A DNA stretch of 64,000 nucleotides. Source: Anaeromyxobacteraceae bacterium. GTDB taxonomy: Bacteria; Myxococcota; Myxococcia; Myxococcales; Anaeromyxobacteraceae. Both the position numbers and the translations under genes were made by a program. Where the stretch lies: assembly GCA_047602405.1 (NCBI GenBank), contig JASGHJ010000001.1, positions 2,208,001-2,272,000 on the forward strand. Direction: 5' to 3'. Each line of letters starts with the position of its first letter. The stretch's first letter is position 1. Shown piece by piece: positions 1-64,000 of the stretch. The notes under the pieces are model-generated. The model worked only from the letters and a program-made list of their open reading frames with translations, was not told the origin of the DNA and ran no database searches.

Positions 1-438
1 GGGCCCGCGGCGGACGCGCTGGCGCTCCTCGCGGCGTTCCCGGAGACGGTCGGCGGCGCGGCCGGGGAGGAGAACCTGCCCGGGCTGCTCCCGGCGGGGC
101 CGCTGTCCGACCTCGCCCGCGATCTGATGAAAGGTCCGATCCCGCTCGACGAGGTGCTGGATCGGGTGGCGAAGGGAGCGGACGAGGCTACGCTCCGTAG
201 GGTGAGGGGGCTCACCGGGCCGGGACGGCCCGAGGCGTCCCTGGCGGACCGGGAGTTCAGGAAGGCCGCCCTGAAGGCGCACGTGGCGGCGGTGGAGCGG
301 GAGTACGAGAACCTCCTCGCCCTCGTCGCAAAGGCCGGGTCGCCCATCCCGGAGGATCTGGCCGTCTCGGCGCAGATCGCCGCGCGGAAGAAGTCGGACC
401 TGGAGAAGCGCCTGAGGGCGCTGGAGCGGACGGGATGA
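1..438 (+). CDS. dnaG: DNA primase, C-terminal part (5' end outside window)
   Basis: Frame 1 is open from base 1 to TGA at 436-438. It is a helical-looking C-terminus directly upstream of rpoD (conserved dnaG-rpoD order). No catalytic motif is visible, so the call rests on synteny. Confidence 0.65.
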
Positions 439-545
439 ACGGCCGCCTCCGAGGGATTTTCGAAACGTTGGCCGGGCTCGCCCGGCCGAAGCCGGTTAAG
501 GATGGGCCCCAGGGACCCGTCGAGCCGACGAAGGAAGAGGAGCGC

Positions 546-2927
<2,382 letters not shown>

Positions 2928-2934
2928 GAGTACG

Positions 2935-2970
2935 GGGCGGGGGTGCAGGGCGCACCCCCGTCTTTCGTTT
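2935..2970 (+). terminator. Probable intrinsic terminator after rpoD
   Basis: GGCGGGGGTGC-AGGGC-GCACCCCCGTC hairpin followed by TTTCGTTT. Confidence 0.6.
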
Positions 2971-3004
2971 CATGGTAAAGGAGCGCCACCAGATGCCGAC
3001 CCCC

Positions 3005-3077
3005 GGGCCCATAGCTCAACGGTCAGAGCGGTCGGCTCATAACCGATTCGATCCAGGTTCGAATCCTGGTGGGCCCA
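3005..3077 (+). tRNA. ileX: tRNA with CAT anticodon, most likely tRNA-Ile2 (lysidine-modified)
   Basis: Acceptor GGGCCCA/TGGGCCC, D arm AGCTCAACGGTCAGAGC, anticodon arm GTCGG-CTCATAA-CCGAT, T loop GGTTCGAATCC, discriminator A, CCA not encoded. The paired 1:72 position and location after rpoD favour Ile2 over fMet. Confidence 0.9.
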
Positions 3078-3081
3078 CTGT

Positions 3082-3152
3082 GTTTCCGGGAGCGCTCGGC
3101 GCGCCCCCGCCCCGCGGAGCGGAGCTCCTCGGGGCCCCACCCCTGGCAGCAG
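3082..3152 (-). repeat. ~70-bp double-hairpin REP-like element (intergenic copy)
   Basis: Reverse complement CTGCTGCCAGGGGTGGGGCCCCGA..CGGGGCGGGGG..CGCCGAGC..CCCGGAAAC aligns with 30201-30270. Confidence 0.8.
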
Positions 3153-3188
3153 GCCAGGGTGGATTCCCAGGAAGCGAGGAGTCGTACC

Positions 3189-3929
3189 TTGTCGCTGCGT
3201 GAGAAGCTGAAGGCGCTGGAGGAGCTGCAGCAGATCGACCTCGAGCTCGGCGAGGTCCGCGGCCGTCTCGGGACCGTCCCGGCCAGGAAGTCCAAGGTCG
3301 ACGACGGGCTCGCCGCCGCCAGGAAGGGCTACGACGACGAGCGCGCGAAGCTCGACTCGAACGAGCGCGAGCGCCGCCAGATCGAGTCGCTGCTCGGGAT
3401 GGAGCGCGACAAGGTGAAGAAGTGGGAGGGGCGCCTCGGCGAGATCCGCACCCCCCGCGAGTACGCCGCGCTCTCCCGCGAGATCGACATCGCGAAGAAG
3501 TCGAACGACACGCAGAGCGAGCAGGTGAAGACGCTCGCCGCCGCCGCGGTGGAGCTCGCGAAGATGCTCGAGGAGAAGGCCGGCGCCCTCTCGGAGGCCG
3601 AGATGGCCGCCCAGGGCGAGCTCGCCGAGCTCGACAAGGCCCGCGCCGCCGACGAGGAGAAGATCGCCGCCCTCGAGGCGCGCCGCGCCGAGGCCGCGAA
3701 GCTCGTCGACCCGGGCCTGCTCGCGAAGTACGAGAACATCAAGAAGCGCCGCGCGGGCATCGCCGTCGCCACCGTCGTCGGCATGACGTGCAAGGGCTGC
3801 CACCGCAACATCCCGCCCCAGCTCGCCATCTCGCTGCAGCGGGCGAACTCGGTGGAGACCTGCCCGAACTGCAACCGCATCATCTACTCGGCCGAGGCGC
3901 TCAACCCGCCCGCCGCGTCCCCGGCGTAG
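3189..3929 (+). CDS. Coiled-coil protein with C-terminal C4 zinc ribbon (CT398/COG1579-like)
   Basis: Long heptad region, then CKGCH...CPNCNRII. TTG start after GAGGAG. Confidence 0.88.
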   Translation: MSLREKLKALEELQQIDLELGEVRGRLGTVPARKSKVDDGLAAARKGYDDERAKLDSNERERRQIESLLGMERDKVKKWEGRLGEIRTPREYAALSREIDIAKKSNDTQSEQVKTLAAAAVELAKMLEEKAGALSEAEMAAQGELAELDKARAADEEKIAALEARRAEAAKLVDPGLLAKYENIKKRRAGIAVATVVGMTCKGCHRNIPPQLAISLQRANSVETCPNCNRIIYSAEALNPPAASPA

Positions 3930-3931
3930 CC

Positions 3932-4690
3932 GTGGCGAACGTCCTCGCCGAGCTCCTGCGCTTCATCGCCGCGAACGAGGACCTGCCCCGCGCGCTGAAG
4001 CGGTACCCGGGGTACGACCGCGACAAGCTCGCGAAGCTCATCGACGCCGCCGCCGACCGGGTGGAGGAGCTCGAGGCCTCGAAGGCCCCCGCCGCGGGCG
4101 CGGGCTCGAAGGGCATCAAGGTCCGCAAGCAGACCGACGTCGAGAAGGCGGCCGCCCGCTCGGCCGCCGAGATCGACGAGGCCATGGAGTACTCCAAGGC
4201 CGAGCGCGAGCAGCGGAAGAAGGAGCGGCTCCGCGAGGAGGCGAAGGAGCGCGAGGAGGCCGCCGCCGCCGAGGTCGCCGAGCGCGCGAAGCGCACCCGC
4301 CTCTTCACCGACGGGGCCGCGCGCGGCAACCCCGGCCCCGCGGGCGCCGGCGCGGTCATCATCAACGCCGACGGCCACATCGTCGCCAAGGTGGGCAAGT
4401 TCCTCGGCGAGTCGACGAACAACGTCGCCGAGTACATGGGGCTCATCCTGGGCCTCAAGCGCGCGAAGGCGATGGGCATCAAGGAGATCGAGGTCTGCTC
4501 CGACTCCGAGCTCCTCGTGAAGCAGCTCGCCGGCGACTACGCGGTGAAGGCGGACCACCTGAAGCCGCTGCACGAGGAGGCCTCGGGCCTGCTCAAGGGC
4601 TTCGCGTGGGTGGAGGTGCGCCACATCCCGCGCGAGGAGAACGACGCCGCGGACGCGATGTCGAATCGAGCGATCGACGAGCGGCTCTAG
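3932..4690 (+). CDS. rnhA: Ribonuclease HI family protein with N-terminal extension
   Basis: LFTDGAARGNPGPAGAG, TNNVAEY, SDSELLVKQ, HIPREENDAADAMSN. Confidence 0.9.
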   Translation: MANVLAELLRFIAANEDLPRALKRYPGYDRDKLAKLIDAAADRVEELEASKAPAAGAGSKGIKVRKQTDVEKAAARSAAEIDEAMEYSKAEREQRKKERLREEAKEREEAAAAEVAERAKRTRLFTDGAARGNPGPAGAGAVIINADGHIVAKVGKFLGESTNNVAEYMGLILGLKRAKAMGIKEIEVCSDSELLVKQLAGDYAVKADHLKPLHEEASGLLKGFAWVEVRHIPREENDAADAMSNRAIDERL

Positions 4691-4811
4691 CGGCCTACGC
4701 TCGGGATGGGTCGGTCGTGCGGTCCCGAGGACCCACCCCGAGGAGCGGGTCGCGGCGACCGTCACTTCCTCCGGGGCTGACGCTCCGTCCCCCGTCTGGT
4801 AGGCCTTTCAG

Positions 4812-6476
4812 GTGCTCGATGCGCTCCCGCGCCCGGAGGCCCCGTCCTCCGGCATCGCCGGCTCGATCGCGGCGCGCACGCGGCGCGCGAACCTCGTCAC
4901 GCTCGGGCGCGCCACCGGCATCGCCGCCCTCGTCTACGCCCCCGTCACCTTCCTCATCGGCGACCGGGTCGGCGCGGTGGCCACGCTCTTCGCGGCCGCC
5001 ATGCTGTTCTCGGTGGCCTTCGCCGCGGCGCGCGAACGGGAGCGGCTCGCCGAGGCGCTGCTCATGGTGGGCACCTTCGCGGGCGTCGTGGCCGACGTCG
5101 CGCTCGGCGGGGCGTACGGCACCGGCGTGTTCTTCGTGCTCACGCCGGTGCTCATCGGCGCGGCCACCCTCCACCCCCGGGCGGTCATCGCGACGGCGGT
5201 CGTCGCGGCGCTGACCGTCGGCTTCCTCTCGTTCATGGGCCCGCCCCGGGTCGAGCTCGAGCGCCTCGACGTCCTCACCTCGGCGCTCGCGCTGCTCGTC
5301 ATCGCGGCGGGGGTCGCGCTCGTGCAGTCGCACGGCTGGGTGCGGACCCTCGAGACCCTGAACCTGCGCGACGAGGGCATGCGCACCGCCGACGCGCGCT
5401 ACCGGCTGGTGGCCGAGGGCACGAGCGATCTCATCGCGCTCCTCGACCCGGGCAGCCTCGAGGTGCTCTACGCGAGCCCCTCGCACGAGCGCACCCTGGG
5501 GCTGCCGCCCGGCTCGCCGGGGCGCGAGGCCGCGCGGGAGGTCGTGCACCCCGACGACCGCGCCACGCTCGCGGGGCTCGTGGGGCGCGCCGCCGCGCAG
5601 GGCGCCTCCCGCGGCATCGTCCGCCTCCGGCACGCCGAGGGCCGCGACCTCACCTTCGAGATGGCGCTCGACGCGATCGAGCACGACGGCAAGCGCGCGG
5701 TCGCCCTCGTCGCCCGCGACGTCACCGCCCAGCGGGCGCTCCAGGACCAGCTCGCCCAGGCGCAGAAGATGGAGATCGTCGGCCGGATGGCGGGCGGCAT
5801 CGCGCACGACTTCAACAACCTCCTCACGGTCGCGCGCAGCACCGCCGAGTTCGCCCGCAGCGGGCTCGCCCCGGACCACCCTTCGCGCCGCGAGCTCGAC
5901 GACCTCATCGACGCCACCGTCCGCGGCGCCGGCCTCACCCGCCAGCTCCTCCAGCTCGCGCGCAAGGAGCCGGTGGACCGGCTCGCCCGCTGCAAGGTCG
6001 AGAAGGTGCTCTCCGACCTGCAGCGGCTCCTGCCGCGTCTCCTCGGCCAGAAGATCTCGTACGAGGCGCACACCGAGCTCGGGCTCGGCGAGGTGGTGGG
6101 GCAGGCGGTGCAGGTCGAGCAGGTGGTGCTCAACCTCGCCCTCAACGCCCGCGACGCGATGCCGACGGGCGGCAAGCTCGTGGTGCGCGCCTTCCGCATC
6201 CCGGCCGACGACCGCGGCGTGCCCTCCCGTGTCGCCATCGAGGTGCGCGACACCGGCACCGGCATGCCGCCGGAGGTGGTCTCGCGCCTGTTCGAGCCGT
6301 TCTTCACCACGAAGCCGCCGGGCGTGGGGAACGGCCTCGGCCTCGCGACCTCGCGCAGCATCGTGGAGGGGCTGGGCGGGGAGCTCAGGGTCTGGACCGA
6401 GCCCGGGCGCGGCACCGCGTTCACGCTCGAGCTGCCCGAGGCGGGCGGGCGGCCGCCGGAGCCGCCGGCGACCTAG
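4812..6476 (+). CDS. Membrane PAS-domain sensor histidine kinase
   Basis: Several TM segments, PAS (YASPS..VHPDD), H-box AGGIAHDFNNLL, N-box LNLALNARDAM, DTGTGM, FEPFFTTK, GLGL. Confidence 0.9.
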   Translation: MLDALPRPEAPSSGIAGSIAARTRRANLVTLGRATGIAALVYAPVTFLIGDRVGAVATLFAAAMLFSVAFAAARERERLAEALLMVGTFAGVVADVALGGAYGTGVFFVLTPVLIGAATLHPRAVIATAVVAALTVGFLSFMGPPRVELERLDVLTSALALLVIAAGVALVQSHGWVRTLETLNLRDEGMRTADARYRLVAEGTSDLIALLDPGSLEVLYASPSHERTLGLPPGSPGREAAREVVHPDDRATLAGLVGRAAAQGASRGIVRLRHAEGRDLTFEMALDAIEHDGKRAVALVARDVTAQRALQDQLAQAQKMEIVGRMAGGIAHDFNNLLTVARSTAEFARSGLAPDHPSRRELDDLIDATVRGAGLTRQLLQLARKEPVDRLARCKVEKVLSDLQRLLPRLLGQKISYEAHTELGLGEVVGQAVQVEQVVLNLALNARDAMPTGGKLVVRAFRIPADDRGVPSRVAIEVRDTGTGMPPEVVSRLFEPFFTTKPPGVGNGLGLATSRSIVEGLGGELRVWTEPGRGTAFTLELPEAGGRPPEPPAT

Positions 6477-6511
6477 ACGCTTGCGTCGAGGGGCGGGCAC
6501 CCCTCCGGCGA

Positions 6512-7057
6512 CTACAGCGCCGTCTCGTGCTTCGCGGCGTCGCGGATCTCGGCGAGGCGCTGCGCCTTCAGCTTCTTCATCCGGCGCTTGATGAGCTCGC
6601 GCTTCAGGCTCGAGAGGTGGTCGACGAACATCGTGCCGTCGAGGTGGTCGGTCTCGTGCTGCACGGCGATCGCGAGGAGGCCGTCGCAGTCGAGCTCGAA
6701 CGGCTTGCCGTGGTAGTCGAGCGCGCGCACGCGCACCTTCGCGGCCCGCTCGACCTCCTCGGCCTCGCCCGGGATGGAGAGGCAGCCCTCCGTCCACGTG
6801 GCGACGCCCTCCTTCGCGACGATCTCGGGGTTCACGAGGTGGATGAGCCGCTGGCCCTCCTGCCGCGGGGAGGTGTCGATGACGACGATGCGCTTCAGCT
6901 CCGCGATCTGCGGGGCGGCGAGGCCCACGCCGTCGGCGGCGTACATGGTCTCGGCCATGTCGTCGAGCAGGCGGCGGACGGCGTCGTCGACCACGTCGAC
7001 GGGCTTCGCCTTCTGCGTGAGGATGGGATCGGGCCAGACGACGATTTCGCGGACCAT
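6512..7057 (-). CDS. def: Peptide deformylase
   Basis: GVGLAAPQ, EGCLS, QHETDHLDG. Confidence 0.96.
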   Translation of the reverse strand: MVREIVVWPDPILTQKAKPVDVVDDAVRRLLDDMAETMYAADGVGLAAPQIAELKRIVVIDTSPRQEGQRLIHLVNPEIVAKEGVATWTEGCLSIPGEAEEVERAAKVRVRALDYHGKPFELDCDGLLAIAVQHETDHLDGTMFVDHLSSLKRELIKRRMKKLKAQRLAEIRDAAKHETAL

Positions 7058-7137
7058 GGCGCTAGCGGACTCCTCCGGTCCTCTATGTAACCGAAACGGG
7101 CCGGGCGCGCACGCCCCCGTCCGGAGGCGGCGCGGGA

Positions 7138-9999
7138 CTACTCCCCCAGGCCCTTCAGATACTCCTCGCGGAGGCGCTCGTCGGCGAGCACCTCGCGGGC
7201 GTCGGCCACCACCCGGAGGATCTCCTCGAGGCGGGCCGGGAGCCCCTCCTCCCGGACCCCGGCGAACCGGCCCGGCGCGAACTCGGCCGCGAGGCGGTCG
7301 GCGGCTTCCCGGACCTCGTGCGGGGTGCACAGGCGGCCCACGCCGAGGATCGTGAAGTAGTCGGCCCGCCGGGCCTGGTCGAGCTTGTCGCCGACCCGGG
7401 CGAGGTCGATGGCGGCCGCGCCGAGGCTGGCCGCCCGCCCGGCGCCGAGGATCCGGATCGAGAGGGAGCCCACGAGCACCAGGGCGGCGAGGACCTGGCG
7501 CGTGGAGAGGGGGTCGAGGGGGCTCGCGGTCTCGATCTCGTCGAGCGTGCGCAGGCCGTCGGCGAGCGCGACCGCCCTGCGCTCCTCCGGGGAGAGGGCG
7601 AGCTCGGCGGCGGTCGGCCCCGCGGCCGGAGTCAGGAGCGTGGCCGCCCCCCCGAGCACGGCGTCGACGCGGGCGGAGAGCCACCGGCGCCGCACGCCCT
7701 CGATGGAGAGCGCGAGGGTGGACCGGTCGAGGCCGACGCGCTCCTCGGGGGGCACGTCGGCGCCGACCCAGCGGAAGCGTGCGCTCTCGTCGGCGAAGAG
7801 GCCGAAGACGATCTCCTCGGCCCGCCGGCGCACGAGGCTCGTGAGCTCGTTCGCCTTCAGGTAGCCACGCTCGAGCAGGAGCAGCGCCGCCCGGCGGGCG
7901 GGCAGCGCGGCGGCCGAGGGGCCGATCTGCCGGTACTGGTCGCGGGTGACGAGGCCGATGCGGAGCGCGAGCTCCTCGAGCCGCTCGGACGGCTCGGCGC
8001 TCGTGGCGCCCACGATCCGGCCGTCCTCGAAGTGGAGCGAGCGCGCGGCGGCGCCCTGGAAGTCGAGCCGGCCCGTGAGGCGGGCCTTCCACGCGAGCGC
8101 GAGGAGGCGCGGCGCGGGGACGTCCACGAGCGCCCCGCTGCGCAGATCGGGTGGCGGGAGCGCCGGGGGCGGCGGCGCGGCCGCGGGATCGGCGGCGGGG
8201 CCCTCCGCGCGCGCGAGGGCCCGCAGGCGCGCCTCCTCCTCGAGGGGGTCGGGCGGCGGCGGCATCGGGATCGCGGGCTCGGGGAACGCGAACGCCGGGG
8301 CGGGTCCGGCGGGCGGCGCGGCGGCGCGCTTCGCGGCCTCTCCGGTGAGGCGCGCGAGCTCCGCCTCGACCTCGGCGCGGCGGCGCGCCTCCTCCTCGTT
8401 CCGGCGGCGGAGCGCGTCCATGTCGGCGCGGGCGCTCTCGATGGCGCGGCGGAGCTCCTCCTCCTGCTCCTCGCGGCGCCGCATCTCCTCGGCGGCGCGC
8501 GACTGGGCCTGCTCCTCCGCGAGGCGCGAGAGCTCCTCGGCGGCGTCGGTGGTCGCGGCGGCGCGCTGGCGCTCCTCGGCGACGCGGTCGTCCGCCGAGC
8601 GCCGCTCGAGCTCCATCTGCTGGCGCAGCCGCTCGAGCTCCTCCTCGAGCCGCTGGCGGGCGTCGGCCTCGGCCTGCGCACGCGCCTCGGCGTCCCGGGC
8701 GCGGCGGGCCTCCTCCTCGGCGGCGGCGCCCTTGTGGCGCGCCTCCTCGGCGGCGCGCAGGGCCTCCTGCCGGACGGCCTCCGTCTCCTCGGCGGCGCGC
8801 GCGGCGGCCTCCCGGGCGGCGCGTGCGGCGGCCTCGTGGGCGGCGCGTGCCTCGGCCTCGCGGCGCGCCTCCTCGGCGGCGGCCATCGCCACGGCCTCGA
8901 GCTGGGCGGCCTGCGCCGCCTGGGCCTCGAGCGCGGCCTGCGCCTCGGCGGCGAGCCGGGCCGCCTCGGCCTGGGCGGCGCGCGCCTCCTGGGCGGCCTG
9001 GGCCGCCGCGGCCTCCTGCGCGACGAGCCTCGCGGCGTGCTCCTGCGCGGCCCGCTCGGCCTGGGCGTCGAGCGCCTGGTGCGCCGCCGAGCGGCTGCGC
9101 GGCGTGAGCGAGGGCCCCTCCGGCATCGCCTGGTGGATCGCCTCGAGGTCGGTGCCGAGCTCGGCGGCGAAGTCGGAGATGGGCCGCTCCTCGGGGCGCT
9201 CGAGCAGGGCGTCGAGCTCGTCGTCGACGACCTCCTCCGGGATCGGGCTCGGCGCGCGCGGCGGCGGCGTCGCGCGCCGGAGCTCCTCCGCGCGGGCCCG
9301 CAGCGCCTGGGCGGCGGCCTTGCGGTCCGGCCCGCCGGGCCGCGGCGTGGCCTCGCGGGTCGGCGCCACCGGCTCGAGCGCGGCGGTCACCTCGACGGAG
9401 AGGACCGGACGCGGGTCGGCCGCGGGCGCGTCGTGGCGGGGCACCGGCGAGGCCCGGGGCGGCGCGGCGGGCGGCGGGTAGAGGTCGGTCTGTCGGCGCC
9501 GCAGGTTGCCTGGCGCGGCGGGAGCCGCGGGCGCGTCGGGCGGCGGCGGGATGATCGCCTTCGGCCGCGAGATGCGGCCGACGGGCTGCGCCTTCGCGGC
9601 GTTCGCCTTCTCCGGCGGAGGGGGCGGGGGCGGAGGCGAAGGCGGCTCGGCGGGCCGGGCCGAGGCGAGCGTGCGCGCGACCTCCTCGGCGAGCTGCGTC
9701 GGGTCGACGGGCCGCGGGAGGATCGGGGCGCCCGGGGGCGAGCCTGGCGCCTCGCCGAGCACGATGACCCGCAGCTCGGTGCCGGCGTCGCCGCTCGCGA
9801 GCTTGTTCGCGAGCGCGAGGGCCTCCCCGTTCTCGCAGGTCGAGCCGACGATGACGAGGTCGGGCGGGAGCTGGTTCACCGCGGCCATGGCGTCGGACGC
9901 GTTCGTCGCGAGGACAGGCTGGTGCCCCGAGCGCGCGAGCACGCGCTTGACCGCCGAGATCTCGGCGATGTCGTCGTCGACCAGGAGGATCCGAGGCAC
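7138..9999 (-). CDS. Receiver-like domain + Pro-rich linker + coiled coil + DUF4388-like domain + degenerate J-like domain
   Basis: ILLVDDD N-terminus, Ala/Glu/Arg coiled coil, [23 protein letters not shown]-terminal DYFTILGV lacking HPD. Start uncertain (GTG 9999 or 10026). Confidence 0.75.
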
Positions 10000-10110
10000 G
10001 CCGGCCGGATTATGGATCGCCCCCACCGGGGGACCAAGCGCGCGACCCGGGCATGGGGCGGCGGCCGATACGAGGGGCCCGCCGCGCGTCCTCGACCTCC
10101 GGCGGCGGCG

Positions 10111-10821
10111 CTATCGGCCGGAACCGGCGGCCCGGGCCCGGGCGGCCTCGACGAGCCCGAGGACGAGCGGGTGGGTCGGCGCGCCCAGGAGCGCCCCGAT
10201 CTGCGGCTGGAAGAGGGTGGCCTGGAAGAACGGGTGCCGGGGCAGCTCGAACCCCTCGACGCCGGCGTCCTCGGCGCGGGCGGTGATCACCACCCCGGCC
10301 GCCTCGAGGCGGGGCACGTGGCCCTCCGCAAGCCCGAAGCTGCAGAAGTGCGTCCCCGGGAACGGGGACGTGCCGACGAGCGCGGCGAACCGGGTGCCGG
10401 GGATCGGGTGGACGGTCCGGACCTGGGCGAAGAGCGAGCAGGCGAGCCGCTCGATCACGGGCGCCGGGGCGTCGGGCGAGACCTCGGCGTGGGCGGCGTC
10501 CGGGAGACCGGCCAGGTTCCGGGCGAGCTCGAGCGCGGCGTACTGGAGCCCACCGCAGGTCGCGAGGAGCGGCACGCCGTCCTCGCGCGCGCGCCGGAGG
10601 ACCTCCAGCACGGCGGCGTCGTCGCGGTACGGCGAGCCGGGAGCGATCCACACACCGTGAACACCGCCGAGGTCGCGCGAGGCGGGGTCGTCGCTCGCGC
10701 ACCAGCCCGCCTCGACGCCGGCCGGCAGGCGGGAGAGGGTGGCGTCGAGCTCGCGGTGGCTCTGGAAGGCGGGGTTCCGGTCGCCGACGACGCGGAGGCG
10801 GACGGGCGCAGGGGAGGGCAT
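10111..10821 (-). CDS. Stand-alone CTP synthase glutamine amidotransferase-like protein
   Basis: GVWIAPGSPY, LLATCGGLQ (nucleophile Cys), HPFFQATLFQPQ. Confidence 0.82.
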   Translation of the reverse strand: MPSPAPVRLRVVGDRNPAFQSHRELDATLSRLPAGVEAGWCASDDPASRDLGGVHGVWIAPGSPYRDDAAVLEVLRRAREDGVPLLATCGGLQYAALELARNLAGLPDAAHAEVSPDAPAPVIERLACSLFAQVRTVHPIPGTRFAALVGTSPFPGTHFCSFGLAEGHVPRLEAAGVVITARAEDAGVEGFELPRHPFFQATLFQPQIGALLGAPTHPLVLGLVEAARARAAGSGR

Positions 10822-10829
10822 CGGCCGCG

Positions 10830-13046
10830 CTATAGCAGCGCGTGCGGGTCCATGTCGAACCGCACCGAGGCCCCACCCGGGGGGCGGTGCGCGACCTTCG
10901 CGAGCGCGCCGTGCACGCGGAAGAGCGCCGGGGCCGCGGTCGCGCGGAACAGCACCTGCCAGCGGGTCCGGCCGCGGATCCGCTCGATCGGCGCGGGCGC
11001 GGGGCCGAGCATGGAGAGCTCGCGCGAGAGGAGCGGACGGGCGGCGTGGGCGATCGCCTCGGCGGCGCGGCGCGCACTCTCCTCGGAGCCCTCGACGCGG
11101 ACCGCCATGAGCCGCGTGAACGGCGGGAAGCCGAACTTCCTGCGGTTCTCGAGCTCGTGCGCGGCGAAGGCGGCGAAGTCGTGCGCGGCCGCGCAGGAGA
11201 CCGCCGGCGTCGCCGGGTGGAAGGTCTGCACGAGGACGCGGCCCGCGTCGCCGCCGCGGCCGGCCCGGCCCGCGACCTGGGTGAGGAGCTGGAAGGTGCG
11301 CTCCGCGGCGCGGAAGTCCGGCAGCGCGAGCGCGGTGTCCGCGAGGATCACGCCGACGAGCGTGACGCCGGGGAAGTCGTGCCCCTTCGTGACCATCTGC
11401 GTGCCCACGAGCACGTCGAGCTCGCGGCGGGCGAAGCGGGCGAGGAGCGCGGCGGTGTCGTCGGCGGAGGTGACCGCGTCGCGGTCGAGGCGCGCGACGC
11501 GCGCGCGGGGGAGGAGCGCGCGCACGGCCTCCTCGACCTGCTCGGTGCCGACGCCCACGCCGCGGCGGACGCCGCCGCAGGCCGGGCAGGCGACGCTCAT
11601 CCGCTCGGTGTGGCCGCAGGTGTGGCAGACGAGGACGCCGCGGCGGGCGTGGTGGGTGAGGGAGACCGAGCACTCGGTGCAGCGGGCCTCCTCGCCGCAC
11701 AGCTCGCAGACGACGAGCGTCTCGTAGCCGCGCCGGTTGAGGAAGACGATCGACTGCTGGCCGGCCTCGAGCGTGGCGGTGAGCGCGTCGGCGAGCTCCG
11801 GGGAGACGAGCCCGGGCCCGAGCGGCTGCCCCTTCGCGCGGCGAAGGCGGGTGAGATCGACGAGGCGGACCTCGGGGAGCGGGCGGTCGTCGACGCGGGC
11901 CGGCAGCTCGAGCTTCCGGTAGCGGCCGCGGGCGGCGTTCTCGAGGGACTCGAGGGAGGGCGTCGCCGAGCCGAGGAGGACCACCGCGTCCTCGACGCGC
12001 CCGCGGACCACCGCGAGGTCGCGGGCGTGGTAGGCGGGGCCGTCGTCCTGCTTGAAGGAGCCGTCGTGCTCCTCGTCGACCACGATGACCGCGAGGTCGC
12101 GCACCGGCGCGAAGATGGCGCTGCGCACGCCGACGCAGATGCGGGCGTCGCCGCGGCGCAGGCGGGTCCACTCCGCGTGACGCTCGGCCTGGGAGAGCCC
12201 GGAGTGCACGAGGGCGACGTCGTCGCCGAAGCGCGCGCGAAAGCGGCCGGAGAGCTGCGGGGTGAGGGCGATCTCCGGCACGAGCACCAGCGCGCCCTTG
12301 CCGAGCGCGCGCGCCGCCGCGATGAGGCGCAGGTAGACCTCGGTCTTGCCCGAGCCGGTGACGCCGTGGAGGAGGAACGTCGCGAAGCGGCCGAGCGCGG
12401 GCTCGAGCTCCTTTAGGACCGCCGCCTGGTGCGGCGTGAGGGCGGGGGCCCTGGCGGCGCCGCCGTCGGCGAGGACGCCGGCGCGCGCGACCGGGACCTC
12501 GCGGTCGAGGACGACGAGCCCCTTCTTCGCGAGGCCGGAGAGGGTGGCGCGGCCCTTCGGGAAGGCGGTGCGGAGCTCCTCGACGGGGATGCGGCCGCGG
12601 GCGAGGAGGTACTCGAGGACCGCGCGGCGGGCGGGGGCGCGGGCGAGCTGCTTCACGGCCTCCGCCGCCCCCTCGGCCGGCGCCGCGTACTCGACCCCCC
12701 GCCGCTCCGGCCCCGTCTCGCCGCCCCGGGCGTTGAGCCCCGGCGGCAGCGCGGCGCGAAGGAGCTCTCCCGGCGGCACGAGGTAGTACTCCTCGGCCCA
12801 GCGGATGAGCTCGACGAGCTTCGGGGTGAACGGGGGCTCCTTGTCCAGGACCTCCGCGACGTCGCGGAGCTCGAACCCCTGGGGCGCCTGGGTCGGGAAC
12901 CCCACCACGTACCCCGTCGCCCGCCGGCTCCGGCCGAACGGCACCGCCACGCGCTGCCCCAGGGTGACCTCGCCGGCGAGGTCGGACGGGACGCGGTAGG
13001 TGAAGGTGCCGCGGACCGCGGCGGCGACGGCGACCTCGACGAGCAC
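10830..13046 (-). CDS. priA: Primosomal protein N' (replication restart helicase)
   Basis: LHGVTGSGKTEVY, VDEEHD, SATPS, LNRRGY, four CxxC pairs, GTQMVTKGHDFP, QVAGRAGR. Confidence 0.96.
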   Translation of the reverse strand: MLVEVAVAAAVRGTFTYRVPSDLAGEVTLGQRVAVPFGRSRRATGYVVGFPTQAPQGFELRDVAEVLDKEPPFTPKLVELIRWAEEYYLVPPGELLRAALPPGLNARGGETGPERRGVEYAAPAEGAAEAVKQLARAPARRAVLEYLLARGRIPVEELRTAFPKGRATLSGLAKKGLVVLDREVPVARAGVLADGGAARAPALTPHQAAVLKELEPALGRFATFLLHGVTGSGKTEVYLRLIAAARALGKGALVLVPEIALTPQLSGRFRARFGDDVALVHSGLSQAERHAEWTRLRRGDARICVGVRSAIFAPVRDLAVIVVDEEHDGSFKQDDGPAYHARDLAVVRGRVEDAVVLLGSATPSLESLENAARGRYRKLELPARVDDRPLPEVRLVDLTRLRRAKGQPLGPGLVSPELADALTATLEAGQQSIVFLNRRGYETLVVCELCGEEARCTECSVSLTHHARRGVLVCHTCGHTERMSVACPACGGVRRGVGVGTEQVEEAVRALLPRARVARLDRDAVTSADDTAALLARFARRELDVLVGTQMVTKGHDFPGVTLVGVILADTALALPDFRAAERTFQLLTQVAGRAGRGGDAGRVLVQTFHPATPAVSCAAAHDFAAFAAHELENRRKFGFPPFTRLMAVRVEGSEESARRAAEAIAHAARPLLSRELSMLGPAPAPIERIRGRTRWQVLFRATAAPALFRVHGALAKVAHRPPGGASVRFDMDPHALL

Positions 13047-13342
13047 GCCGGCACCATAGCGCGGGCCCCTCACGCGCGGCGGGGTTCGAGCCGGCTCCCC
13101 CTCACCGCGGCCTCTCCCCCATCCCCCCCCCAGTCCCAGAGGCTCCCCCGTTCCCAGGGTTCGGGCGGGGCCGGCAGGGCCCCCGGAGCGGCTTCAGCGT
13201 CGGCTTCGGCCGTTGTGCTCGCGCAGTTTCGACGAGCCGGCTTGCGCCGCCGCTTTCGACACTGCTTCGCGGTGAAACGAAGGCAGACCGCTCCGGCGCC
13301 GCCGGAGCAGTCGGTGAGTTTCGGAGGTCGGGACGGCCCGCG

Positions 13343-14233
13343 CTAGACGGGCGGGGCGCAGGCGGCGCCGAGCACGGCGCCCATGGCCCAGGTGCCGGGC
13401 GGGAACACGACGTTCCACATGCCCTTGCGGAACAGCTCGAAGGCCTTGCGGTACGCGTCCTGGAACGCCTTCAGCTGCTGCTGCGCCTCGATCCGCTTCC
13501 ACCGGTCGGACGCCGCGATCTTCGGGTTGAGCTTGCTCGGCGGTTCCTTCCCGGCCGGATGCTGCCACCACTGCTGCCGGAGCACCCGCCGCAGCCCCGC
13601 GAACTTGCGCCGCTCGCCGTCCTCGGTGCGCGCCGCCTGCTTCTCGAGCGCCGCGAGCGCGCCCTTCACCGACTCGCGGTACCGCTCCGCCGAGAAGCCC
13701 TTCGGCGGCACGAGCGCGAGCACGGCGCGGTCGGGCATGTTCCCGTCCTTCGAGAAGAACATCTCCGGCCGCTCGTACTCGCGGCCCGTGCCGAGCTCCT
13801 CGAGCGAGGACCAGAGCCCGGGCCAGTGGCTGCCGTGCTCGACGAGGCCGGCCGCGACCGGGTTCGCGAGCGTGTAGGCCGCCTTCGCGATGACGGAGCC
13901 CTCGTCCTCGAGCGAGACCGCGCTGTAGCTCCCGGGGGCCCAGGCCGACTCGAAGCGTTCGTGGAGGGTGTTGAGGAAGAGCGCGAGGTTCATGTTCAGC
14001 TCCTGGGCGAAGCGCGGGAGCTGAGCGAAGGGGTCGGAGAGGATCAGGTGGTAGTGGTTGGAGACGACGCACCAGGCGTGAAGCTCGATCTTGTGGCGCC
14101 GGGCGGCGACGGCGAGGAGGTAGCCGAAGGCGTTGTTGAGCCGCACGGACGGCACCATGAGGAAGAGCCGGTGCAGGCAGCGGCGGGTGAACAGGTAGGT
14201 CTTGCCCGGGAGGATCTGGCGGGGAGCGGTCAT
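13343..14233 (-). mobile_element. REP-associated tyrosine transposase (RAYT-like, HUH/Y1 family) with C-terminal extension
   Basis: YLFTRRC N-terminal motif, HUH SNHYHLIL, catalytic Tyr in AYTLANPVAAGLV, WPGLWSS. No tnpB partner adjacent. Confidence 0.85.
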
Positions 14234-14372
14234 GGCCTCCCCCGCATTCCACGCACCGTGCCGCTCCCAACTCCCTGGATTCCCAGACCCCCGCCACCCG
14301 CACGCCGGCCGTTCCGCGGACCACCGTCCAATCGGCGGACCTCTGGGGAAGGGGGGGAGCTAGAGTGACGGC

Positions 14373-16112
14373 GTGCGGATTCCTTCCCCCCTCCTCGTCG
14401 CGGCGGCGGCGGTCGCGGTGTCGGCGAACGGGCTGCTCGGCGCCCCGGTCCTCGACGACGGCTGGGTGATCTTCCGCAACCCGCTCGTCACCCGCCTCGA
14501 CGTCGCGCGCATCTTCACCGAGCCCTACAACGCGGGCGGGCCGGTGACCACGGGCGGGCTCTTCCGGCCGCTCACGACCCTCACCTACGCGCTCACCTAC
14601 GCGGCGGCGGGCGGGACGACCTGGCCCTACCACCTCCTCAACGTGCTGCTGCACGCGGGGGTGTCGGTCCTGGTCTGGGCGGTCGCGAGGAGGGTCGTGG
14701 AGGGGCTGAAGTACGCGAACGAGGCCGCCCTCCTCGCGGGCCTCCTCTTCGCGGTCCACCCGGTCCACGTCGAGGCCGTCGCGGGCCTCGTCGGCCGCGC
14801 CGAGCTCCTCGCCGCGGCGGGCGTCCTCGGCGCGCTCCTCCTCGCCCTCGACCGCCGCGCCCCCGCCGTCCGCCTCCCCGCCGCGCTCCTCGCGGGCGCC
14901 GCGGGCGTCCTCTCCAAGGAGAACGCCGCGGTCCTCCCCGCCCTCCACCTCCTCGTCGCCGTCGCGACGCCCGCCGCGGCCTCGCTCCCGGCGCGCCCCG
15001 GCCTCGCGCCCGGCGCGCCCCGCCGCGCGCTCCTCCTCGCGTCCGGCACCGCCGCCCTGCTCGCGCTCCCGACGCTCGCGTTCCTGGCGCTCCGCCCCGG
15101 CGCCGGGCTCGCCGCCGGCGTCCCCGAGGCCTCCGCATGGTTCGCCGGTCAGCCCCGCTCCGTCGTCGCGGGCACCATGGCCCGCGCGCTCGTCGAGTAC
15201 CTCAGCCTCCTCGTCTGGCCGCACCCGCTCGGCCTCGACTTCACCTACGCGGCCCGCCTCCCCGGCACGCCCCTGACCGGGGCCCTCGGCGCCGTCGCCC
15301 TCGGCCTCGCCGCGCTCGCGCTCGGCCTCGCGAGCCTCCGCGCGCGCCCGGTCCTCGCCGTCGCTCTCCTCTGGATCCTCGTCGCGCTCGCGCCGGTCTC
15401 GAACGTCCTCCTCCCGACGGGCGTCCTCATGGCCGAGCGGCTCCTCTACCTCCCGTCCGTCGGCGCCTGCCTCGGGCTCGGCGCCGCCGCGGGCTGGGCC
15501 GCGGCGCGCATGTCCGCCACCCCGGCGCGCCAGGCCGTCTGGCTCCTCGCCGGCGTCGCCGTCCTCACCTGGTCCGCCTGGACCGTCGACCGCAACGCCG
15601 ACTGGCGCACGCCGCGCGCGCTCTGGGAGGCCGAGCTCCGGAGCGCGCCCCGCGATCCGGTCGTCAACAACAACCTCGCGGTCGAGCTCAACGGCGCCGG
15701 CGAGCACGCGCGCGCGGCGCGCCTCCTCGGGACCGCGCTCGAGGTCGCGCCCGGCTACTGGCGCGCCCACGTGAACCTCGCCATCGCGCGCCAGCGGAGC
15801 GGCGACCTCGCCGGCGCCGCGCGTGCGTTCGAGGACGCCATCCGGATCGCGCCGACCGAGCCCGAGCCCCGGCTCTTCCTCGGCTACCTGCGCCTCGAGC
15901 GCGGCGAGCTCGACGCGGCCGTCGCCGCCTTCGGCGCCGCGGTCGCCCTCGGCCCGCGGGATCCCCGCATGCGGGTCGGGCTCGGCGACGCGCTCGCCCG
16001 CCAGGGCCGCGCCGCGGAGGCGCGCGCCGCCTACGAGGCGGCCCTCGCGCTCGACGCGCGCAACGGCCCCGCCGCCGCCGGGCTGGCCCGGCTGGGCCAG
16101 CCGCCGGGCTAA
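14373..16112 (+). CDS. TMTC-like (DUF1736) multi-TM glycosyltransferase with C-terminal TPR repeats
   Basis: VLDD, FRPLTTLTY, HLLNVLLH, FAVHPVHVEAVAGLVGRAE, SKE, MAERLLYLPS, then TPRs. Confidence 0.85.
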   Translation: MRIPSPLLVAAAAVAVSANGLLGAPVLDDGWVIFRNPLVTRLDVARIFTEPYNAGGPVTTGGLFRPLTTLTYALTYAAAGGTTWPYHLLNVLLHAGVSVLVWAVARRVVEGLKYANEAALLAGLLFAVHPVHVEAVAGLVGRAELLAAAGVLGALLLALDRRAPAVRLPAALLAGAAGVLSKENAAVLPALHLLVAVATPAAASLPARPGLAPGAPRRALLLASGTAALLALPTLAFLALRPGAGLAAGVPEASAWFAGQPRSVVAGTMARALVEYLSLLVWPHPLGLDFTYAARLPGTPLTGALGAVALGLAALALGLASLRARPVLAVALLWILVALAPVSNVLLPTGVLMAERLLYLPSVGACLGLGAAAGWAAARMSATPARQAVWLLAGVAVLTWSAWTVDRNADWRTPRALWEAELRSAPRDPVVNNNLAVELNGAGEHARAARLLGTALEVAPGYWRAHVNLAIARQRSGDLAGAARAFEDAIRIAPTEPEPRLFLGYLRLERGELDAAVAAFGAAVALGPRDPRMRVGLGDALARQGRAAEARAAYEAALALDARNGPAAAGLARLGQPPG

Positions 16113-16120
16113 GGCAGGGC

Positions 16121-16891
16121 CTACGCCAGCGCCTGCACGAGCACGCAGGTGATGTTGTCGACCCCGCCGCCCTCGTTGGCGGCCTCGATGAGGTTCCGCG
16201 CCGCGAGGCGGAGGTCGCCGTGCGCGCCCTGGATGACCTCGCCCATGCGCGCGTCGGGCACCATGCCGGAGAGCCCGTCGCTGCACAGGAGCACGACGTC
16301 CCCGGGCTGCAGGGTCTCCTTCAGGAGGTCCACCTCGACCGCCGGCTTCATGCCGAGCGCGCGCACGATCACGTTCTTGTGCGGGAACGCCTCGACCTCC
16401 TCCGGCGTGAGCTTCTTCGTGCGGAGGTAGTCGTTGAGGAGCGAGTGGTCCTCGGTCACCTGGCGGATTTGGCCGGCGCGCCACAGGTACATCCGGCTGT
16501 CGCCGACGTGGCCCACGACGAGCGTGCGCCCGTCCTTCTGGAGCGAGCAGGCGACGATGGTCGTGCCCATGCCGCGGAGCTTCGCGTCGGACTGGGCGCG
16601 CTCGTGGATGCGGAGGTTCGCGAGCTTCACGCCGGTGACGAGGCGGTTCTCCTCGTAGCCGAGCTTCGCGTCGAGCTTGAACGGCCAGGTCGCCTCCTCG
16701 TCCCGGCCGGTCAGCTGGAAGAACTCCGCCAGCTCCTCCACGGCGAGCCGCGCGGCGACCTCGCCGGAGGCGTGGCCTCCCATGCCGTCCGCGACGCACC
16801 AGAGGTTCTCCTCCGGCAGGAGCAGGTACGCGTCCTCGTTGTGCGTGCGCTTGCGGCCGACGTCGGTCAGGCCAGCGTGGGTGAGACGCAT
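16121..16891 (-). CDS. PP2C-type Ser/Thr protein phosphatase (Stp1/IreP family)
   Basis: NED, VADGMGGH, MGTT, HVGDSR, LCSDGL, GGVDNIT. Confidence 0.93.
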   Translation of the reverse strand: MRLTHAGLTDVGRKRTHNEDAYLLLPEENLWCVADGMGGHASGEVAARLAVEELAEFFQLTGRDEEATWPFKLDAKLGYEENRLVTGVKLANLRIHERAQSDAKLRGMGTTIVACSLQKDGRTLVVGHVGDSRMYLWRAGQIRQVTEDHSLLNDYLRTKKLTPEEVEAFPHKNVIVRALGMKPAVEVDLLKETLQPGDVVLLCSDGLSGMVPDARMGEVIQGAHGDLRLAARNLIEAANEGGGVDNITCVLVQALA

Positions 16892-16918
16892 GGTGGGGGT
16901 CGAGCCTACCACGGGCGC

Positions 16919-17860
16919 TCAGGGGAGCACGATCCGGACCGCGGGCCCCGTCCGGACCCGTACGCTCCGGCGCGCCGCGTAGAGGTCGCCGTCGACGGTG
17001 AAGCGGATGGGCTCCCCCTCGATGAGGACGTCCCGGGCCACCTCGTCGACCGCCAGCCTGCGCCGCCAGGGGCGCCCCCGCCGGAGCCCGGGGAGGGCCA
17101 GGGTCAGCCTCCGGAGCCCCCCGAAGATCCCCACCGCGTGGAAGAACCCCGGCTGCTCGTCGCAGCGGGCGAAGGCCCGCACGCCGAAGCCGATCTCGGG
17201 GGTCGAGCCGCACAGGAAGGTGAAGTAGCTCTCGTCGGGCCAGACCTCGCCGTCGGACGTCACGACGAGCTGCTGCTTCGCCCCGAGCGCCCGCGCGAAC
17301 CGGCCGCCCGTGAAGGCGGACCCCACGGCCCGGGCGACGAGCCAGGCGCCGCGCGAGGGCGACGGGTGCCCCGAGGCCTCGTACGCCTCGAGGAACGTCA
17401 CCACGCCGCCGGTCCCGAAGATGAAGCCGTAGGTGGGGGCGTCGCCGTCCGGCGCGATCTCGAGGAGATCCCGGTCCACCGTGCGGAGCGGGAGCCCCGC
17501 GGCGCGCCGGGCGAGGACCCGCTCGAGCAGCCGCTCGGGGGTCCCGGTCACGCGGTGGCCGCGCGCGACCGTGTTCATGGCTCCGCAGCGGAGCGGCAGC
17601 AGCGCGGGGAGGGGCGCCGCGCCGTACGCGCGGGTGAACGCGGTGAGGACGACGTGGGTGGTGCCGTCGCCCCCGGCGACCCCGAGGACGTCGATCCCGG
17701 CGGCGCGGAAGCGCTCGACCGCGTCGGCGAGCTCGTCCGGCGTCCCGGCCTCGCGCAGCTCCCCCGCGTCACCGAGCACGGCCCTCAGGCGCCGCCCGGT
17801 CTCGGGCGCGCGGCGGTTGCGCAACGAGCGCGGGTTCATCACGATGCCGATCCCGCCCAT
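16919..17860 (-). CDS. Diacylglycerol/sphingosine kinase family protein
   Basis: IVMNPRS, VAGGDGT, GAMNTVA, FTVDGD. Confidence 0.85.
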   Translation of the reverse strand: MGGIGIVMNPRSLRNRRAPETGRRLRAVLGDAGELREAGTPDELADAVERFRAAGIDVLGVAGGDGTTHVVLTAFTRAYGAAPLPALLPLRCGAMNTVARGHRVTGTPERLLERVLARRAAGLPLRTVDRDLLEIAPDGDAPTYGFIFGTGGVVTFLEAYEASGHPSPSRGAWLVARAVGSAFTGGRFARALGAKQQLVVTSDGEVWPDESYFTFLCGSTPEIGFGVRAFARCDEQPGFFHAVGIFGGLRRLTLALPGLRRGRPWRRRLAVDEVARDVLIEGEPIRFTVDGDLYAARRSVRVRTGPAVRIVLP

Positions 17861-18350
17861 GCCGACGACGCTCCCCCTCGATCCGCCGTTCGAACTCGTC
17901 CTCGTCTCGCCCCAGATCCCGCCCAACACCGGCAACGTCGCCCGCACCTGCGCCGTCACCGGCACCCGGCTCCACCTCGTCGGCCCGCTGGGCTTCCGCC
18001 TCGACGAGAAGGAGCTGCGGCGCGCGGGGCTCGACTACTGGAAGGACGTCTCGCCCCGGGTGTGGCCCGGCTGGCCGGAGTTTGAGGCCGGGGCGCTCCG
18101 CGGTCAAACGGAGAGGCTCCACCTCTTCACGGCCCGCGCGGAGCGGACGATCCTCGACGCCACCTTCGCTCCGGGTGACTTCCTCGTGTTCGGGCAGGAG
18201 CAGCTCGGGCTCCCCCCGGCCCTCCTCGACGCCTACCCGGCGCGCGCCCTGAGCATCCCGATGACCCCGGGGCAGCGCAGCCTCAACCTGGCCGTCGCGG
18301 CCGGGGTCGGGCTGTACGCGGCCGTGGCGGCGGCGAATCGCGCCCGGTGA
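17859..18350 (+). CDS. trmL: tRNA (cytidine/uridine 34-2'-O)-methyltransferase
   Basis: PQIPPNTGNVARTC, LRRAGLDYW, LVFGQE, RSLNLA (SPOUT). Confidence 0.92.
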   Translation: MPTTLPLDPPFELVLVSPQIPPNTGNVARTCAVTGTRLHLVGPLGFRLDEKELRRAGLDYWKDVSPRVWPGWPEFEAGALRGQTERLHLFTARAERTILDATFAPGDFLVFGQEQLGLPPALLDAYPARALSIPMTPGQRSLNLAVAAGVGLYAAVAAANRAR

Positions 18351-18375
18351 CGCTCCGTACTAAGATGACCGCCGC

Positions 18376-20038
18376 ATGGGCCTCCTCACCGACGCCGGCG
18401 AGCTCGCCCGGACCCCCCTCGCGGCGATCCTCCTCGAGGCGCTGAACGTCCGGGCCACCGGGGTCCTCGGAGATCACGCACGGCGGCGGCACCTCGCGCA
18501 TCTGGTTCCGCGAGGGCCGGCCGGTCGGCGCCGCCGTCTTCCAGGGCTTCCGGCCGCTCGGGCAGCTCCTCCTCGAGGCCGGGCTCATCGACATCGACGC
18601 GCTGTCCCGCTCGCTCGCCGGGATGGCCGAGTCCAGGCGGCCCCAGGGCGAGATCCTCGTCGAGATGGGCGCCTGCTCCCGCGCGGCCGTGGACGGCATG
18701 CTCGAGAAGCAGCAGGCGAGCTACTTCGACGCCATCGCCTCGCTCGACACGGGCACCTACGCCTTCCTCGCCGACGCGCCGGTCCCGGAGTGGACCCGGA
18801 GCTCCCGGCTCTCGCCGCTCCGGACCATCGTCGACGCGCTCGAGAAGCCGCAGGCGGCGGGCCTCGTCGCCTCCGCGCTCGAGGCGGTGGCGAGGGGCGG
18901 CGTGCGGCTCGCGACCGGCTACCCGGAGGTCGCCGACGGCTTCCGCTGGACCGCCGCCGAGCGCGACTGGGTGCGCCGCCTCGAGGTGCCGCTCACCCGG
19001 GACGAGGCGCTCGCGCCCTCCACGGTGCCCGACGCCCGCGCCCGGGTCATGCTCGCCGGCCTGCTCCTGCTCGGGCTCGCCGTCTCCGCCGCCGAGCAGC
19101 CGGTGCGGACCGGCGAGACCGTGGTGGGCCTGAAGGACATCGCCCTCGAGGAGCCCGAGGTGCCGGTCAACCCCGGCAAGCGCTCGGATCCGGTGGAGGC
19201 GCGGGCCCGCCGCCAGCGCCTCCTGCAGCAGGCGATGCGCAACATGGGCGTCGGCCCGTTCGCCCGGGCGGCGCCCCCGGCGCCGGGGCAGGCCCCGGCT
19301 CCGACCTCGACCCCCGCGCCGGTCGCGGCGGGCGGCGCGCGGCCCGCGCCGAGGGTCACCCCCGGCTCGCCCGAGGCGGAGCTCCGCAAGGCGCTCCTCG
19401 AGATCGCGCCGCGCGCGAAGGAGCGCGACCTCTTCGTGCGGCTCGGCCTCACCGACCGGGCCACCCGCGACGACGTGAAGAAGGCGTTCCTCGGCCTCGC
19501 GAAGCAGTTCCACCCCGACCGCTTCTCCGCACCGGCGCTCGCCGACCTCGGCGAGACGGTGAAGGACTTCTTCACCGCGGTGAACGAGGCCTACGAGACG
19601 CTCTCCGACGACCGGCGGCGCGCCGAGTACCTCGCCCACGCGAAGTCGGGCTCCCGGGCGGCGGCCTCCGAGGCGGCCCGCATCGACTTCCAGAAGGGGG
19701 AGGCGTGCCTGCGGACCCGGGACTGGATGCGCGCCCGCGGATTCTTCGAGGCCGCGGTGCGGCAGGACCCGCGCGCCGAGCACCTCGCCGCCCTCGCCTA
19801 CGTCTACGTCGCGAACCCGACCTCGAAGGATCGCGAGAAGGCGCGCCTCCTCCTCGACGAGGCGGTGCGCGACGCCACCTGCGACCGCGCCTTCTACGTC
19901 GCCGGTATCCTCGCCCGCGACGAGAAGGACGAGGCGAAGGCCGAGAAGATGTTCAAGCAGGCCATCCAGATCAACGGCCGGAACGCCGACGCGCTCCGCG
20001 AGCTCCGGCTCATCGAGGGGCGCAAGGGCGCGCGCTGA
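18376..20038 (+). pseudogene. DUF4388-like + DnaJ J-domain + TPR protein with apparent +1 frameshift near 18469 (possibly a sequencing error)
   Basis: MGLLTDAGELARTPLAAILL..ATGVL joins EITHGGGTSRIWFREGRPV if one G of CTCGGAGATC is removed. J-domain LAKQFHPDRF..VNEAYETLSD. Confidence 0.8.
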
Positions 20039-20040
20039 CC

Positions 20041-20913
20041 GTGCCGCGCCGCACCGCTCGCCCGCCCGCGCCGCCGCCTCGCGTCCGGGCCCTCGCCGCC
20101 CTCGCGATCGTCGCCACCCTCGTGCCGGTGGGCGCCGCCCGCGCGTGGGGCCCCGACGGCCACGTCGTCGTGACCGCAGTGGCGGAGGCGCGGCTCTCGC
20201 CCGAGGCCCGCGCGCTCGTCGCCGAGGCCGCCGGCGGCGCCGCGCTCTCCGACCCCGACCTCGCCACCTGGGCCGACCGGAACCGCGACCGCGCCACCGC
20301 CCGCTGGCACTACGTGAACATCCCGTTCGGCTCGACCTACGACCCCGCCCGCGACTGCCCGCGCGGCGACTGCGCGGTCGCCGCCATCGGGCGGGCCCGG
20401 GAGGCGCTCGCGGGCGCGCGCGACCCCGCGGCCCGCCTCGAGGCCCTGCGCTGGCTCGTGCACCTCGTCGCCGACCTCCACCAGCCGGTGCACGCGGGCG
20501 ACGGCTTCGACCGCGGCGGCAACGAGCTCCGCGTCCGGGTGGGCAACCGGCGGGAGCCGACGAACCTGCACAAGGTGCTCGACGGCGAGACGGTGAAGGC
20601 GGTGCTGCGCGGGCGCCCCGCCCGCGAGGTCGGCCGCGCGCTCGCGGCCCGCCTCGACCCGGCGCAGGCGCGGGCCTGGGCGGCCGAGCTCGATCCGGCC
20701 GCCTGGGCGAACGCGTCGAGCAGAGAGGCCCAGGACATCTACCGCGACCTCGGGCTCACGCCCCGGACCCGCGCGATCGTGGCGCTCCCGCGCGGCTGGA
20801 CCGACGCGTGGCGCGCGCGCACGGAGGCGGCCCTCCTCGCGGCGGGCGTGCGGCTCGCCGCCCTGCTCGACGCCGCCGCGCGCGAGTCCGCGGCCCGCCC
20901 CGTCACTCGATGA
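20041..20913 (+). CDS. Secreted S1/P1 nuclease
   Basis: Signal peptide ending ARA-WGPDGH, WAD, WHYVNIP, HLVADLHQPVH, NLH. Confidence 0.9.
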   Translation: MPRRTARPPAPPPRVRALAALAIVATLVPVGAARAWGPDGHVVVTAVAEARLSPEARALVAEAAGGAALSDPDLATWADRNRDRATARWHYVNIPFGSTYDPARDCPRGDCAVAAIGRAREALAGARDPAARLEALRWLVHLVADLHQPVHAGDGFDRGGNELRVRVGNRREPTNLHKVLDGETVKAVLRGRPAREVGRALAARLDPAQARAWAAELDPAAWANASSREAQDIYRDLGLTPRTRAIVALPRGWTDAWRARTEAALLAAGVRLAALLDAAARESAARPVTR

Positions 20914-23134
20914 CGAGGATGCGGCCGGGCCGCTGCATCGTCACGTAGAGCTTCTCGCCCGAGGGGTCGAACGCGGCCCCCGTGACCTGGCCGATCACCG
21001 GGACGGTCGCGACCCGCGGCATGCCCGCGTCGGGATCGGCCGACCAGATCACGACCGAGGTGTTCTCGCTGAAGGGCTGGCTCTCCCAGGAGACGAACGT
21101 GCGGCCGTTGGGCGACACGGCGAGGATCTGGTTGAGGTAGTCGCCGAGCGGGATGTCCTGCACCTGGGTCAGCCCGTCGTCGAGCTCGACCGCGTGGTCC
21201 TGGTCGCCGTCCCAGTAGAACGCCCAGAGCGTGCCGCCGAGCACCGCCGCGCCGTCGAGGGCGCCCGGCGCGGACCAGGTGGCGGTCGGCGCGCCGGCCT
21301 TCGCCGCGAGCTCCGTCCAGCGCAGGACGCTCGCGGCCGCCGGCTGGTTCACCGCCGCCCAGACCCCGCCCGCGGGGTGGAGCCCCATGCTGCGGAAGAG
21401 CGCCCCGGGGAGCGCGGTGAGGTGGGTGGCGCCGCCCGACACGATGGTGACGAGGCCGTCTCCGGTCCCGGCGTAGTAGTCGGTCGGCCCGTCCTGCCCG
21501 AGCTGGACGAAGCTCGTGAGGTCGAACTTGCCGAGCCCCTTCTCGCGCAGGGCGAGGTAGCCGCCCTGGATGCCGGGCACGATCCCGATGGCGTCCGGGA
21601 CGTCGAGGTAGAGGGGGTAGAAGGAGACGAGGCTGCTCTTCGCCTCGAGCGGCACCTCGAGGAGCCCGTAGGGGAAGTAGGTCACGAGCAGGAGGGCGGG
21701 GACCGGCTGGTCGACGCCGTAGACGTCCTGGAGGTTCGTGAACCAGGCGCCGGTGTCGGTCCACATGACGCCCTGCACGCCGAAGCCGTCGTCGCGGCCC
21801 GGCAGCGCGTCGAACGAGCGCCGCGAGAGGAGCTTCCCGTCGGAGAGGCTGCGCAGCTCGACGAGGTCGTCGGCGTCGCCGGCGACGTGGACGATCCCGT
21901 CCTCGACCGCCATGCGCGCCGCACGCGGCACCGAGGCGGCCCAGTTGATGGCGCCGGTCACGACGTCGACCGACACCAGCAGATCGTCGGCCGTCTTCGC
22001 GACGAGGACGGTCGAGCCACCGGCGCAGGTCAGGCTCTGCGCGGGCGTCGCGGAGCCGGTCGAGATCGAGGCCTCGCCGAGCGCGCCGCCCGTGTCGAGG
22101 TCGGACACGAGGAGCCGGCCGTCCGCCCGGCCCACCACCGCCACGTGGTGGCCGGCCGCGCCGATCGCGACGCAGATCGGGTCGTCCTCCTCGAGGTCGA
22201 AGTCGTTGTGGTGGAGGGCGCCGGTCGCGGGCACGAGCGTCGTGACGGTGGCCCCGTTGACGAGGGCGAGCTTCCCGGGCTCGCCGGCGAGCCCGTCGTG
22301 GTAGACGCAGGCGAGGCGGTTGCCCGTCGCGTCGTCGCAGCCGTGCGGCACGGCGACCGTGGGGAGGTTGTTCCCGCCGACGAGGGCGAGCGTGGTCGCG
22401 TCGTGGAGCGTGACCGACGACTGCGCGGTGTCCGTCGACCGCCGCACGACCGCCACCCGGTTCGTCGAGGGCATCGCCACGAGGTGCACCGGCTGGCCGC
22501 TCGCGATGGCGCCCGCCGTGTAGGTCTCGGCGTCGGTGGCGAGGTCCACGCGCGTGAGCCGGTACCCGGTCGGCGTGCCCGAGTCCTCGTAGAACACCAC
22601 GGTGTCGCTCGCCGGGAAGCCGACCGCGGACTGCTCCGTCGACCGGACCCAGTCCGGCCGGCCGTAGCGAAGGAGTCCGACCACGAGGTCGGAGTCCACG
22701 AGCGTCTCCCCGTGCGAGGCGATCACCCGGTACGGCTTGTGGAGGAGCGGGATCTCGTAGGCGGCCTGCCGCGTGCGGAGCTCGCCGAGGCCGAGGTAGC
22801 CGAACGGGCCGGCGGGGGTCGAGGTGCCGCGCGAGGTCGCGACCGTGAACTTGCCCGTGCCGGCGTCGGCGGGGACGTGGAGGAGGAGCCCGCCCGAGGT
22901 CGAGAAGCCCTCGCCGCGCGCCGAGGTCGACGCGAACTGCACGAGGTTGCCCGTCGGATCCTGCGCGAACCCGGCGCCCGCGATCTCGACCACCTCGCCG
23001 GCGTACGCGGAGGCCGGGGTGATGGAGGTGAGCGTCGGCCCGCCGGCCTCGGCCGGGAGGTCGAGGTCCCGGGAGCACCCGGCGATGGCGAGGAGCGCCA
23101 GGGCCATGGCGACCCGGGGGAGGTGATGGGCCAT
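20903..23134 (-). CDS. Lipoprotein with IPT/TIG domain and probable beta-propeller
   Basis: Lipobox IAG-C, PTLTSITPASAYAGEVVEIAGAGF (IPT), propeller-like AVSPNGR and AFDPSGEKLYV. Confidence 0.75.
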   Translation of the reverse strand: MAHHLPRVAMALALLAIAGCSRDLDLPAEAGGPTLTSITPASAYAGEVVEIAGAGFAQDPTGNLVQFASTSARGEGFSTSGGLLLHVPADAGTGKFTVATSRGTSTPAGPFGYLGLGELRTRQAAYEIPLLHKPYRVIASHGETLVDSDLVVGLLRYGRPDWVRSTEQSAVGFPASDTVVFYEDSGTPTGYRLTRVDLATDAETYTAGAIASGQPVHLVAMPSTNRVAVVRRSTDTAQSSVTLHDATTLALVGGNNLPTVAVPHGCDDATGNRLACVYHDGLAGEPGKLALVNGATVTTLVPATGALHHNDFDLEEDDPICVAIGAAGHHVAVVGRADGRLLVSDLDTGGALGEASISTGSATPAQSLTCAGGSTVLVAKTADDLLVSVDVVTGAINWAASVPRAARMAVEDGIVHVAGDADDLVELRSLSDGKLLSRRSFDALPGRDDGFGVQGVMWTDTGAWFTNLQDVYGVDQPVPALLLVTYFPYGLLEVPLEAKSSLVSFYPLYLDVPDAIGIVPGIQGGYLALREKGLGKFDLTSFVQLGQDGPTDYYAGTGDGLVTIVSGGATHLTALPGALFRSMGLHPAGGVWAAVNQPAAASVLRWTELAAKAGAPTATWSAPGALDGAAVLGGTLWAFYWDGDQDHAVELDDGLTQVQDIPLGDYLNQILAVSPNGRTFVSWESQPFSENTSVVIWSADPDAGMPRVATVPVIGQVTGAAFDPSGEKLYVTMQRPGRILVIE

Positions 23135-23217
23135 CCGGCGAGCATACAGGAGCCCCCCCGGCCGGGCGCACGCGCCCGGTGGGTCTGCCGGCCTGCCGGG
23201 CGCTCGCCGCGAACGAC

Positions 23218-23355
23218 TCAGCGCGGCGGCGGCGCCACGCCGTCGTCCTTGCCCTCGGCGGGCGGCCACTTCTTGAACACCGTGTAGAACAGCGCGATGA
23301 CGAGCGCGCCCGCGACGAGCCCGTACGCCCAGCCGTTCGACTGGAAGACCTCCAT
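23218..23355 (-). CDS. Small single-TM protein (45 aa)
   Basis: MEVFQSNGWAYGLVAGALVIALFYTVFKKW..., GC3-rich codons. Confidence 0.55.
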   Translation of the reverse strand: MEVFQSNGWAYGLVAGALVIALFYTVFKKWPPAEGKDDGVAPPPR

Positions 23356-23432
23356 GGACGGCACGGTGGCCACCGGCCGTCCCGCGCGCGAGGGGCCCCG
23401 CATCGGTCGCGTCCGGGTGTACCCTCCCGACC

Positions 23433-24506
23433 TTGCGCTTCGGTCACCTGGGCATCGAGGTCGAGGACCTCTTCGCGATGGAGCAGTTCTACCGGGCCGC
23501 GCTCGGCCTCGAGCTGCGCTACCGGTACGTCTCCCGGAACACCCCCGGCCTCAGGACCGTGATGCTCGGCCGCGACGGGCTCGAGCTCGAGCTCCTCTCG
23601 CGCCCGCGGGCGCCCGCCGGTGCGCCCGCCCGGAGCGCCGGACACCTCTCGGTCGCCGTCGAGGACGTGGACGCCGCGTTCGCGCGCCTCGCCGCCCTCG
23701 GCCTCCTCGGCGCCGGCTTCGAGCCGCCGCGCGACACCGGCGACGGCTTCCGGGAGGCCATGCTGCGCGACCCGGAGGGCAACGTCCTCGAGCTCTCCGC
23801 GCGCATCCGGCCCCCGCCCGCGGTCCCGGTCCGGGCCCTCATCTTCGACCTCGACGGCACGCTCGTCGACTCCGAGCCGAACTACTACCTCGCCGATCGC
23901 GACCTGCTCGCGCGCCGCGGCATCACCTTCACCGAGGAGGACAAGGCGCGGTACGTCGGCGGCGGCAACCTCGACATGATGATCGACGTGCGACGCCGCT
24001 ACGGGCTGCCCGAGCGCCCCGAGGCGCTCGTCGAGGAGAAGAACGCGATCTACCTCGCGCTCGCCGAGCGGAGCACGCCCGTGTACCCCGGCATGCGCCG
24101 CCTGCTCGACCTCGCCCGCGAGGCGGGGCTCCGGGTCGCCGTCGCGTCGGGCACCTCGCCCGCGGTGCTCTCCCGCGTCCTCGAGGTCACCGGCCTCGGC
24201 GCGGCGCTGCCGGTCGTCGTCTCCGCGGAGGAGGTCGCCCGCGGGAAGCCCTCGCCGCTCATCTTCCTGGAGACCGCCCGCCGCCTCGACGTGCCGCCCG
24301 AGGCCTGCGCCGTCGTGGAGGACTCGCGCCCGGGCGTCGAGGCGGCGCTCCGCGCCTTCATGCGCTGCATCGCCGTGCCCTACCTCCCGGCCCGGCCGCT
24401 CCACCCGACCTTCGGGCTCGCCGATCTCCTCTTCGAGGGCGGCATGGAGACGTTCGACCCCGACCGCGCCATGGCGTGGCTCGCGGGCGTCGGCCGCAGC
24501 TCCTAG
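23433..24506 (+). CDS. VOC/glyoxalase domain fused to HAD-family phosphatase
   Basis: GHLGIEVED..RDPEGNVLEL followed by FDLDGTLVDSE, GKPSP, VEDS. Confidence 0.85.
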   Translation: MRFGHLGIEVEDLFAMEQFYRAALGLELRYRYVSRNTPGLRTVMLGRDGLELELLSRPRAPAGAPARSAGHLSVAVEDVDAAFARLAALGLLGAGFEPPRDTGDGFREAMLRDPEGNVLELSARIRPPPAVPVRALIFDLDGTLVDSEPNYYLADRDLLARRGITFTEEDKARYVGGGNLDMMIDVRRRYGLPERPEALVEEKNAIYLALAERSTPVYPGMRRLLDLAREAGLRVAVASGTSPAVLSRVLEVTGLGAALPVVVSAEEVARGKPSPLIFLETARRLDVPPEACAVVEDSRPGVEAALRAFMRCIAVPYLPARPLHPTFGLADLLFEGGMETFDPDRAMAWLAGVGRSS

Positions 24507-25966
24507 GCGGGCGCGGCCGGCAGCGTGACCCGGGCCCGCGTGCCGCCGTCCGGTCCGGGCTCCACCTCGATGCGGCCGCCCAGGGCGGTCACGATCCCGT
24601 GGCACACCGAGAGCCCGAGCCCGGCGGCGGCGCCGGTGCGCCTCGTGAAGAAGGGCTCGAAGAGGTGGGGCAGGTCGGCAGGGTCGACGCCGCGCCCGGT
24701 GTCCTCGATCTCCACCACCACCTCGCGGCCGTCCGACCGGGTGCGCACGCGGATCTCGTTCCGCTCCGGAGCGCCCGGCGGGATCGCCTCCGCCGCGTTG
24801 CCCAGCAGGCCCACGAGCACCTGGGCGAGGCGGGCCGGGTCGGAGGCCGCCGGGTGCGAGGCGCACAGGTCCCGCGTCACCTGCGCGCGGTGCTTCACCT
24901 CGTGCCTCACCAGCGTGAGCGCCGACTCGAGCACTTCGTGCACGTCGGCCCGCCCGGTCGAGCCGGGCCGCTCCTCGCGCGCGAAGGTGCCGAGGTCCCG
25001 CACGATGCCGCGGATCCGCCCGGCGCTCTCGCCGATCTCGCCGAGCGCGGCGGCCGCCTCCGAGCCGGCGCCGGGGCCGAGCCGCTCCACCTCGGCCTTC
25101 GCGAACAGCGCGTTCCCGAGGATGGACGCGAGCGGGTTGTTGATCTCGTGGGCCACCCCGGCGGCGAGCCGCCCCAGGGCCGCGAGCCGGTCCGCCCGGG
25201 CGAGCGCGAGGTGCGCCGTCGCGAGCTCCCGGCCCCGCGCCTCGACCTGGGCCTCGAGCCGCGTGGAGAGCGCGGCGAGCTCGCGGGCGTCGCGCACGAG
25301 GCGCGCGGCCATCTCTCCGACCACCGCGAGCAGGCAGGAGAGGAACCCGAGCTCCATCACGTACGGACCGTGCACGACCTGGGCGGCCACGAGCGTCTCG
25401 GCCACGGCCGTGCCGGCGAGCACGGCGAAGCCGGCCGCGTGGGCCCGCGCCCCGGGCACGCCCTCCCGGGCGGCGCGCAGGTAGCGCACCGCGGGCACCG
25501 CGACGGAGGCCATCACGAGCAGGAACACCGCCACCCCGCCCGGCGTCGGGTCGGCGGTGCGGTACGTGACGCCCAGCCAGGCCACCGTGTGGCGGTGGAC
25601 GGTGGGGGCGGCGAGCGCCCCCGGCCACCACGCGAGCGCGCTCGCGGAGAGGAGGAGCCCGACGCGGAGCCGGTCGAGGCGCCCGCCGCCGAGGGGCCGG
25701 CCGGTCCGGGCGCTGTAGAGCACCCAGAGCGCGACGTGGAGGGTCGCGGCGGAGAGGCTGAGCTGGCTCGCCGCCAGGATGGCGCGGTCCGAGACGGCGA
25801 GGGTCTGCGGGACGTCGGAGGCGGAGTAGAGCGCGGCGCTCCAGGCGACGAGCGCGAAGAGGCGCAGGTGGCGCCAGCCGGGCGCCGCCGAGAAGGCGAG
25901 GCACAGGGCGCCGAGGACGAGCTCGAGGGCGAGCGCGCCGAGGCTGATCGCGGCGGGGAGCGTCAA
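24503..25966 (-). CDS. Membrane sensor histidine kinase (multi-TM N-terminus)
   Basis: AGVAHEINNPL, DTGRG, FEPFFT, GLGL. Confidence 0.88.
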   Translation of the reverse strand: MTLPAAISLGALALELVLGALCLAFSAAPGWRHLRLFALVAWSAALYSASDVPQTLAVSDRAILAASQLSLSAATLHVALWVLYSARTGRPLGGGRLDRLRVGLLLSASALAWWPGALAAPTVHRHTVAWLGVTYRTADPTPGGVAVFLLVMASVAVPAVRYLRAAREGVPGARAHAAGFAVLAGTAVAETLVAAQVVHGPYVMELGFLSCLLAVVGEMAARLVRDARELAALSTRLEAQVEARGRELATAHLALARADRLAALGRLAAGVAHEINNPLASILGNALFAKAEVERLGPGAGSEAAAALGEIGESAGRIRGIVRDLGTFAREERPGSTGRADVHEVLESALTLVRHEVKHRAQVTRDLCASHPAASDPARLAQVLVGLLGNAAEAIPPGAPERNEIRVRTRSDGREVVVEIEDTGRGVDPADLPHLFEPFFTRRTGAAAGLGLSVCHGIVTALGGRIEVEPGPDGGTRARVTLPAAPA

Positions 25967-26139
25967 GCCGCGCGGACGCTAGCACGCGCGATCCGGCCCG
26001 GCGCCGGGTCGCGCCGCCCCCAGGCCGTACGGTCCGGTGCACCCGCGCACCGTCGCCTTGACGAAGGCTCCTTTCTGGGGCCTCATGGCCGGGGCGGCGC
26101 CGCGGCGGACCGCCCGAAATCGCGCGGAAAGGCCAGCAC

Positions 26140-28806
26140 TTGGCAAAGCAGCACCTGCTCCTCGTCGACTCCGACCCGAAGTCGCTCCGGGTGATGGAGG
26201 TCTCGCTCAAGAAGGCGGGCTTCTCCGTCACCACGGCGGTGAACGGAAAGGACGCGCTCGAGAAGGCCTCGATCTCCCCGCCCGACCTCATCCTCTCCGA
26301 CACGAAGATGCCGGAGATGGACGGCTTCGAGCTGTGCCGGCGGCTCAAGGAGGACGACCGCTACCGCGGCACGCCGTTCATCTTCCTGACCGGCCAGAAG
26401 TCGGTCGAGTACAAGGTGAAGGGCCTCGAGCTGGGCGTCGAGGACTACCTGACGAAGCCCATCTACATCAAGGAGATCGTCACCCGCGTGAAGATCCTTC
26501 TCCAGAAGCGGGAGAAGGAGCGGCTCGAGAAGAAGGACCTCAAGGCGAGCTTCAGCGGGAACCTCTCCGACATGGGCGTCGTGGACCTCGTCCAGACGCT
26601 CGAGATGGGAAAGAAGTCCGGCGCGCTCCACGTGAAGAACAAGACCGGCGCCGAGGCGGTCTGCTACTTCCGCGAGGGCCGCGTCGTCGACGCCGAGCTC
26701 GGCAAGGTCGGCGGTGACCAGGCGTTCTACCGCCTCCTCAACTGGCAGGACGGCGAGTTCGCGATCGAGTTCAAGCCCATCGAGCGGGAGGAGCGCATCC
26801 CGGTCTCGACGCAGGGCCTCCTCATGGAGGGCATGCGCCGCATCGACGAGTGGGGGCGCATCGTCGAGCAGCTGCCCGCGCTCGACAAGACCTTCGAGAT
26901 CGACACGACGCTGCTCGCCGACCGGCTCGCCGAGATCCCCGACGACGTGAACGCGCTGCTCCGGCTCTTCGACGGCCGCCGCACGCTCGAGCGCGTCATC
27001 GAGGAGGCCGACTACGACGACCTCGCCGCCGCCGGGATCATCTCGAAGCTCTTCTTCGAGGGGATCATCAAGGAGGCGGTGCCGGGGCTCCCGTCGCCGG
27101 AGCTGCCCGCGCGGCAGGCCGCCTCGCCGGCCGAGCCGGGCCGCGCCGAGGCGACGCCCGAGCCCGAGGGCGTGGACTGGTTCGCGGGCCCGGTCGGCAA
27201 GCAGGAGCCGGAGCCGCCATCACCGCCGCCGCCGCCGTCGCCGCGCCGCCCGGCGCCGCCCGCGCCCCCGGCCGCGCAGCGCCCGAGCGACGCGAAGGTG
27301 CTGCCCTTCAAGCGCGAGGGCGGCGCGCCCCCGCCCCCGGCCGCGCCCGCCTTCAAGCCCTCGCAGTTCTCGATGCCGCTGCCGCCGCCGGGCTCGCTCC
27401 CCCCGCCGCCGTCGCTCGGCCGGGGCCGCCCCGCCGCGCCTCCGCCCCCGGTCGCGCGGCCGGCCGTCCCGCCTCCCGTCGCGCCACCGGTGCGCGCGGC
27501 GCCGCCGCCTCCTCGGCCCGTGCTCGCGCCGCCGGAGGGCGTCGAGCCGGAGCCGTCGGGCGAGGTGCCCCACGCGGCCGAGGCGCCCGGCGCCGGGACC
27601 GCAAGCCCGTTCGACCTCCACGCCGCGCCCTCCGCGGGCACGCCGCCTGCGCTGGAGGCACTGTTCGAGGAAGCCGTGGCCGCGGTCGGTGCCTCGGCGT
27701 CGAGCGCCACCGCGCAGCCGGAGTCCGGGGCCGCGCCGGGGGAGGCGCCGGTCGCCGAGGTCCCGGTGCGGGTCGACGACGACGACGAGCCCGCCGCGCC
27801 CCCCGTGCGCGCGGCGCCCGCCCGCGAGGACGACTCCGACGTCGCGCCGGTCGAGGTGGACGCGCCCGAGGAGACACCGGTCGAGGTCGACGAGCCGGCG
27901 CCGCCGCCGCGGCCCGCGCCGGCGCCATCGCCCCCGGTGCGCAGGACCGCCGCCGCGATGCCCGCCGCGCAGGCCTCGCCCCCGCCCTCGCAGATCGCCA
28001 CGAGCGCCGTGCCGCTCGCCCGCACCGCCGCGCGCGCGACGAAGGGCGCCGACCTCGAGGACGAGGACCTCGCGGCCGTCAAGAAGGGCGCGCCGACCGG
28101 CCTCCTCATCGCGATCGCCCTCGTGCTCCTCGCCGCCGCCGCCGCGGGCGCCTGGTGGGCGGGGCTCGTTCCGGGGTTCTCACCGCAGCCGCCCTCTCCG
28201 CCCGCCCCCGCGCAGGAGGCGAGGGCCGCGCCGGCGCCGGCTGCCACGCCGACGGCGGAGGCGCAGCCCACGTCCGCCGTGCAGCCTGCCGCCGCGGCCG
28301 AGCCGGAGAGGCCGGCCGAGGGCGCCGCGCAGGCCGCGCCGCCCGCGGAGAACCCGGCCGAGCCGCCGCCCGCCCCGGCCCCGGAGCCGGCCGCCGTGGC
28401 GCCCTCGCCGGAGCGGCCGGCCGCGGAGCCGCCGCGCGCCGCGAGCGCGGAGGCCGACTACCGCAAGCTCCTCGCCTCCGCCGGCCGCAAGTACGAGCTC
28501 GGGCGGTTCAACGAGGCCATCGCCGACTACAAGCGCGCCCTCGCGGTGAAGCCGACCGCGGCCGCCCGCACCGGCCTCGCCCGTGCCCTCTACGACGCGA
28601 ACCGCACGGACGAGGCGGTCCGCGAGGCGAAGGTCGCGCTCGACGAGGACCCGAGGTACGCGCCCGCGTGGCTCATGCTCGGCGAGCTCAACCAGGCGCA
28701 GGGCAAGAAGGCCGCGGCGAAGACCGCCTACGAGAAGTTCCTCGCGCTCTCGCCGAAGGGCGAGCAGGCGCGCGCCGTCCGCGAGATCCTCTCGAAGCTG
28801 AGGTAG
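26140..28806 (+). CDS. Response regulator receiver + DUF4388 + long Pro-rich region + TM + TPR protein
   Basis: [54 protein letters not shown]-terminal TPRs. Confidence 0.85.
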
Positions 28807-28843
28807 GCGCGGGCCGCCCGTCCGCGCTAGAACCCGGCTCCTC

Positions 28844-28945
28844 ATGCGCGTCCTCGCGATCGAGACCTCCTGCGACGAGGCTGGGCTTCGCAGGGGGCAT
28901 CCCCCCGCACCCCCCGCCGTCTCGTCGCATCCGGAGGCGCCGTGA
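28844..28945 (+). other. 33-codon ORF whose first 12 codons duplicate the TsaD N-terminus; stop overlaps the tsaD start (GTGA)
   Basis: Translates MRVLAIETSCDEAGLRRGHPPAPPAVSSHPEAP*. A 21-bp exact repeat occurs at 28859-28879 and 28957-28977. Confidence 0.7.
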
Positions 28946-29943
28946 GGGTGCTCGCCATCGAGACCTCCTGCGACGAGACGGCCGCCGCCGTCGTCGAGGA
29001 CGGCGCGCGCGTGCGCTCCGACGTCGTCTCGACGCAGATCGACGTCCACCGCCGCTGGGGCGGGGTCGTGCCCGAGCTCGCGAGCCGCAACCACGTCGTC
29101 CAGGTGATGCCGGTCGTCGACGAGGCGCTCGCGCGCGCGGGCGTCGACCCGTCCGGCCTCGACGGCGTCGCGGTCACGAGCGGCCCGGGCCTCGTGGGGG
29201 CGCTCCTCGTCGGCGTGCAGGCGGCGAAGGCGCTCGCGCTCGCGTGGGGGAAGCCGCTCGTCGGCGTGAACCACCTCGAGGGCCACCTCGTCGCGGCGTT
29301 CCTCTCCGAGCGGCCGCCCGCGTTCCCGTACCTCGGGCTCGTGGTCTCGGGCGGCCACACCTCGCTCTACGAGGCGCGCGGGTGGGGCGACTACCGCGTG
29401 CTCGGGCAGACCCGCGACGACGCCGCGGGCGAGGCGTTCGACAAGGGCGCGAAGCTGCTCGGCCTGCCGTACCCGGGCGGCGTCGCCATCGACCGGCTCG
29501 CGAAGGACGGCGACAGGGACGCCGTGAGGTTCCCGAAGGCCGTCGTGAAGGGCGCCGACCTCGACTTCAGCTTCTCGGGGCTCAAGACCGCGCTCCTCCA
29601 CCACGTGAAGAAGCACGGCGTGCCCGGGGGCCAGGCGCTCGCCGATCTGTGCGCGAGCTACCAGGAGGCCATCGTCCGGGCGCTCGTCGAGAAGGCGGTC
29701 AAGGCCGCGCGCCGGCTGCAGCACGGCCGGCTCGTGCTCGCGGGCGGCGTCGCCGCGAACTCGCGGCTGCGCGCCGCCGCCGCGGAGCGCGCGGCGGACT
29801 ACGAGGGCATGGAGCTCTTCCTGCCCGAGGTCCGCCTCTGCACCGACAACGCCGCGATGATCGCCGTCGCCGGCACGCACGCGCTCGAGCGCGGGCTGCG
29901 CGCCGGCGCGACGCTCGCGGCCGACCCGGGCTGGCGCCTGTGA
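28942..29943 (+). CDS. tsaD: tRNA t6A37 threonylcarbamoyltransferase
   Basis: VLAIETSCDET, GGVVPELASRNH, NHLEGH, VSGGHT, DDAAGEAFDK, FSFSGLKT, TDNAAMIA. Confidence 0.97.
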   Translation: MRVLAIETSCDETAAAVVEDGARVRSDVVSTQIDVHRRWGGVVPELASRNHVVQVMPVVDEALARAGVDPSGLDGVAVTSGPGLVGALLVGVQAAKALALAWGKPLVGVNHLEGHLVAAFLSERPPAFPYLGLVVSGGHTSLYEARGWGDYRVLGQTRDDAAGEAFDKGAKLLGLPYPGGVAIDRLAKDGDRDAVRFPKAVVKGADLDFSFSGLKTALLHHVKKHGVPGGQALADLCASYQEAIVRALVEKAVKAARRLQHGRLVLAGGVAANSRLRAAAAERAADYEGMELFLPEVRLCTDNAAMIAVAGTHALERGLRAGATLAADPGWRL

Positions 29944-30857
29944 CCTCGACCTCGTACCCCTCGCCGCGCGCGCTCCTCGAGAAGCACGGCCTGCGCGCGA
30001 AGAAGAGCTGGGGCCAGAACTTCCTCGCCGACCCCGAGGTGCTCGACGCCATCGCCGACCTCGCGGCGCCGCCCCCGGGTGCGCCCGTCGTCGAGCTCGG
30101 CGCGGGGCTCGGCCACCTCACGGTGCGCCTCGCCGGGCGCGGCGCGCGGGTGACCGCGGTCGAGCGCGACCGGGACATGGCGCTCGTGCTCCGGGAGGAG
30201 CTGCTGCCGGGGTGGGGCCCCGATCCGGCTTCGCCGGTCGGGGCGGGGGGCGCCGAGCCCCCCGCGAAACGAGGCCGCATCGAGCTCGTGGAGGCCGACG
30301 CGGTGCGGGTGGACTGGGCCGCGGTCGCCGATCGCCTCGGCGTCACGCGGCTGCACGTGGCAGGGAACCTCCCGTACCACCTCTCGAGCCCGATCCTCTT
30401 CGCGCTCCTCGACCACGCCGACCGGATCGCCCAGGCGGTGTTCCTGCTGCAGCGCGAGGTCGCCGAGCGGCTCGCCGCCGAGCCGGGCACGAAGGACTTC
30501 GGGCTCCTCTCGGTGCTGCTCCAGCGCGAGGCCGACGTGCGCGTCGCGCGGCGGGTGCCGGCCGGGGCGTTCCTGCCGCCCCCGAAGGTCGAGAGCGCCG
30601 TCCTCGAGGCGCGCTTCCGGCCGCCGCCCGGCGGGCCCCTCGACACCGCGCTCTTCCGCAAGCTCGTGAAGGCCGGCTTCGCCCAGCGCCGGAAGACCCT
30701 CTCGAACGCGCTCGACGCGGCGCGCCTCGCGCCGCCGAAGGCGGTGGAGGCGGCGCTCGCGCAGGCCGCGATCGATCCCCGCCGCCGCGGCGAGACGCTC
30801 GAGGTCGCGGAGTGGGAGGCCCTCTGCCGCGCGCTCGCGCCGCGGCTCGCCGGGTAG
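29940..30857 (+). CDS. rsmA: 16S rRNA dimethyladenosine transferase (KsgA) with an in-frame palindromic insertion
   Basis: KKSWGQNFL, VELGAGLG, NLPY, QREVAER, FLPPPKVES, FAQRRKTL. Confidence 0.95.
   Translation: MTSTSYPSPRALLEKHGLRAKKSWGQNFLADPEVLDAIADLAAPPPGAPVVELGAGLGHLTVRLAGRGARVTAVERDRDMALVLREELLPGWGPDPASPVGAGGAEPPAKRGRIELVEADAVRVDWAAVADRLGVTRLHVAGNLPYHLSSPILFALLDHADRIAQAVFLLQREVAERLAAEPGTKDFGLLSVLLQREADVRVARRVPAGAFLPPPKVESAVLEARFRPPPGGPLDTALFRKLVKAGFAQRRKTLSNALDAARLAPPKAVEAALAQAAIDPRRRGETLEVAEWEALCRALAPRLAG
30201..30270 (+). repeat. ~70-bp double-hairpin REP-like element inserted in frame in rsmA
   Basis: Aligns with the reverse complement of 3082-3152; encodes LLPGWGPDPASPVGAGGAEPPAK. 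Confidence 0.8.
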
Positions 30858-31014
30858 CGATCCTCTCTGGAGGAACATCTCACGGGCGCCCACCCGCCAA
30901 CCTTGCCCGCCCACGCCACCCGTCGAGGGGGCGCCCGTGAAACCCTGGCCTCACCGTGGCGAGGCCGTCCTGCGTGAACCGGTGCTGCCGTAAGCCGTGC
31001 CGCGTGTCGCGAAC

Positions 31015-31269
31015 CTAGGTGCCGATCGCCTTCGCCGTCGCGAGGAGGAGGCTCATGTTGCGAGCGCCGTTCTCGCCGAGGTACCGGCGGAACGCCGCCG
31101 GGTCGAGCTTCATGGTCCGGATGGTGCGCGCGACGATGGCCTCGTAGCCCGGCGAGTCGGGCTTCTTGAGCTCGAGGGCGATCTTGAGGATGGCGCGGTG
31201 GAAGGCGGGGTCGACCCCGTCGTCCGTCGCCGTCTTCACGCCCTTCGTCGTCGCCACGCGGGTCGCCAT
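31015..31269 (-). CDS. Hypothetical protein (84 aa)
   Basis: ATG preceded by GGAGG, GC3-rich codon usage. Confidence 0.7.
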   Translation of the reverse strand: MATRVATTKGVKTATDDGVDPAFHRAILKIALELKKPDSPGYEAIVARTIRTMKLDPAAFRRYLGENGARNMSLLLATAKAIGT

Positions 31270-31338
31270 CACGAGCAGCCTCCAGAAGCTTGGAATCGCG
31301 GCGACGATACGTGGCATCGCATGGCATGTCAAAGGGAT

Positions 31339-31378
31339 CCCTGATCCGGGGATCATGGTGACCCTGATCCGGGGATCA
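31339..31378. promoter_or_regulatory. Tandem 17-bp direct repeats, each containing palindrome TGATCC-N2-GGATCA (probable operator pair)
   Basis: CCCTGATCCGGGGATCA at 31339-31355 and 31362-31378, in a divergent intergenic region. Confidence 0.6.
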
Positions 31379-31505
31379 GACCGGGCGCCCGGACGCTTCG
31401 CCTTGCAACCCTTTTCGGCCCCTGGCACTCTCGCGCACTTCGCGGGCCGGAGAGGGGAACCGGCAGCGGCACCGCTCGCGGAGCGGAAGTCAGGACGCCC
31501 GACGG

Positions 31506-32162
31506 ATGGACACCCAGCGGCCGGTCGACCGGCCCCGCTACATCGCCGTGGAGGGGCCGATCGGGGTCGGGAAGACCGCCCTCGCGAAGCTGCTCGCCGA
31601 GCGCCTGGGCGCGCGCCTCCTCGTCGAGCCCTCCGACGCGAACCCCTTCCTCGCCGCCTTCTACGCCGACCGGAAGAAGCACGCGTTCCAGACCCAGCTC
31701 TTCTTCCTGCTCTCGCGCTTCAAGCACCAGGAGGCGCTCTCGCAGCAGGACCTCTTCAGCCGGTCGATCGTCTCCGACCACCTCTTCGCCCGCGACCGCA
31801 TCTACGCGGCCCTCACGCTCTCGGCCGACGAGCTCTCGATGTACGAGCGGGTCTACGAGCTCCTCGGCCCGCGCGTCGTGAAGCCGGACCTCGTCGTCTA
31901 CCTGCAGGCCCGCCAGGAGGTGCTCGTGCAGCGCGCCCGGCGCGCCGGCCGCTCGCACGTCGACCCGGCCTGGGTCGGCGAGGTGGCGAAGGCCTACGGT
32001 GAGTTCTTCTTCCACTGGGAGGACACGCCGCTCCTCGTCGTCAACACGAGCGACGTCGACCTCGAGGGCGACGCCCAGGACCAGGAGGACCTGCTCGCGG
32101 TCATCCGGAAGCACCGGAAGGGGACCCAGCACTACGTCCCGATGGGCACGAAGAGCGGTTGA
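31506..32162 (+). CDS. Deoxynucleoside kinase
   Basis: IAVEGPIGVGKT, NPFLAAFY, FQTQLFFLLSR, PDLVVYLQA. Confidence 0.92.
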   Translation: MDTQRPVDRPRYIAVEGPIGVGKTALAKLLAERLGARLLVEPSDANPFLAAFYADRKKHAFQTQLFFLLSRFKHQEALSQQDLFSRSIVSDHLFARDRIYAALTLSADELSMYERVYELLGPRVVKPDLVVYLQARQEVLVQRARRAGRSHVDPAWVGEVAKAYGEFFFHWEDTPLLVVNTSDVDLEGDAQDQEDLLAVIRKHRKGTQHYVPMGTKSG

Positions 32163-32213
32163 CTCCGATGTCAGTTGAAGCGCGCGGTACGATTGAAGAT
32201 TAGATAGACGTCA

Positions 32214-32262
32214 GCAGTCCGGCTCATGGGCAGGACCCCACGCCTCCTTTCTCGGAGGCACA
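32214..32262 (+). ncRNA. Candidate pan RNA motif (cis-regulatory leader of panB)
   Basis: Two hairpins (GTCC-G-GCTC-AT-GGGC-A-GGAC; GCCTCC-TTTCTC-GGAGGC) in the panB 5' leader. The pan motif is known upstream of pantothenate genes. No covariance search was run. Confidence 0.5.
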
Positions 32263-32287
32263 GGGCCTACACCGGAGGTCGAACCCA

Positions 32288-33208
32288 ATGTCGTCCCAGG
32301 TCCCCGCGCCGCGGAGGCGCGTCACCATCCACGAGCTCGCGCGCATGAAGGCCGCGGGCGATCCCATCGCGGTCGTCACCGCCTACGACGCCACGGCGGC
32401 CCGCTGGGCCGACGCGGCCGGCGTCGACGTCATCCTCGTCGGCGACTCGCTCGGCATGGTCGTGCAGGGCCACGACTCGACGCTGCCGGTCACGCTCGAC
32501 CAGATGGTCTACCACGGCGCCGCGGTCCGCCGCGGGCTCGCCAGGGGTTCGGGCCGGCCGCACCTCGTCGTCGACATGCCGTTCGGCAGCTACCACGCGA
32601 GCGTGGACGAGGCCGTGAAGGCCGCCGCCCGGCTCGTCGCCGAGGGCGGGGCCGAGGCCGTGAAGCTCGAGGGCGGCGCCGAGTTCGTGGAGGTCGTGAA
32701 GCGCATCACGCGCGCGGGCGTGCCGGTCATGGGCCACATCGGCCTCACGCCGCAGTCGGTCCACAAGATGGGCGGCTACGTCGTGCAGGGGAAGGACGCC
32801 GACAAGGCGGCCCTGATCCTGAAGGACGCCCTCGCCCTCGAGGCGGCGGGCTGCTACGCGATCGTGCTCGAGTGCGTCCCGGAGGAGCTCGCCCGCGTCG
32901 TCAGCGGCCGGCTCTCCATCCCGACCATCGGCATCGGCGCCGGCGTCCACTGCGACGGTCAGGTGCTCGTGCTCAACGACCTCCTCGGCATGGATCCGTC
33001 GTTCACGCCGAAGTTCGTGAAGCACTTCGCGACCGTCTCGGAGGCGGCCACCGCCGGCATCGCGGCCTACGTCGCCGAGGTGAAGGGCCGGACCTTCCCG
33101 GACGACGCCCACAGCTTCCACGCGCCCAACGTGCGCCTCCTGCCGCTGCCCGCGCTCGCAGGCGACGACGAGGAGCCCCACGGCGGCGTGATGGGGGCGC
33201 CGGTCTAG
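32288..33208 (+). CDS. panB: 3-methyl-2-oxobutanoate hydroxymethyltransferase
   Basis: [47 protein letters not shown]. Confidence 0.97.
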
Positions 33209-33218
33209 CGCCACCTCC

Positions 33219-34088
33219 ATGAAGACGCCCGAGCTGTTCACGAGCCCCGCCGCTTGGGCGGCCCGCTGCCTCGCGGCCCGCGACGCGGGCACCCGCATCG
33301 CGCTCGTGCCGACGATGGGGTTCCTCCACGAGGGCCACCTCTCGCTCATGCGGGAGGCCAGGCGCCGCGCGGACGCCGGCGGCCGCCCCGGGCTCGCCCT
33401 CGCGACGATCTTCGTGAACCCCGCCCAGTTCGGCCCGAGGGAGGACCTCTCGCGCTACCCGCGCGACCTCGAGGGCGACCTCGCGAAGTGCGCCGCGGCG
33501 GGCATCGACGCCGTGCTCGCGCCGCCCGACCCGGCGCTCGTCTACGGGCCCCACCACCAGACCTGGATCGAGGTCGGCGACGTCGCCCAGGGGCTCTGCG
33601 GCGCCTCCCGCCCCGGTCACTTCCGCGGCGTGGCGACCGTGGTCGCGAAGCTCCTCAACCTGTCGCGCCCGCACGTCGCGCTCTTCGGCGAGAAGGACTT
33701 CCAGCAGCTCGCCGTGATCCGCGCGATGGTCCGCGACCTCGACCTGGGCGTCGAGATCTCCGGGATGCCCATCGTGCGCGAGCCGGACGGCCTCGCGATG
33801 TCCTCCCGGAACGCCTACCTCTCGGCCGACGAACGCCTCCGGGCGCTCGCGCTCTCGCGGTCGCTCGCCGCCGCCGCCGAGGCGGCGCGCCGCGGCGAGC
33901 GGGACGCGGCCGCGCTCCGGGCCCGCGCCCGGGCCGCGCTCGAGGCCGCGCCCGTCAAGATCGACTACGTCGAGATCGTGGAGCCGGAGACCCTGAAGCC
34001 CGTGGAGGTGGCGGCGCCCGGCGCGGTGATGCTCGTCGCGGCCTTCGTCGGCACGACCCGGCTCATCGACAACGCGAGGCTGCCGTGA
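33219..34088 (+). CDS. panC: Pantoate--beta-alanine ligase
   Basis: VPTMGFLHEGH, IFVNPAQF, RPGHFRGV, FGEKDFQQ, GLAMSSRN, RLIDN. Confidence 0.97.
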   Translation: MKTPELFTSPAAWAARCLAARDAGTRIALVPTMGFLHEGHLSLMREARRRADAGGRPGLALATIFVNPAQFGPREDLSRYPRDLEGDLAKCAAAGIDAVLAPPDPALVYGPHHQTWIEVGDVAQGLCGASRPGHFRGVATVVAKLLNLSRPHVALFGEKDFQQLAVIRAMVRDLDLGVEISGMPIVREPDGLAMSSRNAYLSADERLRALALSRSLAAAAEAARRGERDAAALRARARAALEAAPVKIDYVEIVEPETLKPVEVAAPGAVMLVAAFVGTTRLIDNARLP

Positions 34089-34576
34089 AGGGCGCCGCGG
34101 GCAAGAAGCGGGTCGCGGAGGGCGAGAAGGTCGTCGCCTCCAACCGGCGCGCGCGCTTCGACTACACCATCGAGGACGCGTGGGAGGCCGGGCTCGTGCT
34201 CACCGGCAGCGAGGTGAAGTCGCTGCGCGAGAGCAACGTGAACCTCTCCGACGCCTACGCGCAGCCGCGGGGCGGCGAGCTCTTCCTCGTGAACTGCCGG
34301 ATCGGCGAGTACAAGCAGGCCGCGCACTTCGGGCACGACCCGCTGCGGGAGCGCAAGCTCCTCATGTCCCGCGCGGAGCTCGAGCGCGTACGCGGCAAGG
34401 TCGAGCAGCGCGGCTACACGCTCGTCCCGCTGCGCCTGTACTTCAAGGACGGCTGGGCGAAGGTCGAGCTCGGCCTCGGGAAGGGCCGCACCCACGAGGA
34501 CCGGCGCGACGCCATCGCGGAGCGCGAGTCCAAGCGGGAGGTCGAGAAGGCGCTCGGCCGGGCGCGCAAGCGCTGA
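34085..34576 (+). CDS. smpB: SsrA-binding protein
   Basis: NRRARFDY, EAGLVLTGSEVKSLR, RERKLL, GYTLVPLRLYFK; GTG start overlaps the panC stop. Confidence 0.95.
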   Translation: MKGAAGKKRVAEGEKVVASNRRARFDYTIEDAWEAGLVLTGSEVKSLRESNVNLSDAYAQPRGGELFLVNCRIGEYKQAAHFGHDPLRERKLLMSRAELERVRGKVEQRGYTLVPLRLYFKDGWAKVELGLGKGRTHEDRRDAIAERESKREVEKALGRARKR

Positions 34577-34684
34577 GCGGCCTCCGGCAAGGCCGTACGA
34601 CGGGCTGCGGCACGTACCATGGGCGCGGGGCACGGCGGGGGCCTCCCGCGCCCCCGCGCACATCGGGTAGGCTCGTGTGCGCAG

Positions 34685-35590
34685 ATGTTCGACCGGCTCA
34701 GCCTCCCCGAGGACGTCGTCGACTGCCGCGGCCGCCTGGTCGCGCGGCGGGGCTTCGTCGTGTCGCCGGAGGTGATCGACGAGGCCGCCGCGACCGCCTC
34801 GCCGGAGGCGCCCGTCGCGCTCTCCGGCACGCCGCTCGCGCTCGACGTCGCGGACCCGCTCGACGACCCGACGTACCAGCACCTGTTCCAGGGCCCCGAG
34901 GTCCGCGACGCCGTCGAGCGCGTGCTCCTCGGCGTCCGGCTGCCGCCGGTGCTCTTCGAGGAGTTGCTCGCCGCGCGCCGCAACGGCTCGCCGGTGCACC
35001 GCCACGCCTTCGTGACCGCCGCGGTCGCGGTGCGGATGCTGCTCTCCGCGCTCGGCGAGGCCCGCGGCCTGAGCGACCTCGCCGCGGCCGCGCTCCTCCA
35101 CGACCTCGGCATGCGCCACCTCCCGGCGCGCCTCCTGCGCGGCCAGGAGCGCCTGACCCGCGACGACGCCGACCGGATCGCCTCGCACCCGCTCGTGGGC
35201 GCCTACCACCTCGCGACCGTCCTCGGCCGCCACCCGGCCGTCTCCGCCGCCCGCAGCCATCACTGGCGGTGCGGCCAGGGCTACCCGGTGTTGCCGTCGG
35301 CCCCGCCGCGCTCCATCGAGGTCATCTCGGTCGCGAGCGCCTTCGCGGCGCTCACGCAGCCGCGCTCCTACCGCTCCGGCGCCTTCGACGCCCGCGGCGC
35401 CTGCGACGTCCTCGTGGAGGAGGCCGCCCGCGGCCGCGCCGACGGCTCCTCCGTGAAGCTCCTCGTCCACGCGCTGCGCGGCGGCCGCGGCGACCCGCGC
35501 GCCATCCGCTTCGGGCACGAGCGCGTCGGGCACACGCCCGAGCAGAACGGCTACGTCCCGCCGGCGCCGCCCGACCGCAATCCGGTCTAG
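34685..35590 (+). CDS. HD-GYP-like domain protein (divergent)
   Basis: ALLHDLG, IASHP..G, HHWRCGQGYP, FAALTQPRSYR. Confidence 0.8.
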   Translation: MFDRLSLPEDVVDCRGRLVARRGFVVSPEVIDEAAATASPEAPVALSGTPLALDVADPLDDPTYQHLFQGPEVRDAVERVLLGVRLPPVLFEELLAARRNGSPVHRHAFVTAAVAVRMLLSALGEARGLSDLAAAALLHDLGMRHLPARLLRGQERLTRDDADRIASHPLVGAYHLATVLGRHPAVSAARSHHWRCGQGYPVLPSAPPRSIEVISVASAFAALTQPRSYRSGAFDARGACDVLVEEAARGRADGSSVKLLVHALRGGRGDPRAIRFGHERVGHTPEQNGYVPPAPPDRNPV

Positions 35591-36289
35591 GTTTGGTCGT
35601 TCGCATGCAGGCCCGCCGCGAGCTCCGCGGGCACCTCCGCTGTCGGCATGCGTGTCCGTGGGAGCCAAACGGGCCTCCGCGACAGCGCTTGCTCGGACGG
35701 GTGTGAGACGGAACAGATCGCCGGAACCGTTGCCGTTGCATGGCGGTGACCGCCGCAGCAGGCCTGCGCGCGAGTTGCGCGTATCGGCGTCGTGCGCTAC
35801 GCGCACGGCGCCGACACACGCCCTCGTCACTTGGCCTGCATTGCCAGGATCCTGGAGACCGTACCGAGCCCGTCGCTCGCTGCGCGCTGCTGCGGAGACC
35901 CGTTTGGCTCTCGGGCGTGGTGGACGGTGAGCGGCCGTGGCTGCTGGGTGCTGATGAACGACCAACGGGCCCGCTGGTGTTGCGGCGACGGGCTCCCATT
36001 CATCCGCGCTGGTGCATGCTCCGGTCTCTGCCCGTCCCCGCCCGCCCCGCGTCGTTCACCCGCCGCATCTGATTCACCTTTAGTTCATCACTCGCCACCT
36101 AGCAGTTTCGGCCGACCGCAGTCCGCAACGCTCCGAAGGCGAGACGCGCCCCCGCAGCGCCGGCCGGCGGAGGTCGGGCTCTCCACGTCACCAGGATCCT
36201 AGCGAATGCAGGCCAAGTGACGAGGGCGTGTGACGGCGACGTGCGCGCAGCGCACGGCGTCGTCACGCGCAACTCGCACGCAGGCCTGC
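35591..36289. repeat. Array of three degenerate ~170-200-bp units in alternating orientation (large inverted repeats)
   Basis: 35758-35859 and 36187-36289 are near-perfect inverted copies, with weaker similarity extending inward. 35591-35750 is a third, more degenerate inverted copy. Confidence 0.8.
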
Positions 36290-36292
36290 CTG

Positions 36293-36338
36293 GTTCGACT
36301 CCGCCGCGCTTCGCGCGGCTACGCTCACCATGAGCGGG
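36293..36338. repeat. REP-like palindromic unit
   Basis: GGTTCGACTCC-GCCGCGC-TTC-GCGCGGC-TACGCTCACCATGAGCGG; resembles TTCGAC...GCTCA-type extragenic repeats. Confidence 0.45.
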
Positions 36339-36448
36339 AGATGTGGTGACGTCAGACCGACGCAGCCGGCCGGCGTCGCGGGGGCGCGTCGAGCCCCCTC
36401 GGTCACGTGACGCCGACTGCCTTGGGGGCCCTGCGGTGCGGGTAGGGT

Positions 36449-36787
36449 TCAGCCCTTCGGGAGCAGCACCTCGCGCAGGTAACTCCACGAGAAGATGCCG
36501 GTGTCGTGCCCGTCGGAGAAGTGCAGCTTCACGGCGTAGTTGCCGACCGGCTCGATCTCCGCGATGCGGATGCCGGCGGGGATGGTGGCGGGATCCAGGA
36601 TCTTCCGGCCCGAGCCCTCCTCGACGCAGCCCGCGCAGGGGCACGCGTCGCGCAGCCCGAACGCGGACACCACGGTCTCGAGGCCGCCCGGCCAGACGAA
36701 GCGCAGCTCGCCCTGCTCGGTGAAGTCGATCGCCTCCGGCGGCTCGGCCGTCTGGCTCTTGAACTGGATCTTGTCGAGGAGGCCCAT
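36449..36787 (-). CDS. DUF971 / gamma-butyrobetaine hydroxylase-like N-terminal domain protein
   Basis: LRDACPCAGC, VGNYAV..FSDGHDTGIFSWSYL. Confidence 0.9.
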   Translation of the reverse strand: MGLLDKIQFKSQTAEPPEAIDFTEQGELRFVWPGGLETVVSAFGLRDACPCAGCVEEGSGRKILDPATIPAGIRIAEIEPVGNYAVKLHFSDGHDTGIFSWSYLREVLLPKG

Positions 36788-36838
36788 GGCGGGGTGGTTT
36801 TGCCGCCGGCGGGGCCCGGCGTCAACCCCGCCGGCGCG

Positions 36839-37580
36839 TCAGATGGGCGCGAGCGCCTGGAGGAGCTCGGAGCGGTCCTCCATCGGCGCGAGGCAGGGGC
36901 GGGTGTCGGAGACGAAGAGCTCGGAGGTGGTGACGTCCCCGGTGAGGCGCAGCACGGCCGAGGAGCGCGTGCCGTAGGCCGGGTCCATGTGGATGCAGAA
37001 TCCCCGGGGGCGTGCCGTCCGGGCCGGCGTGCGAGCCGAGCATGAGCTGGAGCCGCTCGGGGGCGAGGTCGGTCGGCCAGCGGGCGCGGACGAGGTCGGC
37101 GCGCGGGCCCCTCCCGGCGCGGTCGCTCTCGGTGACGACGTGCAGGCCCGGGCCGAGCGTCTCGAAGCCGCTCCGCTCGCCGTCGTACCACCACAGGAAG
37201 GCGCCCTTCGCGTCGGCGACCACGAGGTGGAACGGGTTCCAGGCCTCGGCGCGCTCGGCAAAGAGCGCGCTGCGCGCGGCGGACGCGTCGGGCGCGGCGA
37301 GCGCCAGGCCGACGATGTCGCCGCGCGAGCGGCGCTCGGGGTCGGGGTACCAGTCGAAGGGCGCGTGGTAGTTCGTGAGCGCGGCGAGGACCGCGCGCGA
37401 GGAGACGCCGATCCAGGTGCCGCCCGCGAGGACGTCGCGGGGGGCGGCGTAGCGGGTGCCGGCCGGCGTCTCCCGGAGGGCCCAGCCCTCCGCCTGGCGC
37501 CCGAGCCGCTCGTCGCGGTTCGCGGCGACGACCACCGGCCAGCGGCGGTCCTGTCCGAGCGCGACGGCGAGGGTGCACAT
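36839..37580 (-). pseudogene. NRDE (TANGO2) family protein with apparent +1 frameshift near 37002-37010
   Basis: MCT..AANRDE, GGTWIG, LTN, SRG, NPFHL. The C-terminal FCIHMDPAYGTRSS is in another frame across a C/G homopolymer run. Confidence 0.85.
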
Positions 37581-37611
37581 GCTCTCGACCCCTGAAAGGA
37601 AGCGGCCCCGG

Positions 37612-37651
37612 AAAAGAGACGGGCGCGGCGGCCGGGAGGCCACCGCGCCCG
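37612..37651 (-). terminator. Probable intrinsic terminator after PEPCK
   Basis: 14-bp GC stem followed on the minus strand by TCTCTTTT. Confidence 0.55.
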
Positions 37652-37664
37652 GGGGACGCCGAGT

Positions 37665-39449
37665 CTACGCCCTCTTCGCGGCCGAGCGCACGCGCTCGAG
37701 CAAGAGCTCGCGCTGCAGCGCGAGCGGGCGCGGGAGCGTCGGCCCGAGCTTCTGGAACCACTCCTCCTCGGAGGCGAACTCGTTCTCCCACTCGGCGTAG
37801 TCGATCTTCATCGCCTCCTCGACCGCGCCGGCCGGGACCTCGAGGCCGCCGAGGTTGAGGTCGGAGATGCGCGGCACCCAGCCGACCAGCGTCTCCTTCG
37901 CGCCGATCCGGCCCTGCGCGCGGTCGATGATCCACTTGAGGACGCGCATGTTCTCGCCGTAGCCCGGCCAGAGGAACTTGCCCTCCGAGCTCTTCCGGAA
38001 CCAGTTCACCATGAAGATCTTCGGCGGGTTCGGGATCTTCGACTGCATGTCGAGCCAGTGCTGCAGGTAGGTGCCGGCGTCGTAGCCGATGAACGGCAGC
38101 ATCGCCATCGGGTCGCGGCGCACGCCCTCCTTCAGGCCGACCGCCGCGGCGGTGGTCTCGGAGCCCATGGTGGCGCCGAGGAACACGCCGTGGGTCCAGT
38201 TGAAGGACTGGAGCACGAGCGGGACCGTGGTCGAGCGGCGGCCGCCGAAGATGATCGCGGAGATGGGCACGCCCTTCGCGTGGTCGGCGAACGGCGAGAG
38301 CGCCGGGTTGTTCGACATCGGCGCCGTGAAGCGGCTGTTCGGGTGCGCCGCCTTCTCGGTCGAGCCCTTCTTCCAGGGCTGGCCCTTCCAGTCGATCATC
38401 TCGGCGTAGGGCTCGTTGTCCTTGCCCTCCCACCACACGTCGCCGTCCGCGGTGCGCGCGACGTTCGTGAAGATCGTGTCGCGCTCGATGGAGCGCATCG
38501 CGTTCGGGTTGGTCTTGAAGTTCGTGCCCGGCACGACGCCGAAGTAGCCGGCCTCGGGGTTCACGGCCCAGAGCCGGCCGCCGTCGCCCACGCGGAGCCA
38601 CGCGATGTCGTCGCCGACCGTGCGGATGGTCCAGCCGTCGAAGCTCTTCGGCGGGATCAGCATCGCGAAGTTGGTCTTGCCGCACGCCGACGGGAAGGCG
38701 GCCGCGACGTAGGACACCTCGCCCTCGGGGCTCTCGGCCTCGAGGATGAGCATGTGCTCGGCGAGCCAGCCCTCCTGGCGGGCGAGGTGGCTGCCGATGC
38801 GGAGCGCGAGGCACTTCTTGCCGAGGAGCGCGTTGCCGCCGTAGCCCGAGCCCACCGACCAGATCGTGTTGTCCTGGGGGAAGTGGCAGATGAAGCGGGC
38901 GTCGGGGTTGAGGTCGCGCGTCGCGTGGAGGCCCTTGTTGAAGTCGCGGCTCGTGTCGCCGAGGCGGTCGAGCGCCTGCGTCCCCATGCGCGTCATGAGC
39001 CCCATGTTGAGGGCCACGTAGATCGAGTCGGTGATCTCGACGCCGACCTTCGCGAAGGGCGACGAGACCGGCCCCATCACGTAGGGCACCACGAACATCG
39101 TGCGGCCCTTCATCGAGCCGTCGTACAGCGCGCCGAGCTTCCGGTACGCCTCGCCGGGATCCATCCAGTTGTTGGTGGGGCCGGCCTCGGCCTTCGTCGG
39201 CGTGCAGATGAAGGTGAGGTGCTCGACGCGGGCGACGTCGTTCTTGTCGGAGTGGTGGTAGTAGCAGCCCGGCCACTTCTTCTGGTCGAGCGGGATCAGG
39301 ACCTTCTTCGCCACCGCCTCCTCGGTGAGGCGCTTCTTCTCCTCCGCCGAGCCGTCGCACCAGACGATCTTGTCCGGCTTGCAGAGGCGGGCCATCTCAT
39401 CGACCCAGGCGAGCAGGTGCGGATTCTTGGTCGGACGCTCCGTCGACAT
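37665..39449 (-). CDS. pckG: Phosphoenolpyruvate carboxykinase (GTP)
   Basis: DVARVE, SGYGGNALLGKKC, WLAEHM, AFPSACGKTN, VGDDIAW, HPNSRF. Confidence 0.96.
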   Translation of the reverse strand: MSTERPTKNPHLLAWVDEMARLCKPDKIVWCDGSAEEKKRLTEEAVAKKVLIPLDQKKWPGCYYHHSDKNDVARVEHLTFICTPTKAEAGPTNNWMDPGEAYRKLGALYDGSMKGRTMFVVPYVMGPVSSPFAKVGVEITDSIYVALNMGLMTRMGTQALDRLGDTSRDFNKGLHATRDLNPDARFICHFPQDNTIWSVGSGYGGNALLGKKCLALRIGSHLARQEGWLAEHMLILEAESPEGEVSYVAAAFPSACGKTNFAMLIPPKSFDGWTIRTVGDDIAWLRVGDGGRLWAVNPEAGYFGVVPGTNFKTNPNAMRSIERDTIFTNVARTADGDVWWEGKDNEPYAEMIDWKGQPWKKGSTEKAAHPNSRFTAPMSNNPALSPFADHAKGVPISAIIFGGRRSTTVPLVLQSFNWTHGVFLGATMGSETTAAAVGLKEGVRRDPMAMLPFIGYDAGTYLQHWLDMQSKIPNPPKIFMVNWFRKSSEGKFLWPGYGENMRVLKWIIDRAQGRIGAKETLVGWVPRISDLNLGGLEVPAGAVEEAMKIDYAEWENEFASEEEWFQKLGPTLPRPLALQRELLLERVRSAAKRA

Positions 39450-39691
39450 TCGCGCTTCCTTTCCTGGGCGCACGTGTCGCCCGGCGAGGGGTCCTGAACG
39501 GGGGGCCCCGAAGCTAGCGCACGGGCGGCTGCCCGTCGAGCCCGCACCGGAGGTGCGCGAAGTTTGCGCCCGGGTGCGTGTGCTGCCCTCAAGGTTTAGC
39601 CCTGGCGCCCCGCGCGAGCAGGCCGGGACGGCGTCGCCCGCGGCCGCGGTGACGGCTGCCTACGCAGTGCGGCGTGATCAGCGTCAGGAGG

Positions 39692-41345
39692 ATGGACGCC
39701 CCCCTCCACGGTCCCGTCTTCGTGCCCGGCGGCACCCGCTTCAGGCTCTGGGCGCCGCTCCAGCGGCGCCCGGCCGTCGAGGTCGAGGGCAGGGCCCCGG
39801 CCCCGCTCGCGCCCGCCGGGGACGGCTTCTGGGCGCTCGACGTGCCCGGAGCCGGACCCGGCGACCGCTACGCCTTCGTGCTCGACGACGGCCGGCGGGT
39901 GCCCGACCCCGCCTCGCCCCGCCAGCCCGGGGGCGTGCACGGGCCCTCGCAGACTCTTCGATCCCGGCGCCCACCGCTGGTCGGACGACGGCTGGCGCGG
40001 GCTCCCGCTCGAGGAGCTCGTGATCGAGGAGGTGCACGTCGGGACCTACACGCCCGACGGCACGCTCGACGCCGCGGCCGCGCGCCTCCCGGAGGCGGTC
40101 GAGCTCGGCGTCACCTGCGTCGAGCTCATGCCGCTGCAGCCCTTCCCGGGCCGGCGGAACTGGGGTTACGACGGCGTGTCGCTCCACGCGGTGCACGAGG
40201 CGTACGGCGGGCCCGCGGCGCTGCAGCGCCTCGTCGACCGCGCCCACGGGCTCGGGCTCGCGGTGTGCCTCGACGTCGTCTACAACCACCTCGGCCCGGA
40301 GGGGAACTACCTCGGGCTCGTCGCGCCCTACTTCACGAGGCGTCACCACACCCCCTGGGGCGACGGGCTCGACCTCGACGGCCCGGGCGCCGCGCCGGTG
40401 CGCGCGCTCCTCGTCGAGGCCGCGCTGCGGTGGGTCCGCGACTTCCGGGTCGACGCGCTCCGCCTCGACGCGACCCACGCGATCGAGGACGGCTCGGCCC
40501 GCCACCTCGTCGCGGAGCTCGCGGCGGCCGTCCACGCCGAGGCGGCGCGCTCCGGGCGGCGCGTGCACGTCATCGCGGAGAGCGACGAGAACGACCGCAA
40601 GGTCCTCGACCCGCCGCCGGCGGGGTGGGGCTGCGACGCGGTCTGGGCCGACGACCTCCACCACGCGCTGCACGCGCTCGCGACGGGCGAGCGGGGCAAG
40701 TTCCTCGTCGACTTCGGCTCCGTGGAGCGCGTCGCCCAGGCGCTGCGCGGCGGGTTCGCGCTGCAGGGCGGGCGGTCGCTCTACCGGGGCCGGCCGCACG
40801 GGACGCCGACGGCCGGCCTCGCCCCGGCGCGCTTCGTGACCTGCCTGCAGAACCACGACCAGGTCGGCAACCGGCCCTCGGGCGAGCGGCTCTCCACGCT
40901 CGTGCCACGCGAGGCCCTCGCGCCGCTCGCCGCCGTGGTGCTCCTCGGCTCGGGCACGCCGCTCCTCTTCATGGGCGAGGCCTACGGCGAGGAGAACCCG
41001 TTCCTCTACTTCACCTCGCACACGGACCCGGCCCTCGCCCGCGCCGTCAGCGAGGGCCGCCGCGCCGAGTTCATCGCCGAGGGCGCGGCCGACGTGCCGG
41101 ACCCGCAGGCGATCGGCACGTTCGAGCGCTCCCGCCCGGTGCGCCGCAAGGACGGCTGGCACGGCGAGCTCCTCGAGCGCTACCGGGAGCTCCTCGCGAT
41201 CCGGCGGCGCCACCTCCCGGCGATCTCGGCGGGCTGGCCGGAGGTCCGCGTCGAGGGGCGGAGCCTGAAGTTCGAACGGCCCGGGCTCACCTTGACGGTG
41301 AACCTCGGGCCGGACCGGTGGAGCTACGAGGTGGTCGAAGGGTAG
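39692..41345 (+). pseudogene. treZ: Malto-oligosyltrehalose trehalohydrolase (GH13) with apparent +1 frameshift near 39953
   Basis: FRLWAP, PDPASPRQPGGVHGPS; removing one base near 39953 joins LFDPGAHRWSDDGW..; then NWGYDGV, DVVYNH, LRLDATHA, QNHDQVGNR, LFMGE. Confidence 0.88.
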
Positions 41346-41349
41346 GGGC

Positions 41350-43047
41350 CTACTTCTTCTCGAGCTTCGCCTTCAGGAGGTCCCCGAGCGTCCCGAAGCC
41401 CTTGCCGGACTGCTTCGGCGCGGTCTTCTTCAGGTACTCGGCCGCCTCGGCGCGCTCGGCGGCGTCCTCGGCGCCCGACTTCGAGAGCCGGATGCGGTGC
41501 TGCTCGTCGATCGCGAGGACGAGCACCTTGAAGGTGTCGCCCGGCTTGAACGAGCGGCGGAGGTCGGCGCCGCGCGGCGTGCCGGTCTCGCTCGCGGGCA
41601 CGAGGCCGCGGCCGCCGGCGAAGCGCACGAAGACGCCGAAGCTCTCGATCTTGTCGACGCTCGCCTCGACCACGTCGCCGACCTTCGGCGGCGGGGGTGG
41701 GGCGGGGCGCTCCGGGCGCGGCGGCGCATCGGGCACCGGCGCGGGCTCGGGCCTCGGCTGCAGCGCCTTCACCGACAGCGCGATGCGCTCGCCCTTATGC
41801 CCCCGGCGTCCTGAGGTGCCCGGCACCGAAGCCGGGGGCTTCGGGTCCTCGTCGATGCGCAGCACCTGCACGGAGACCGTGTCGCCGGCCTTCAGGAGGT
41901 CGCCCGGCTTCGACGTGCGGTCCCAGGCGAGCTCGGAGACGTGCACGAGCCCCTCGACGCCGCCGAGGTCCACGAACGCGCCGTAGTCCTGCACGCTCGT
42001 GACGGTGCCCTCGAAGATCGCGCCCGGCGCGAGCTTCTCGCGGGTGGCCTGCGCCTTCTGGGCCCGCTCCTCCTCGAGGAGCGCGCGGCGCGAGAGGACG
42101 GCGTCGCGGCCGTCGGCGCGCTGCACCTTGAACTGGAGCTTCTGGCCGACGAAGACCGACGGGTCGGCGACGAAGCGCACGTCCACCTGGGAGATCGGGC
42201 AGAACGCCCGCTCGCCGTGGACCTCGACCTCGAGGCCGCCCTTGTTCACGGCCTTCACGATCCCCTCGACCGGCAGGCCGGTCTGGGCCGCCTCGACGAG
42301 CGCCTCGCGGGCGTGGTCGCGCGGGGTCTTCGCGTGCCCGCGGGAGACGAGCACGCCGCGGTCGGTCGCCTGGATGACGACGCCGTCCACGATGTCGCCC
42401 TCGCGGAGCGTGACGTTGCCCTCGTCGTCCTTCAGCTCGGCGACGTCGATCATGCCCTCGGCGACGCCCGAGCCGAGCTCGAGGAACGCCACGTCGTGGC
42501 CGAGCTGGATGATCTTCCCCGCGACCTTCTCGCCGACGGCGAAGCGGCGGCGCGGGGCGGCCGCGGCGCCGGAGGCGGCGAGCATGTCCGCGAAGGAGCC
42601 CTCGTCGGGCGCCTCGACCTCGGGCGCCGGGGGCGGCGCGCCCTTCGGCGTGGGCGGGGCCTTCGGCTCGGCTCCCTCGACTCCGGGGCCGCTGTCGCGG
42701 CCCCTACGCTCGGGATGGGCGGAGGAGCGACCCTCGCGACCGCCGCGATCACCGCGGCCACCGGGCGGACCGCCGCGGCCGGGAGGACCGCCCCGGCCAC
42801 CGGGGCCACCGGGCCCGCGGCCGCGCGGGCCGGGCCTGCCGCCGCCACCGGGCGCGCCGGCCTTGTCGGCGACGCGCTGCCAGAGGGGCCGATCGTCCTT
42901 CTCCACCGCGGTGGACGCGGCGCGAGGCGCGGGCGCGAGGACCTCTTCCTGCGGCGCCTCGATCGGCGCGCCGGGCGGGGGCGGCCGGAGGTGGACCTTG
43001 CGAACCACGACCGGGCCCGACTCCTTCTTCTGCTTCTCGTCGGACAT
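41350..43047 (-). CDS. Multi-S1-domain RNA-binding protein (RpsA-like) with Gly/Arg/Pro-rich N-terminus
   Basis: Four S1-like repeats (e.g. YGAFVDLGGVEGLVHVSEL, FGVFV), C-terminal FGTLGDLL. Confidence 0.88.
   Translation of the reverse strand: MSDEKQKKESGPVVVRKVHLRPPPPGAPIEAPQEEVLAPAPRAASTAVEKDDRPLWQRVADKAGAPGGGGRPGPRGRGPGGPGGRGGPPGRGGPPGGRGDRGGREGRSSAHPERRGRDSGPGVEGAEPKAPPTPKGAPPPAPEVEAPDEGSFADMLAASGAAAAPRRRFAVGEKVAGKIIQLGHDVAFLELGSGVAEGMIDVAELKDDEGNVTLREGDIVDGVVIQATDRGVLVSRGHAKTPRDHAREALVEAAQTGLPVEGIVKAVNKGGLEVEVHGERAFCPISQVDVRFVADPSVFVGQKLQFKVQRADGRDAVLSRRALLEEERAQKAQATREKLAPGAIFEGTVTSVQDYGAFVDLGGVEGLVHVSELAWDRTSKPGDLLKAGDTVSVQVLRIDEDPKPPASVPGTSGRRGHKGERIALSVKALQPRPEPAPVPDAPPRPERPAPPPPPKVGDVVEASVDKIESFGVFVRFAGGRGLVPASETGTPRGADLRRSFKPGDTFKVLVLAIDEQHRIRLSKSGAEDAAERAEAAEYLKKTAPKQSGKGFGTLGDLLKAKLEKK
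41797..41838. repeat. 42-bp palindromic element inserted in frame in an S1 domain
   Basis: GCCCCCGGC...GCCGGGGGC stem with inner GGTGCC-C-GGCACC; encodes PPASVPGTSGRRGH between two AAG codons; atypical codons. Confidence 0.65.
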
Positions 43048-43097
43048 GACCGGCGACCTCATAGCACAACGCCCGGCGGGGGCGTAAAACAGCCGGC

Positions 43098-43451
43098 GTG
43101 GACCACCGCCGCGTCGCCGTCTTCCTGTCCCACGCCGATCCGGGGGCCCTCCGGCTCGCGGCCTCCGCGGCCATGACAGGGGTGTCGATGGGCGCCCGGG
43201 TGGACGTGTTCCTGTTCGGCCCGGCCGTCACCGCGCTCGTGGAGGCCGCCGGCGGGGAGGCCGACCCGGGCGAGCCCGCCGGGCAGCTGCACGCGGCGCG
43301 CGGGGAGGGGGTCCGCCTCGTCGCGTGCAGCGCGAGCCTCGTGGAGGAGAAGGTGCCACTCGACCGGGCCGAGCGGGCGCTCGACGCGGTGGTCGGCTGG
43401 CCGACCATCCTGGAGTGGACCCGAGAGGTCGTGGAGCGCTTCAGCTTCTGA
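43098..43451 (+). CDS. DsrE/DsrF/DrsH-like family protein
   Basis: RVDVFLFG, GVRLVACSAS, DAVVGWPT. Confidence 0.75.
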   Translation: MDHRRVAVFLSHADPGALRLAASAAMTGVSMGARVDVFLFGPAVTALVEAAGGEADPGEPAGQLHAARGEGVRLVACSASLVEEKVPLDRAERALDAVVGWPTILEWTREVVERFSF

Positions 43452-43505
43452 GAGCAGGAAGATCGCACCCTCCGCGAGCGTTCCAGCAACCGGGAGCCTC
43501 TCACC

Positions 43506-44684
43506 ATGGTCAGCGTCAGCCTCACTCCGCCCCCCAGCCGAGATGGCGGGTCCTCCGGCGGCGTCCTCCGCCTCGCCTTCCTCGCCGTGCTCGTCGGCGC
43601 CGCGCTCGGCGCCGGCTTCTGGCTCGGCCGCGCGACCGCGCCCGCCTCGATCTCCGCCGCCGCGCCCACCCCGCAGGCAGCGGCTTCCGCGGCCAGCTCA
43701 CCCGCGGCCATCCCGGGCACCCTCGCCGCCCCGCCGGGCCAGGCGGTCGCGCCCCCGGCAGCAGCGCCGGCCCAGCCCGCGCCCCTCGCCGCCGCGCCGG
43801 CACAGCCCGCGTCCGCCGCCGCGGCGCCCCCCGCCGCGGCCCCCACGTCGGGGCGCCTCGTCGCGACCATCCAGGGCCCGCTCGAGGAGGCGGTGGCGCG
43901 CGCGATCCCGCCGGCCGACCGCGACCTCGCCGAGCAGCTCACGCAGGTCGTGAACCGGCTCCTCGTCTGGGACCTGCGCGTCTCCCGCGAGGCGGTCAGG
44001 GGCGACCGGCTCGAGGTGCTGTACCGTCGCGCCGGGACCGTGGTCGCGGACGGCGCGGCCCGCCCGGAGCCGGTCGTGCTCGCGGCGCGCTACGCCTCGC
44101 AGAAGCTCGGGCGCACCCTCGAGGCGTGGCGCTTCCAGGCGCCCGGCGAGGCGTGGCCCCGCTACTACCGGACCGACGGGCACGAGCTCGAGGAGCGGCT
44201 CGTGGACGCTCCGCTCGACGACTACGACCAGGTCACCTCCCTCCTGCGCGACGGCCGCCGCCACGAGGGCGTGGACTTCCGGACCCCGGTGGGCACCCCG
44301 GTGAAGGCGCCGTTCGACGGCGTGCTCGAGCGGAAGAACTGGAACTGGCGGGCGAACGGCAACTGCCTCGAGCTGCGCGACGTGGCGACGGGCCGGGTGG
44401 CGAAGTTCCTCCACCTCGACGAGCTGCCGAAGGACCTGAAGCCCGGCGCCCGCTTCGCGAAGGGCGCGCCGATCGCGCGGTCCGGCAACTCGGGCCACTC
44501 CTTCGCGCCGCACCTCCACTACCAGCTCGAGGACGCCTCGGGCCGGGTGCTGGATCCGTTCGAGATCCACCGCACCACCCGGCGCGCGCTGCCCGACGCC
44601 GCGCGCCCTGCCTTCGACGCGGAGCGCGCCCGCCTCGCCGCGGCGCTCGGCGACGACGCGCTCGCCGCGGCCGCGACCCGGTAG
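43506..44684 (+). CDS. M23 family metallopeptidase
   Basis: TM anchor, HEGVD, FLHL, SGNSG..PHLHY. Confidence 0.9.
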   Translation: MVSVSLTPPPSRDGGSSGGVLRLAFLAVLVGAALGAGFWLGRATAPASISAAAPTPQAAASAASSPAAIPGTLAAPPGQAVAPPAAAPAQPAPLAAAPAQPASAAAAPPAAAPTSGRLVATIQGPLEEAVARAIPPADRDLAEQLTQVVNRLLVWDLRVSREAVRGDRLEVLYRRAGTVVADGAARPEPVVLAARYASQKLGRTLEAWRFQAPGEAWPRYYRTDGHELEERLVDAPLDDYDQVTSLLRDGRRHEGVDFRTPVGTPVKAPFDGVLERKNWNWRANGNCLELRDVATGRVAKFLHLDELPKDLKPGARFAKGAPIARSGNSGHSFAPHLHYQLEDASGRVLDPFEIHRTTRRALPDAARPAFDAERARLAAALGDDALAAAATR

Positions 44685-44943
44685 CCCCGCGGGCGGGGCG
44701 CGCAGGACCCCGCCCGCCCGGCCCAAGCGCGCGCAGACACTCGGTACACGCAGGGTCCGTCCGGCCCCTCCCCCATCACCCGCTGCGGGGAGGCGGGGAA
44801 GGTGACAACATCCCCTGCGGTGTACTGGGCCCTCGCCACCTCCGTCGATCCGACCCGGTTCCGGACCCTCGATCCCGGACGAGCGGTCGTCGACCGCCGC
44901 GGCCGAGCCCGCGCCGCAGGCCACCCGGACCCCGAGGGACAAG

Positions 44944-45444
44944 GTGACGGTGTCCGCCGGCGCGAAGGCGCTCGGCGGGCAGCAGCTCACGCCGGAGGAG
45001 CAGCAGGCCGTCGAGAGGCTGAAGGCCCGCGACGCCGAGGTCCACGCCCACGAGGCCGCGCACATGGCGTCGGCGGGCGCGGCCGGCGGCGGGGCGAGCT
45101 ACACGTACGAGCTCGGGCCGGACGGCCGGCTGTACGCGGTGGGCGGCGAGGTGCCGGTCTCGCTGCGCTCGGGGTCGACCCCGGACGAGACCATCGCGAA
45201 CGCCGAGCGCGTCCAGCGCGCCGCGCTCGCGCCCGCGAGCCCGTCCTCCCAGGATCTCGCGGTGGCCGGGATGGCCGCGCGGATGATCGCCGACGCGCGC
45301 GCGCAGAAGGCGCGCGAGGCCTCCAGGGCGTACGAGAAGGTCCGCGGCCGGCTGACGGGCGACGACGCGACCGGCGAGGCCCGGCCGGGCCTGCCCTCGG
45401 CGCCCGCGGCGGACGCCGAGGTCGAGCCCGGGCTGGCGGCGTAG
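44944..45444 (+). CDS. SprA-related family putative metalloprotein (start uncertain)
   Basis: LKARDAEVHAHEAAH, YELGPDGRLYAVGGEV, AALAPASPSSQD. Confidence 0.82.
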   Translation: MTVSAGAKALGGQQLTPEEQQAVERLKARDAEVHAHEAAHMASAGAAGGGASYTYELGPDGRLYAVGGEVPVSLRSGSTPDETIANAERVQRAALAPASPSSQDLAVAGMAARMIADARAQKAREASRAYEKVRGRLTGDDATGEARPGLPSAPAADAEVEPGLAA

Positions 45445-45497
45445 GCGCGAGGTGCGCCCCGCCGCTCAGGGTGCTCCGCGCCCCGCGGCTGCGGGCT

Positions 45498-46826
45498 TCA
45501 GGCGCCCTTGCCGCCGCCGGCGGCGGCCCACTTCTCGAGCATCTCGGTCGTGACCGACTTCGGGCGCTCGAGCGCGTAGCCGAGCCCGCGATCCCACACG
45601 AGGTTCGCGAGCACGCCGAGGGCGCGGCCGACGCCGAAGAGTACGGTGTAGAACTCGTACTCCCGCACGCCGTAGTGCCACTGGATGACGCCGGAGTGCG
45701 CGTCCACGTTGGGCCAGGGGTTCTTCGTCTTGCCGTGCTTCGTGAGCACGCCCGGCGCGACCTCGAGCATGAGGTTCACGAGCTGGAAGAACGGATCGTC
45801 CGGCATGTGCTTGCGGGCGAACTCGTTCTGGGCGGTGAAGCGCGGGTCGGTCTTGCGGAGCACGGCGTGGCCGTAGCCGGGGATCACCTGGCCGGCGTTG
45901 AGCGTGTCCCACAGGAACTTCTCGAGCTGCTCCTTCGACGGGACCTTGCCGTCGAGCTTCTTCATCGCCCCCTGGATCCAGCCCAGGACCTCCTGGTTGG
46001 CGAGGCCGTGCAGCGGGCCGGCGAGGCCGTTGATGCCGGCGGCGAGCGAGTAGTAGGCGTCGGAGAGCGCGGAGCCGACGAGGTGGGTCGCGTGGGCCGA
46101 GACGTTCCCGACCTCGTGGTCCGAGTGCAGGATGAAGTACATGCGCGCCACGTCGTCGTACGGCGGCGGCACGCCCATCATCCGGGCGAAGTTGCCGCCC
46201 CAGTCGAGCTTCGCATCCGGCTCGATGAACGTGTCCTGCTTGTACTTCATCCGGTAGATGTACGCGGCGACGCGCGGGAGCCGCGCGAGCAGCGTCATCG
46301 CGTCCTCGTAGGTCGGCTCCCAGTAGTCGGCCTTCTTGAGGTTGCCCTCGTGGTACCGGTGCGCGAACGTCGACTCGCGCTGCATCGAGACGATCGCCGC
46401 CGAGAGCATCGTCATCGGGTGGCTGTCGCGGGGCAGCGCGCGCAGCACGTCGAACACGTAGCTCGGGACCTGGCCGCGCTCGCGCCAGTCGGCGACGACC
46501 TCGCGCGCCTGCTCGAGGGTCGGGATCTCGCCGGTGAGCAGGAAGTAGAAGAAGGACTCGACGGTGGGCTGCTCCATGCCCGGCTCGCGGGGCAGGGCGG
46601 CGAACGTCTCCGGGATGGTCTTCCCGCGGAACCGGATGCCCTCCTGGGGATCCAGGTACGAGATGTCCGTGACGAGGCACTTCACGTCGCGGGCGCCGCC
46701 GATCGCCTGGCCGATCGTCACCTCGTCGATGACGACCTTGTCGAACTCCTTGATGAGACGCTGGGTGCGCGGGCGAAAGGCCTCGATCTTGGCCTTCAGG
46801 GTCCGCTTGAGCGTGGTGTCGGACAT
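45498..46826 (-). CDS. gltA: Citrate (Si)-synthase, eukaryote-like type
   Basis: EGIRFRG, HSDHEVGNVSAH, LAGPLHGLANQEV, IPGYGHAVLRKTDPR, WPNVDAHSG. Confidence 0.95.
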   Translation of the reverse strand: MSDTTLKRTLKAKIEAFRPRTQRLIKEFDKVVIDEVTIGQAIGGARDVKCLVTDISYLDPQEGIRFRGKTIPETFAALPREPGMEQPTVESFFYFLLTGEIPTLEQAREVVADWRERGQVPSYVFDVLRALPRDSHPMTMLSAAIVSMQRESTFAHRYHEGNLKKADYWEPTYEDAMTLLARLPRVAAYIYRMKYKQDTFIEPDAKLDWGGNFARMMGVPPPYDDVARMYFILHSDHEVGNVSAHATHLVGSALSDAYYSLAAGINGLAGPLHGLANQEVLGWIQGAMKKLDGKVPSKEQLEKFLWDTLNAGQVIPGYGHAVLRKTDPRFTAQNEFARKHMPDDPFFQLVNLMLEVAPGVLTKHGKTKNPWPNVDAHSGVIQWHYGVREYEFYTVLFGVGRALGVLANLVWDRGLGYALERPKSVTTEMLEKWAAAGGGKGA

Positions 46827-46929
46827 CGGGTCTCTCCGGGCGCTGGGGGGGATCCAGAGGACTGCGCGCCCGGCGCGTGGGACCGCCGGGAGCGGGCGAA
46901 ATCTACCCGTCCGAGGGCGGTGCCGCAAA

Positions 46930-46962
46930 GACAAACGACCGTGCGGCCAGGACAGACGACCG
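46930..46962. promoter_or_regulatory. 12-bp direct repeat pair, 21-bp period, upstream of citrate synthase
   Basis: GACAAACGACCG (46930-46941) and GACAGACGACCG (46951-46962). Confidence 0.45.
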
Positions 46963-46995
46963 CCAGAAACCCAGGCCGGAACGCGAGGTTTGGTC

Positions 46996-47427
46996 TCAGC
47001 CGCGCCCGGCGGCCAGCGCGGCTGCGATCTCGGCGGCCGGGTTCCGGCGGGCGGGTGTGGCCGGCGCGTCGGCGTCGATCGAGGGGGCTCCGTCGAGGGG
47101 GGACTCCCCGGAAGTCGGGGACTCCTCGGCCTGTGAGGTTTCCTTGCCCTTGCCGGTGCCCGCGCCCGACCGGCAGCTCCGGCACCAGGGCTGGTTGCGG
47201 ATCGTGCCGTCGGACATCTTGCGGAGCCCGAACAGCGAGAGGGGCCGCATCTTGTGGCACTTCTGGCACATGAGGGTGATGAGCACCTCGTTGCCGTCCG
47301 CGTCATAGACCGCGGAGCGCCGCCGCTTGGGCTTCGGCGTGGCCGCGGCCTCGCGGCGGGGAGCGGGCGCCGGCTTCGCGGTGTCGCCCTTCACGATTGC
47401 AGACGCCACCATGACCTTGACGGCCAT
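46996..47427 (-). CDS. Small protein with CxxC..CxxC zinc-finger-like motif
   Basis: GAGGAGG RBS; LMCQKCHKMRPLSLFGLRKM..NQPWCRSCR; basic KPKRRR. Confidence 0.78.
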   Translation of the reverse strand: MAVKVMVASAIVKGDTAKPAPAPRREAAATPKPKRRRSAVYDADGNEVLITLMCQKCHKMRPLSLFGLRKMSDGTIRNQPWCRSCRSGAGTGKGKETSQAEESPTSGESPLDGAPSIDADAPATPARRNPAAEIAAALAAGRG

Positions 47428-47586
47428 CGCTTCGACCTCCTCGACTGCTGGACTGTTCAGAACGCCACCCGAGGGCAGCGCCCGGAACGCTAGTCGGCGG
47501 GTCTGACATCGGGGGCAGGGGCCCTCCGCAAGCGCGGCGGAAAACCGCAAGGGCGCGCCCTCGACCGCGGCGGCGCGTGTGCGAGC

Positions 47587-47955
47587 ATGTCGGGTGGGGG
47601 GAGGGCTGACTTGCCGGTCGACCAGCACTGGGCCGACTTTCGCACCGTCGCGGTGTTCGGGAGCACCCCGGACGCGGAGCGCGCGCGCGGCCTCCTCGAG
47701 TCGGACGGCATCGTCGCGGCGGTGCAGGACGCGGTGGAGGACGCGCCGCGGCCCGACGTGCTCTGCATCCGCCTCCTCGTCCCCGCGAGCGACCTCGCCC
47801 GCGCCCGCGATCTGCTCGCGCCGGACCTCGAGCGCGAGCACCACGCCGAGCCCGTTGCCGCGCCGGCCCCGGAGGTGGACGCGACGTGGACCGTGGCCTG
47901 GCTCGCGCTGCTCGCCGCGGCGCTGGCGGCGCTGCTCGCGGCCTTCAGCATCTGA
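47587..47955 (+). CDS. DUF2007-like protein with C-terminal TM helix
   Basis: TVAVF..AERARGLLESDGI..IRLLVPASDLARARDLL. Confidence 0.65.
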   Translation: MSGGGRADLPVDQHWADFRTVAVFGSTPDAERARGLLESDGIVAAVQDAVEDAPRPDVLCIRLLVPASDLARARDLLAPDLEREHHAEPVAAPAPEVDATWTVAWLALLAAALAALLAAFSI

Positions 47956-47987
47956 GGTGCGCGCCTCGGCCGCGCCCGAAAACGGAT

Positions 47988-48002
47988 TTTGCTGGCAGCA
48001 AA
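47988..48002. promoter_or_regulatory. Perfect 7-1-7 palindrome upstream of the OmpA-family gene
   Basis: TTTGCTG-G-CAGCAAA in an AT-richer intergenic stretch. Confidence 0.4.
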
Positions 48003-48177
48003 GTGCACCCGCAGCGAACGGCCGCACACCGTGGAGGCATCCCCGCGCGGTTCCGGATTTCCCCGATGGCCCTTTCGGGCGTTTGGGCCTACACGCTCGG
48101 GCAACCCAGCACCCCGCATTCCCCGGCGAAGACGTGCCCTCGCGGCCGCCCATCGCCCGGCAAAGGAGGAGGACCTC

Positions 48178-49439
48178 ATGAAGAAGCTCGCCCTCGCCAT
48201 CGCGCTCGTCGCGTCGCTCGCCCCCGCGGCGGCCCGCGCCCAGTACGCGGCGTCGCTCCGCCTCGGCTACGCCGTCGGCGTCCAGGACTACGCCAAGGAC
48301 ATCAAGATGCGGGACACCCTGAACTCCCAGGTGCCCATCCAGCTCGACCTCGGGTTCAAGGTGCTCCCGAAGGTGACGCTCGGCGCGTACGTGTCCTACG
48401 GCTTCGCGCACGTCGGCAGCGCCTGCCCGGTGGACGCCTCCTGCAGCGGCAACGTCACCGACTTCGGCCTCCAGCTCCAGTACCGGTTCGCCACGCGCCC
48501 GGTCAGCCCGTGGGCGAGCGTCGGCGTCGGCTGGGAGAAGACCTCCTTCGAGGTCGAGAAGGCGAAGACGAAGGCCGAGGGCCTCGACCTCCTCCGGCTG
48601 GCCGCCGGCTGGGAGTGGCCGGTGAACGACACGTTCGGCGTCGGCCCGTTCGTCCAGTACCAGCTCGGCCGCTACGAGAGCTACACGATCCCCGGCACGA
48701 CGAGCGACCCGGGCAAGACGATTCACGGCTGGTTCACCATCGGGTTCCGCGGCACGTTCGACGACCTCGCCGACTGGGACGCCGCCGCGCGCGCGGCCGC
48801 CGAGAAGGCCGCCGCGGAGAAGGCCGCCGCCGAGAAGGCGGCCGCCGACAAGCTCGCCGCCCAGAAGGCCGCGGCCGAGAAGGCCGCCGCCGAGGCGAAG
48901 GCGGCCGCCGACGCCGCCGCCGCGAAGGCCGCCGCCGAGGCCGCCGCGGCCAAGGCCGCCGCCGAGGCCGCGAAGCCGGACCGCGACGGGGACGGCATCC
49001 CGGACGACTCCGACGCCTGCCCGGACCAGAAGGGCGAGCGGTCGAGCGACCCGAAGAAGAACGGCTGCAAGCAGCTCATCGTCGTGACCGAGAAGGGCTT
49101 CGACCTCAAGGAGAAGATCCAGTTCAACACCGGCAAGGCGACCATCAACCCGGTCTCCGAGCCGTCCTGAAGTCGGTCGCCGAGGCGCTCGCCGCGCACC
49201 CGGAGATCAAGAAGCTGTCGGTCGAGGGCCACACCGACAACGTCGGCGCCGAGGCCACCAACACGGCGCTCTCGAAGAAGCGCGCCGCCGCGGTGGTCGA
49301 CTGGCTCGTGAAGAAGGGCGGCGTGTCCGCCGACCGGCTGGTCTCCACCGGCTTCGGCCCGACGAAGCCGATCGCCGACAACGCCACGGAGGAGGGCCGC
49401 TCGGCCAACCGCCGCGTCGAGATGGTGATCGTGAAGTAG
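48178..49439 (+). pseudogene. OmpA-family outer membrane protein with apparent -1 frameshift near 49164
   Basis: Signal peptide, beta-barrel, AAAEK linker, DRDGDGIPDDSDACP. The OmpA-C motifs VEGHTDNVG, LSKKRA, GFGPTKP and NRRVE are in the shifted frame. Confidence 0.88.
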
Positions 49440-49468
49440 GCAAGGCGTCGGTCGCTCACCGCGGCCTC

Positions 49469-49511
49469 GAAGGCCCGATCCGCTCCGTGCGGGTCGGGCC
49501 TTCTCGCTTTT
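49469..49511 (+). terminator. Intrinsic terminator after the OmpA-family gene
   Basis: GAAGGCCCGATCCGC-TCCGT-GCGGGTCGGGCCTTC followed by TCGCTTTT. Confidence 0.65.
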
Positions 49512-49713
49512 CGCGGCCTGCAGCCCGCGGCGCACCATGGTCCCACGACGCGCGCCCCTCCCTGCACCCGGCTCACGGAGGGTGTGTGGCAGCGGACCAC
49601 ACCATGAACGTCCGACAGATCGGACGCTCGGTCTGGACGCACAGTGGGTGCGCAACCCCACCGCCGTCGCTGGCAGCCGCCGAATCCGCCCGGATCCGGG
49701 CAGGAGGCCGTAA

Positions 49714-52700
49714 GTGTTCCAGTCCACCACGCCATCGCGGCGCACGCTGGTCGCGACCCTCGCGCTCTCGCTCCTCGCCGCCGCGTGCGGCCGCCCCGCC
49801 CCCCAGGACCGGCCGGCGCCCGTGGTCTCCCGCGGCGACGCCGCCATGCTCCCGGTCCTGGCCGCGACCGGCTTCGAGTCGGGGCTCGGCGCGTGGACCG
49901 CGGAGACGACCTCCGGCACGAGCACGTGGCACGCGGTCAGCCACCCCGAGCGGCTGCAGGTCCCCTACGACGTCTGGTGGGCGACGCTGACCGCCGACGT
50001 GGGGCAGCACCTGCCCGCGCGGACCGGCGCGGGCGTGGCGTGGTTCGGCGTCGACGCGATCGGCTCGTACATCGGCACGGGCTACTCGGTCGCCACCTAC
50101 AACGGCGGCTTCTCGGCGGCGGCGCAGTCCGGCACGCTCACCTCGCCGGCCGTCTCGCTCGCCGGCACCGCGCGCGCCGCCGTCGAGTTCGACGCGTGGT
50201 GGGAGATCGAGGGCAAGCCGAGGAACAACACCATCGACGTGATGGCGGTCGAGGTCTCCATCGACGGCGGCACCACCTTCGCCGAGGCGGCGCGGCTCAA
50301 CGGGCAGTTCGCGCCGCCCACCGCCATCCAGGCGAGCCTGAGCTCGGGCGGTCCGGGCATGCCGCCGACGTGGCGCCACTACGCGGTCGACCTCCCGACG
50401 GCGGCCGGCGCGGCCGACGTGCGCGTCCGCTTCCGGTTCGACTCGGGCGACGTCGAGCTGAACGCCTTCCGCGGCTGGGCCCTCGACAACGTCGAGATCG
50501 TGGGCGGGGCCGCGTACCCGGCGCCGGCGATCACCGGCGTCACGCCCGCCGTGAACGCCATCAACGCGCAGTTCACGATCCACGGGCAGAACTTCGTCCA
50601 GGGCGCCACGGTGAAGATGGGCGGGAACACCGTCCCCGCCGCGAACGTCCTCCACCTCGGCGCCGACACGCTCCTCCTGACGGTGCCCTACCTCTCCTCC
50701 CAGGCCTGGGCCCTCACGGTCACCAACCCGGACGGCCAGGCCGCCTTCCTGCCCCTGGGCTTCACGATCACGAGCGACCCGTGGCCCTGGGCCACCGGGA
50801 TCGCGCCGAACAACGTCGCGGCGGGCGTCGCGAACGCCGTGACCGTCACCGGCCAGGGCTTCGTCGCCGGCTCGACCGTCACCGTCGGCGTGCTCCCGGC
50901 GACGAACGTGACCGTGGTCTCGGACACCGAGCTCACCGCGACCTTCCCGGCCCTCCAGCCGGGCAACTACCGGGTGGCGGTCACCTCCCCGAGCGGCCAG
51001 ACCGCCACGAACGAGGCGCTCTACCGCGTGGCGCGGCCCAACGAGGGCTCGACGATCACCGTGACCGCGCCGGCCGGCGGCGAGACCTGGTTCGCGGGCA
51101 CGACCCACGACGTGACCTGGACGCACGCGGGCGCCGCGGCGATGACGATCGAGCTCTGGAGGGACGGCTCGTACGATCGCACGCTCGTCCAGGGCGTCGC
51201 CGCCGCCGCGGGCACCTGGTCCTGGGCGATCCCGGCCGACCTCCCGCGCAGCGCGGGTTACCGCATCCGCGTCGCCAACCAGGTCGGCGTCTCGTCCGAC
51301 CTCTCCGACGCGGTCTTCTCGGTCCCGGTCCACCACGACGTGGCCGCCTCCGCCACGGGGGACGGCGCGCTCACCTGCCCCGCCCGCGTCGCGGACGGCG
51401 CCACCCTGACCTGCACGATCGGCTCGGCCCACGTCACCCTCGTCTCCCTGACCGACAACGGTGCCGACGTCACCGGCCTCGTGTCCGGCGGCGCGTACTC
51501 CGTCGCGAACGTCACGGCGGACCACGCCCTCGTCGCCACCTTCAGCCACGACGTCGAGGCGGTGGCCCTGCACTCCGGCGGCGGCCAGTCGGCCGTCGTC
51601 GACGCTGCGTTCGCGGCGCCGGTCTGCTTCCGCCTCACCGACTTCTGGGGCGCGGGCGTCTCCGGGCGGACCGTCGCCTTCACGGTCCCCGTCACCGGCG
51701 CCCGGGCGGTGCTCTCCTCCGCGGCCGTCGCCTCCGACGTGAACGGCGACGCCTGCGTCGGCCTGACCGCGGGCACGGTGACCGGCAGCTACCTCGTCAC
51801 CGCCCAGCACGGCGCGCTGTCCGCCACCGCGGGCGCCACCAACACCGCGGGGGCCGCGGCGACGCTCGTCGCCCTCGCCGGCGGCGGCCAGGCCGCCACC
51901 GTGGACGCCGCCTTCGGGGGCGCGCTCACGGTGCTGGCGACGGACCTCCACGACAACGCCGTCCCGGGCGCGACCGTCGCCTTCGCCGCGCCGGCCACCG
52001 GCGCGAGCGCGACGCTCTCCGCCGCGTCCGTCACGACCGCGGCCGACGGCACCGCGAGCGTCACCGCCACCGCGAGGACGATCGCGGGGGCGTACACCGT
52101 CTCGGCCACCACCGCCGGGGTCGGCACGCCGGCCACCTTCGGCCTCACGAACCTGGCCGGCCCCGCGGCCTCCATGGCCGCCGTCGCCGGCGCGACGCCG
52201 CAGTCCGCCACCGTCGCCACCGGGTTCGCGAATCCGCTCGCCGTCGTCGTGACCGACACCCACGGCAACGCCGTGAAGGACGTGACCGTCACCTGGACCG
52301 CCCCGGCGGCCGGGGCGCGCGCCTCGCTCTCCGCCGCGACCGCCACGACCAACGCGGCGGGCACCGCGAGCGTCACGGCCACCGCCGGCACCGTCGCCGG
52401 CGCGTACGCCGTGGACGCGACCACCTCGGGCGGGCTCCTCGTCTCGTTCGTCCTGACGAACACGGCGGGCGCTCCGGCGTCCGTCGCGAAGGCCTCGGGC
52501 GACGGCCAGACCGCCACGGTGGGCGCGGCCTTCGCGGGGGCCCTCGAGCTCCAGGTCGGCGATCTCCACGGCAACCCGGTCCCGGGCGCCAGCGTGACCT
52601 GGTCCGCCCCGGCGGCCGGCGCGCGCGCGTCGCTCTCGGCGAGCGCCACGACGACCGCGGCGAACGGCCGGACCTCGGTCACCGCCACCGCCGGCACGGT

Positions 52701-55700
52701 CGCGGGTGGGTATCTCGTCACCGCCACGGTCGGGGCCTTCTCGACCACGTTCTCGCTCACCAACACCCCCGGCGCCGTGGCCTCGATCGCGGCCGTCGGC
52801 GGCAGCGGCCAGTCCGCCACGGTCGACACCGCGTTCGGTGCCGGCCTCTCGGCCAAGGTGGCCGACACCCACGGGAACGGCGTGCCCGGCGTCACCGTCA
52901 CCTTCGCGGCGCCGGCGTCCGGCGCGCGCGCGTCGCTCTCGGCCGCGACCGCCACCACGAACGCCTCCGGGATCGCGGCGGTGACCGTCACCGCGGGCAC
53001 CGCCGCCGGCGCCTACCAGGTGAGCGCCACGGCGTCCGGCGCGGCCTCGCCGGCCACCTTCGATCTCACGAACACCCCCGGCGCGGTCGCCGCCTTGACC
53101 ACCGCCTCCGGCTCGACGCCGCAGAGCGCGACGGTGGGCGGCACGGCCTTCGCGGGTGCGCTCGCCGTCACCGTGACGGACGGGTTCGGCAACCCGACCC
53201 CGGGCGTCACGGTCACCTTCGCCGCGCCCGCCCCTCGCGCGACCCTCTCGGCCGCCGCCGCGACCACGAACGCCACGGGCGTCGCCCAGGTCACGGCCAC
53301 GACCGGCGCCGTCGCCGGCAGCTACTTCGTGACCGCGACGGCGTCGGGCCAGACCGCCGCGTTCGCGCTCACGAACCTCGCCGGCCCTGCCGCGAACGTC
53401 GTGGCCGTCTCCGGAGCGACCCCGCAGTCGGCGACCGTCGGGACCGCCTTCGCGAACCCGCTCGGCGTGACCGTCTCCGACACCTACGGCAACCCGATCC
53501 AGGGCGTCACGGTCTCGTACGCGGCGCCGGCCACGGGCGCGAAGGCCAGCCTCTCGCCCGCCACCGCCACCACCGACGCCGCCGGCCTCGCCGCGGTGAC
53601 CGCCACGGCGGGCACCCTCGCCGGCCCCTACGTCGTCACCGCCAGCGCGGCCGGCGTGGCGACCCCGGCCTCCTTCGCGCTCACGAACCTGCCCGGCGCG
53701 CCCGCCTCCATGACGGCCGCCGGCACCGCGACGCCCCAGTCGGCGACGGTCGGGGCCGCCTTCGCGAACCCGCTCGCCGTCACCGTCCGGGATGCGTCCG
53801 GGAACGTGGTCCCCGGCGTCACGGTCGACTTCACCGCACCGGCCTCCGGCGCGCGCGCGAGCCTCTCGGCCGGCAGCGCCACGACCGACGCGACCGGCAG
53901 GGCCTCGGTCACCGCCACCGCGGGGACCGTGGCCGGCGCCTACACCGTGTCCGCCGCCCTCTCCGGCGGCCCGTCGGCGTCCTTCGCGCTGACGAACCTC
54001 GCCGACGCCGCCGCGGCCCTCGTGCTCGAGGCCGGCGACGGGCAGGCCGCCACCGTCGGCGGAAGCTTCGCGACCGCGCTGGGCGTCCGCGTGCGAGACG
54101 CGCAGGGCAACCCCGTCGCGGGCGTCCTCGTCTCCTTCTCGTCCCCGGCCTCCGGCCCGACCGCGGTCGTGTCCGCGCCCTCGGTCACCACCGGCGCCGA
54201 CGGCAAGGCGAGCGTCACCGCGACCGCCGGCACGATCGCCGGCGCGTACCAGGTCACGGCGTCCGCCCCGGGGGCCGCCGCCCCGGTCGCGTTCCAGCTC
54301 GAGAACCTCGCCGGCGCGCCCGCGGCGATCGCCGCCGTGGCGGGCTCCACGCCGCAGACCGCGCCCGCCGGCGCGATCGCGTTCGCGAATCCGCTCGCGG
54401 TGCTCGTCTCCGACGCGCACGGCAACCCGGTCCCCGGCGCGCAGGTCGACTTCGCCGCCCCGGCGGCGGGCGCGACCGCGGGCCTCTCGGCGCCGGGCGC
54501 CACGACCGACGCCGCCGGCGTGGCGGGGGTCGAGGCGACCTCCGGCGACGTGGCCGGCACGTTCAGCGTCACCGCGAGCGTCGCGGGCGGCCTCTCGGCC
54601 TCCTTCGAGCTCACGAACGCCCCCGGCCAGCCCACGACCCTCACGCTCGTCTCCGGCGACCCCCAGGCGGCCTCCGCCGGGACGGCCTTCGCCCTCCCGC
54701 TCGCCGTGCACCTCGCCGACGCCCACGGCAACGCCGTGCCGGGCGTGACCGTCGCGTTCCTCGCGCCGTCGAGCGGCGCCCGCGCGGCGCTCTCCTCGGG
54801 CGGCGTCGCGACCGACGCCGCCGGGGACGCGGCGGTCACCGCCACCGCCGGCACGATCGCCGGCGCGTACCAGGTCACGGCCGGCGCGAGCGGGGTCGCG
54901 AGCCCGGTCGTGTTCCACCTCGAGAACCTGGCCGGTGCCGCCGCGGTCGTCACCGCGGCGCCGGCCGCCGCCACGCAGGCGGCCAAGGTCGGCACCGCGT
55001 TCGCCCAGCCGCTCGCGGTGCTCGTCGCCGACGCCCACGGCAACCCCGTGTCCGGCGCCACCGTGACGTACGCGGCGCCGTCGAGCGGCGCGCGCGCGCA
55101 GCTCTCCGCCGCGTCCGCCACCTCCGGCGCGACGGGCGCCGCGTCGGTCACCGCCACGGCCGGCACGGTCGCGGGCGCGTACGTCGTGACGGCCTCCTGC
55201 GGCGCGGCCACCCCGGCCACGTTCGACCTCACCAACACGGCGGGCGCGCCGAGCACCGTCGCGGTCTCGGCGGGCGGCACCCAGTCCGCCGCGGTCGGCT
55301 CGGCCTTCGGGGCCCCGCTCGTGGCGATCGTCCGCGACGCGAGCGGCAACCCGGTCTCCGGGGTGACGGTCGCCTTCGCCGCCCCGGCCGCGGGGGCCCG
55401 CGCCACGCTCTCGGCGCCCGAGGCCGTCACCGCGGCCGACGGCAAGGCCTCGGTGACGGCGACCGCCGGCACCGTCGCCGGGCCCTACGCCGTGACGGCG
55501 ACCTTCGCCGGCGCGGCCGCGCCCGCGTCGTTCCCGCTCACGAACGTCGCGGGGGCGGCGGCCACGGCCGTCGCGGACGCCGCCTCCTCCGAGCAGGCGG
55601 CCACGGTCGGCGCCGCCTTCGCCGCGCCGCTCGCCGTGACGGTCGCCGACACGTTCGGCAACCCGGTCGCCGGTCAGGCCGTCGCGTTCGCCTGCCCGGC

Positions 55701-56298
55701 GTCCGGCGCGCGCTGCACCCTCGGCGCCGCGAGCGCCGTCACCGACGCCGCCGGCCGGGCGAGCGTCACCGCCACCGCGGGCGGGACGCCGGGCGCCTAC
55801 GCCGCCACGGCCACCGCCGGGGCGCTCACCCCGGTGAGCTTCGCGCTCGAGAACCTCCTCGGCGCGCCGTCCTCGATCGCGGTGCTCTCCGGCGCCGTCC
55901 AGCGCGCGATCTCCGGGGCCGCGTTCGCGACGCCGCTCGCGGTGCAGGTGCTCGACCCGATGGGCAACCCCATCCCGTCGGCCCGCGTCGCGTGGGTGGT
56001 CGTCCCGGGCACGTCGACGGGCGGCAGGCTCTCGACCGAGTCGTCGCTCACCGGCGCGGACGGCAAGACCGGCGTCACCGTGACCGCGACTGGCAGCGTC
56101 GGTGCGTTCCAGGTCCGCGCCTCGGTGGCAGGGGTCGCCACGCCGGGCGTCTTCACCCTCACCATCGACCCGGCGCCCGCGCCGGCGAAGAAGGGCGGGG
56201 GCGGGTGCGCCACGGGCGGAGAGGGCGGCCTCGCGCTCCTGCCGCTCGCGCTCGCCGCGCGCCGCCTGCGGCGGCGCCGCGGCGGCGCCTCAGTGTGA
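49714..56298 (+). CDS. Giant surface protein: lipobox, jelly-roll-like domain, IPT/TIG domains, ~15 Big_1 (invasin-like) repeats, MYXO-CTERM-like tail
   Basis: LLAAA-C; repeats of D..GN.V.G.TV.F.AP..GA.A.LS; C-terminal KKGGGGCATGG-hydrophobic-RRRR. Confidence 0.88.
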   Translation: MFQSTTPSRRTLVATLALSLLAAACGRPAPQDRPAPVVSRGDAAMLPVLAATGFESGLGAWTAETTSGTSTWHAVSHPERLQVPYDVWWATLTADVGQHLPARTGAGVAWFGVDAIGSYIGTGYSVATYNGGFSAAAQSGTLTSPAVSLAGTARAAVEFDAWWEIEGKPRNNTIDVMAVEVSIDGGTTFAEAARLNGQFAPPTAIQASLSSGGPGMPPTWRHYAVDLPTAAGAADVRVRFRFDSGDVELNAFRGWALDNVEIVGGAAYPAPAITGVTPAVNAINAQFTIHGQNFVQGATVKMGGNTVPAANVLHLGADTLLLTVPYLSSQAWALTVTNPDGQAAFLPLGFTITSDPWPWATGIAPNNVAAGVANAVTVTGQGFVAGSTVTVGVLPATNVTVVSDTELTATFPALQPGNYRVAVTSPSGQTATNEALYRVARPNEGSTITVTAPAGGETWFAGTTHDVTWTHAGAAAMTIELWRDGSYDRTLVQGVAAAAGTWSWAIPADLPRSAGYRIRVANQVGVSSDLSDAVFSVPVHHDVAASATGDGALTCPARVADGATLTCTIGSAHVTLVSLTDNGADVTGLVSGGAYSVANVTADHALVATFSHDVEAVALHSGGGQSAVVDAAFAAPVCFRLTDFWGAGVSGRTVAFTVPVTGARAVLSSAAVASDVNGDACVGLTAGTVTGSYLVTAQHGALSATAGATNTAGAAATLVALAGGGQAATVDAAFGGALTVLATDLHDNAVPGATVAFAAPATGASATLSAASVTTAADGTASVTATARTIAGAYTVSATTAGVGTPATFGLTNLAGPAASMAAVAGATPQSATVATGFANPLAVVVTDTHGNAVKDVTVTWTAPAAGARASLSAATATTNAAGTASVTATAGTVAGAYAVDATTSGGLLVSFVLTNTAGAPASVAKASGDGQTATVGAAFAGALELQVGDLHGNPVPGASVTWSAPAAGARASLSASATTTAANGRTSVTATAGTVAGGYLVTATVGAFSTTFSLTNTPGAVASIAAVGGSGQSATVDTAFGAGLSAKVADTHGNGVPGVTVTFAAPASGARASLSAATATTNASGIAAVTVTAGTAAGAYQVSATASGAASPATFDLTNTPGAVAALTTASGSTPQSATVGGTAFAGALAVTVTDGFGNPTPGVTVTFAAPAPRATLSAAAATTNATGVAQVTATTGAVAGSYFVTATASGQTAAFALTNLAGPAANVVAVSGATPQSATVGTAFANPLGVTVSDTYGNPIQGVTVSYAAPATGAKASLSPATATTDAAGLAAVTATAGTLAGPYVVTASAAGVATPASFALTNLPGAPASMTAAGTATPQSATVGAAFANPLAVTVRDASGNVVPGVTVDFTAPASGARASLSAGSATTDATGRASVTATAGTVAGAYTVSAALSGGPSASFALTNLADAAAALVLEAGDGQAATVGGSFATALGVRVRDAQGNPVAGVLVSFSSPASGPTAVVSAPSVTTGADGKASVTATAGTIAGAYQVTASAPGAAAPVAFQLENLAGAPAAIAAVAGSTPQTAPAGAIAFANPLAVLVSDAHGNPVPGAQVDFAAPAAGATAGLSAPGATTDAAGVAGVEATSGDVAGTFSVTASVAGGLSASFELTNAPGQPTTLTLVSGDPQAASAGTAFALPLAVHLADAHGNAVPGVTVAFLAPSSGARAALSSGGVATDAAGDAAVTATAGTIAGAYQVTAGASGVASPVVFHLENLAGAAAVVTAAPAAATQAAKVGTAFAQPLAVLVADAHGNPVSGATVTYAAPSSGARAQLSAASATSGATGAASVTATAGTVAGAYVVTASCGAATPATFDLTNTAGAPSTVAVSAGGTQSAAVGSAFGAPLVAIVRDASGNPVSGVTVAFAAPAAGARATLSAPEAVTAADGKASVTATAGTVAGPYAVTATFAGAAAPASFPLTNVAGAAATAVADAASSEQAATVGAAFAAPLAVTVADTFGNPVAGQAVAFACPASGARCTLGAASAVTDAAGRASVTATAGGTPGAYAATATAGALTPVSFALENLLGAPSSIAVLSGAVQRAISGAAFATPLAVQVLDPMGNPIPSARVAWVVVPGTSTGGRLSTESSLTGADGKTGVTVTATGSVGAFQVRASVAGVATPGVFTLTIDPAPAPAKKGGGGCATGGEGGLALLPLALAARRLRRRRGGASV

Positions 56299-56595
56299 CG
56301 TGAGGTACATCGCCGTCTGGAGCACCCCGACGAACGCCACGACGGCGGCGGCGCTGACCGCCGCCTTCGTGGTGCTCCGGAACCAGGCGAGGAGCCCCGG
56401 CAGCGCGAGCCCGAGCGGGAACACGAGCCCGAGCGGCACGTTCGTCACGTGCACGCGCACGAGGCCGAGGGCCATCGCGAGCTCGGAGGCCGCCGCCAGC
56501 GCCGCGATCCCGGGGACGACCCGGGACGGCGAGACGAGGAGCAGCACGAGGGCGGCGAGCAGGACACCCGCCGCCATGCCGATCTGCAGGGTCAT
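56290..56595 (-). CDS. Small multi-TM membrane protein (101 aa)
   Basis: MTLQIGMAAGVLLAALVLLL..., several hydrophobic segments, GC3-rich. Confidence 0.7.
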   Translation of the reverse strand: MTLQIGMAAGVLLAALVLLLVSPSRVVPGIAALAAASELAMALGLVRVHVTNVPLGLVFPLGLALPGLLAWFRSTTKAAVSAAAVVAFVGVLQTAMYLTSH

Positions 56596-56663
56596 GGCGC
56601 AGCTTCTCCGTGGGCCAGGGACCCACGTACCGGGGGAGGGGGGCGGAGCCCCCCAGGATGGTC

Positions 56664-59492
<2,829 letters not shown>

Positions 59493-59594
59493 GGGGAGGC
59501 CCTCGCGAGGTGGGGGGAAAAGAGCCGAGCACCCGTGTTTACGCCGCCCCCACGGCCGGATCAACGGTGTAGACGTGGGGGCGGAGGAAGCACG

Positions 59595-61112
59595 GTGACC
59601 GTCCCCTCGAAGCTCTACCGCCCCGCCCTCGGGCTCCTGACCGACTTCTACGAGCTCACCATGGCGGCGGCCGCCCTGAGGACCGGCCTCGCCGGGAAGG
59701 AGGCCGCGTTCACGGTCTCCTTCAGGCACCACCCGTTCCACGGGGGCTTCACGGTGGCGGCCGGGCTCGAGCACGTGGCGGACCTCGTGGAGTCGTGGCG
59801 GTACGACCCGGAGGACCTCGCGTTCCTGGCGGCCCAGCGCGGGGCCGACGGGGAGCCGCTCTTCGAGCCGGCGTTCCTGCGGGCGCTCGAGACGCTCCGG
59901 ATGGACGTCGACGTGGACGGCGTCCCGGAGGGGACGGCGGTGTTCCCGGGCGAGCCGGTCCTCAGGGTGACCGGGCCGGTGCTGCCGAGCTTCCTCCTCG
60001 AGTCCGCCATCCTCGCCATCGTGAACTTCCAGACCCTCGTCGCGACGAAGGCGGCGCGCGTCGTGCTGGCCGCGCGCGGCGAGCCGGTGCTCGAGTTCGG
60101 CCTGAGGCGCGCGCAGGGGCTCGACGGCGCGCTCTCGGCGAGCCGGGCCGCGTACGTGGGCGGCTGCGCGGCCACCTCCAACACGCTCGCCGCCCGGCTC
60201 TTCGGGATTCCGGCGAAGGGGACGCACGCGCACTCGTGGGTGATGCTCCACGGCGACGAGCGCGAGGCGTTCGAGGCGTACGCGCGGGCGATGCCGGGGA
60301 ACTGCGTGTTCCTCGTGGACACGTACGCCTCGCTCGCCGGCGTCGACCACGCCATCGAGGCGGGCCGGATGCTGCGGGCGCTGGGGAAGGACCTGGTCGG
60401 CATCCGCCTCGACTCGGGCGACCTCGCGTGGCTCTCCATCGAGGCCCGGCGCAGGCTCGACGCCGCCGGGTTCGGGCAGGCGGCCATCCTCGGGTCGAAC
60501 GAGCTCGACGAGCACATCATCGAGAGCCTGAAGCTGCAGGGCGCCACGATCTCGGTGTGGGGCGTCGGCACGAAGCTCGTCACCGGCGCCGAGGACGGCG
60601 CGCTCGGCGGGGTCTACAAGCTCGGCGCGGTGCGGGACGGCCCGGACGCGCCGTGGCAGCCGCGCATCAAGCTCTCCGAGCAGACCGCGAAGGTGAACGT
60701 GCCCGGCGTGCTCGGCGTGCGGCGGTTCGCGAAGGACGGGGAGTTCGTGGCGGACGTGATCCACGAGGCGAGCCTGGGGCTGCCGCGACCGCTCGTGATG
60801 GTGGACCCGAACGACCCGACGCGGAGGCGCGAGCTCGACGTTGCCGACGGCGGGAGGGCCGCCGACGGGAAGGGCGGGCTGGTGTCGGAGGAGCTGCTCG
60901 TGCCGGTGTTCCGGCGCGGGCAGCGCGTGTGGCAGGCGCCGCCGCTCGCCGAGTCGCGGGCGCGGACCGCCGCGCAGCTCGCGCGCTTCCACGGTGGCGT
61001 GAAGCGCTTCGTGAACCCGCACCTCTACCCCGTGGGCCTCGAGCGGCACCTGCACGAGCTCCGCACGCGCCTCGTGATGGAGGCGCGCGGGGTGGCGGGG
61101 CTGCCGGGCTGA
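59595..61112 (+). CDS. pncB: Nicotinate phosphoribosyltransferase
   Basis: [50 protein letters not shown]. Confidence 0.95.
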
Positions 61113-61523
61113 AGGGCCCGTTCCCGCAGTCCGTGATCGTGGCCCGGCCAGGTCGACGATCCCGCCGGGTGGAGCGCCGCGCCGGATCCCTCGTTCGGTG
61201 CCCCCGGGGCGGGTCGCGCCCGCCCGGCGACGCGCTCCGCCGCGAGATGCCGGGACATTCTCCACGCGTGAATCCTGAGCGCGCGTCGCAGGGTCGCAAA
61301 CGGGGGAGCACCCCCGGCGAGCTCGGGGGTCGTGGATTCACGGACAGGCAACTCGCACGCTGGGTGTCGAGTCGGATGCGCGGGTCCGCAACCGCAGCGC
61401 TTCGGATGCGCGCGTCCGCGATCACGCGCCACGTTGACGGCGTCGCGTGCGAGGCGCGTGATGCGAGGTGGAGGGGCGGCGCCGTTCCTTCGACGATCCG
61501 CCCTCCCAGCGAGGAGGAGGGCC

Positions 61524-61949
61524 ATGAGAAGGCACAACGGCTGGGTGGTCGCGGTGGTGACGGCGCTGGTGCTGGTTCCCTTCGGCGCGAGGGCGGAGCG
61601 CCCCAGGCTGACGCACGATCTGGTGGTGGACGGCAAGGCGGCGTTCGCCGCGCGCTGCGCGAGCTGCCATGGAGAGGAAGGGCGGGGAGACGGTCCGGCT
61701 GCGGCGGCCCTCCCGGTGATGCCGCGCGACCTCAGGCGCGACGGCTACACCCGCGGGCGGAAGGCGCCCGAGGTGTTCGCGACGCTCGCGACCGGGACCG
61801 AGCACGCGATGCCGAGCTTCGACGCGCTGCCGGAGCGTGAGCGGTGGGCGCTCACCTACCGCGTGCTGCTCCTCCACGCCGCCGGGCGCAGCGAGCGCAC
61901 CCACGCGGAACCGACCGCCATGCTCGGCGTCGAGGGTGCCGCGCCGTGA
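61524..61949 (+). CDS. Monoheme class I cytochrome c
   Basis: [13 protein letters not shown], signal peptide, CASCH, GRGDG, distal Met in AMPSF. Confidence 0.88.
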   Translation: MRRHNGWVVAVVTALVLVPFGARAERPRLTHDLVVDGKAAFAARCASCHGEEGRGDGPAAAALPVMPRDLRRDGYTRGRKAPEVFATLATGTEHAMPSFDALPERERWALTYRVLLLHAAGRSERTHAEPTAMLGVEGAAP

Positions 61950-62012
61950 GCACGCCCGATCACGGTCTCGCCGGGCGCGCCCGAGTCCGGACCCGCCCGG
62001 CGACGGCACGAA

Positions 62013-62102
62013 GGCTGGTCGCTGGCAGGCAGGTCGCCGGCACGGCGGCCGCTGGCAGGGTGGCCGTTCGCAAGCAGCACGTCCGCAGGCAGGCCGTTCG
62101 AA
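62013..62102 (+). repeat. Six degenerate 15-bp tandem repeats
   Basis: GGCTGGTCGCTGGCA / GGCAGGTCGCCGGCA / CGGCGGCCGCTGGCA / GGGTGGCCGTTCGCA / AGCAGCACGTCCGCA / GGCAGGCCGTTCGAA. Confidence 0.6.
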
Positions 62103-62114
62103 AGGAGCGTCCCC

Positions 62115-62615
62115 GTGTCCGTGCGGTGGCTCATCGGTGTCGTGTCCTGCGTGCTCGTCTCCTCGTCCCCGGCCTCGGCGCGCGATCTCGGGCCGTGCCG
62201 GCTCCTCGAGGTCCGGAGCGAGGAGCTCCCGTCCCGCGCCTGCCTCTCGTGCCACGACGGGGGCCGCGCCGTGCGCATCTGCCCGGGGCACAAGGTCGGC
62301 GAGCCGTACCCGGAGCTCGGCGACTCGCGCAACACGCTCCGGACCCTGCGGGAGGTGCGGCGGCGCGGCGTCAACCTGCCCGGCGGCAACGTCGAGTGCG
62401 TGACCTGCCACAGCGGAAGGTCGCCGTGGGAGAGCCACCTCGCGCTGCCCGAAGGGACGCACGCCCTCCCGCGGGTCGACCCGCACGACCCGAGGACGTA
62501 CGAGGATCGGCCCAACTGGCGCCTCACGCTGCCGGACGCGGCGGCGCGCGTCCCGGGCACGCCGGTCTGCCCGGCGATGCTGTGCGTGAGCTGCCACGCG
62601 TTCGCCGATCCGTGA
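62115..62615 (+). CDS. Small multiheme (3 CxxCH) cytochrome c
   Basis: AAGGAG RBS, signal peptide, CLSCH, CVTCH, CVSCH. Confidence 0.85.
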   Translation: MSVRWLIGVVSCVLVSSSPASARDLGPCRLLEVRSEELPSRACLSCHDGGRAVRICPGHKVGEPYPELGDSRNTLRTLREVRRRGVNLPGGNVECVTCHSGRSPWESHLALPEGTHALPRVDPHDPRTYEDRPNWRLTLPDAAARVPGTPVCPAMLCVSCHAFADP

Positions 62616-62701
62616 GGGGCGGGGCCGGCAGGGAAGCAGCGCGCAGGGCGAGCACCAGGGCGAGGTTGATCCCTGCCGGGTACCTTGGTACATCGGTAAC
62701 C

Positions 62702-63025
62702 ATGGCTACCCCGAAGAAGTCCCGCCGCTCCGCCCCGGCCGCTCCGCCCGTCCGCCCCGGGGCGGGCCCCCGCCCCGCCGTCACCGCCGACCGCGTCCAG
62801 ACCGGCGTCCGGCTCGAGAAGCGCCTCCTCAAGGTCCTGAAGGGCCTCGCCGAGCTGAAGGACCTCTCCCTCGGCGACCTCCTCGAGGGCATCGTCCTGC
62901 ACGCGCTGGAGGGGAAGGCGCCCTTCTCGCCGGCGACCATGAAGGAGATCGCCCGGCTGCGCGCCATCTACGGGCTCACGCTGAAGGCCGCCGACAGCCA
63001 CCGGCTCGAGGAGCGTGGCCGGTGA
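62702..63025 (+). CDS. Hypothetical protein, possibly ribbon-helix-helix-like
   Basis: RVQTGVRLEKRLLKVLKGLAE..SLGDLLEGIV. Confidence 0.7.
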   Translation: MATPKKSRRSAPAAPPVRPGAGPRPAVTADRVQTGVRLEKRLLKVLKGLAELKDLSLGDLLEGIVLHALEGKAPFSPATMKEIARLRAIYGLTLKAADSHRLEERGR

Positions 63026-63564
63026 GCGCGCCCGGGGAGCCCGGCGCCGCCGAGCCGTCGGCCGCGCCCGCCCGTCCGGAGCCCGCCCGCCCCGGACCGG
63101 TCGCCCGCACCGACCACACCTTCGAGTTCACCGCCCGTGCGCCGCTCCGGGCGGCGTTCCCGCTCTTCGGCGCCTGGGGCGAGCGCGCCTGGGCGGGCGA
63201 AGCCTGGGACCCGCGCTTCCTCTGGCCGGACCCGCCGCGCGACGAGGAGGGCGAGGTCTTCACGCTCTCGCACGGCGAGCGGGGCGTGGCCGTCTGGGTG
63301 AACACCGCCTTCGACCTCGCCGCCGGCCGCATCCAGTACGTCTACGTCCTGCCCGGCACGCAGGTGACCGTCATCGACCTCGCGCTCGCGGAGGCGCCGG
63401 ACGGGGCGAGCACCCGGATCCGGGTCCGGTACCGGCGCACCGCGCTCGAGGCCGGCGCGAACGCGATCGTCGAGGAGGCCGGCCGCAAGGACGCCGCCGC
63501 GGCGCAGGAGTGGGAGGGGGCCGTCGACGCGGCCCTGCGCCCCGGTCTTCCCTCGACCGCCTGA
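63022..63564 (+). CDS. Hypothetical protein, possibly SRPBCC-like fold
   Basis: GTGA overlap with the upstream stop; AFPLFGAWGERAW..., IQYVYV, TRIRVRYRRTAL. Confidence 0.65.
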   Translation: MSAPGEPGAAEPSAAPARPEPARPGPVARTDHTFEFTARAPLRAAFPLFGAWGERAWAGEAWDPRFLWPDPPRDEEGEVFTLSHGERGVAVWVNTAFDLAAGRIQYVYVLPGTQVTVIDLALAEAPDGASTRIRVRYRRTALEAGANAIVEEAGRKDAAAAQEWEGAVDAALRPGLPSTA

Positions 63565-63615
63565 GGGCGATCGCGCCAGGAGCGCCAGGGCCGGACCGGG
63601 GTAGGCTCGGGGCCC

Positions 63616-64000
63616 ATGGCCGAGACCCCGCCGACCCTCTCCCTGCTGATCCTCGCCGTCGAGTCGCTCCCGCGGGCGCTCGCGTTCTACCGCGCGGCGT
63701 TCGGCTGGGAGCAGGTGGTCGACGCGCCGGTCTACGCCGAGTTCCGCCTGCCGGCCGGCCTGCGCCTCGGCCTCTACGACCGCCGCGCCTTCGCGGCCAA
63801 CACGGGGCGCGCCCCGGCCGCGACGCCCGCGGGCGAGCTCGCGCCGACCGAGCTGTACCTCTACCCGGAGGACCTCGCGGCGACGCTCGCCCGTGTCCAG
63901 GCGGCCGGGGCGCGCACCTTGACCCCGCTCGCGCGGCGCGACTGGGGCGACGAGGTCGCGTACCTCGCCGATCCCGACGGCAACGTGCTCGCGCTGGCGC
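63616..64000 (+). CDS. VOC/glyoxalase family protein (3' end outside window)
   Basis: LILAVESLPRALAFYRAAFGW...DWGDEVAYLADPDGNVL. Confidence 0.85.
   Translation, partial: MAETPPTLSLLILAVESLPRALAFYRAAFGWEQVVDAPVYAEFRLPAGLRLGLYDRRAFAANTGRAPAATPAGELAPTELYLYPEDLAATLARVQAAGARTLTPLARRDWGDEVAYLADPDGNVLALA

Follow-up and report, generated by a model that had tools for sequence, protein, structure and literature searches.

The tsaD gene of G000, the 6.16 Mb source genome of our window (the whole 64,000-nt stretch of DNA that was analysed, whose numbering is used below; G, L and X numbers denote the genomes, loci and sequencing runs of relatives), lies downstream of a response-regulator/TPR-like gene that ends at 28806, and its stop codon overlaps the start of rsmA/ksgA on the other side. 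The product is a full-length t6A transferase that matches TIGR03723 over residues 3-315 with 427.7 bits against a cut-off of 296.1. Upstream of the gene its start occurs a second time, and the elements of the resulting structure are collected in Table 1. The leader, running from ATG 28844 to a TGA ending at 28945, translates to MRVLAIETSCDEAGLRRGHPPAPPAVSSHPEAP followed by the stop, and the TGA, created by one of the five changes in the second copy of codons 1-12, overlaps the tsaD GTG at 28942. The break separates codons 12 and 13 and falls inside an invariant ETSCDET stretch that is identical in the sequences of solved TsaD structures. The longest exact direct repeat is 21 bp (28859-28879 and 28957-28977, 98 apart), and 28916-28929 is a perfect 14-nt complement of 28969-28982. 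The coordinates given in a first-pass annotation, among them those of the 33-codon leader, its stop/start overlap and the antisense segment, are all reproduced here. As a chance level, G000 holds 18 perfect 14-nt inverted repeats with loops of 20-60 nt and 75 exact direct repeats of 21 nt at distances of 60-200; a loose joint scan of the genome returns 11 sites, among which tsaD alone is non-tandem with a repeat of more than 15 bp, and genome scans found no other site of the tsaD-type build in G000.

Table 1. Elements of the tsaD locus of G000 (window coordinates)
Element	Position	Strand	Remarks
-10-like hexamer TAGAAC, predicted	28828..28833	+	10 nt before leader ATG
Leader ORF, 33 codons	28844..28945	+	opened by original tsaD start
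Upstream copy of tsaD codons 1-12, ancestral start	28844..28879	+	35/36 nt identical to single start of G010
Shortened palindromic repeat	28880..28915	+	13-nt left end, G5, CAT, C6-GCA-C6
Antisense segment spanning break point	28916..28929	+	9 nt left, 5 nt right of break
GGAGG, SD-like, also antisense continuation	28933..28937	+	pairs with CCUCC of either copy
Functional downstream copy of tsaD codons 1-12	28942..28977	+	five changes in first 15 nt
tsaD (t6A transferase)	28942..29943	+	333 aa, intact; TIGR03723

The closest relative, G010 (97-98% at the amino acid level), has a single tsaD start without duplication, and because this start and the spacer preceding it match those of the upstream copy in G000, the upstream copy is probably the old start and the downstream copy the rebuilt one. 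The same empty allele is found in metagenomes, runs X1, X4 and X5 each containing one contig that skips the 98 nt. A filled allele is present in an independent run, X12, in the form of a 128-nt contig with an insert of the same length and 12 differing letters. The X12 contig carries a compensating pair of indels, a single-base deletion and a single-base insertion at a distance of three bases; GGAGG is not kept, and none of the 8 substitutions listed for the insert region (8 of the 12 differences being listed) falls in the antisense segment.

In order to establish how widely the build occurs we have read the tsaD start in all 34 of the 37 genus genomes in which it is present. The duplication is found in nine (G000, G003, G007, G012, G013, G015, G022, G043 and G045), seven of which carry a recognisable antisense segment, while antisense without duplication is seen in four (G005, G008, G049, G052) and neither feature in the remaining 21. 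One genome of a sister genus also has the duplication; it is absent from nine other genera of the family, and the build was not found in 8 genomes of the same order. Three more carriers emerged from 80 analysed metagenome loci (92 found), and these have, one tie apart, the longest complements of the 80; the other 77 have short chance complements without duplication and were rejected as instances of the tsaD build. A scan of species genomes, which is not exhaustive in that its pattern required GAG-AC codons and overlooked two known complete-genome carriers, gave 6 matches, five in Anaeromyxobacter-type or delta records and the sixth in Acidimicrobiales, without duplication. The build is thus real, recurrent and present beyond a single strain. 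The comparison of upstream regions that the first-pass annotation had recommended removes its own proviso of a strain-private duplication, given the homologous builds in the other carriers.

The break invariably follows codon 12, with 11-13 nt between it and the G-run, and the antisense segment of carriers extends over 12-14 nt across it. Tandem units occur in G012, G022 and L031, and codons peculiar to a lineage are common to both copies of a genome (AGC Ser for G045, VNVLGI for G043, an extra Thr for G003, G007 and G015); in G007 the upstream antisense target has been lost. On the tsaD tree the build is scattered, with well-supported pairs split between the two states (G000/G010, G049/G014, G008/G018), a pattern that a single origin followed by many losses would explain as well as repeated gains.

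Fourteen units provide a measure of the relation between leader and gene. Their spacings are 86, 98, 98, 131, 140, 146, 146, 149, 149, 155, 155, 157, 158 and 200 nt, that is, 2 mod 3 in 13 cases and over nine different lengths (86-200 nt). Twelve leaders stop exactly on the next start and that of L096 on an in-frame GTG 9 nt before it; the frame rule is violated in G003 (157 nt), which has a run of eight C inside. Two G012 units were left out because the G012 assembly is frameshifted in tsaD itself, and if they are counted as misses the score becomes 13/16. Nine lengths in one frame would be expected with a probability of approximately (1/3)^8 were lengths free, an arithmetic value in which kin are not independent. 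It is the frame and not the stop/start overlap that is informative, since an ATGA or GTGA start is also common among the plain tsaD genes of the genus. Judged by these spacings the leader frame is under constraint, and TsaD synthesis therefore likely depends on translation of the leader. Coupled upstream ORFs also outlast decay of the repeat, with 20, 10 and 5 codons left in G008, G023 and G042, respectively, each beginning 9 nt after a promoter-like hexamer and ending on the tsaD start. The out-of-frame upstream ORF, the NUGA overlap of stop and start and the retained frame are the features of termination-reinitiation. The annotation had offered an insertion scar or a translation-coupled switch as alternatives; both are partly right and they are not mutually exclusive, the coupling being borne out by the frame (13/14 units) and the regulated switch not.

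In G000 and many relatives the first start is preceded at 6-11 nt by a TAnnnT/C hexamer, a position that suggests a leaderless or near-leaderless transcript; a scan for the sigma-70 consensus did not pick it up, and six RNA runs matched only 0.05-0.07 of the words. Approximately 18 nt before the hexamer a GCTCGC motif recurs upstream of tsaD across the genus (28800-28843 in the window, and relatives), which may be a -35 element.

The insert belongs to a wider family. In relatives it consists of a G-run, a variable hairpin, two C-runs, a core hairpin and a short tail, and the core hairpin, which has the character of a multicopy short GC-rich palindrome as REPs do, is found in 41 of 92 family genomes with up to 45 matches per genome. 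The core has no match in G000, its shortened tsaD copy included. G000 has a related family of its own, with ∼50-80 copies of a G-run/C-run double hairpin, many of them starting at a TGA stop and 51 of 52 sites lacking a flanking repeat of more than 10 bp. The repeat at 28880..28915 agrees in position and G-run/C-run layout with the longer inserts of 11 other carriers, and its left end resembles this multicopy family. It had been described as REP-like, which fails for the exact G/C unit (single-copy in G000 even allowing 3 mismatches) and stands insofar as related families exist. One copy of the G000 family lies within the window at 30203-30273, in frame inside rsmA/ksgA, where it adds 66 nt (22 codons); it is absent in G010.

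We have read 162 distinct core sites, a part of more than 300 listed, and at about 150 of these there is no flanking duplication. Repeats reside in frame inside unrelated housekeeping genes, as do Rickettsia palindromic elements (RPEs), at positions shared between different genomes: inside pheS (L178, L196, L207), hemB (L210, L241, L340) and pyrE (L186, L227, L244, L341), in every case with a net length of 0 mod 3 against G000. Further sites lie in what, by their motifs, look like gyrA, dnaE, accA and rluD. Several genomes have the repeat between two tandem tRNA-like genes (L055, L188, L198 and L200). The pheS gene of G000 (G000:C2:1999357-2000371) is itself split over two frames near 2000087-2000091, reflecting either an assembly indel or a real frameshift.

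Of the established classes of mobile repeat, RAYT-associated REPs and MITEs do not fit the family. A RAYT-REP system, in which a Y1 tyrosine transposase is flanked by repeats, was rejected: 19 Y1 loci of 4 genomes were without any core copy, the nearest own-family copy in G000 is at least 16 kb from a Y1 gene and the carrier G022 has no Y1 match. Neither terminal inverted repeats nor a short fixed target-site duplication is present, which removes MITEs, and a phage origin was dropped with 0 matches in two scans of viral contigs. A mobilising enzyme was found neither in the Y1 neighbourhoods nor in the viral contigs. An informal look at the 16 nt to the left of the G-run revealed no constant tag, with GATC in 23 of the 162 sites.

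At 6 of the 162 core sites a duplication of 24-51 nt extends from the repeat to a stop codon, so that here it is the end of a gene that has been doubled. In all, the repeat flanks duplicated 3' ends in glmS and five further genes. The end of glmS is duplicated in 5 of the 20 genomes read, plus L350; in these six genomes (L354-L356, L359, L372, L350) the last 11-12 codons are repeated behind the repeat, and G009 has up to four copies. The glmS duplications are about as frequent as those of the tsaD start and have no antisense and no evident function, and the persistence of such builds consequently needs no regulatory role. Break points are fixed at conserved motifs in both genes, ETSCDE/T in tsaD and D/QPRNLAK in glmS. 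A duplicated 3' end of an rsmH-like gene is seen only in G009 among 11 genomes matched. The one 3'-end duplication with antisense is L242 (also L381; G017:C151), in a gene that is presumably cyclase-like and that is duplicated in 1 of 22 genomes matched. Here an 11-nt antisense spans the junction, a result reached in 6 of 25,600 null cases. At both unrelated genes the antisense directly follows the 3' end of the repeat and covers the exact junction (9+5 nt at tsaD, 5+6 nt at L242). Located at the 3' end of its gene, the L242 segment cannot control initiation, which points to an origin of the antisense in the event that formed the build, although it is missing from the other 5 of the 6 sites. 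It is not a regular footprint of the repeat, since about 150 of the 162 copies lack a duplication and antisense is found at neither those 5 sites nor any of the glmS ends.

Across the 16 loci at which the antisense could be aligned 92.9% of cells are paired, and the helix is kept in 14 of these while the adjoining spacer is unalignable; codon 13 (ACG or ACC) is matched in 14 of 14. One pair has changed on both sides (9 G-C, 6 C-G), which 0 of 500 shuffles reach, although shuffles ignore kinship, and which may represent only one or two changes on the tree. Selection is not required for an inverted repeat to become perfect, as template switching can achieve this as well (described in PMC5941160). 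A search of 8 carrier loci against Rfam gave a single sub-threshold match and no curated family.

Folding of both conformers, as had been suggested, gives predicted energies of -93.8 and -92.5 kcal/mol in G000, with probabilities of 0.86 and 0.14. The populations are reversed in G015 (0.12/0.88) and the upstream form has a probability of 0.00 in the other 8 carriers folded. The alternative upstream pairing that had been put forward is predicted, its extent corrected to 9 contiguous pairs plus bulged ones. The proposed helix around the tsaD start is predicted as well, but the GGAGG does not lie free in its loop as had been thought: it continues the antisense after a 3-nt bulge, is buried in both conformers (unpaired probability of 0.00-0.01 in G000) and is not conserved in other carriers, so that we have discarded it as a conserved Shine-Dalgarno sequence in an open loop. 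When the leader is blocked up to and including the antisense, the long helix disappears and the start region is freed in the model. Antisense is kept without a clear leader start in G005, G049 and G052; that of G049 and G052 is mismatched, which would agree with a harmful effect of a helix that is never opened, with G005 as a counter-example.

Taken together, the anatomy of the locus, the empty and filled alleles, membership in a dispersed family, the conserved frame and the decayed upstream ORFs lead us to favor, with a probability of roughly 60%, a palindromic insertion that the gene survived through duplication of its end, with TsaD now made by termination-reinitiation after the leader. From this evidence we infer the following sequence of events. 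The repeat would have entered the ETSCDET stretch between codons 12 and 13, and only an allele in which codons 1-12 were re-created behind it would have been viable. The antisense would first have arisen during formation as a fold-back (template-switch) copy of its target, and either selection or template-switch correction would since have maintained its perfect match. Ribosomes would load at the former AUG, which is probably leaderless, open the antisense hairpin as they translate the leader, terminate at the overlapping TGA and reinitiate at the new GTG, while recombination between the 36-bp repeats would amplify or remove units. The outcome would be a constitutive lock rather than a sensor, with tsaD and the coupled rsmA depending on leader translation. 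The palindromic-insertion scar of the first-pass annotation finds support in the empty alleles of G010 and three metagenome runs and in the dispersed family to which the insert belongs, which has duplicated the ends of other genes as well.

Two other readings we consider unlikely, and to much the same degree. In the first the insert is a domesticated attenuator, with stalling in the leader, at polyproline (EF-P) or at t6A-dependent ANN codons, holding the antisense open and tuning tsaD-rsmA. The separation of only 1.3 kcal/mol between conformers in G000, PP runs just ahead of the antisense, the start region freed in the model on covering the antisense, and the helix and codon 13 match maintained beside an unalignable spacer would all fit such a role. 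Translational attenuators of the ermC or amino-acid leader type serve as the reference, and the conserved or enriched sensing codons expected of the class are not found: ANN codons number 3 of 32 in the G000 leader and are depleted in the unique parts of 12 leaders (37/437, 8.5%, versus 13.5% in tsaD bodies). No leader residue is conserved after codon 12, and translation of the repeat uses two frames among the carriers, so that the leaders have no peptide in common; the prolines arise from C-runs that are likewise read in different frames. Sensing of t6A by ANN codons was rejected on composition, and the feedback on t6A for which the annotation had allowed is not supported, GGAGG not being conserved either. 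The upstream conformer moreover has a probability of 0.00 in 8 of 10 folded carriers, G007 has no upstream target, 21 of 34 genus genomes do without duplication or antisense, and the two-sided pair change, as one or two events, is of a kind that template switching as treated in PMC5941160 can yield without selection. Essentiality of t6A genes differs among bacteria, according to PMC12632869. The same repeat duplicates the ends of other housekeeping genes, and for this reason the tsaD build has the look of an insertion that was repaired rather than of a sensor for t6A. Another candidate, ribosomal hopping of the gene 60/byps type between matching GAG codons, was set aside as unlikely, since codon 12 is not followed by a stop and the leader stays open as far as the overlap.

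The second reading is that of a guided mini-element, in which repeat, antisense and replacement gene end excise together as a small circle and re-integrate, with the antisense as a guide that would pair with the uninterrupted target. The antisense placed over the exact junction at tsaD and L242, immediately behind the repeat, the fixed break points at conserved motifs, the patchy distribution and the tandem units are all as one would anticipate. Against this, copies within a genome share lineage-specific codons, as local copying predicts, glmS units spread without antisense, no enzyme has been found and viral contigs contain none of these elements. A related conjecture, which we regard as doubtful, is that a protein-free mini-element aims at conserved motifs near gene ends by means of a junction-spanning antisense guide and brings or copies the replacement end, and that the guide has a further role at tsaD, locking a core tRNA-modification operon into dependence on translation of the element, amounting to addiction or to a newly domesticated stalling switch. 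If the antisense were a guide, an unknown targeting mechanism would be at work.

Ordinary slippage duplication of the tsaD start, with repeat and antisense as later passengers, is improbable and already largely refuted. Tandem amplification of units is common, to be sure, and unrelated repeats have accumulated between promoter and tsaD in G006, G010, G020, G041 and G050, but in each tsaD start duplication seen the same codon is followed after 11-13 nt by the G-run, no duplication occurs in 9 other genera, and the same repeat flanks other terminal duplications. Misassembly of G000, for which no run was recognised as the source of the reads (best share 0.31) and whose split pheS means that the assembly may hold indel errors, is excluded in practice by the read check that had been called for, the independent X12 run containing an insert of the same length, and by homologous builds in 12 other records.

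The preferred reading of a repaired insertion places the family close to RPEs and intragenic REPs, which are likewise short GC-rich palindromes lying in frame in unrelated housekeeping genes with no adjoining dedicated transposase, and which the accounts in PMC10969869 and PMC3733652 describe as fusions, in contrast to the duplicated gene terminus, coupled leader and junction antisense seen here. REPs carry a GTAG/CGTC tag, of which an informal look saw none in the present family. Anaeromyxobacter goes unmentioned in the main text of PMC3733652. Geobacter multicopy nucleotide sequences are palindromic families of a related group, one of them found in protein genes without frameshifts (PMC2996986); compared by description only, they differ in that no gene-end duplication is reported for them in that account. 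Bacterial MITEs, as portrayed in PMC3184786 and PMC10969869, are similarly non-autonomous, structured and shorter than 200 bp, with direct repeats flanking some copies. The family studied here differs from MITEs in having no terminal inverted repeats or fixed short target duplication and in that its duplications are rare, 24-51 nt long and end at start or stop codons.

With respect to expression, the nearest likeness is the AUGA overlap of uPPE2-PPE2 in M. tuberculosis, where the stop of an out-of-frame uORF similarly overlaps the start (NUGA), the uORF acts as a ribosome landing pad and termination-reinitiation has been demonstrated, as set out in PMC11260477. The tsaD uORF differs in being made of the gene's own former start plus repeat DNA and in having no riboswitch, and dependence on it is predicted. 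In tandem inversion duplications a direct, an inverted and a second direct copy of one segment follow each other. The same direct-inverted-direct order is found at tsaD, except that the inverted stretch measures only 12-19 nt and the first junction is occupied by a dispersed repeat. The literature consulted contains no description of terminal duplication combined with a coupled leader and junction antisense, and the repeat family is apparently undescribed, although related repeats may be listed in the supplements of PMC2996986 and PMC3733652.

How REP/RPE-type repeats enter coding sequence without killing the host is a question to which these data speak. Besides intergenic and in-frame insertion there is a third outcome, duplication of a gene terminus at conserved motifs, at the start of tsaD and the end of glmS, and filled, empty, tandem and decayed alleles are all present among cultured relatives. 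They constitute a natural series in which selfish DNA supplies a housekeeping gene with a coupled uORF and an inhibitory hairpin, the raw material of an attenuator. Apart from the palindromic family, arrays of GTCGAG-, GTCCAG- or GTCCAA-type hexamers lie between a promoter-like motif and tsaD at L011, L037 and L045 (G020, G041 and G050, respectively), and similar arrays are found downstream of glmS in G020 and G023.

Follow-up and report, generated by a model that had tools for sequence, protein, structure and literature searches.

A double-hairpin repeat lies in frame within rsmA of an Anaeromyxobacteraceae bacterium and recurs in many copies across its genome

Palindromic repeats that sit in frame inside bacterial genes are already known, and the phenomenon itself will not surprise a specialist. 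Rickettsia palindromic elements (RPEs), as summarised in the available text of PMC10969869 and PMC2229807 from Ogata 2000 and 2002, are ~150 bp long with 12-bp terminal inverted repeats, encode a conserved peptide and fall within ORFs in nearly half of cases. The GTAG/CGTC REPs are described in the main text of Di Nocera 2013 (PMC3733652) as short hairpins near 3′ ends that are enriched in convergent gaps and supply stop codons; a minority lie in ORFs, where they code for 20–30 residues, often in DNA-repair or RNA-modifying genes. A further arrangement, set out in the text available for Chenal 2025 (PMC11893778), is that of the Ssn nucleases, whose single-domain GIY-YIG gene is bracketed by NTS/SRM hairpins. 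PMC3733652 leaves unsettled by what means RPE- and CGTC-type repeats spread, and in PMC11893778 Ssn is raised as a hypothesis only.

We analysed a 64,000-nucleotide stretch of DNA (the window) from a genome of ~6 Mb and 74% GC (G000), belonging to a free-living host and ~89% coding by hexamer-script gene calls, together with its nearest relative (G010, ~93% identical). The window contains a repeat that works like RPEs and intragenic REPs and that is, by the features tested (for RPEs by description), outside the RPE, GTAG/CGTC REP, MITE, SRM and TIRtron groups. It lies in the 305-aa ORF at 29940–30857 (+), which is RsmA (KsgA) by TIGR00755 (223 bits against a cut-off of 171). This is the sole match in the genome; it stays open across the repeat, and its ELGAGLG motif, E75 and NLPY are intact. 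The preliminary description had placed at 30201–30270 an in-frame addition of about 22 codons between LREEL and GRIEL. Region, frame and the net 22 codons are as claimed; the limits are not, since the insert junctions fall at 30203–30274 (+), residues ~89–111, and the span from LREEL to GRIEL is 23 residues where relatives read LREEL-GDRIEL. There, 72 bases stand in place of 6 ancestral bases, and the net gain is therefore 66 nt, or 22 codons. Alignment of RsmA orthologues, which had been proposed as a check, identifies the segment as an insertion present in only 1 of 30 rsmA loci (G000 included) and missing from the other 29. G010, 93% identical in rsmA, has an empty allele reading EELGDRI, and the same empty allele occurs in contigs of runs X1, X2 and X3 from a related metagenome lineage, where 30202 is joined to 30275 through 6 bases that take the place of 72 in the window.

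Mapping onto KsgA structures, also proposed at the outset, shows the insert as a gap against solved KsgA chains; in an AF2 model (mean 88.8) it is placed between helix 78–88 and strand 114–117, with pLDDT ~50 at residues 91–110 and 86–91 in the flanking blocks. The insert is predicted to form a disordered surface loop of 22 residues, which on this model is likely tolerated and near-neutral; presumably it is translated and the enlarged enzyme is active. Over ~60 bases the DNA of the rsmA copy matches without a difference one that lies between genes in G010 (L054), and there is therefore no protein-level tuning of the insert. In relatives (L003, L004, L021, L023, L024, L030) RsmA also has Thr/Pro/Ser repeats expanded to widely differing lengths in another loop, near residue 134; in L023 the segment SLSPRAAGGEG resembles another palindromic repeat read in frame.

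An iterated nhmmer search of G000 (E<0.01, with the reversed genome as control) recovered 92 copies, the best reversed match having an E of 0.53. A further 16 composite copies lie beyond the nhmmer model (18 found, 2 overlapping; reversed control 0). The unit is ~70 (about 69) bases, and its ends share at most CTG...CAG. Its layout comprises an optional leader, GCTGCC or GATCC, an unpaired GGGG-W-GGGG arm, two hairpins and an A-rich tail. In rsmA the arm occupies 30209–30217 (+), external to both hairpins, and in 72/75 parsed copies of the family the base at its centre varies together with the one that opens hairpin 2 (T going with C, A with A). Hairpin 1, at 30218–30243 (+), has a CCCC/GGGG base, a variable covarying upper stem and a 3-base loop; it is an optional module and is missing from most composite copies. 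Hairpin 2, at 30244–30264 (+), has a GCCGA loop that in other copies is a slot for CTAC or for a whole hairpin of a second family. The tail, at 30265–30274 (+), ends in GAGG here and in NCAG in 61/92 copies; it is this side that, in intergenic copies, points towards the stops of genes and the ends of tRNAs. Copies are often arranged in tandem, have often lost hairpin 1 between direct repeats and have often swapped modules.

The stems covary. An end-to-end alignment of 30201–30270 with the reverse complement of 3082–3152 was reported in the preliminary description and is confirmed (BLAST 79% over 72 columns, E 8e-8), as are the shared blocks, the two differing inner stems, the GCCGA loop and the GAAAC end. 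The compensatory stem change read from that pair is weak on two copies alone (folding z-scores −0.9 to −2.8) and is borne out by covariation across many. In an alignment of 20 copies, pairing is seen in 95% of cells (85% when shuffled, 45–53% in slid controls), and 9/19 stem pairs change on both sides, equalled by 0/500 shuffles, counts that relatedness among copies can inflate. A perfect stem of at least 4 pairs is formed by 50/54 distinct inner sequences from G000 (shuffled 10) and by 81/115 from other genomes (shuffled 20), and one stem pair is usually a purine-purine mismatch. Single-copy folding energy is unconvincing alone, and the difference in DNA folding between strands is small. On the C-rich strand the hairpin-1 loops of most copies are purine triloops, which are unusually stable in DNA.

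The sibling at 3082–3152 (−) is intergenic and starts 4 bases past a tRNA gene with a CAT anticodon (3005–3078, +) downstream of rpoD (435–2927). ARAGORN calls this gene tRNA-Met(CAT); given its position after rpoD, as in the rpoD-ileX neighbourhood, we take tRNA-Ile2 to be a plausible identity. G010 has a different variant at this site, with compensatory changes in hairpin 2. A terminator-like match at 3056–3075 was rejected, being an arm of the tRNA, and a short GC hairpin at 2937–2961, between the rpoD stop and the tRNA gene, is probably a terminator.

By a strict pattern the repeat is present in 27/37 genomes of the genus, 23/42 of the family, 0/125 of the largest sister family and 3 others among 301; within the genus, copy number per genome runs from 0 to dozens. 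A GTDB scan returned at least 120 loci in Anaeromyxobacteraceae, Polyangiales, Acidobacteriota and others, whose stems are particular to each lineage within one shared framework, a few of these matches resembling chance G-rich repeats. This distribution makes an Anaeromyxobacter-like myxobacterium the most likely host. The viral contigs scanned held no repeat matches, and an Rfam scan of six copy-bearing loci returned tRNAs and sub-threshold miRNA matches only and no family for the repeat. No description of the family was found in the literature covered, outside which most subscription journals lie; the sole paper to match the core 13-mer concerns, in its available text, Staphylococcus CRISPR loci.

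The genome-wide count of intergenic and in-frame copies that had been called for places only 8 of the 92 inside genes, in a genome that is largely coding: the hexamer script assigned 14 to genes, and 6 without coding signal on both sides were dropped. The hosts are RsmA, an RqcH-like protein (RqcH/NFACT), Fpg, an aldo/keto reductase (AKR), a beta-lactamase-fold hydrolase, a Ser/Thr kinase, a molybdopterin oxidoreductase and an AddAB-type helicase-nuclease. Four copies lie on the gene strand and four opposite, in several frames, and because both strands are used the encoded peptides differ; depending on the reading frame, the repeat is open in 61–77 of 82 copies. Comparison with G010 covered 1.24 Mb (overlaps included) of the ~6 Mb and gave counterparts for 61/83 repeat sites. 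Six of these 61 have continuous coding alleles and all six keep frame; with the AKR site added, 7/7 copies with an empty coding allele are frame-preserving (chance ~1 in 2000), and no frame-breaking copy was seen among the coding sites compared with G010. The net changes are +22, +22, +23, +21, +14, +23 and +3 residues. At the AddAB-type gene (L037 in G010; G000:C2:2726528) each genome has its own in-frame variant, and one of the two seems to have gone into what was left of the other; another in-frame copy, L144, is private to G010. Measured against G010, host dN/dS is 0.17 for rsmA and 0.14–0.23 for six other hosts, the AddAB-type gene (partial) standing at 0.34; these values, which pool time before and after insertion, are ordinary and near the background (median 0.12, IQR 0.09–0.195, n=79). 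Elsewhere, convergent gaps hold 27/82 copies compared with 423/2873 of all gaps, the CAG end lies at the stop of the facing gene in 35/92 copies and the other end in 13, and three copies are directly 3′ of tRNA genes. When 87 alleles were compared in the other genome, 62 were classed as empty and 11 as carrying the repeat. Taken together, the 92 copies, the empty orthologous sites, the covarying stems and the eight in-frame copies support the earlier proposal of a structure-conserved mobile palindrome that can be read within conserved proteins of this lineage.

The footprint of insertion was examined at 42 filled/empty sites. At most 2 bases are replaced at 4/42 (2 of these being aligner overshoots), with a median of 14, and simulated clean insertions score ≤2 replaced bases in 48/49 coding cases and 37/62 after stops; the replacement signal is partly divergence, G010 being ~93% identical, and ~6 of the 42 ‘empty’ alleles contain other repeats by eye. 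Within genes the replaced bases number 4, 6, 7, 29 and 66, the AKR and kinase sites being also readable as clean insertions plus neighbouring substitutions. One site (L035) is a clean CT|AG insertion, and one of the 42 (C2:1947281) has a possible 4-base duplication. Empty junctions read CTAG in 9/51 and TCAG in 7/51 (tally), with a CTAG background of 0.17 per kb. A CT|AG target preference is only suggested by this, because CTAG and TCAG are both stop-codon contexts, with 482/1073 CTAG at predicted stops, and the junction is anchored on AG; most in-gene empty alleles, that of rsmA included, are without CTAG. Carry-over of donor flank at the 5′ end was not above shuffles (3.55 vs 3.32 ± 0.19). 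At many sites G000 and G010 differ in the variant or module present, which points to exchange in place.

The second family (type C hairpins) gave 255 regex matches in G000 and 1 in the control. Six tandem type C copies lie upstream, and inverted copies downstream, of a gene for a 102-residue Ssn-like GIY-YIG protein (G000:C1:1892788–1893114, L103) that matches Pfam PF01541 and has no NCBIfam match at 1e-12. Homologues with the same kind of flanks occur in 16/77 family genomes (loci L216–L232); at these 17 loci type C is found by regex in 10 and related hairpins by eye in the other 7. We had entertained the pairing of GIY-YIG gene and type C as undescribed and rejected this, the layout being covered in the available text of PMC11893778. 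In the 18 composites of G000 type C is nested in hairpin 2 of the repeat, and the same sites swap between repeat and type C kinds in G000 versus G010. The double-hairpin repeat itself occurs within 1.5 kb of the nuclease gene at 0/17 loci, and the SRM pattern matches 0/92 repeat copies, 23/255 type C and 0/1000 random sequences. By tally, the repeat is present in 13/13 genus genomes with the nuclease subtype and 10/17 without, related genomes not being independent; G018 (100% complete, 46 pattern matches) is without the subtype. Of the 255 type C regex matches, 27 fall in coding frames that stay open and show coding signal to either side (G000 alone; at least one apparent chance match). A further copy, at 42674–42715 (−) in the window, is in frame within an S1-domain protein (41350–43062, −), in its low-complexity N-terminal region. 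Three composites are apparently in frame in genes as well (G000 C1:2033902, C2:420401, C2:3532006).

Searches for the Y1_Tnp, DUF559 and GIY-YIG families found no mover gene adjoining the repeat in G000 or in the sets of five repeat-rich relatives. The closest repeat copy to any of the six Y1-type genes of G000 is at least 10.7 kb away, none of 17 Y1 loci in the five relatives has a repeat within 1.5 kb, and no DUF559 gene is present in these six genomes. An all-against-all comparison of 447 neighbour proteins showed no recurring nuclease or transposase, and Pfam scans of 24/51 G000 and 59/132 foreign neighbours yielded no mover candidate. With tblastn, the GIY-YIG and Y1 proteins gave one match among 196 repeat loci, to a GIY-YIG of another subtype ~0.8 kb off (L286). 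No half-elements around an ORF were recognised, right-end and leader patterns performing no better than the reversed control. The window does contain a Y1/RAYT-like transposase gene (13343–14233, −), with near-identical copies and shared flanks at C2:2523911 and C2:3257163 and a weak, sub-cut-off match to NF047646.

Compared with the described systems, the likeness to RPEs is, by analogy, one of behaviour and not of membership, and the RPE descriptions set the repeat apart. Both are palindromic, both are intergenic as well as in frame in unrelated conserved genes, and no mover is assigned in either. However, at ~70 bases the repeat is about half as long as stated for RPEs; it lacks a terminal inverted repeat like theirs, its copies encode unlike peptides, 8/92 of them are internal to genes as opposed to nearly half, and it inhabits a 6-Mb, 74% GC genome and not a reduced intracellular one. 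Like the GTAG/CGTC REPs it is mostly intergenic near 3′ ends, enriched in convergent gaps and a source of stop codons, and its in-gene hosts include Fpg, AddAB, RsmA and the RqcH-like protein. Unlike them it consists of two stacked hairpins and an unpaired G arm, and the tags occur in only 1–7/92 copies per tag and end; nor is there a RAYT gene flanked by the repeat, as in REPtrons, at 0/6 Y1 loci in G000 and 0/17 in the five relatives. The text of PMC3733652, apart from Figure 1 and the supplements, has no match for Anaeromyxobacter or Myxococc-. MITEs of the Correia/ERIC/RUP type have terminal inverted repeats and target-site duplication, whereas here bases are replaced at most sites, with the one possible duplication in 42. 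The GGGGWSAS motif of TIRtron/TIRYT is found in 2/92 copies, and copies are not near Y1 genes. Type C does share the Ssn/SRM layout, bracketing a ~100-residue single-domain GIY-YIG gene, and nests in the repeat, but the repeat itself lacks the SRM pattern and flanks none of the 17 GIY-YIG loci. Finally, BoxC/TMECO, in the text available for Holder 2015 (PMC4666352), resembles the repeat in its conserved G-rich arms, mirror-like third arm and strain-variable occupancy; it differs in sequence and layout and in the DUF559 gene missing from G000 and the five relatives, and a triplex here would be putative, being read from the arm correlation.

Thus 30203–30274 is one of the 92 double-hairpin copies. 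It probably arrived in rsmA, keeping the frame, once the lineage had separated from its nearest relative; the predicted disordered 22-residue surface loop is likely tolerated, and the repeat is likely selfish DNA that depends for its movement on an enzyme with a gene elsewhere. That enzyme, a small nuclease or a strand transferase, would recognise the folded single strand and cut the target, preferably near CT|AG, and the break would be patched with a repeat copy. We propose that such patching would result in the swapping of a few to tens of target bases, the lack of duplication and the exchange of modules between copies. Action in trans is favoured because no mover gene lies beside the repeat and because the repeat is absent near nuclease and Y1 loci. 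For the cut-and-patch mechanism as a whole, with a trans-acting single-strand nuclease or transferase, we regard the case as evenly balanced. On the host side, selection would purge copies that shift frame or strike protein cores, and in-frame loop copies would survive as near-neutral Pro/Gly-rich peptides, as we propose because the repeat is GC-rich and mostly stop-free; this part of the account is very likely. By contrast, it is extremely unlikely that the copy in rsmA arose in assembly, or that it kills the gene and awaits purging. Such a reading would fit a gene that is usually dispensable, an exact protein known only from this assembly (a cluster of one) and a filled allele bridged by none of the sequencing runs compared, in which at most 0.15 of window words were present (RNA runs matched small shares of the stretch only). 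It does not fit the frame-preserving record of all seven coding insertions, the in-frame copies that G010 has of its own (L037, L144), or the intact motifs and ordinary constraint of the remaining gene.

As to what moves the repeat, the Ssn-like GIY-YIG protein at G000:C1:1892788–1893114 is a doubtful though conceivable candidate. It would nick type C single strands, the repeat riding along by capturing type C hairpins, and the composites, the site swapping between kinds in G000 and G010, the type C flanks of the gene and its homologues and the suggestive co-occurrence all argue for it. However, no repeat lies close to the 17 loci, the SRM pattern is missing from all copies, G018 is an exception among genomes that are not independent, and what SsnA has been shown to do (PMC11893778) is to cut DNA, with no demonstration that it moves it. 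Movement by a RAYT/TnpA-REP-type HUH enzyme, which would cut and rejoin single strands at CT, two target cuts giving the replacement footprint, is unlikely. According to the text available for PMC8266576, TnpA-REP cleaves at CT beside REP hairpins, and CT|AG junctions, six Y1-type genes and a REP-like distribution over convergent gaps are all present in G000, but the GTAG tag is at the ends of only 4–5/92 copies and the Y1 genes lie far from the copies there as in the relatives. Less probable again is spread without a dedicated enzyme, in which a non-B structure of the G-rich strand (a G-quadruplex, or an intrastrand triplex with the hairpin) would stall replication, and template switching or gene conversion would spread the copies. 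Four G-runs occur in 84/92 copies, with hairpin 1 as a long loop, and conservation extends to the unpaired left arm, whose central base follows hairpin 2 as a third strand might, a third-strand T being set opposite C-G. The common tandem arrays, hairpin-1 deletions and module swaps point the same way, and triplex repeats are tied to local instability in E. coli (PMC4666352, available text). Against this are new copies at unrelated sites without flanking homology and one end polarised to stops and tRNA ends; moreover, the arm correlation is also explained by subfamily descent or by alternative pairing with the 3′ arm of hairpin 2. Lastly, the host may keep the repeat as an RNA element that stabilises or processes transcript 3′ ends, with the in-frame copies accidental. 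The CAG-end bias towards facing stops, the three copies directly after tRNA genes and the copies flanking highly conserved genes would suit this, but turnover is fast (62/87 alleles empty, 11 filled), copy number varies across the genus down to none and Rfam has no match, making it very unlikely as the main explanation. A secondary RNA effect beside movement by a trans-acting enzyme is possible.

Three things appear to be new to the literature: the repeat family, the replacement footprint and the way the repeat nests with Ssn-linked hairpins. The footprint, with replacement, no regular duplication and one polarised end, fits neither MITEs nor classical REPs, and in the composites the repeat is joined, within one piece of DNA, to the kind of hairpin that surrounds an Ssn-like nuclease gene. 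A close genome pair with dozens of filled/empty sites offers a testable system and defined substrates for the question of movement. It is also a case in which likely selfish DNA adds predicted loops to the products of core genes, here in a genome that is large and GC-rich. More speculatively, and with little confidence on our part, the nested hairpins of Anaeromyxobacteraceae, Polyangiales and Acidobacteriota might form one cross-phylum family with an undescribed cut-and-replace mode at CT|AG-like sites. Driven by Ssn-like GIY-YIG nucleases or another single-strand enzyme, this would leave no target duplication and swap modules in place, and with the partner family it would have written ~35 peptide loops into one free-living bacterium.

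Some copies stand in close contact with the ends of neighbouring genes. In a tRNA cluster at G000:C2:261077–261970 (L066) copies lie directly after tRNA-Arg and tRNA-His, and another abuts the 5′ end of tRNA-Trp (C2:1611954). Moreover, tails ending in GGAG/AGGAG-like sequence lie a few bases ahead of a start codon at L048 and L054 in G010 and at C1:2283924 and C2:3679750 in G000, and there the repeat may provide a ribosome-binding site or overlie one.
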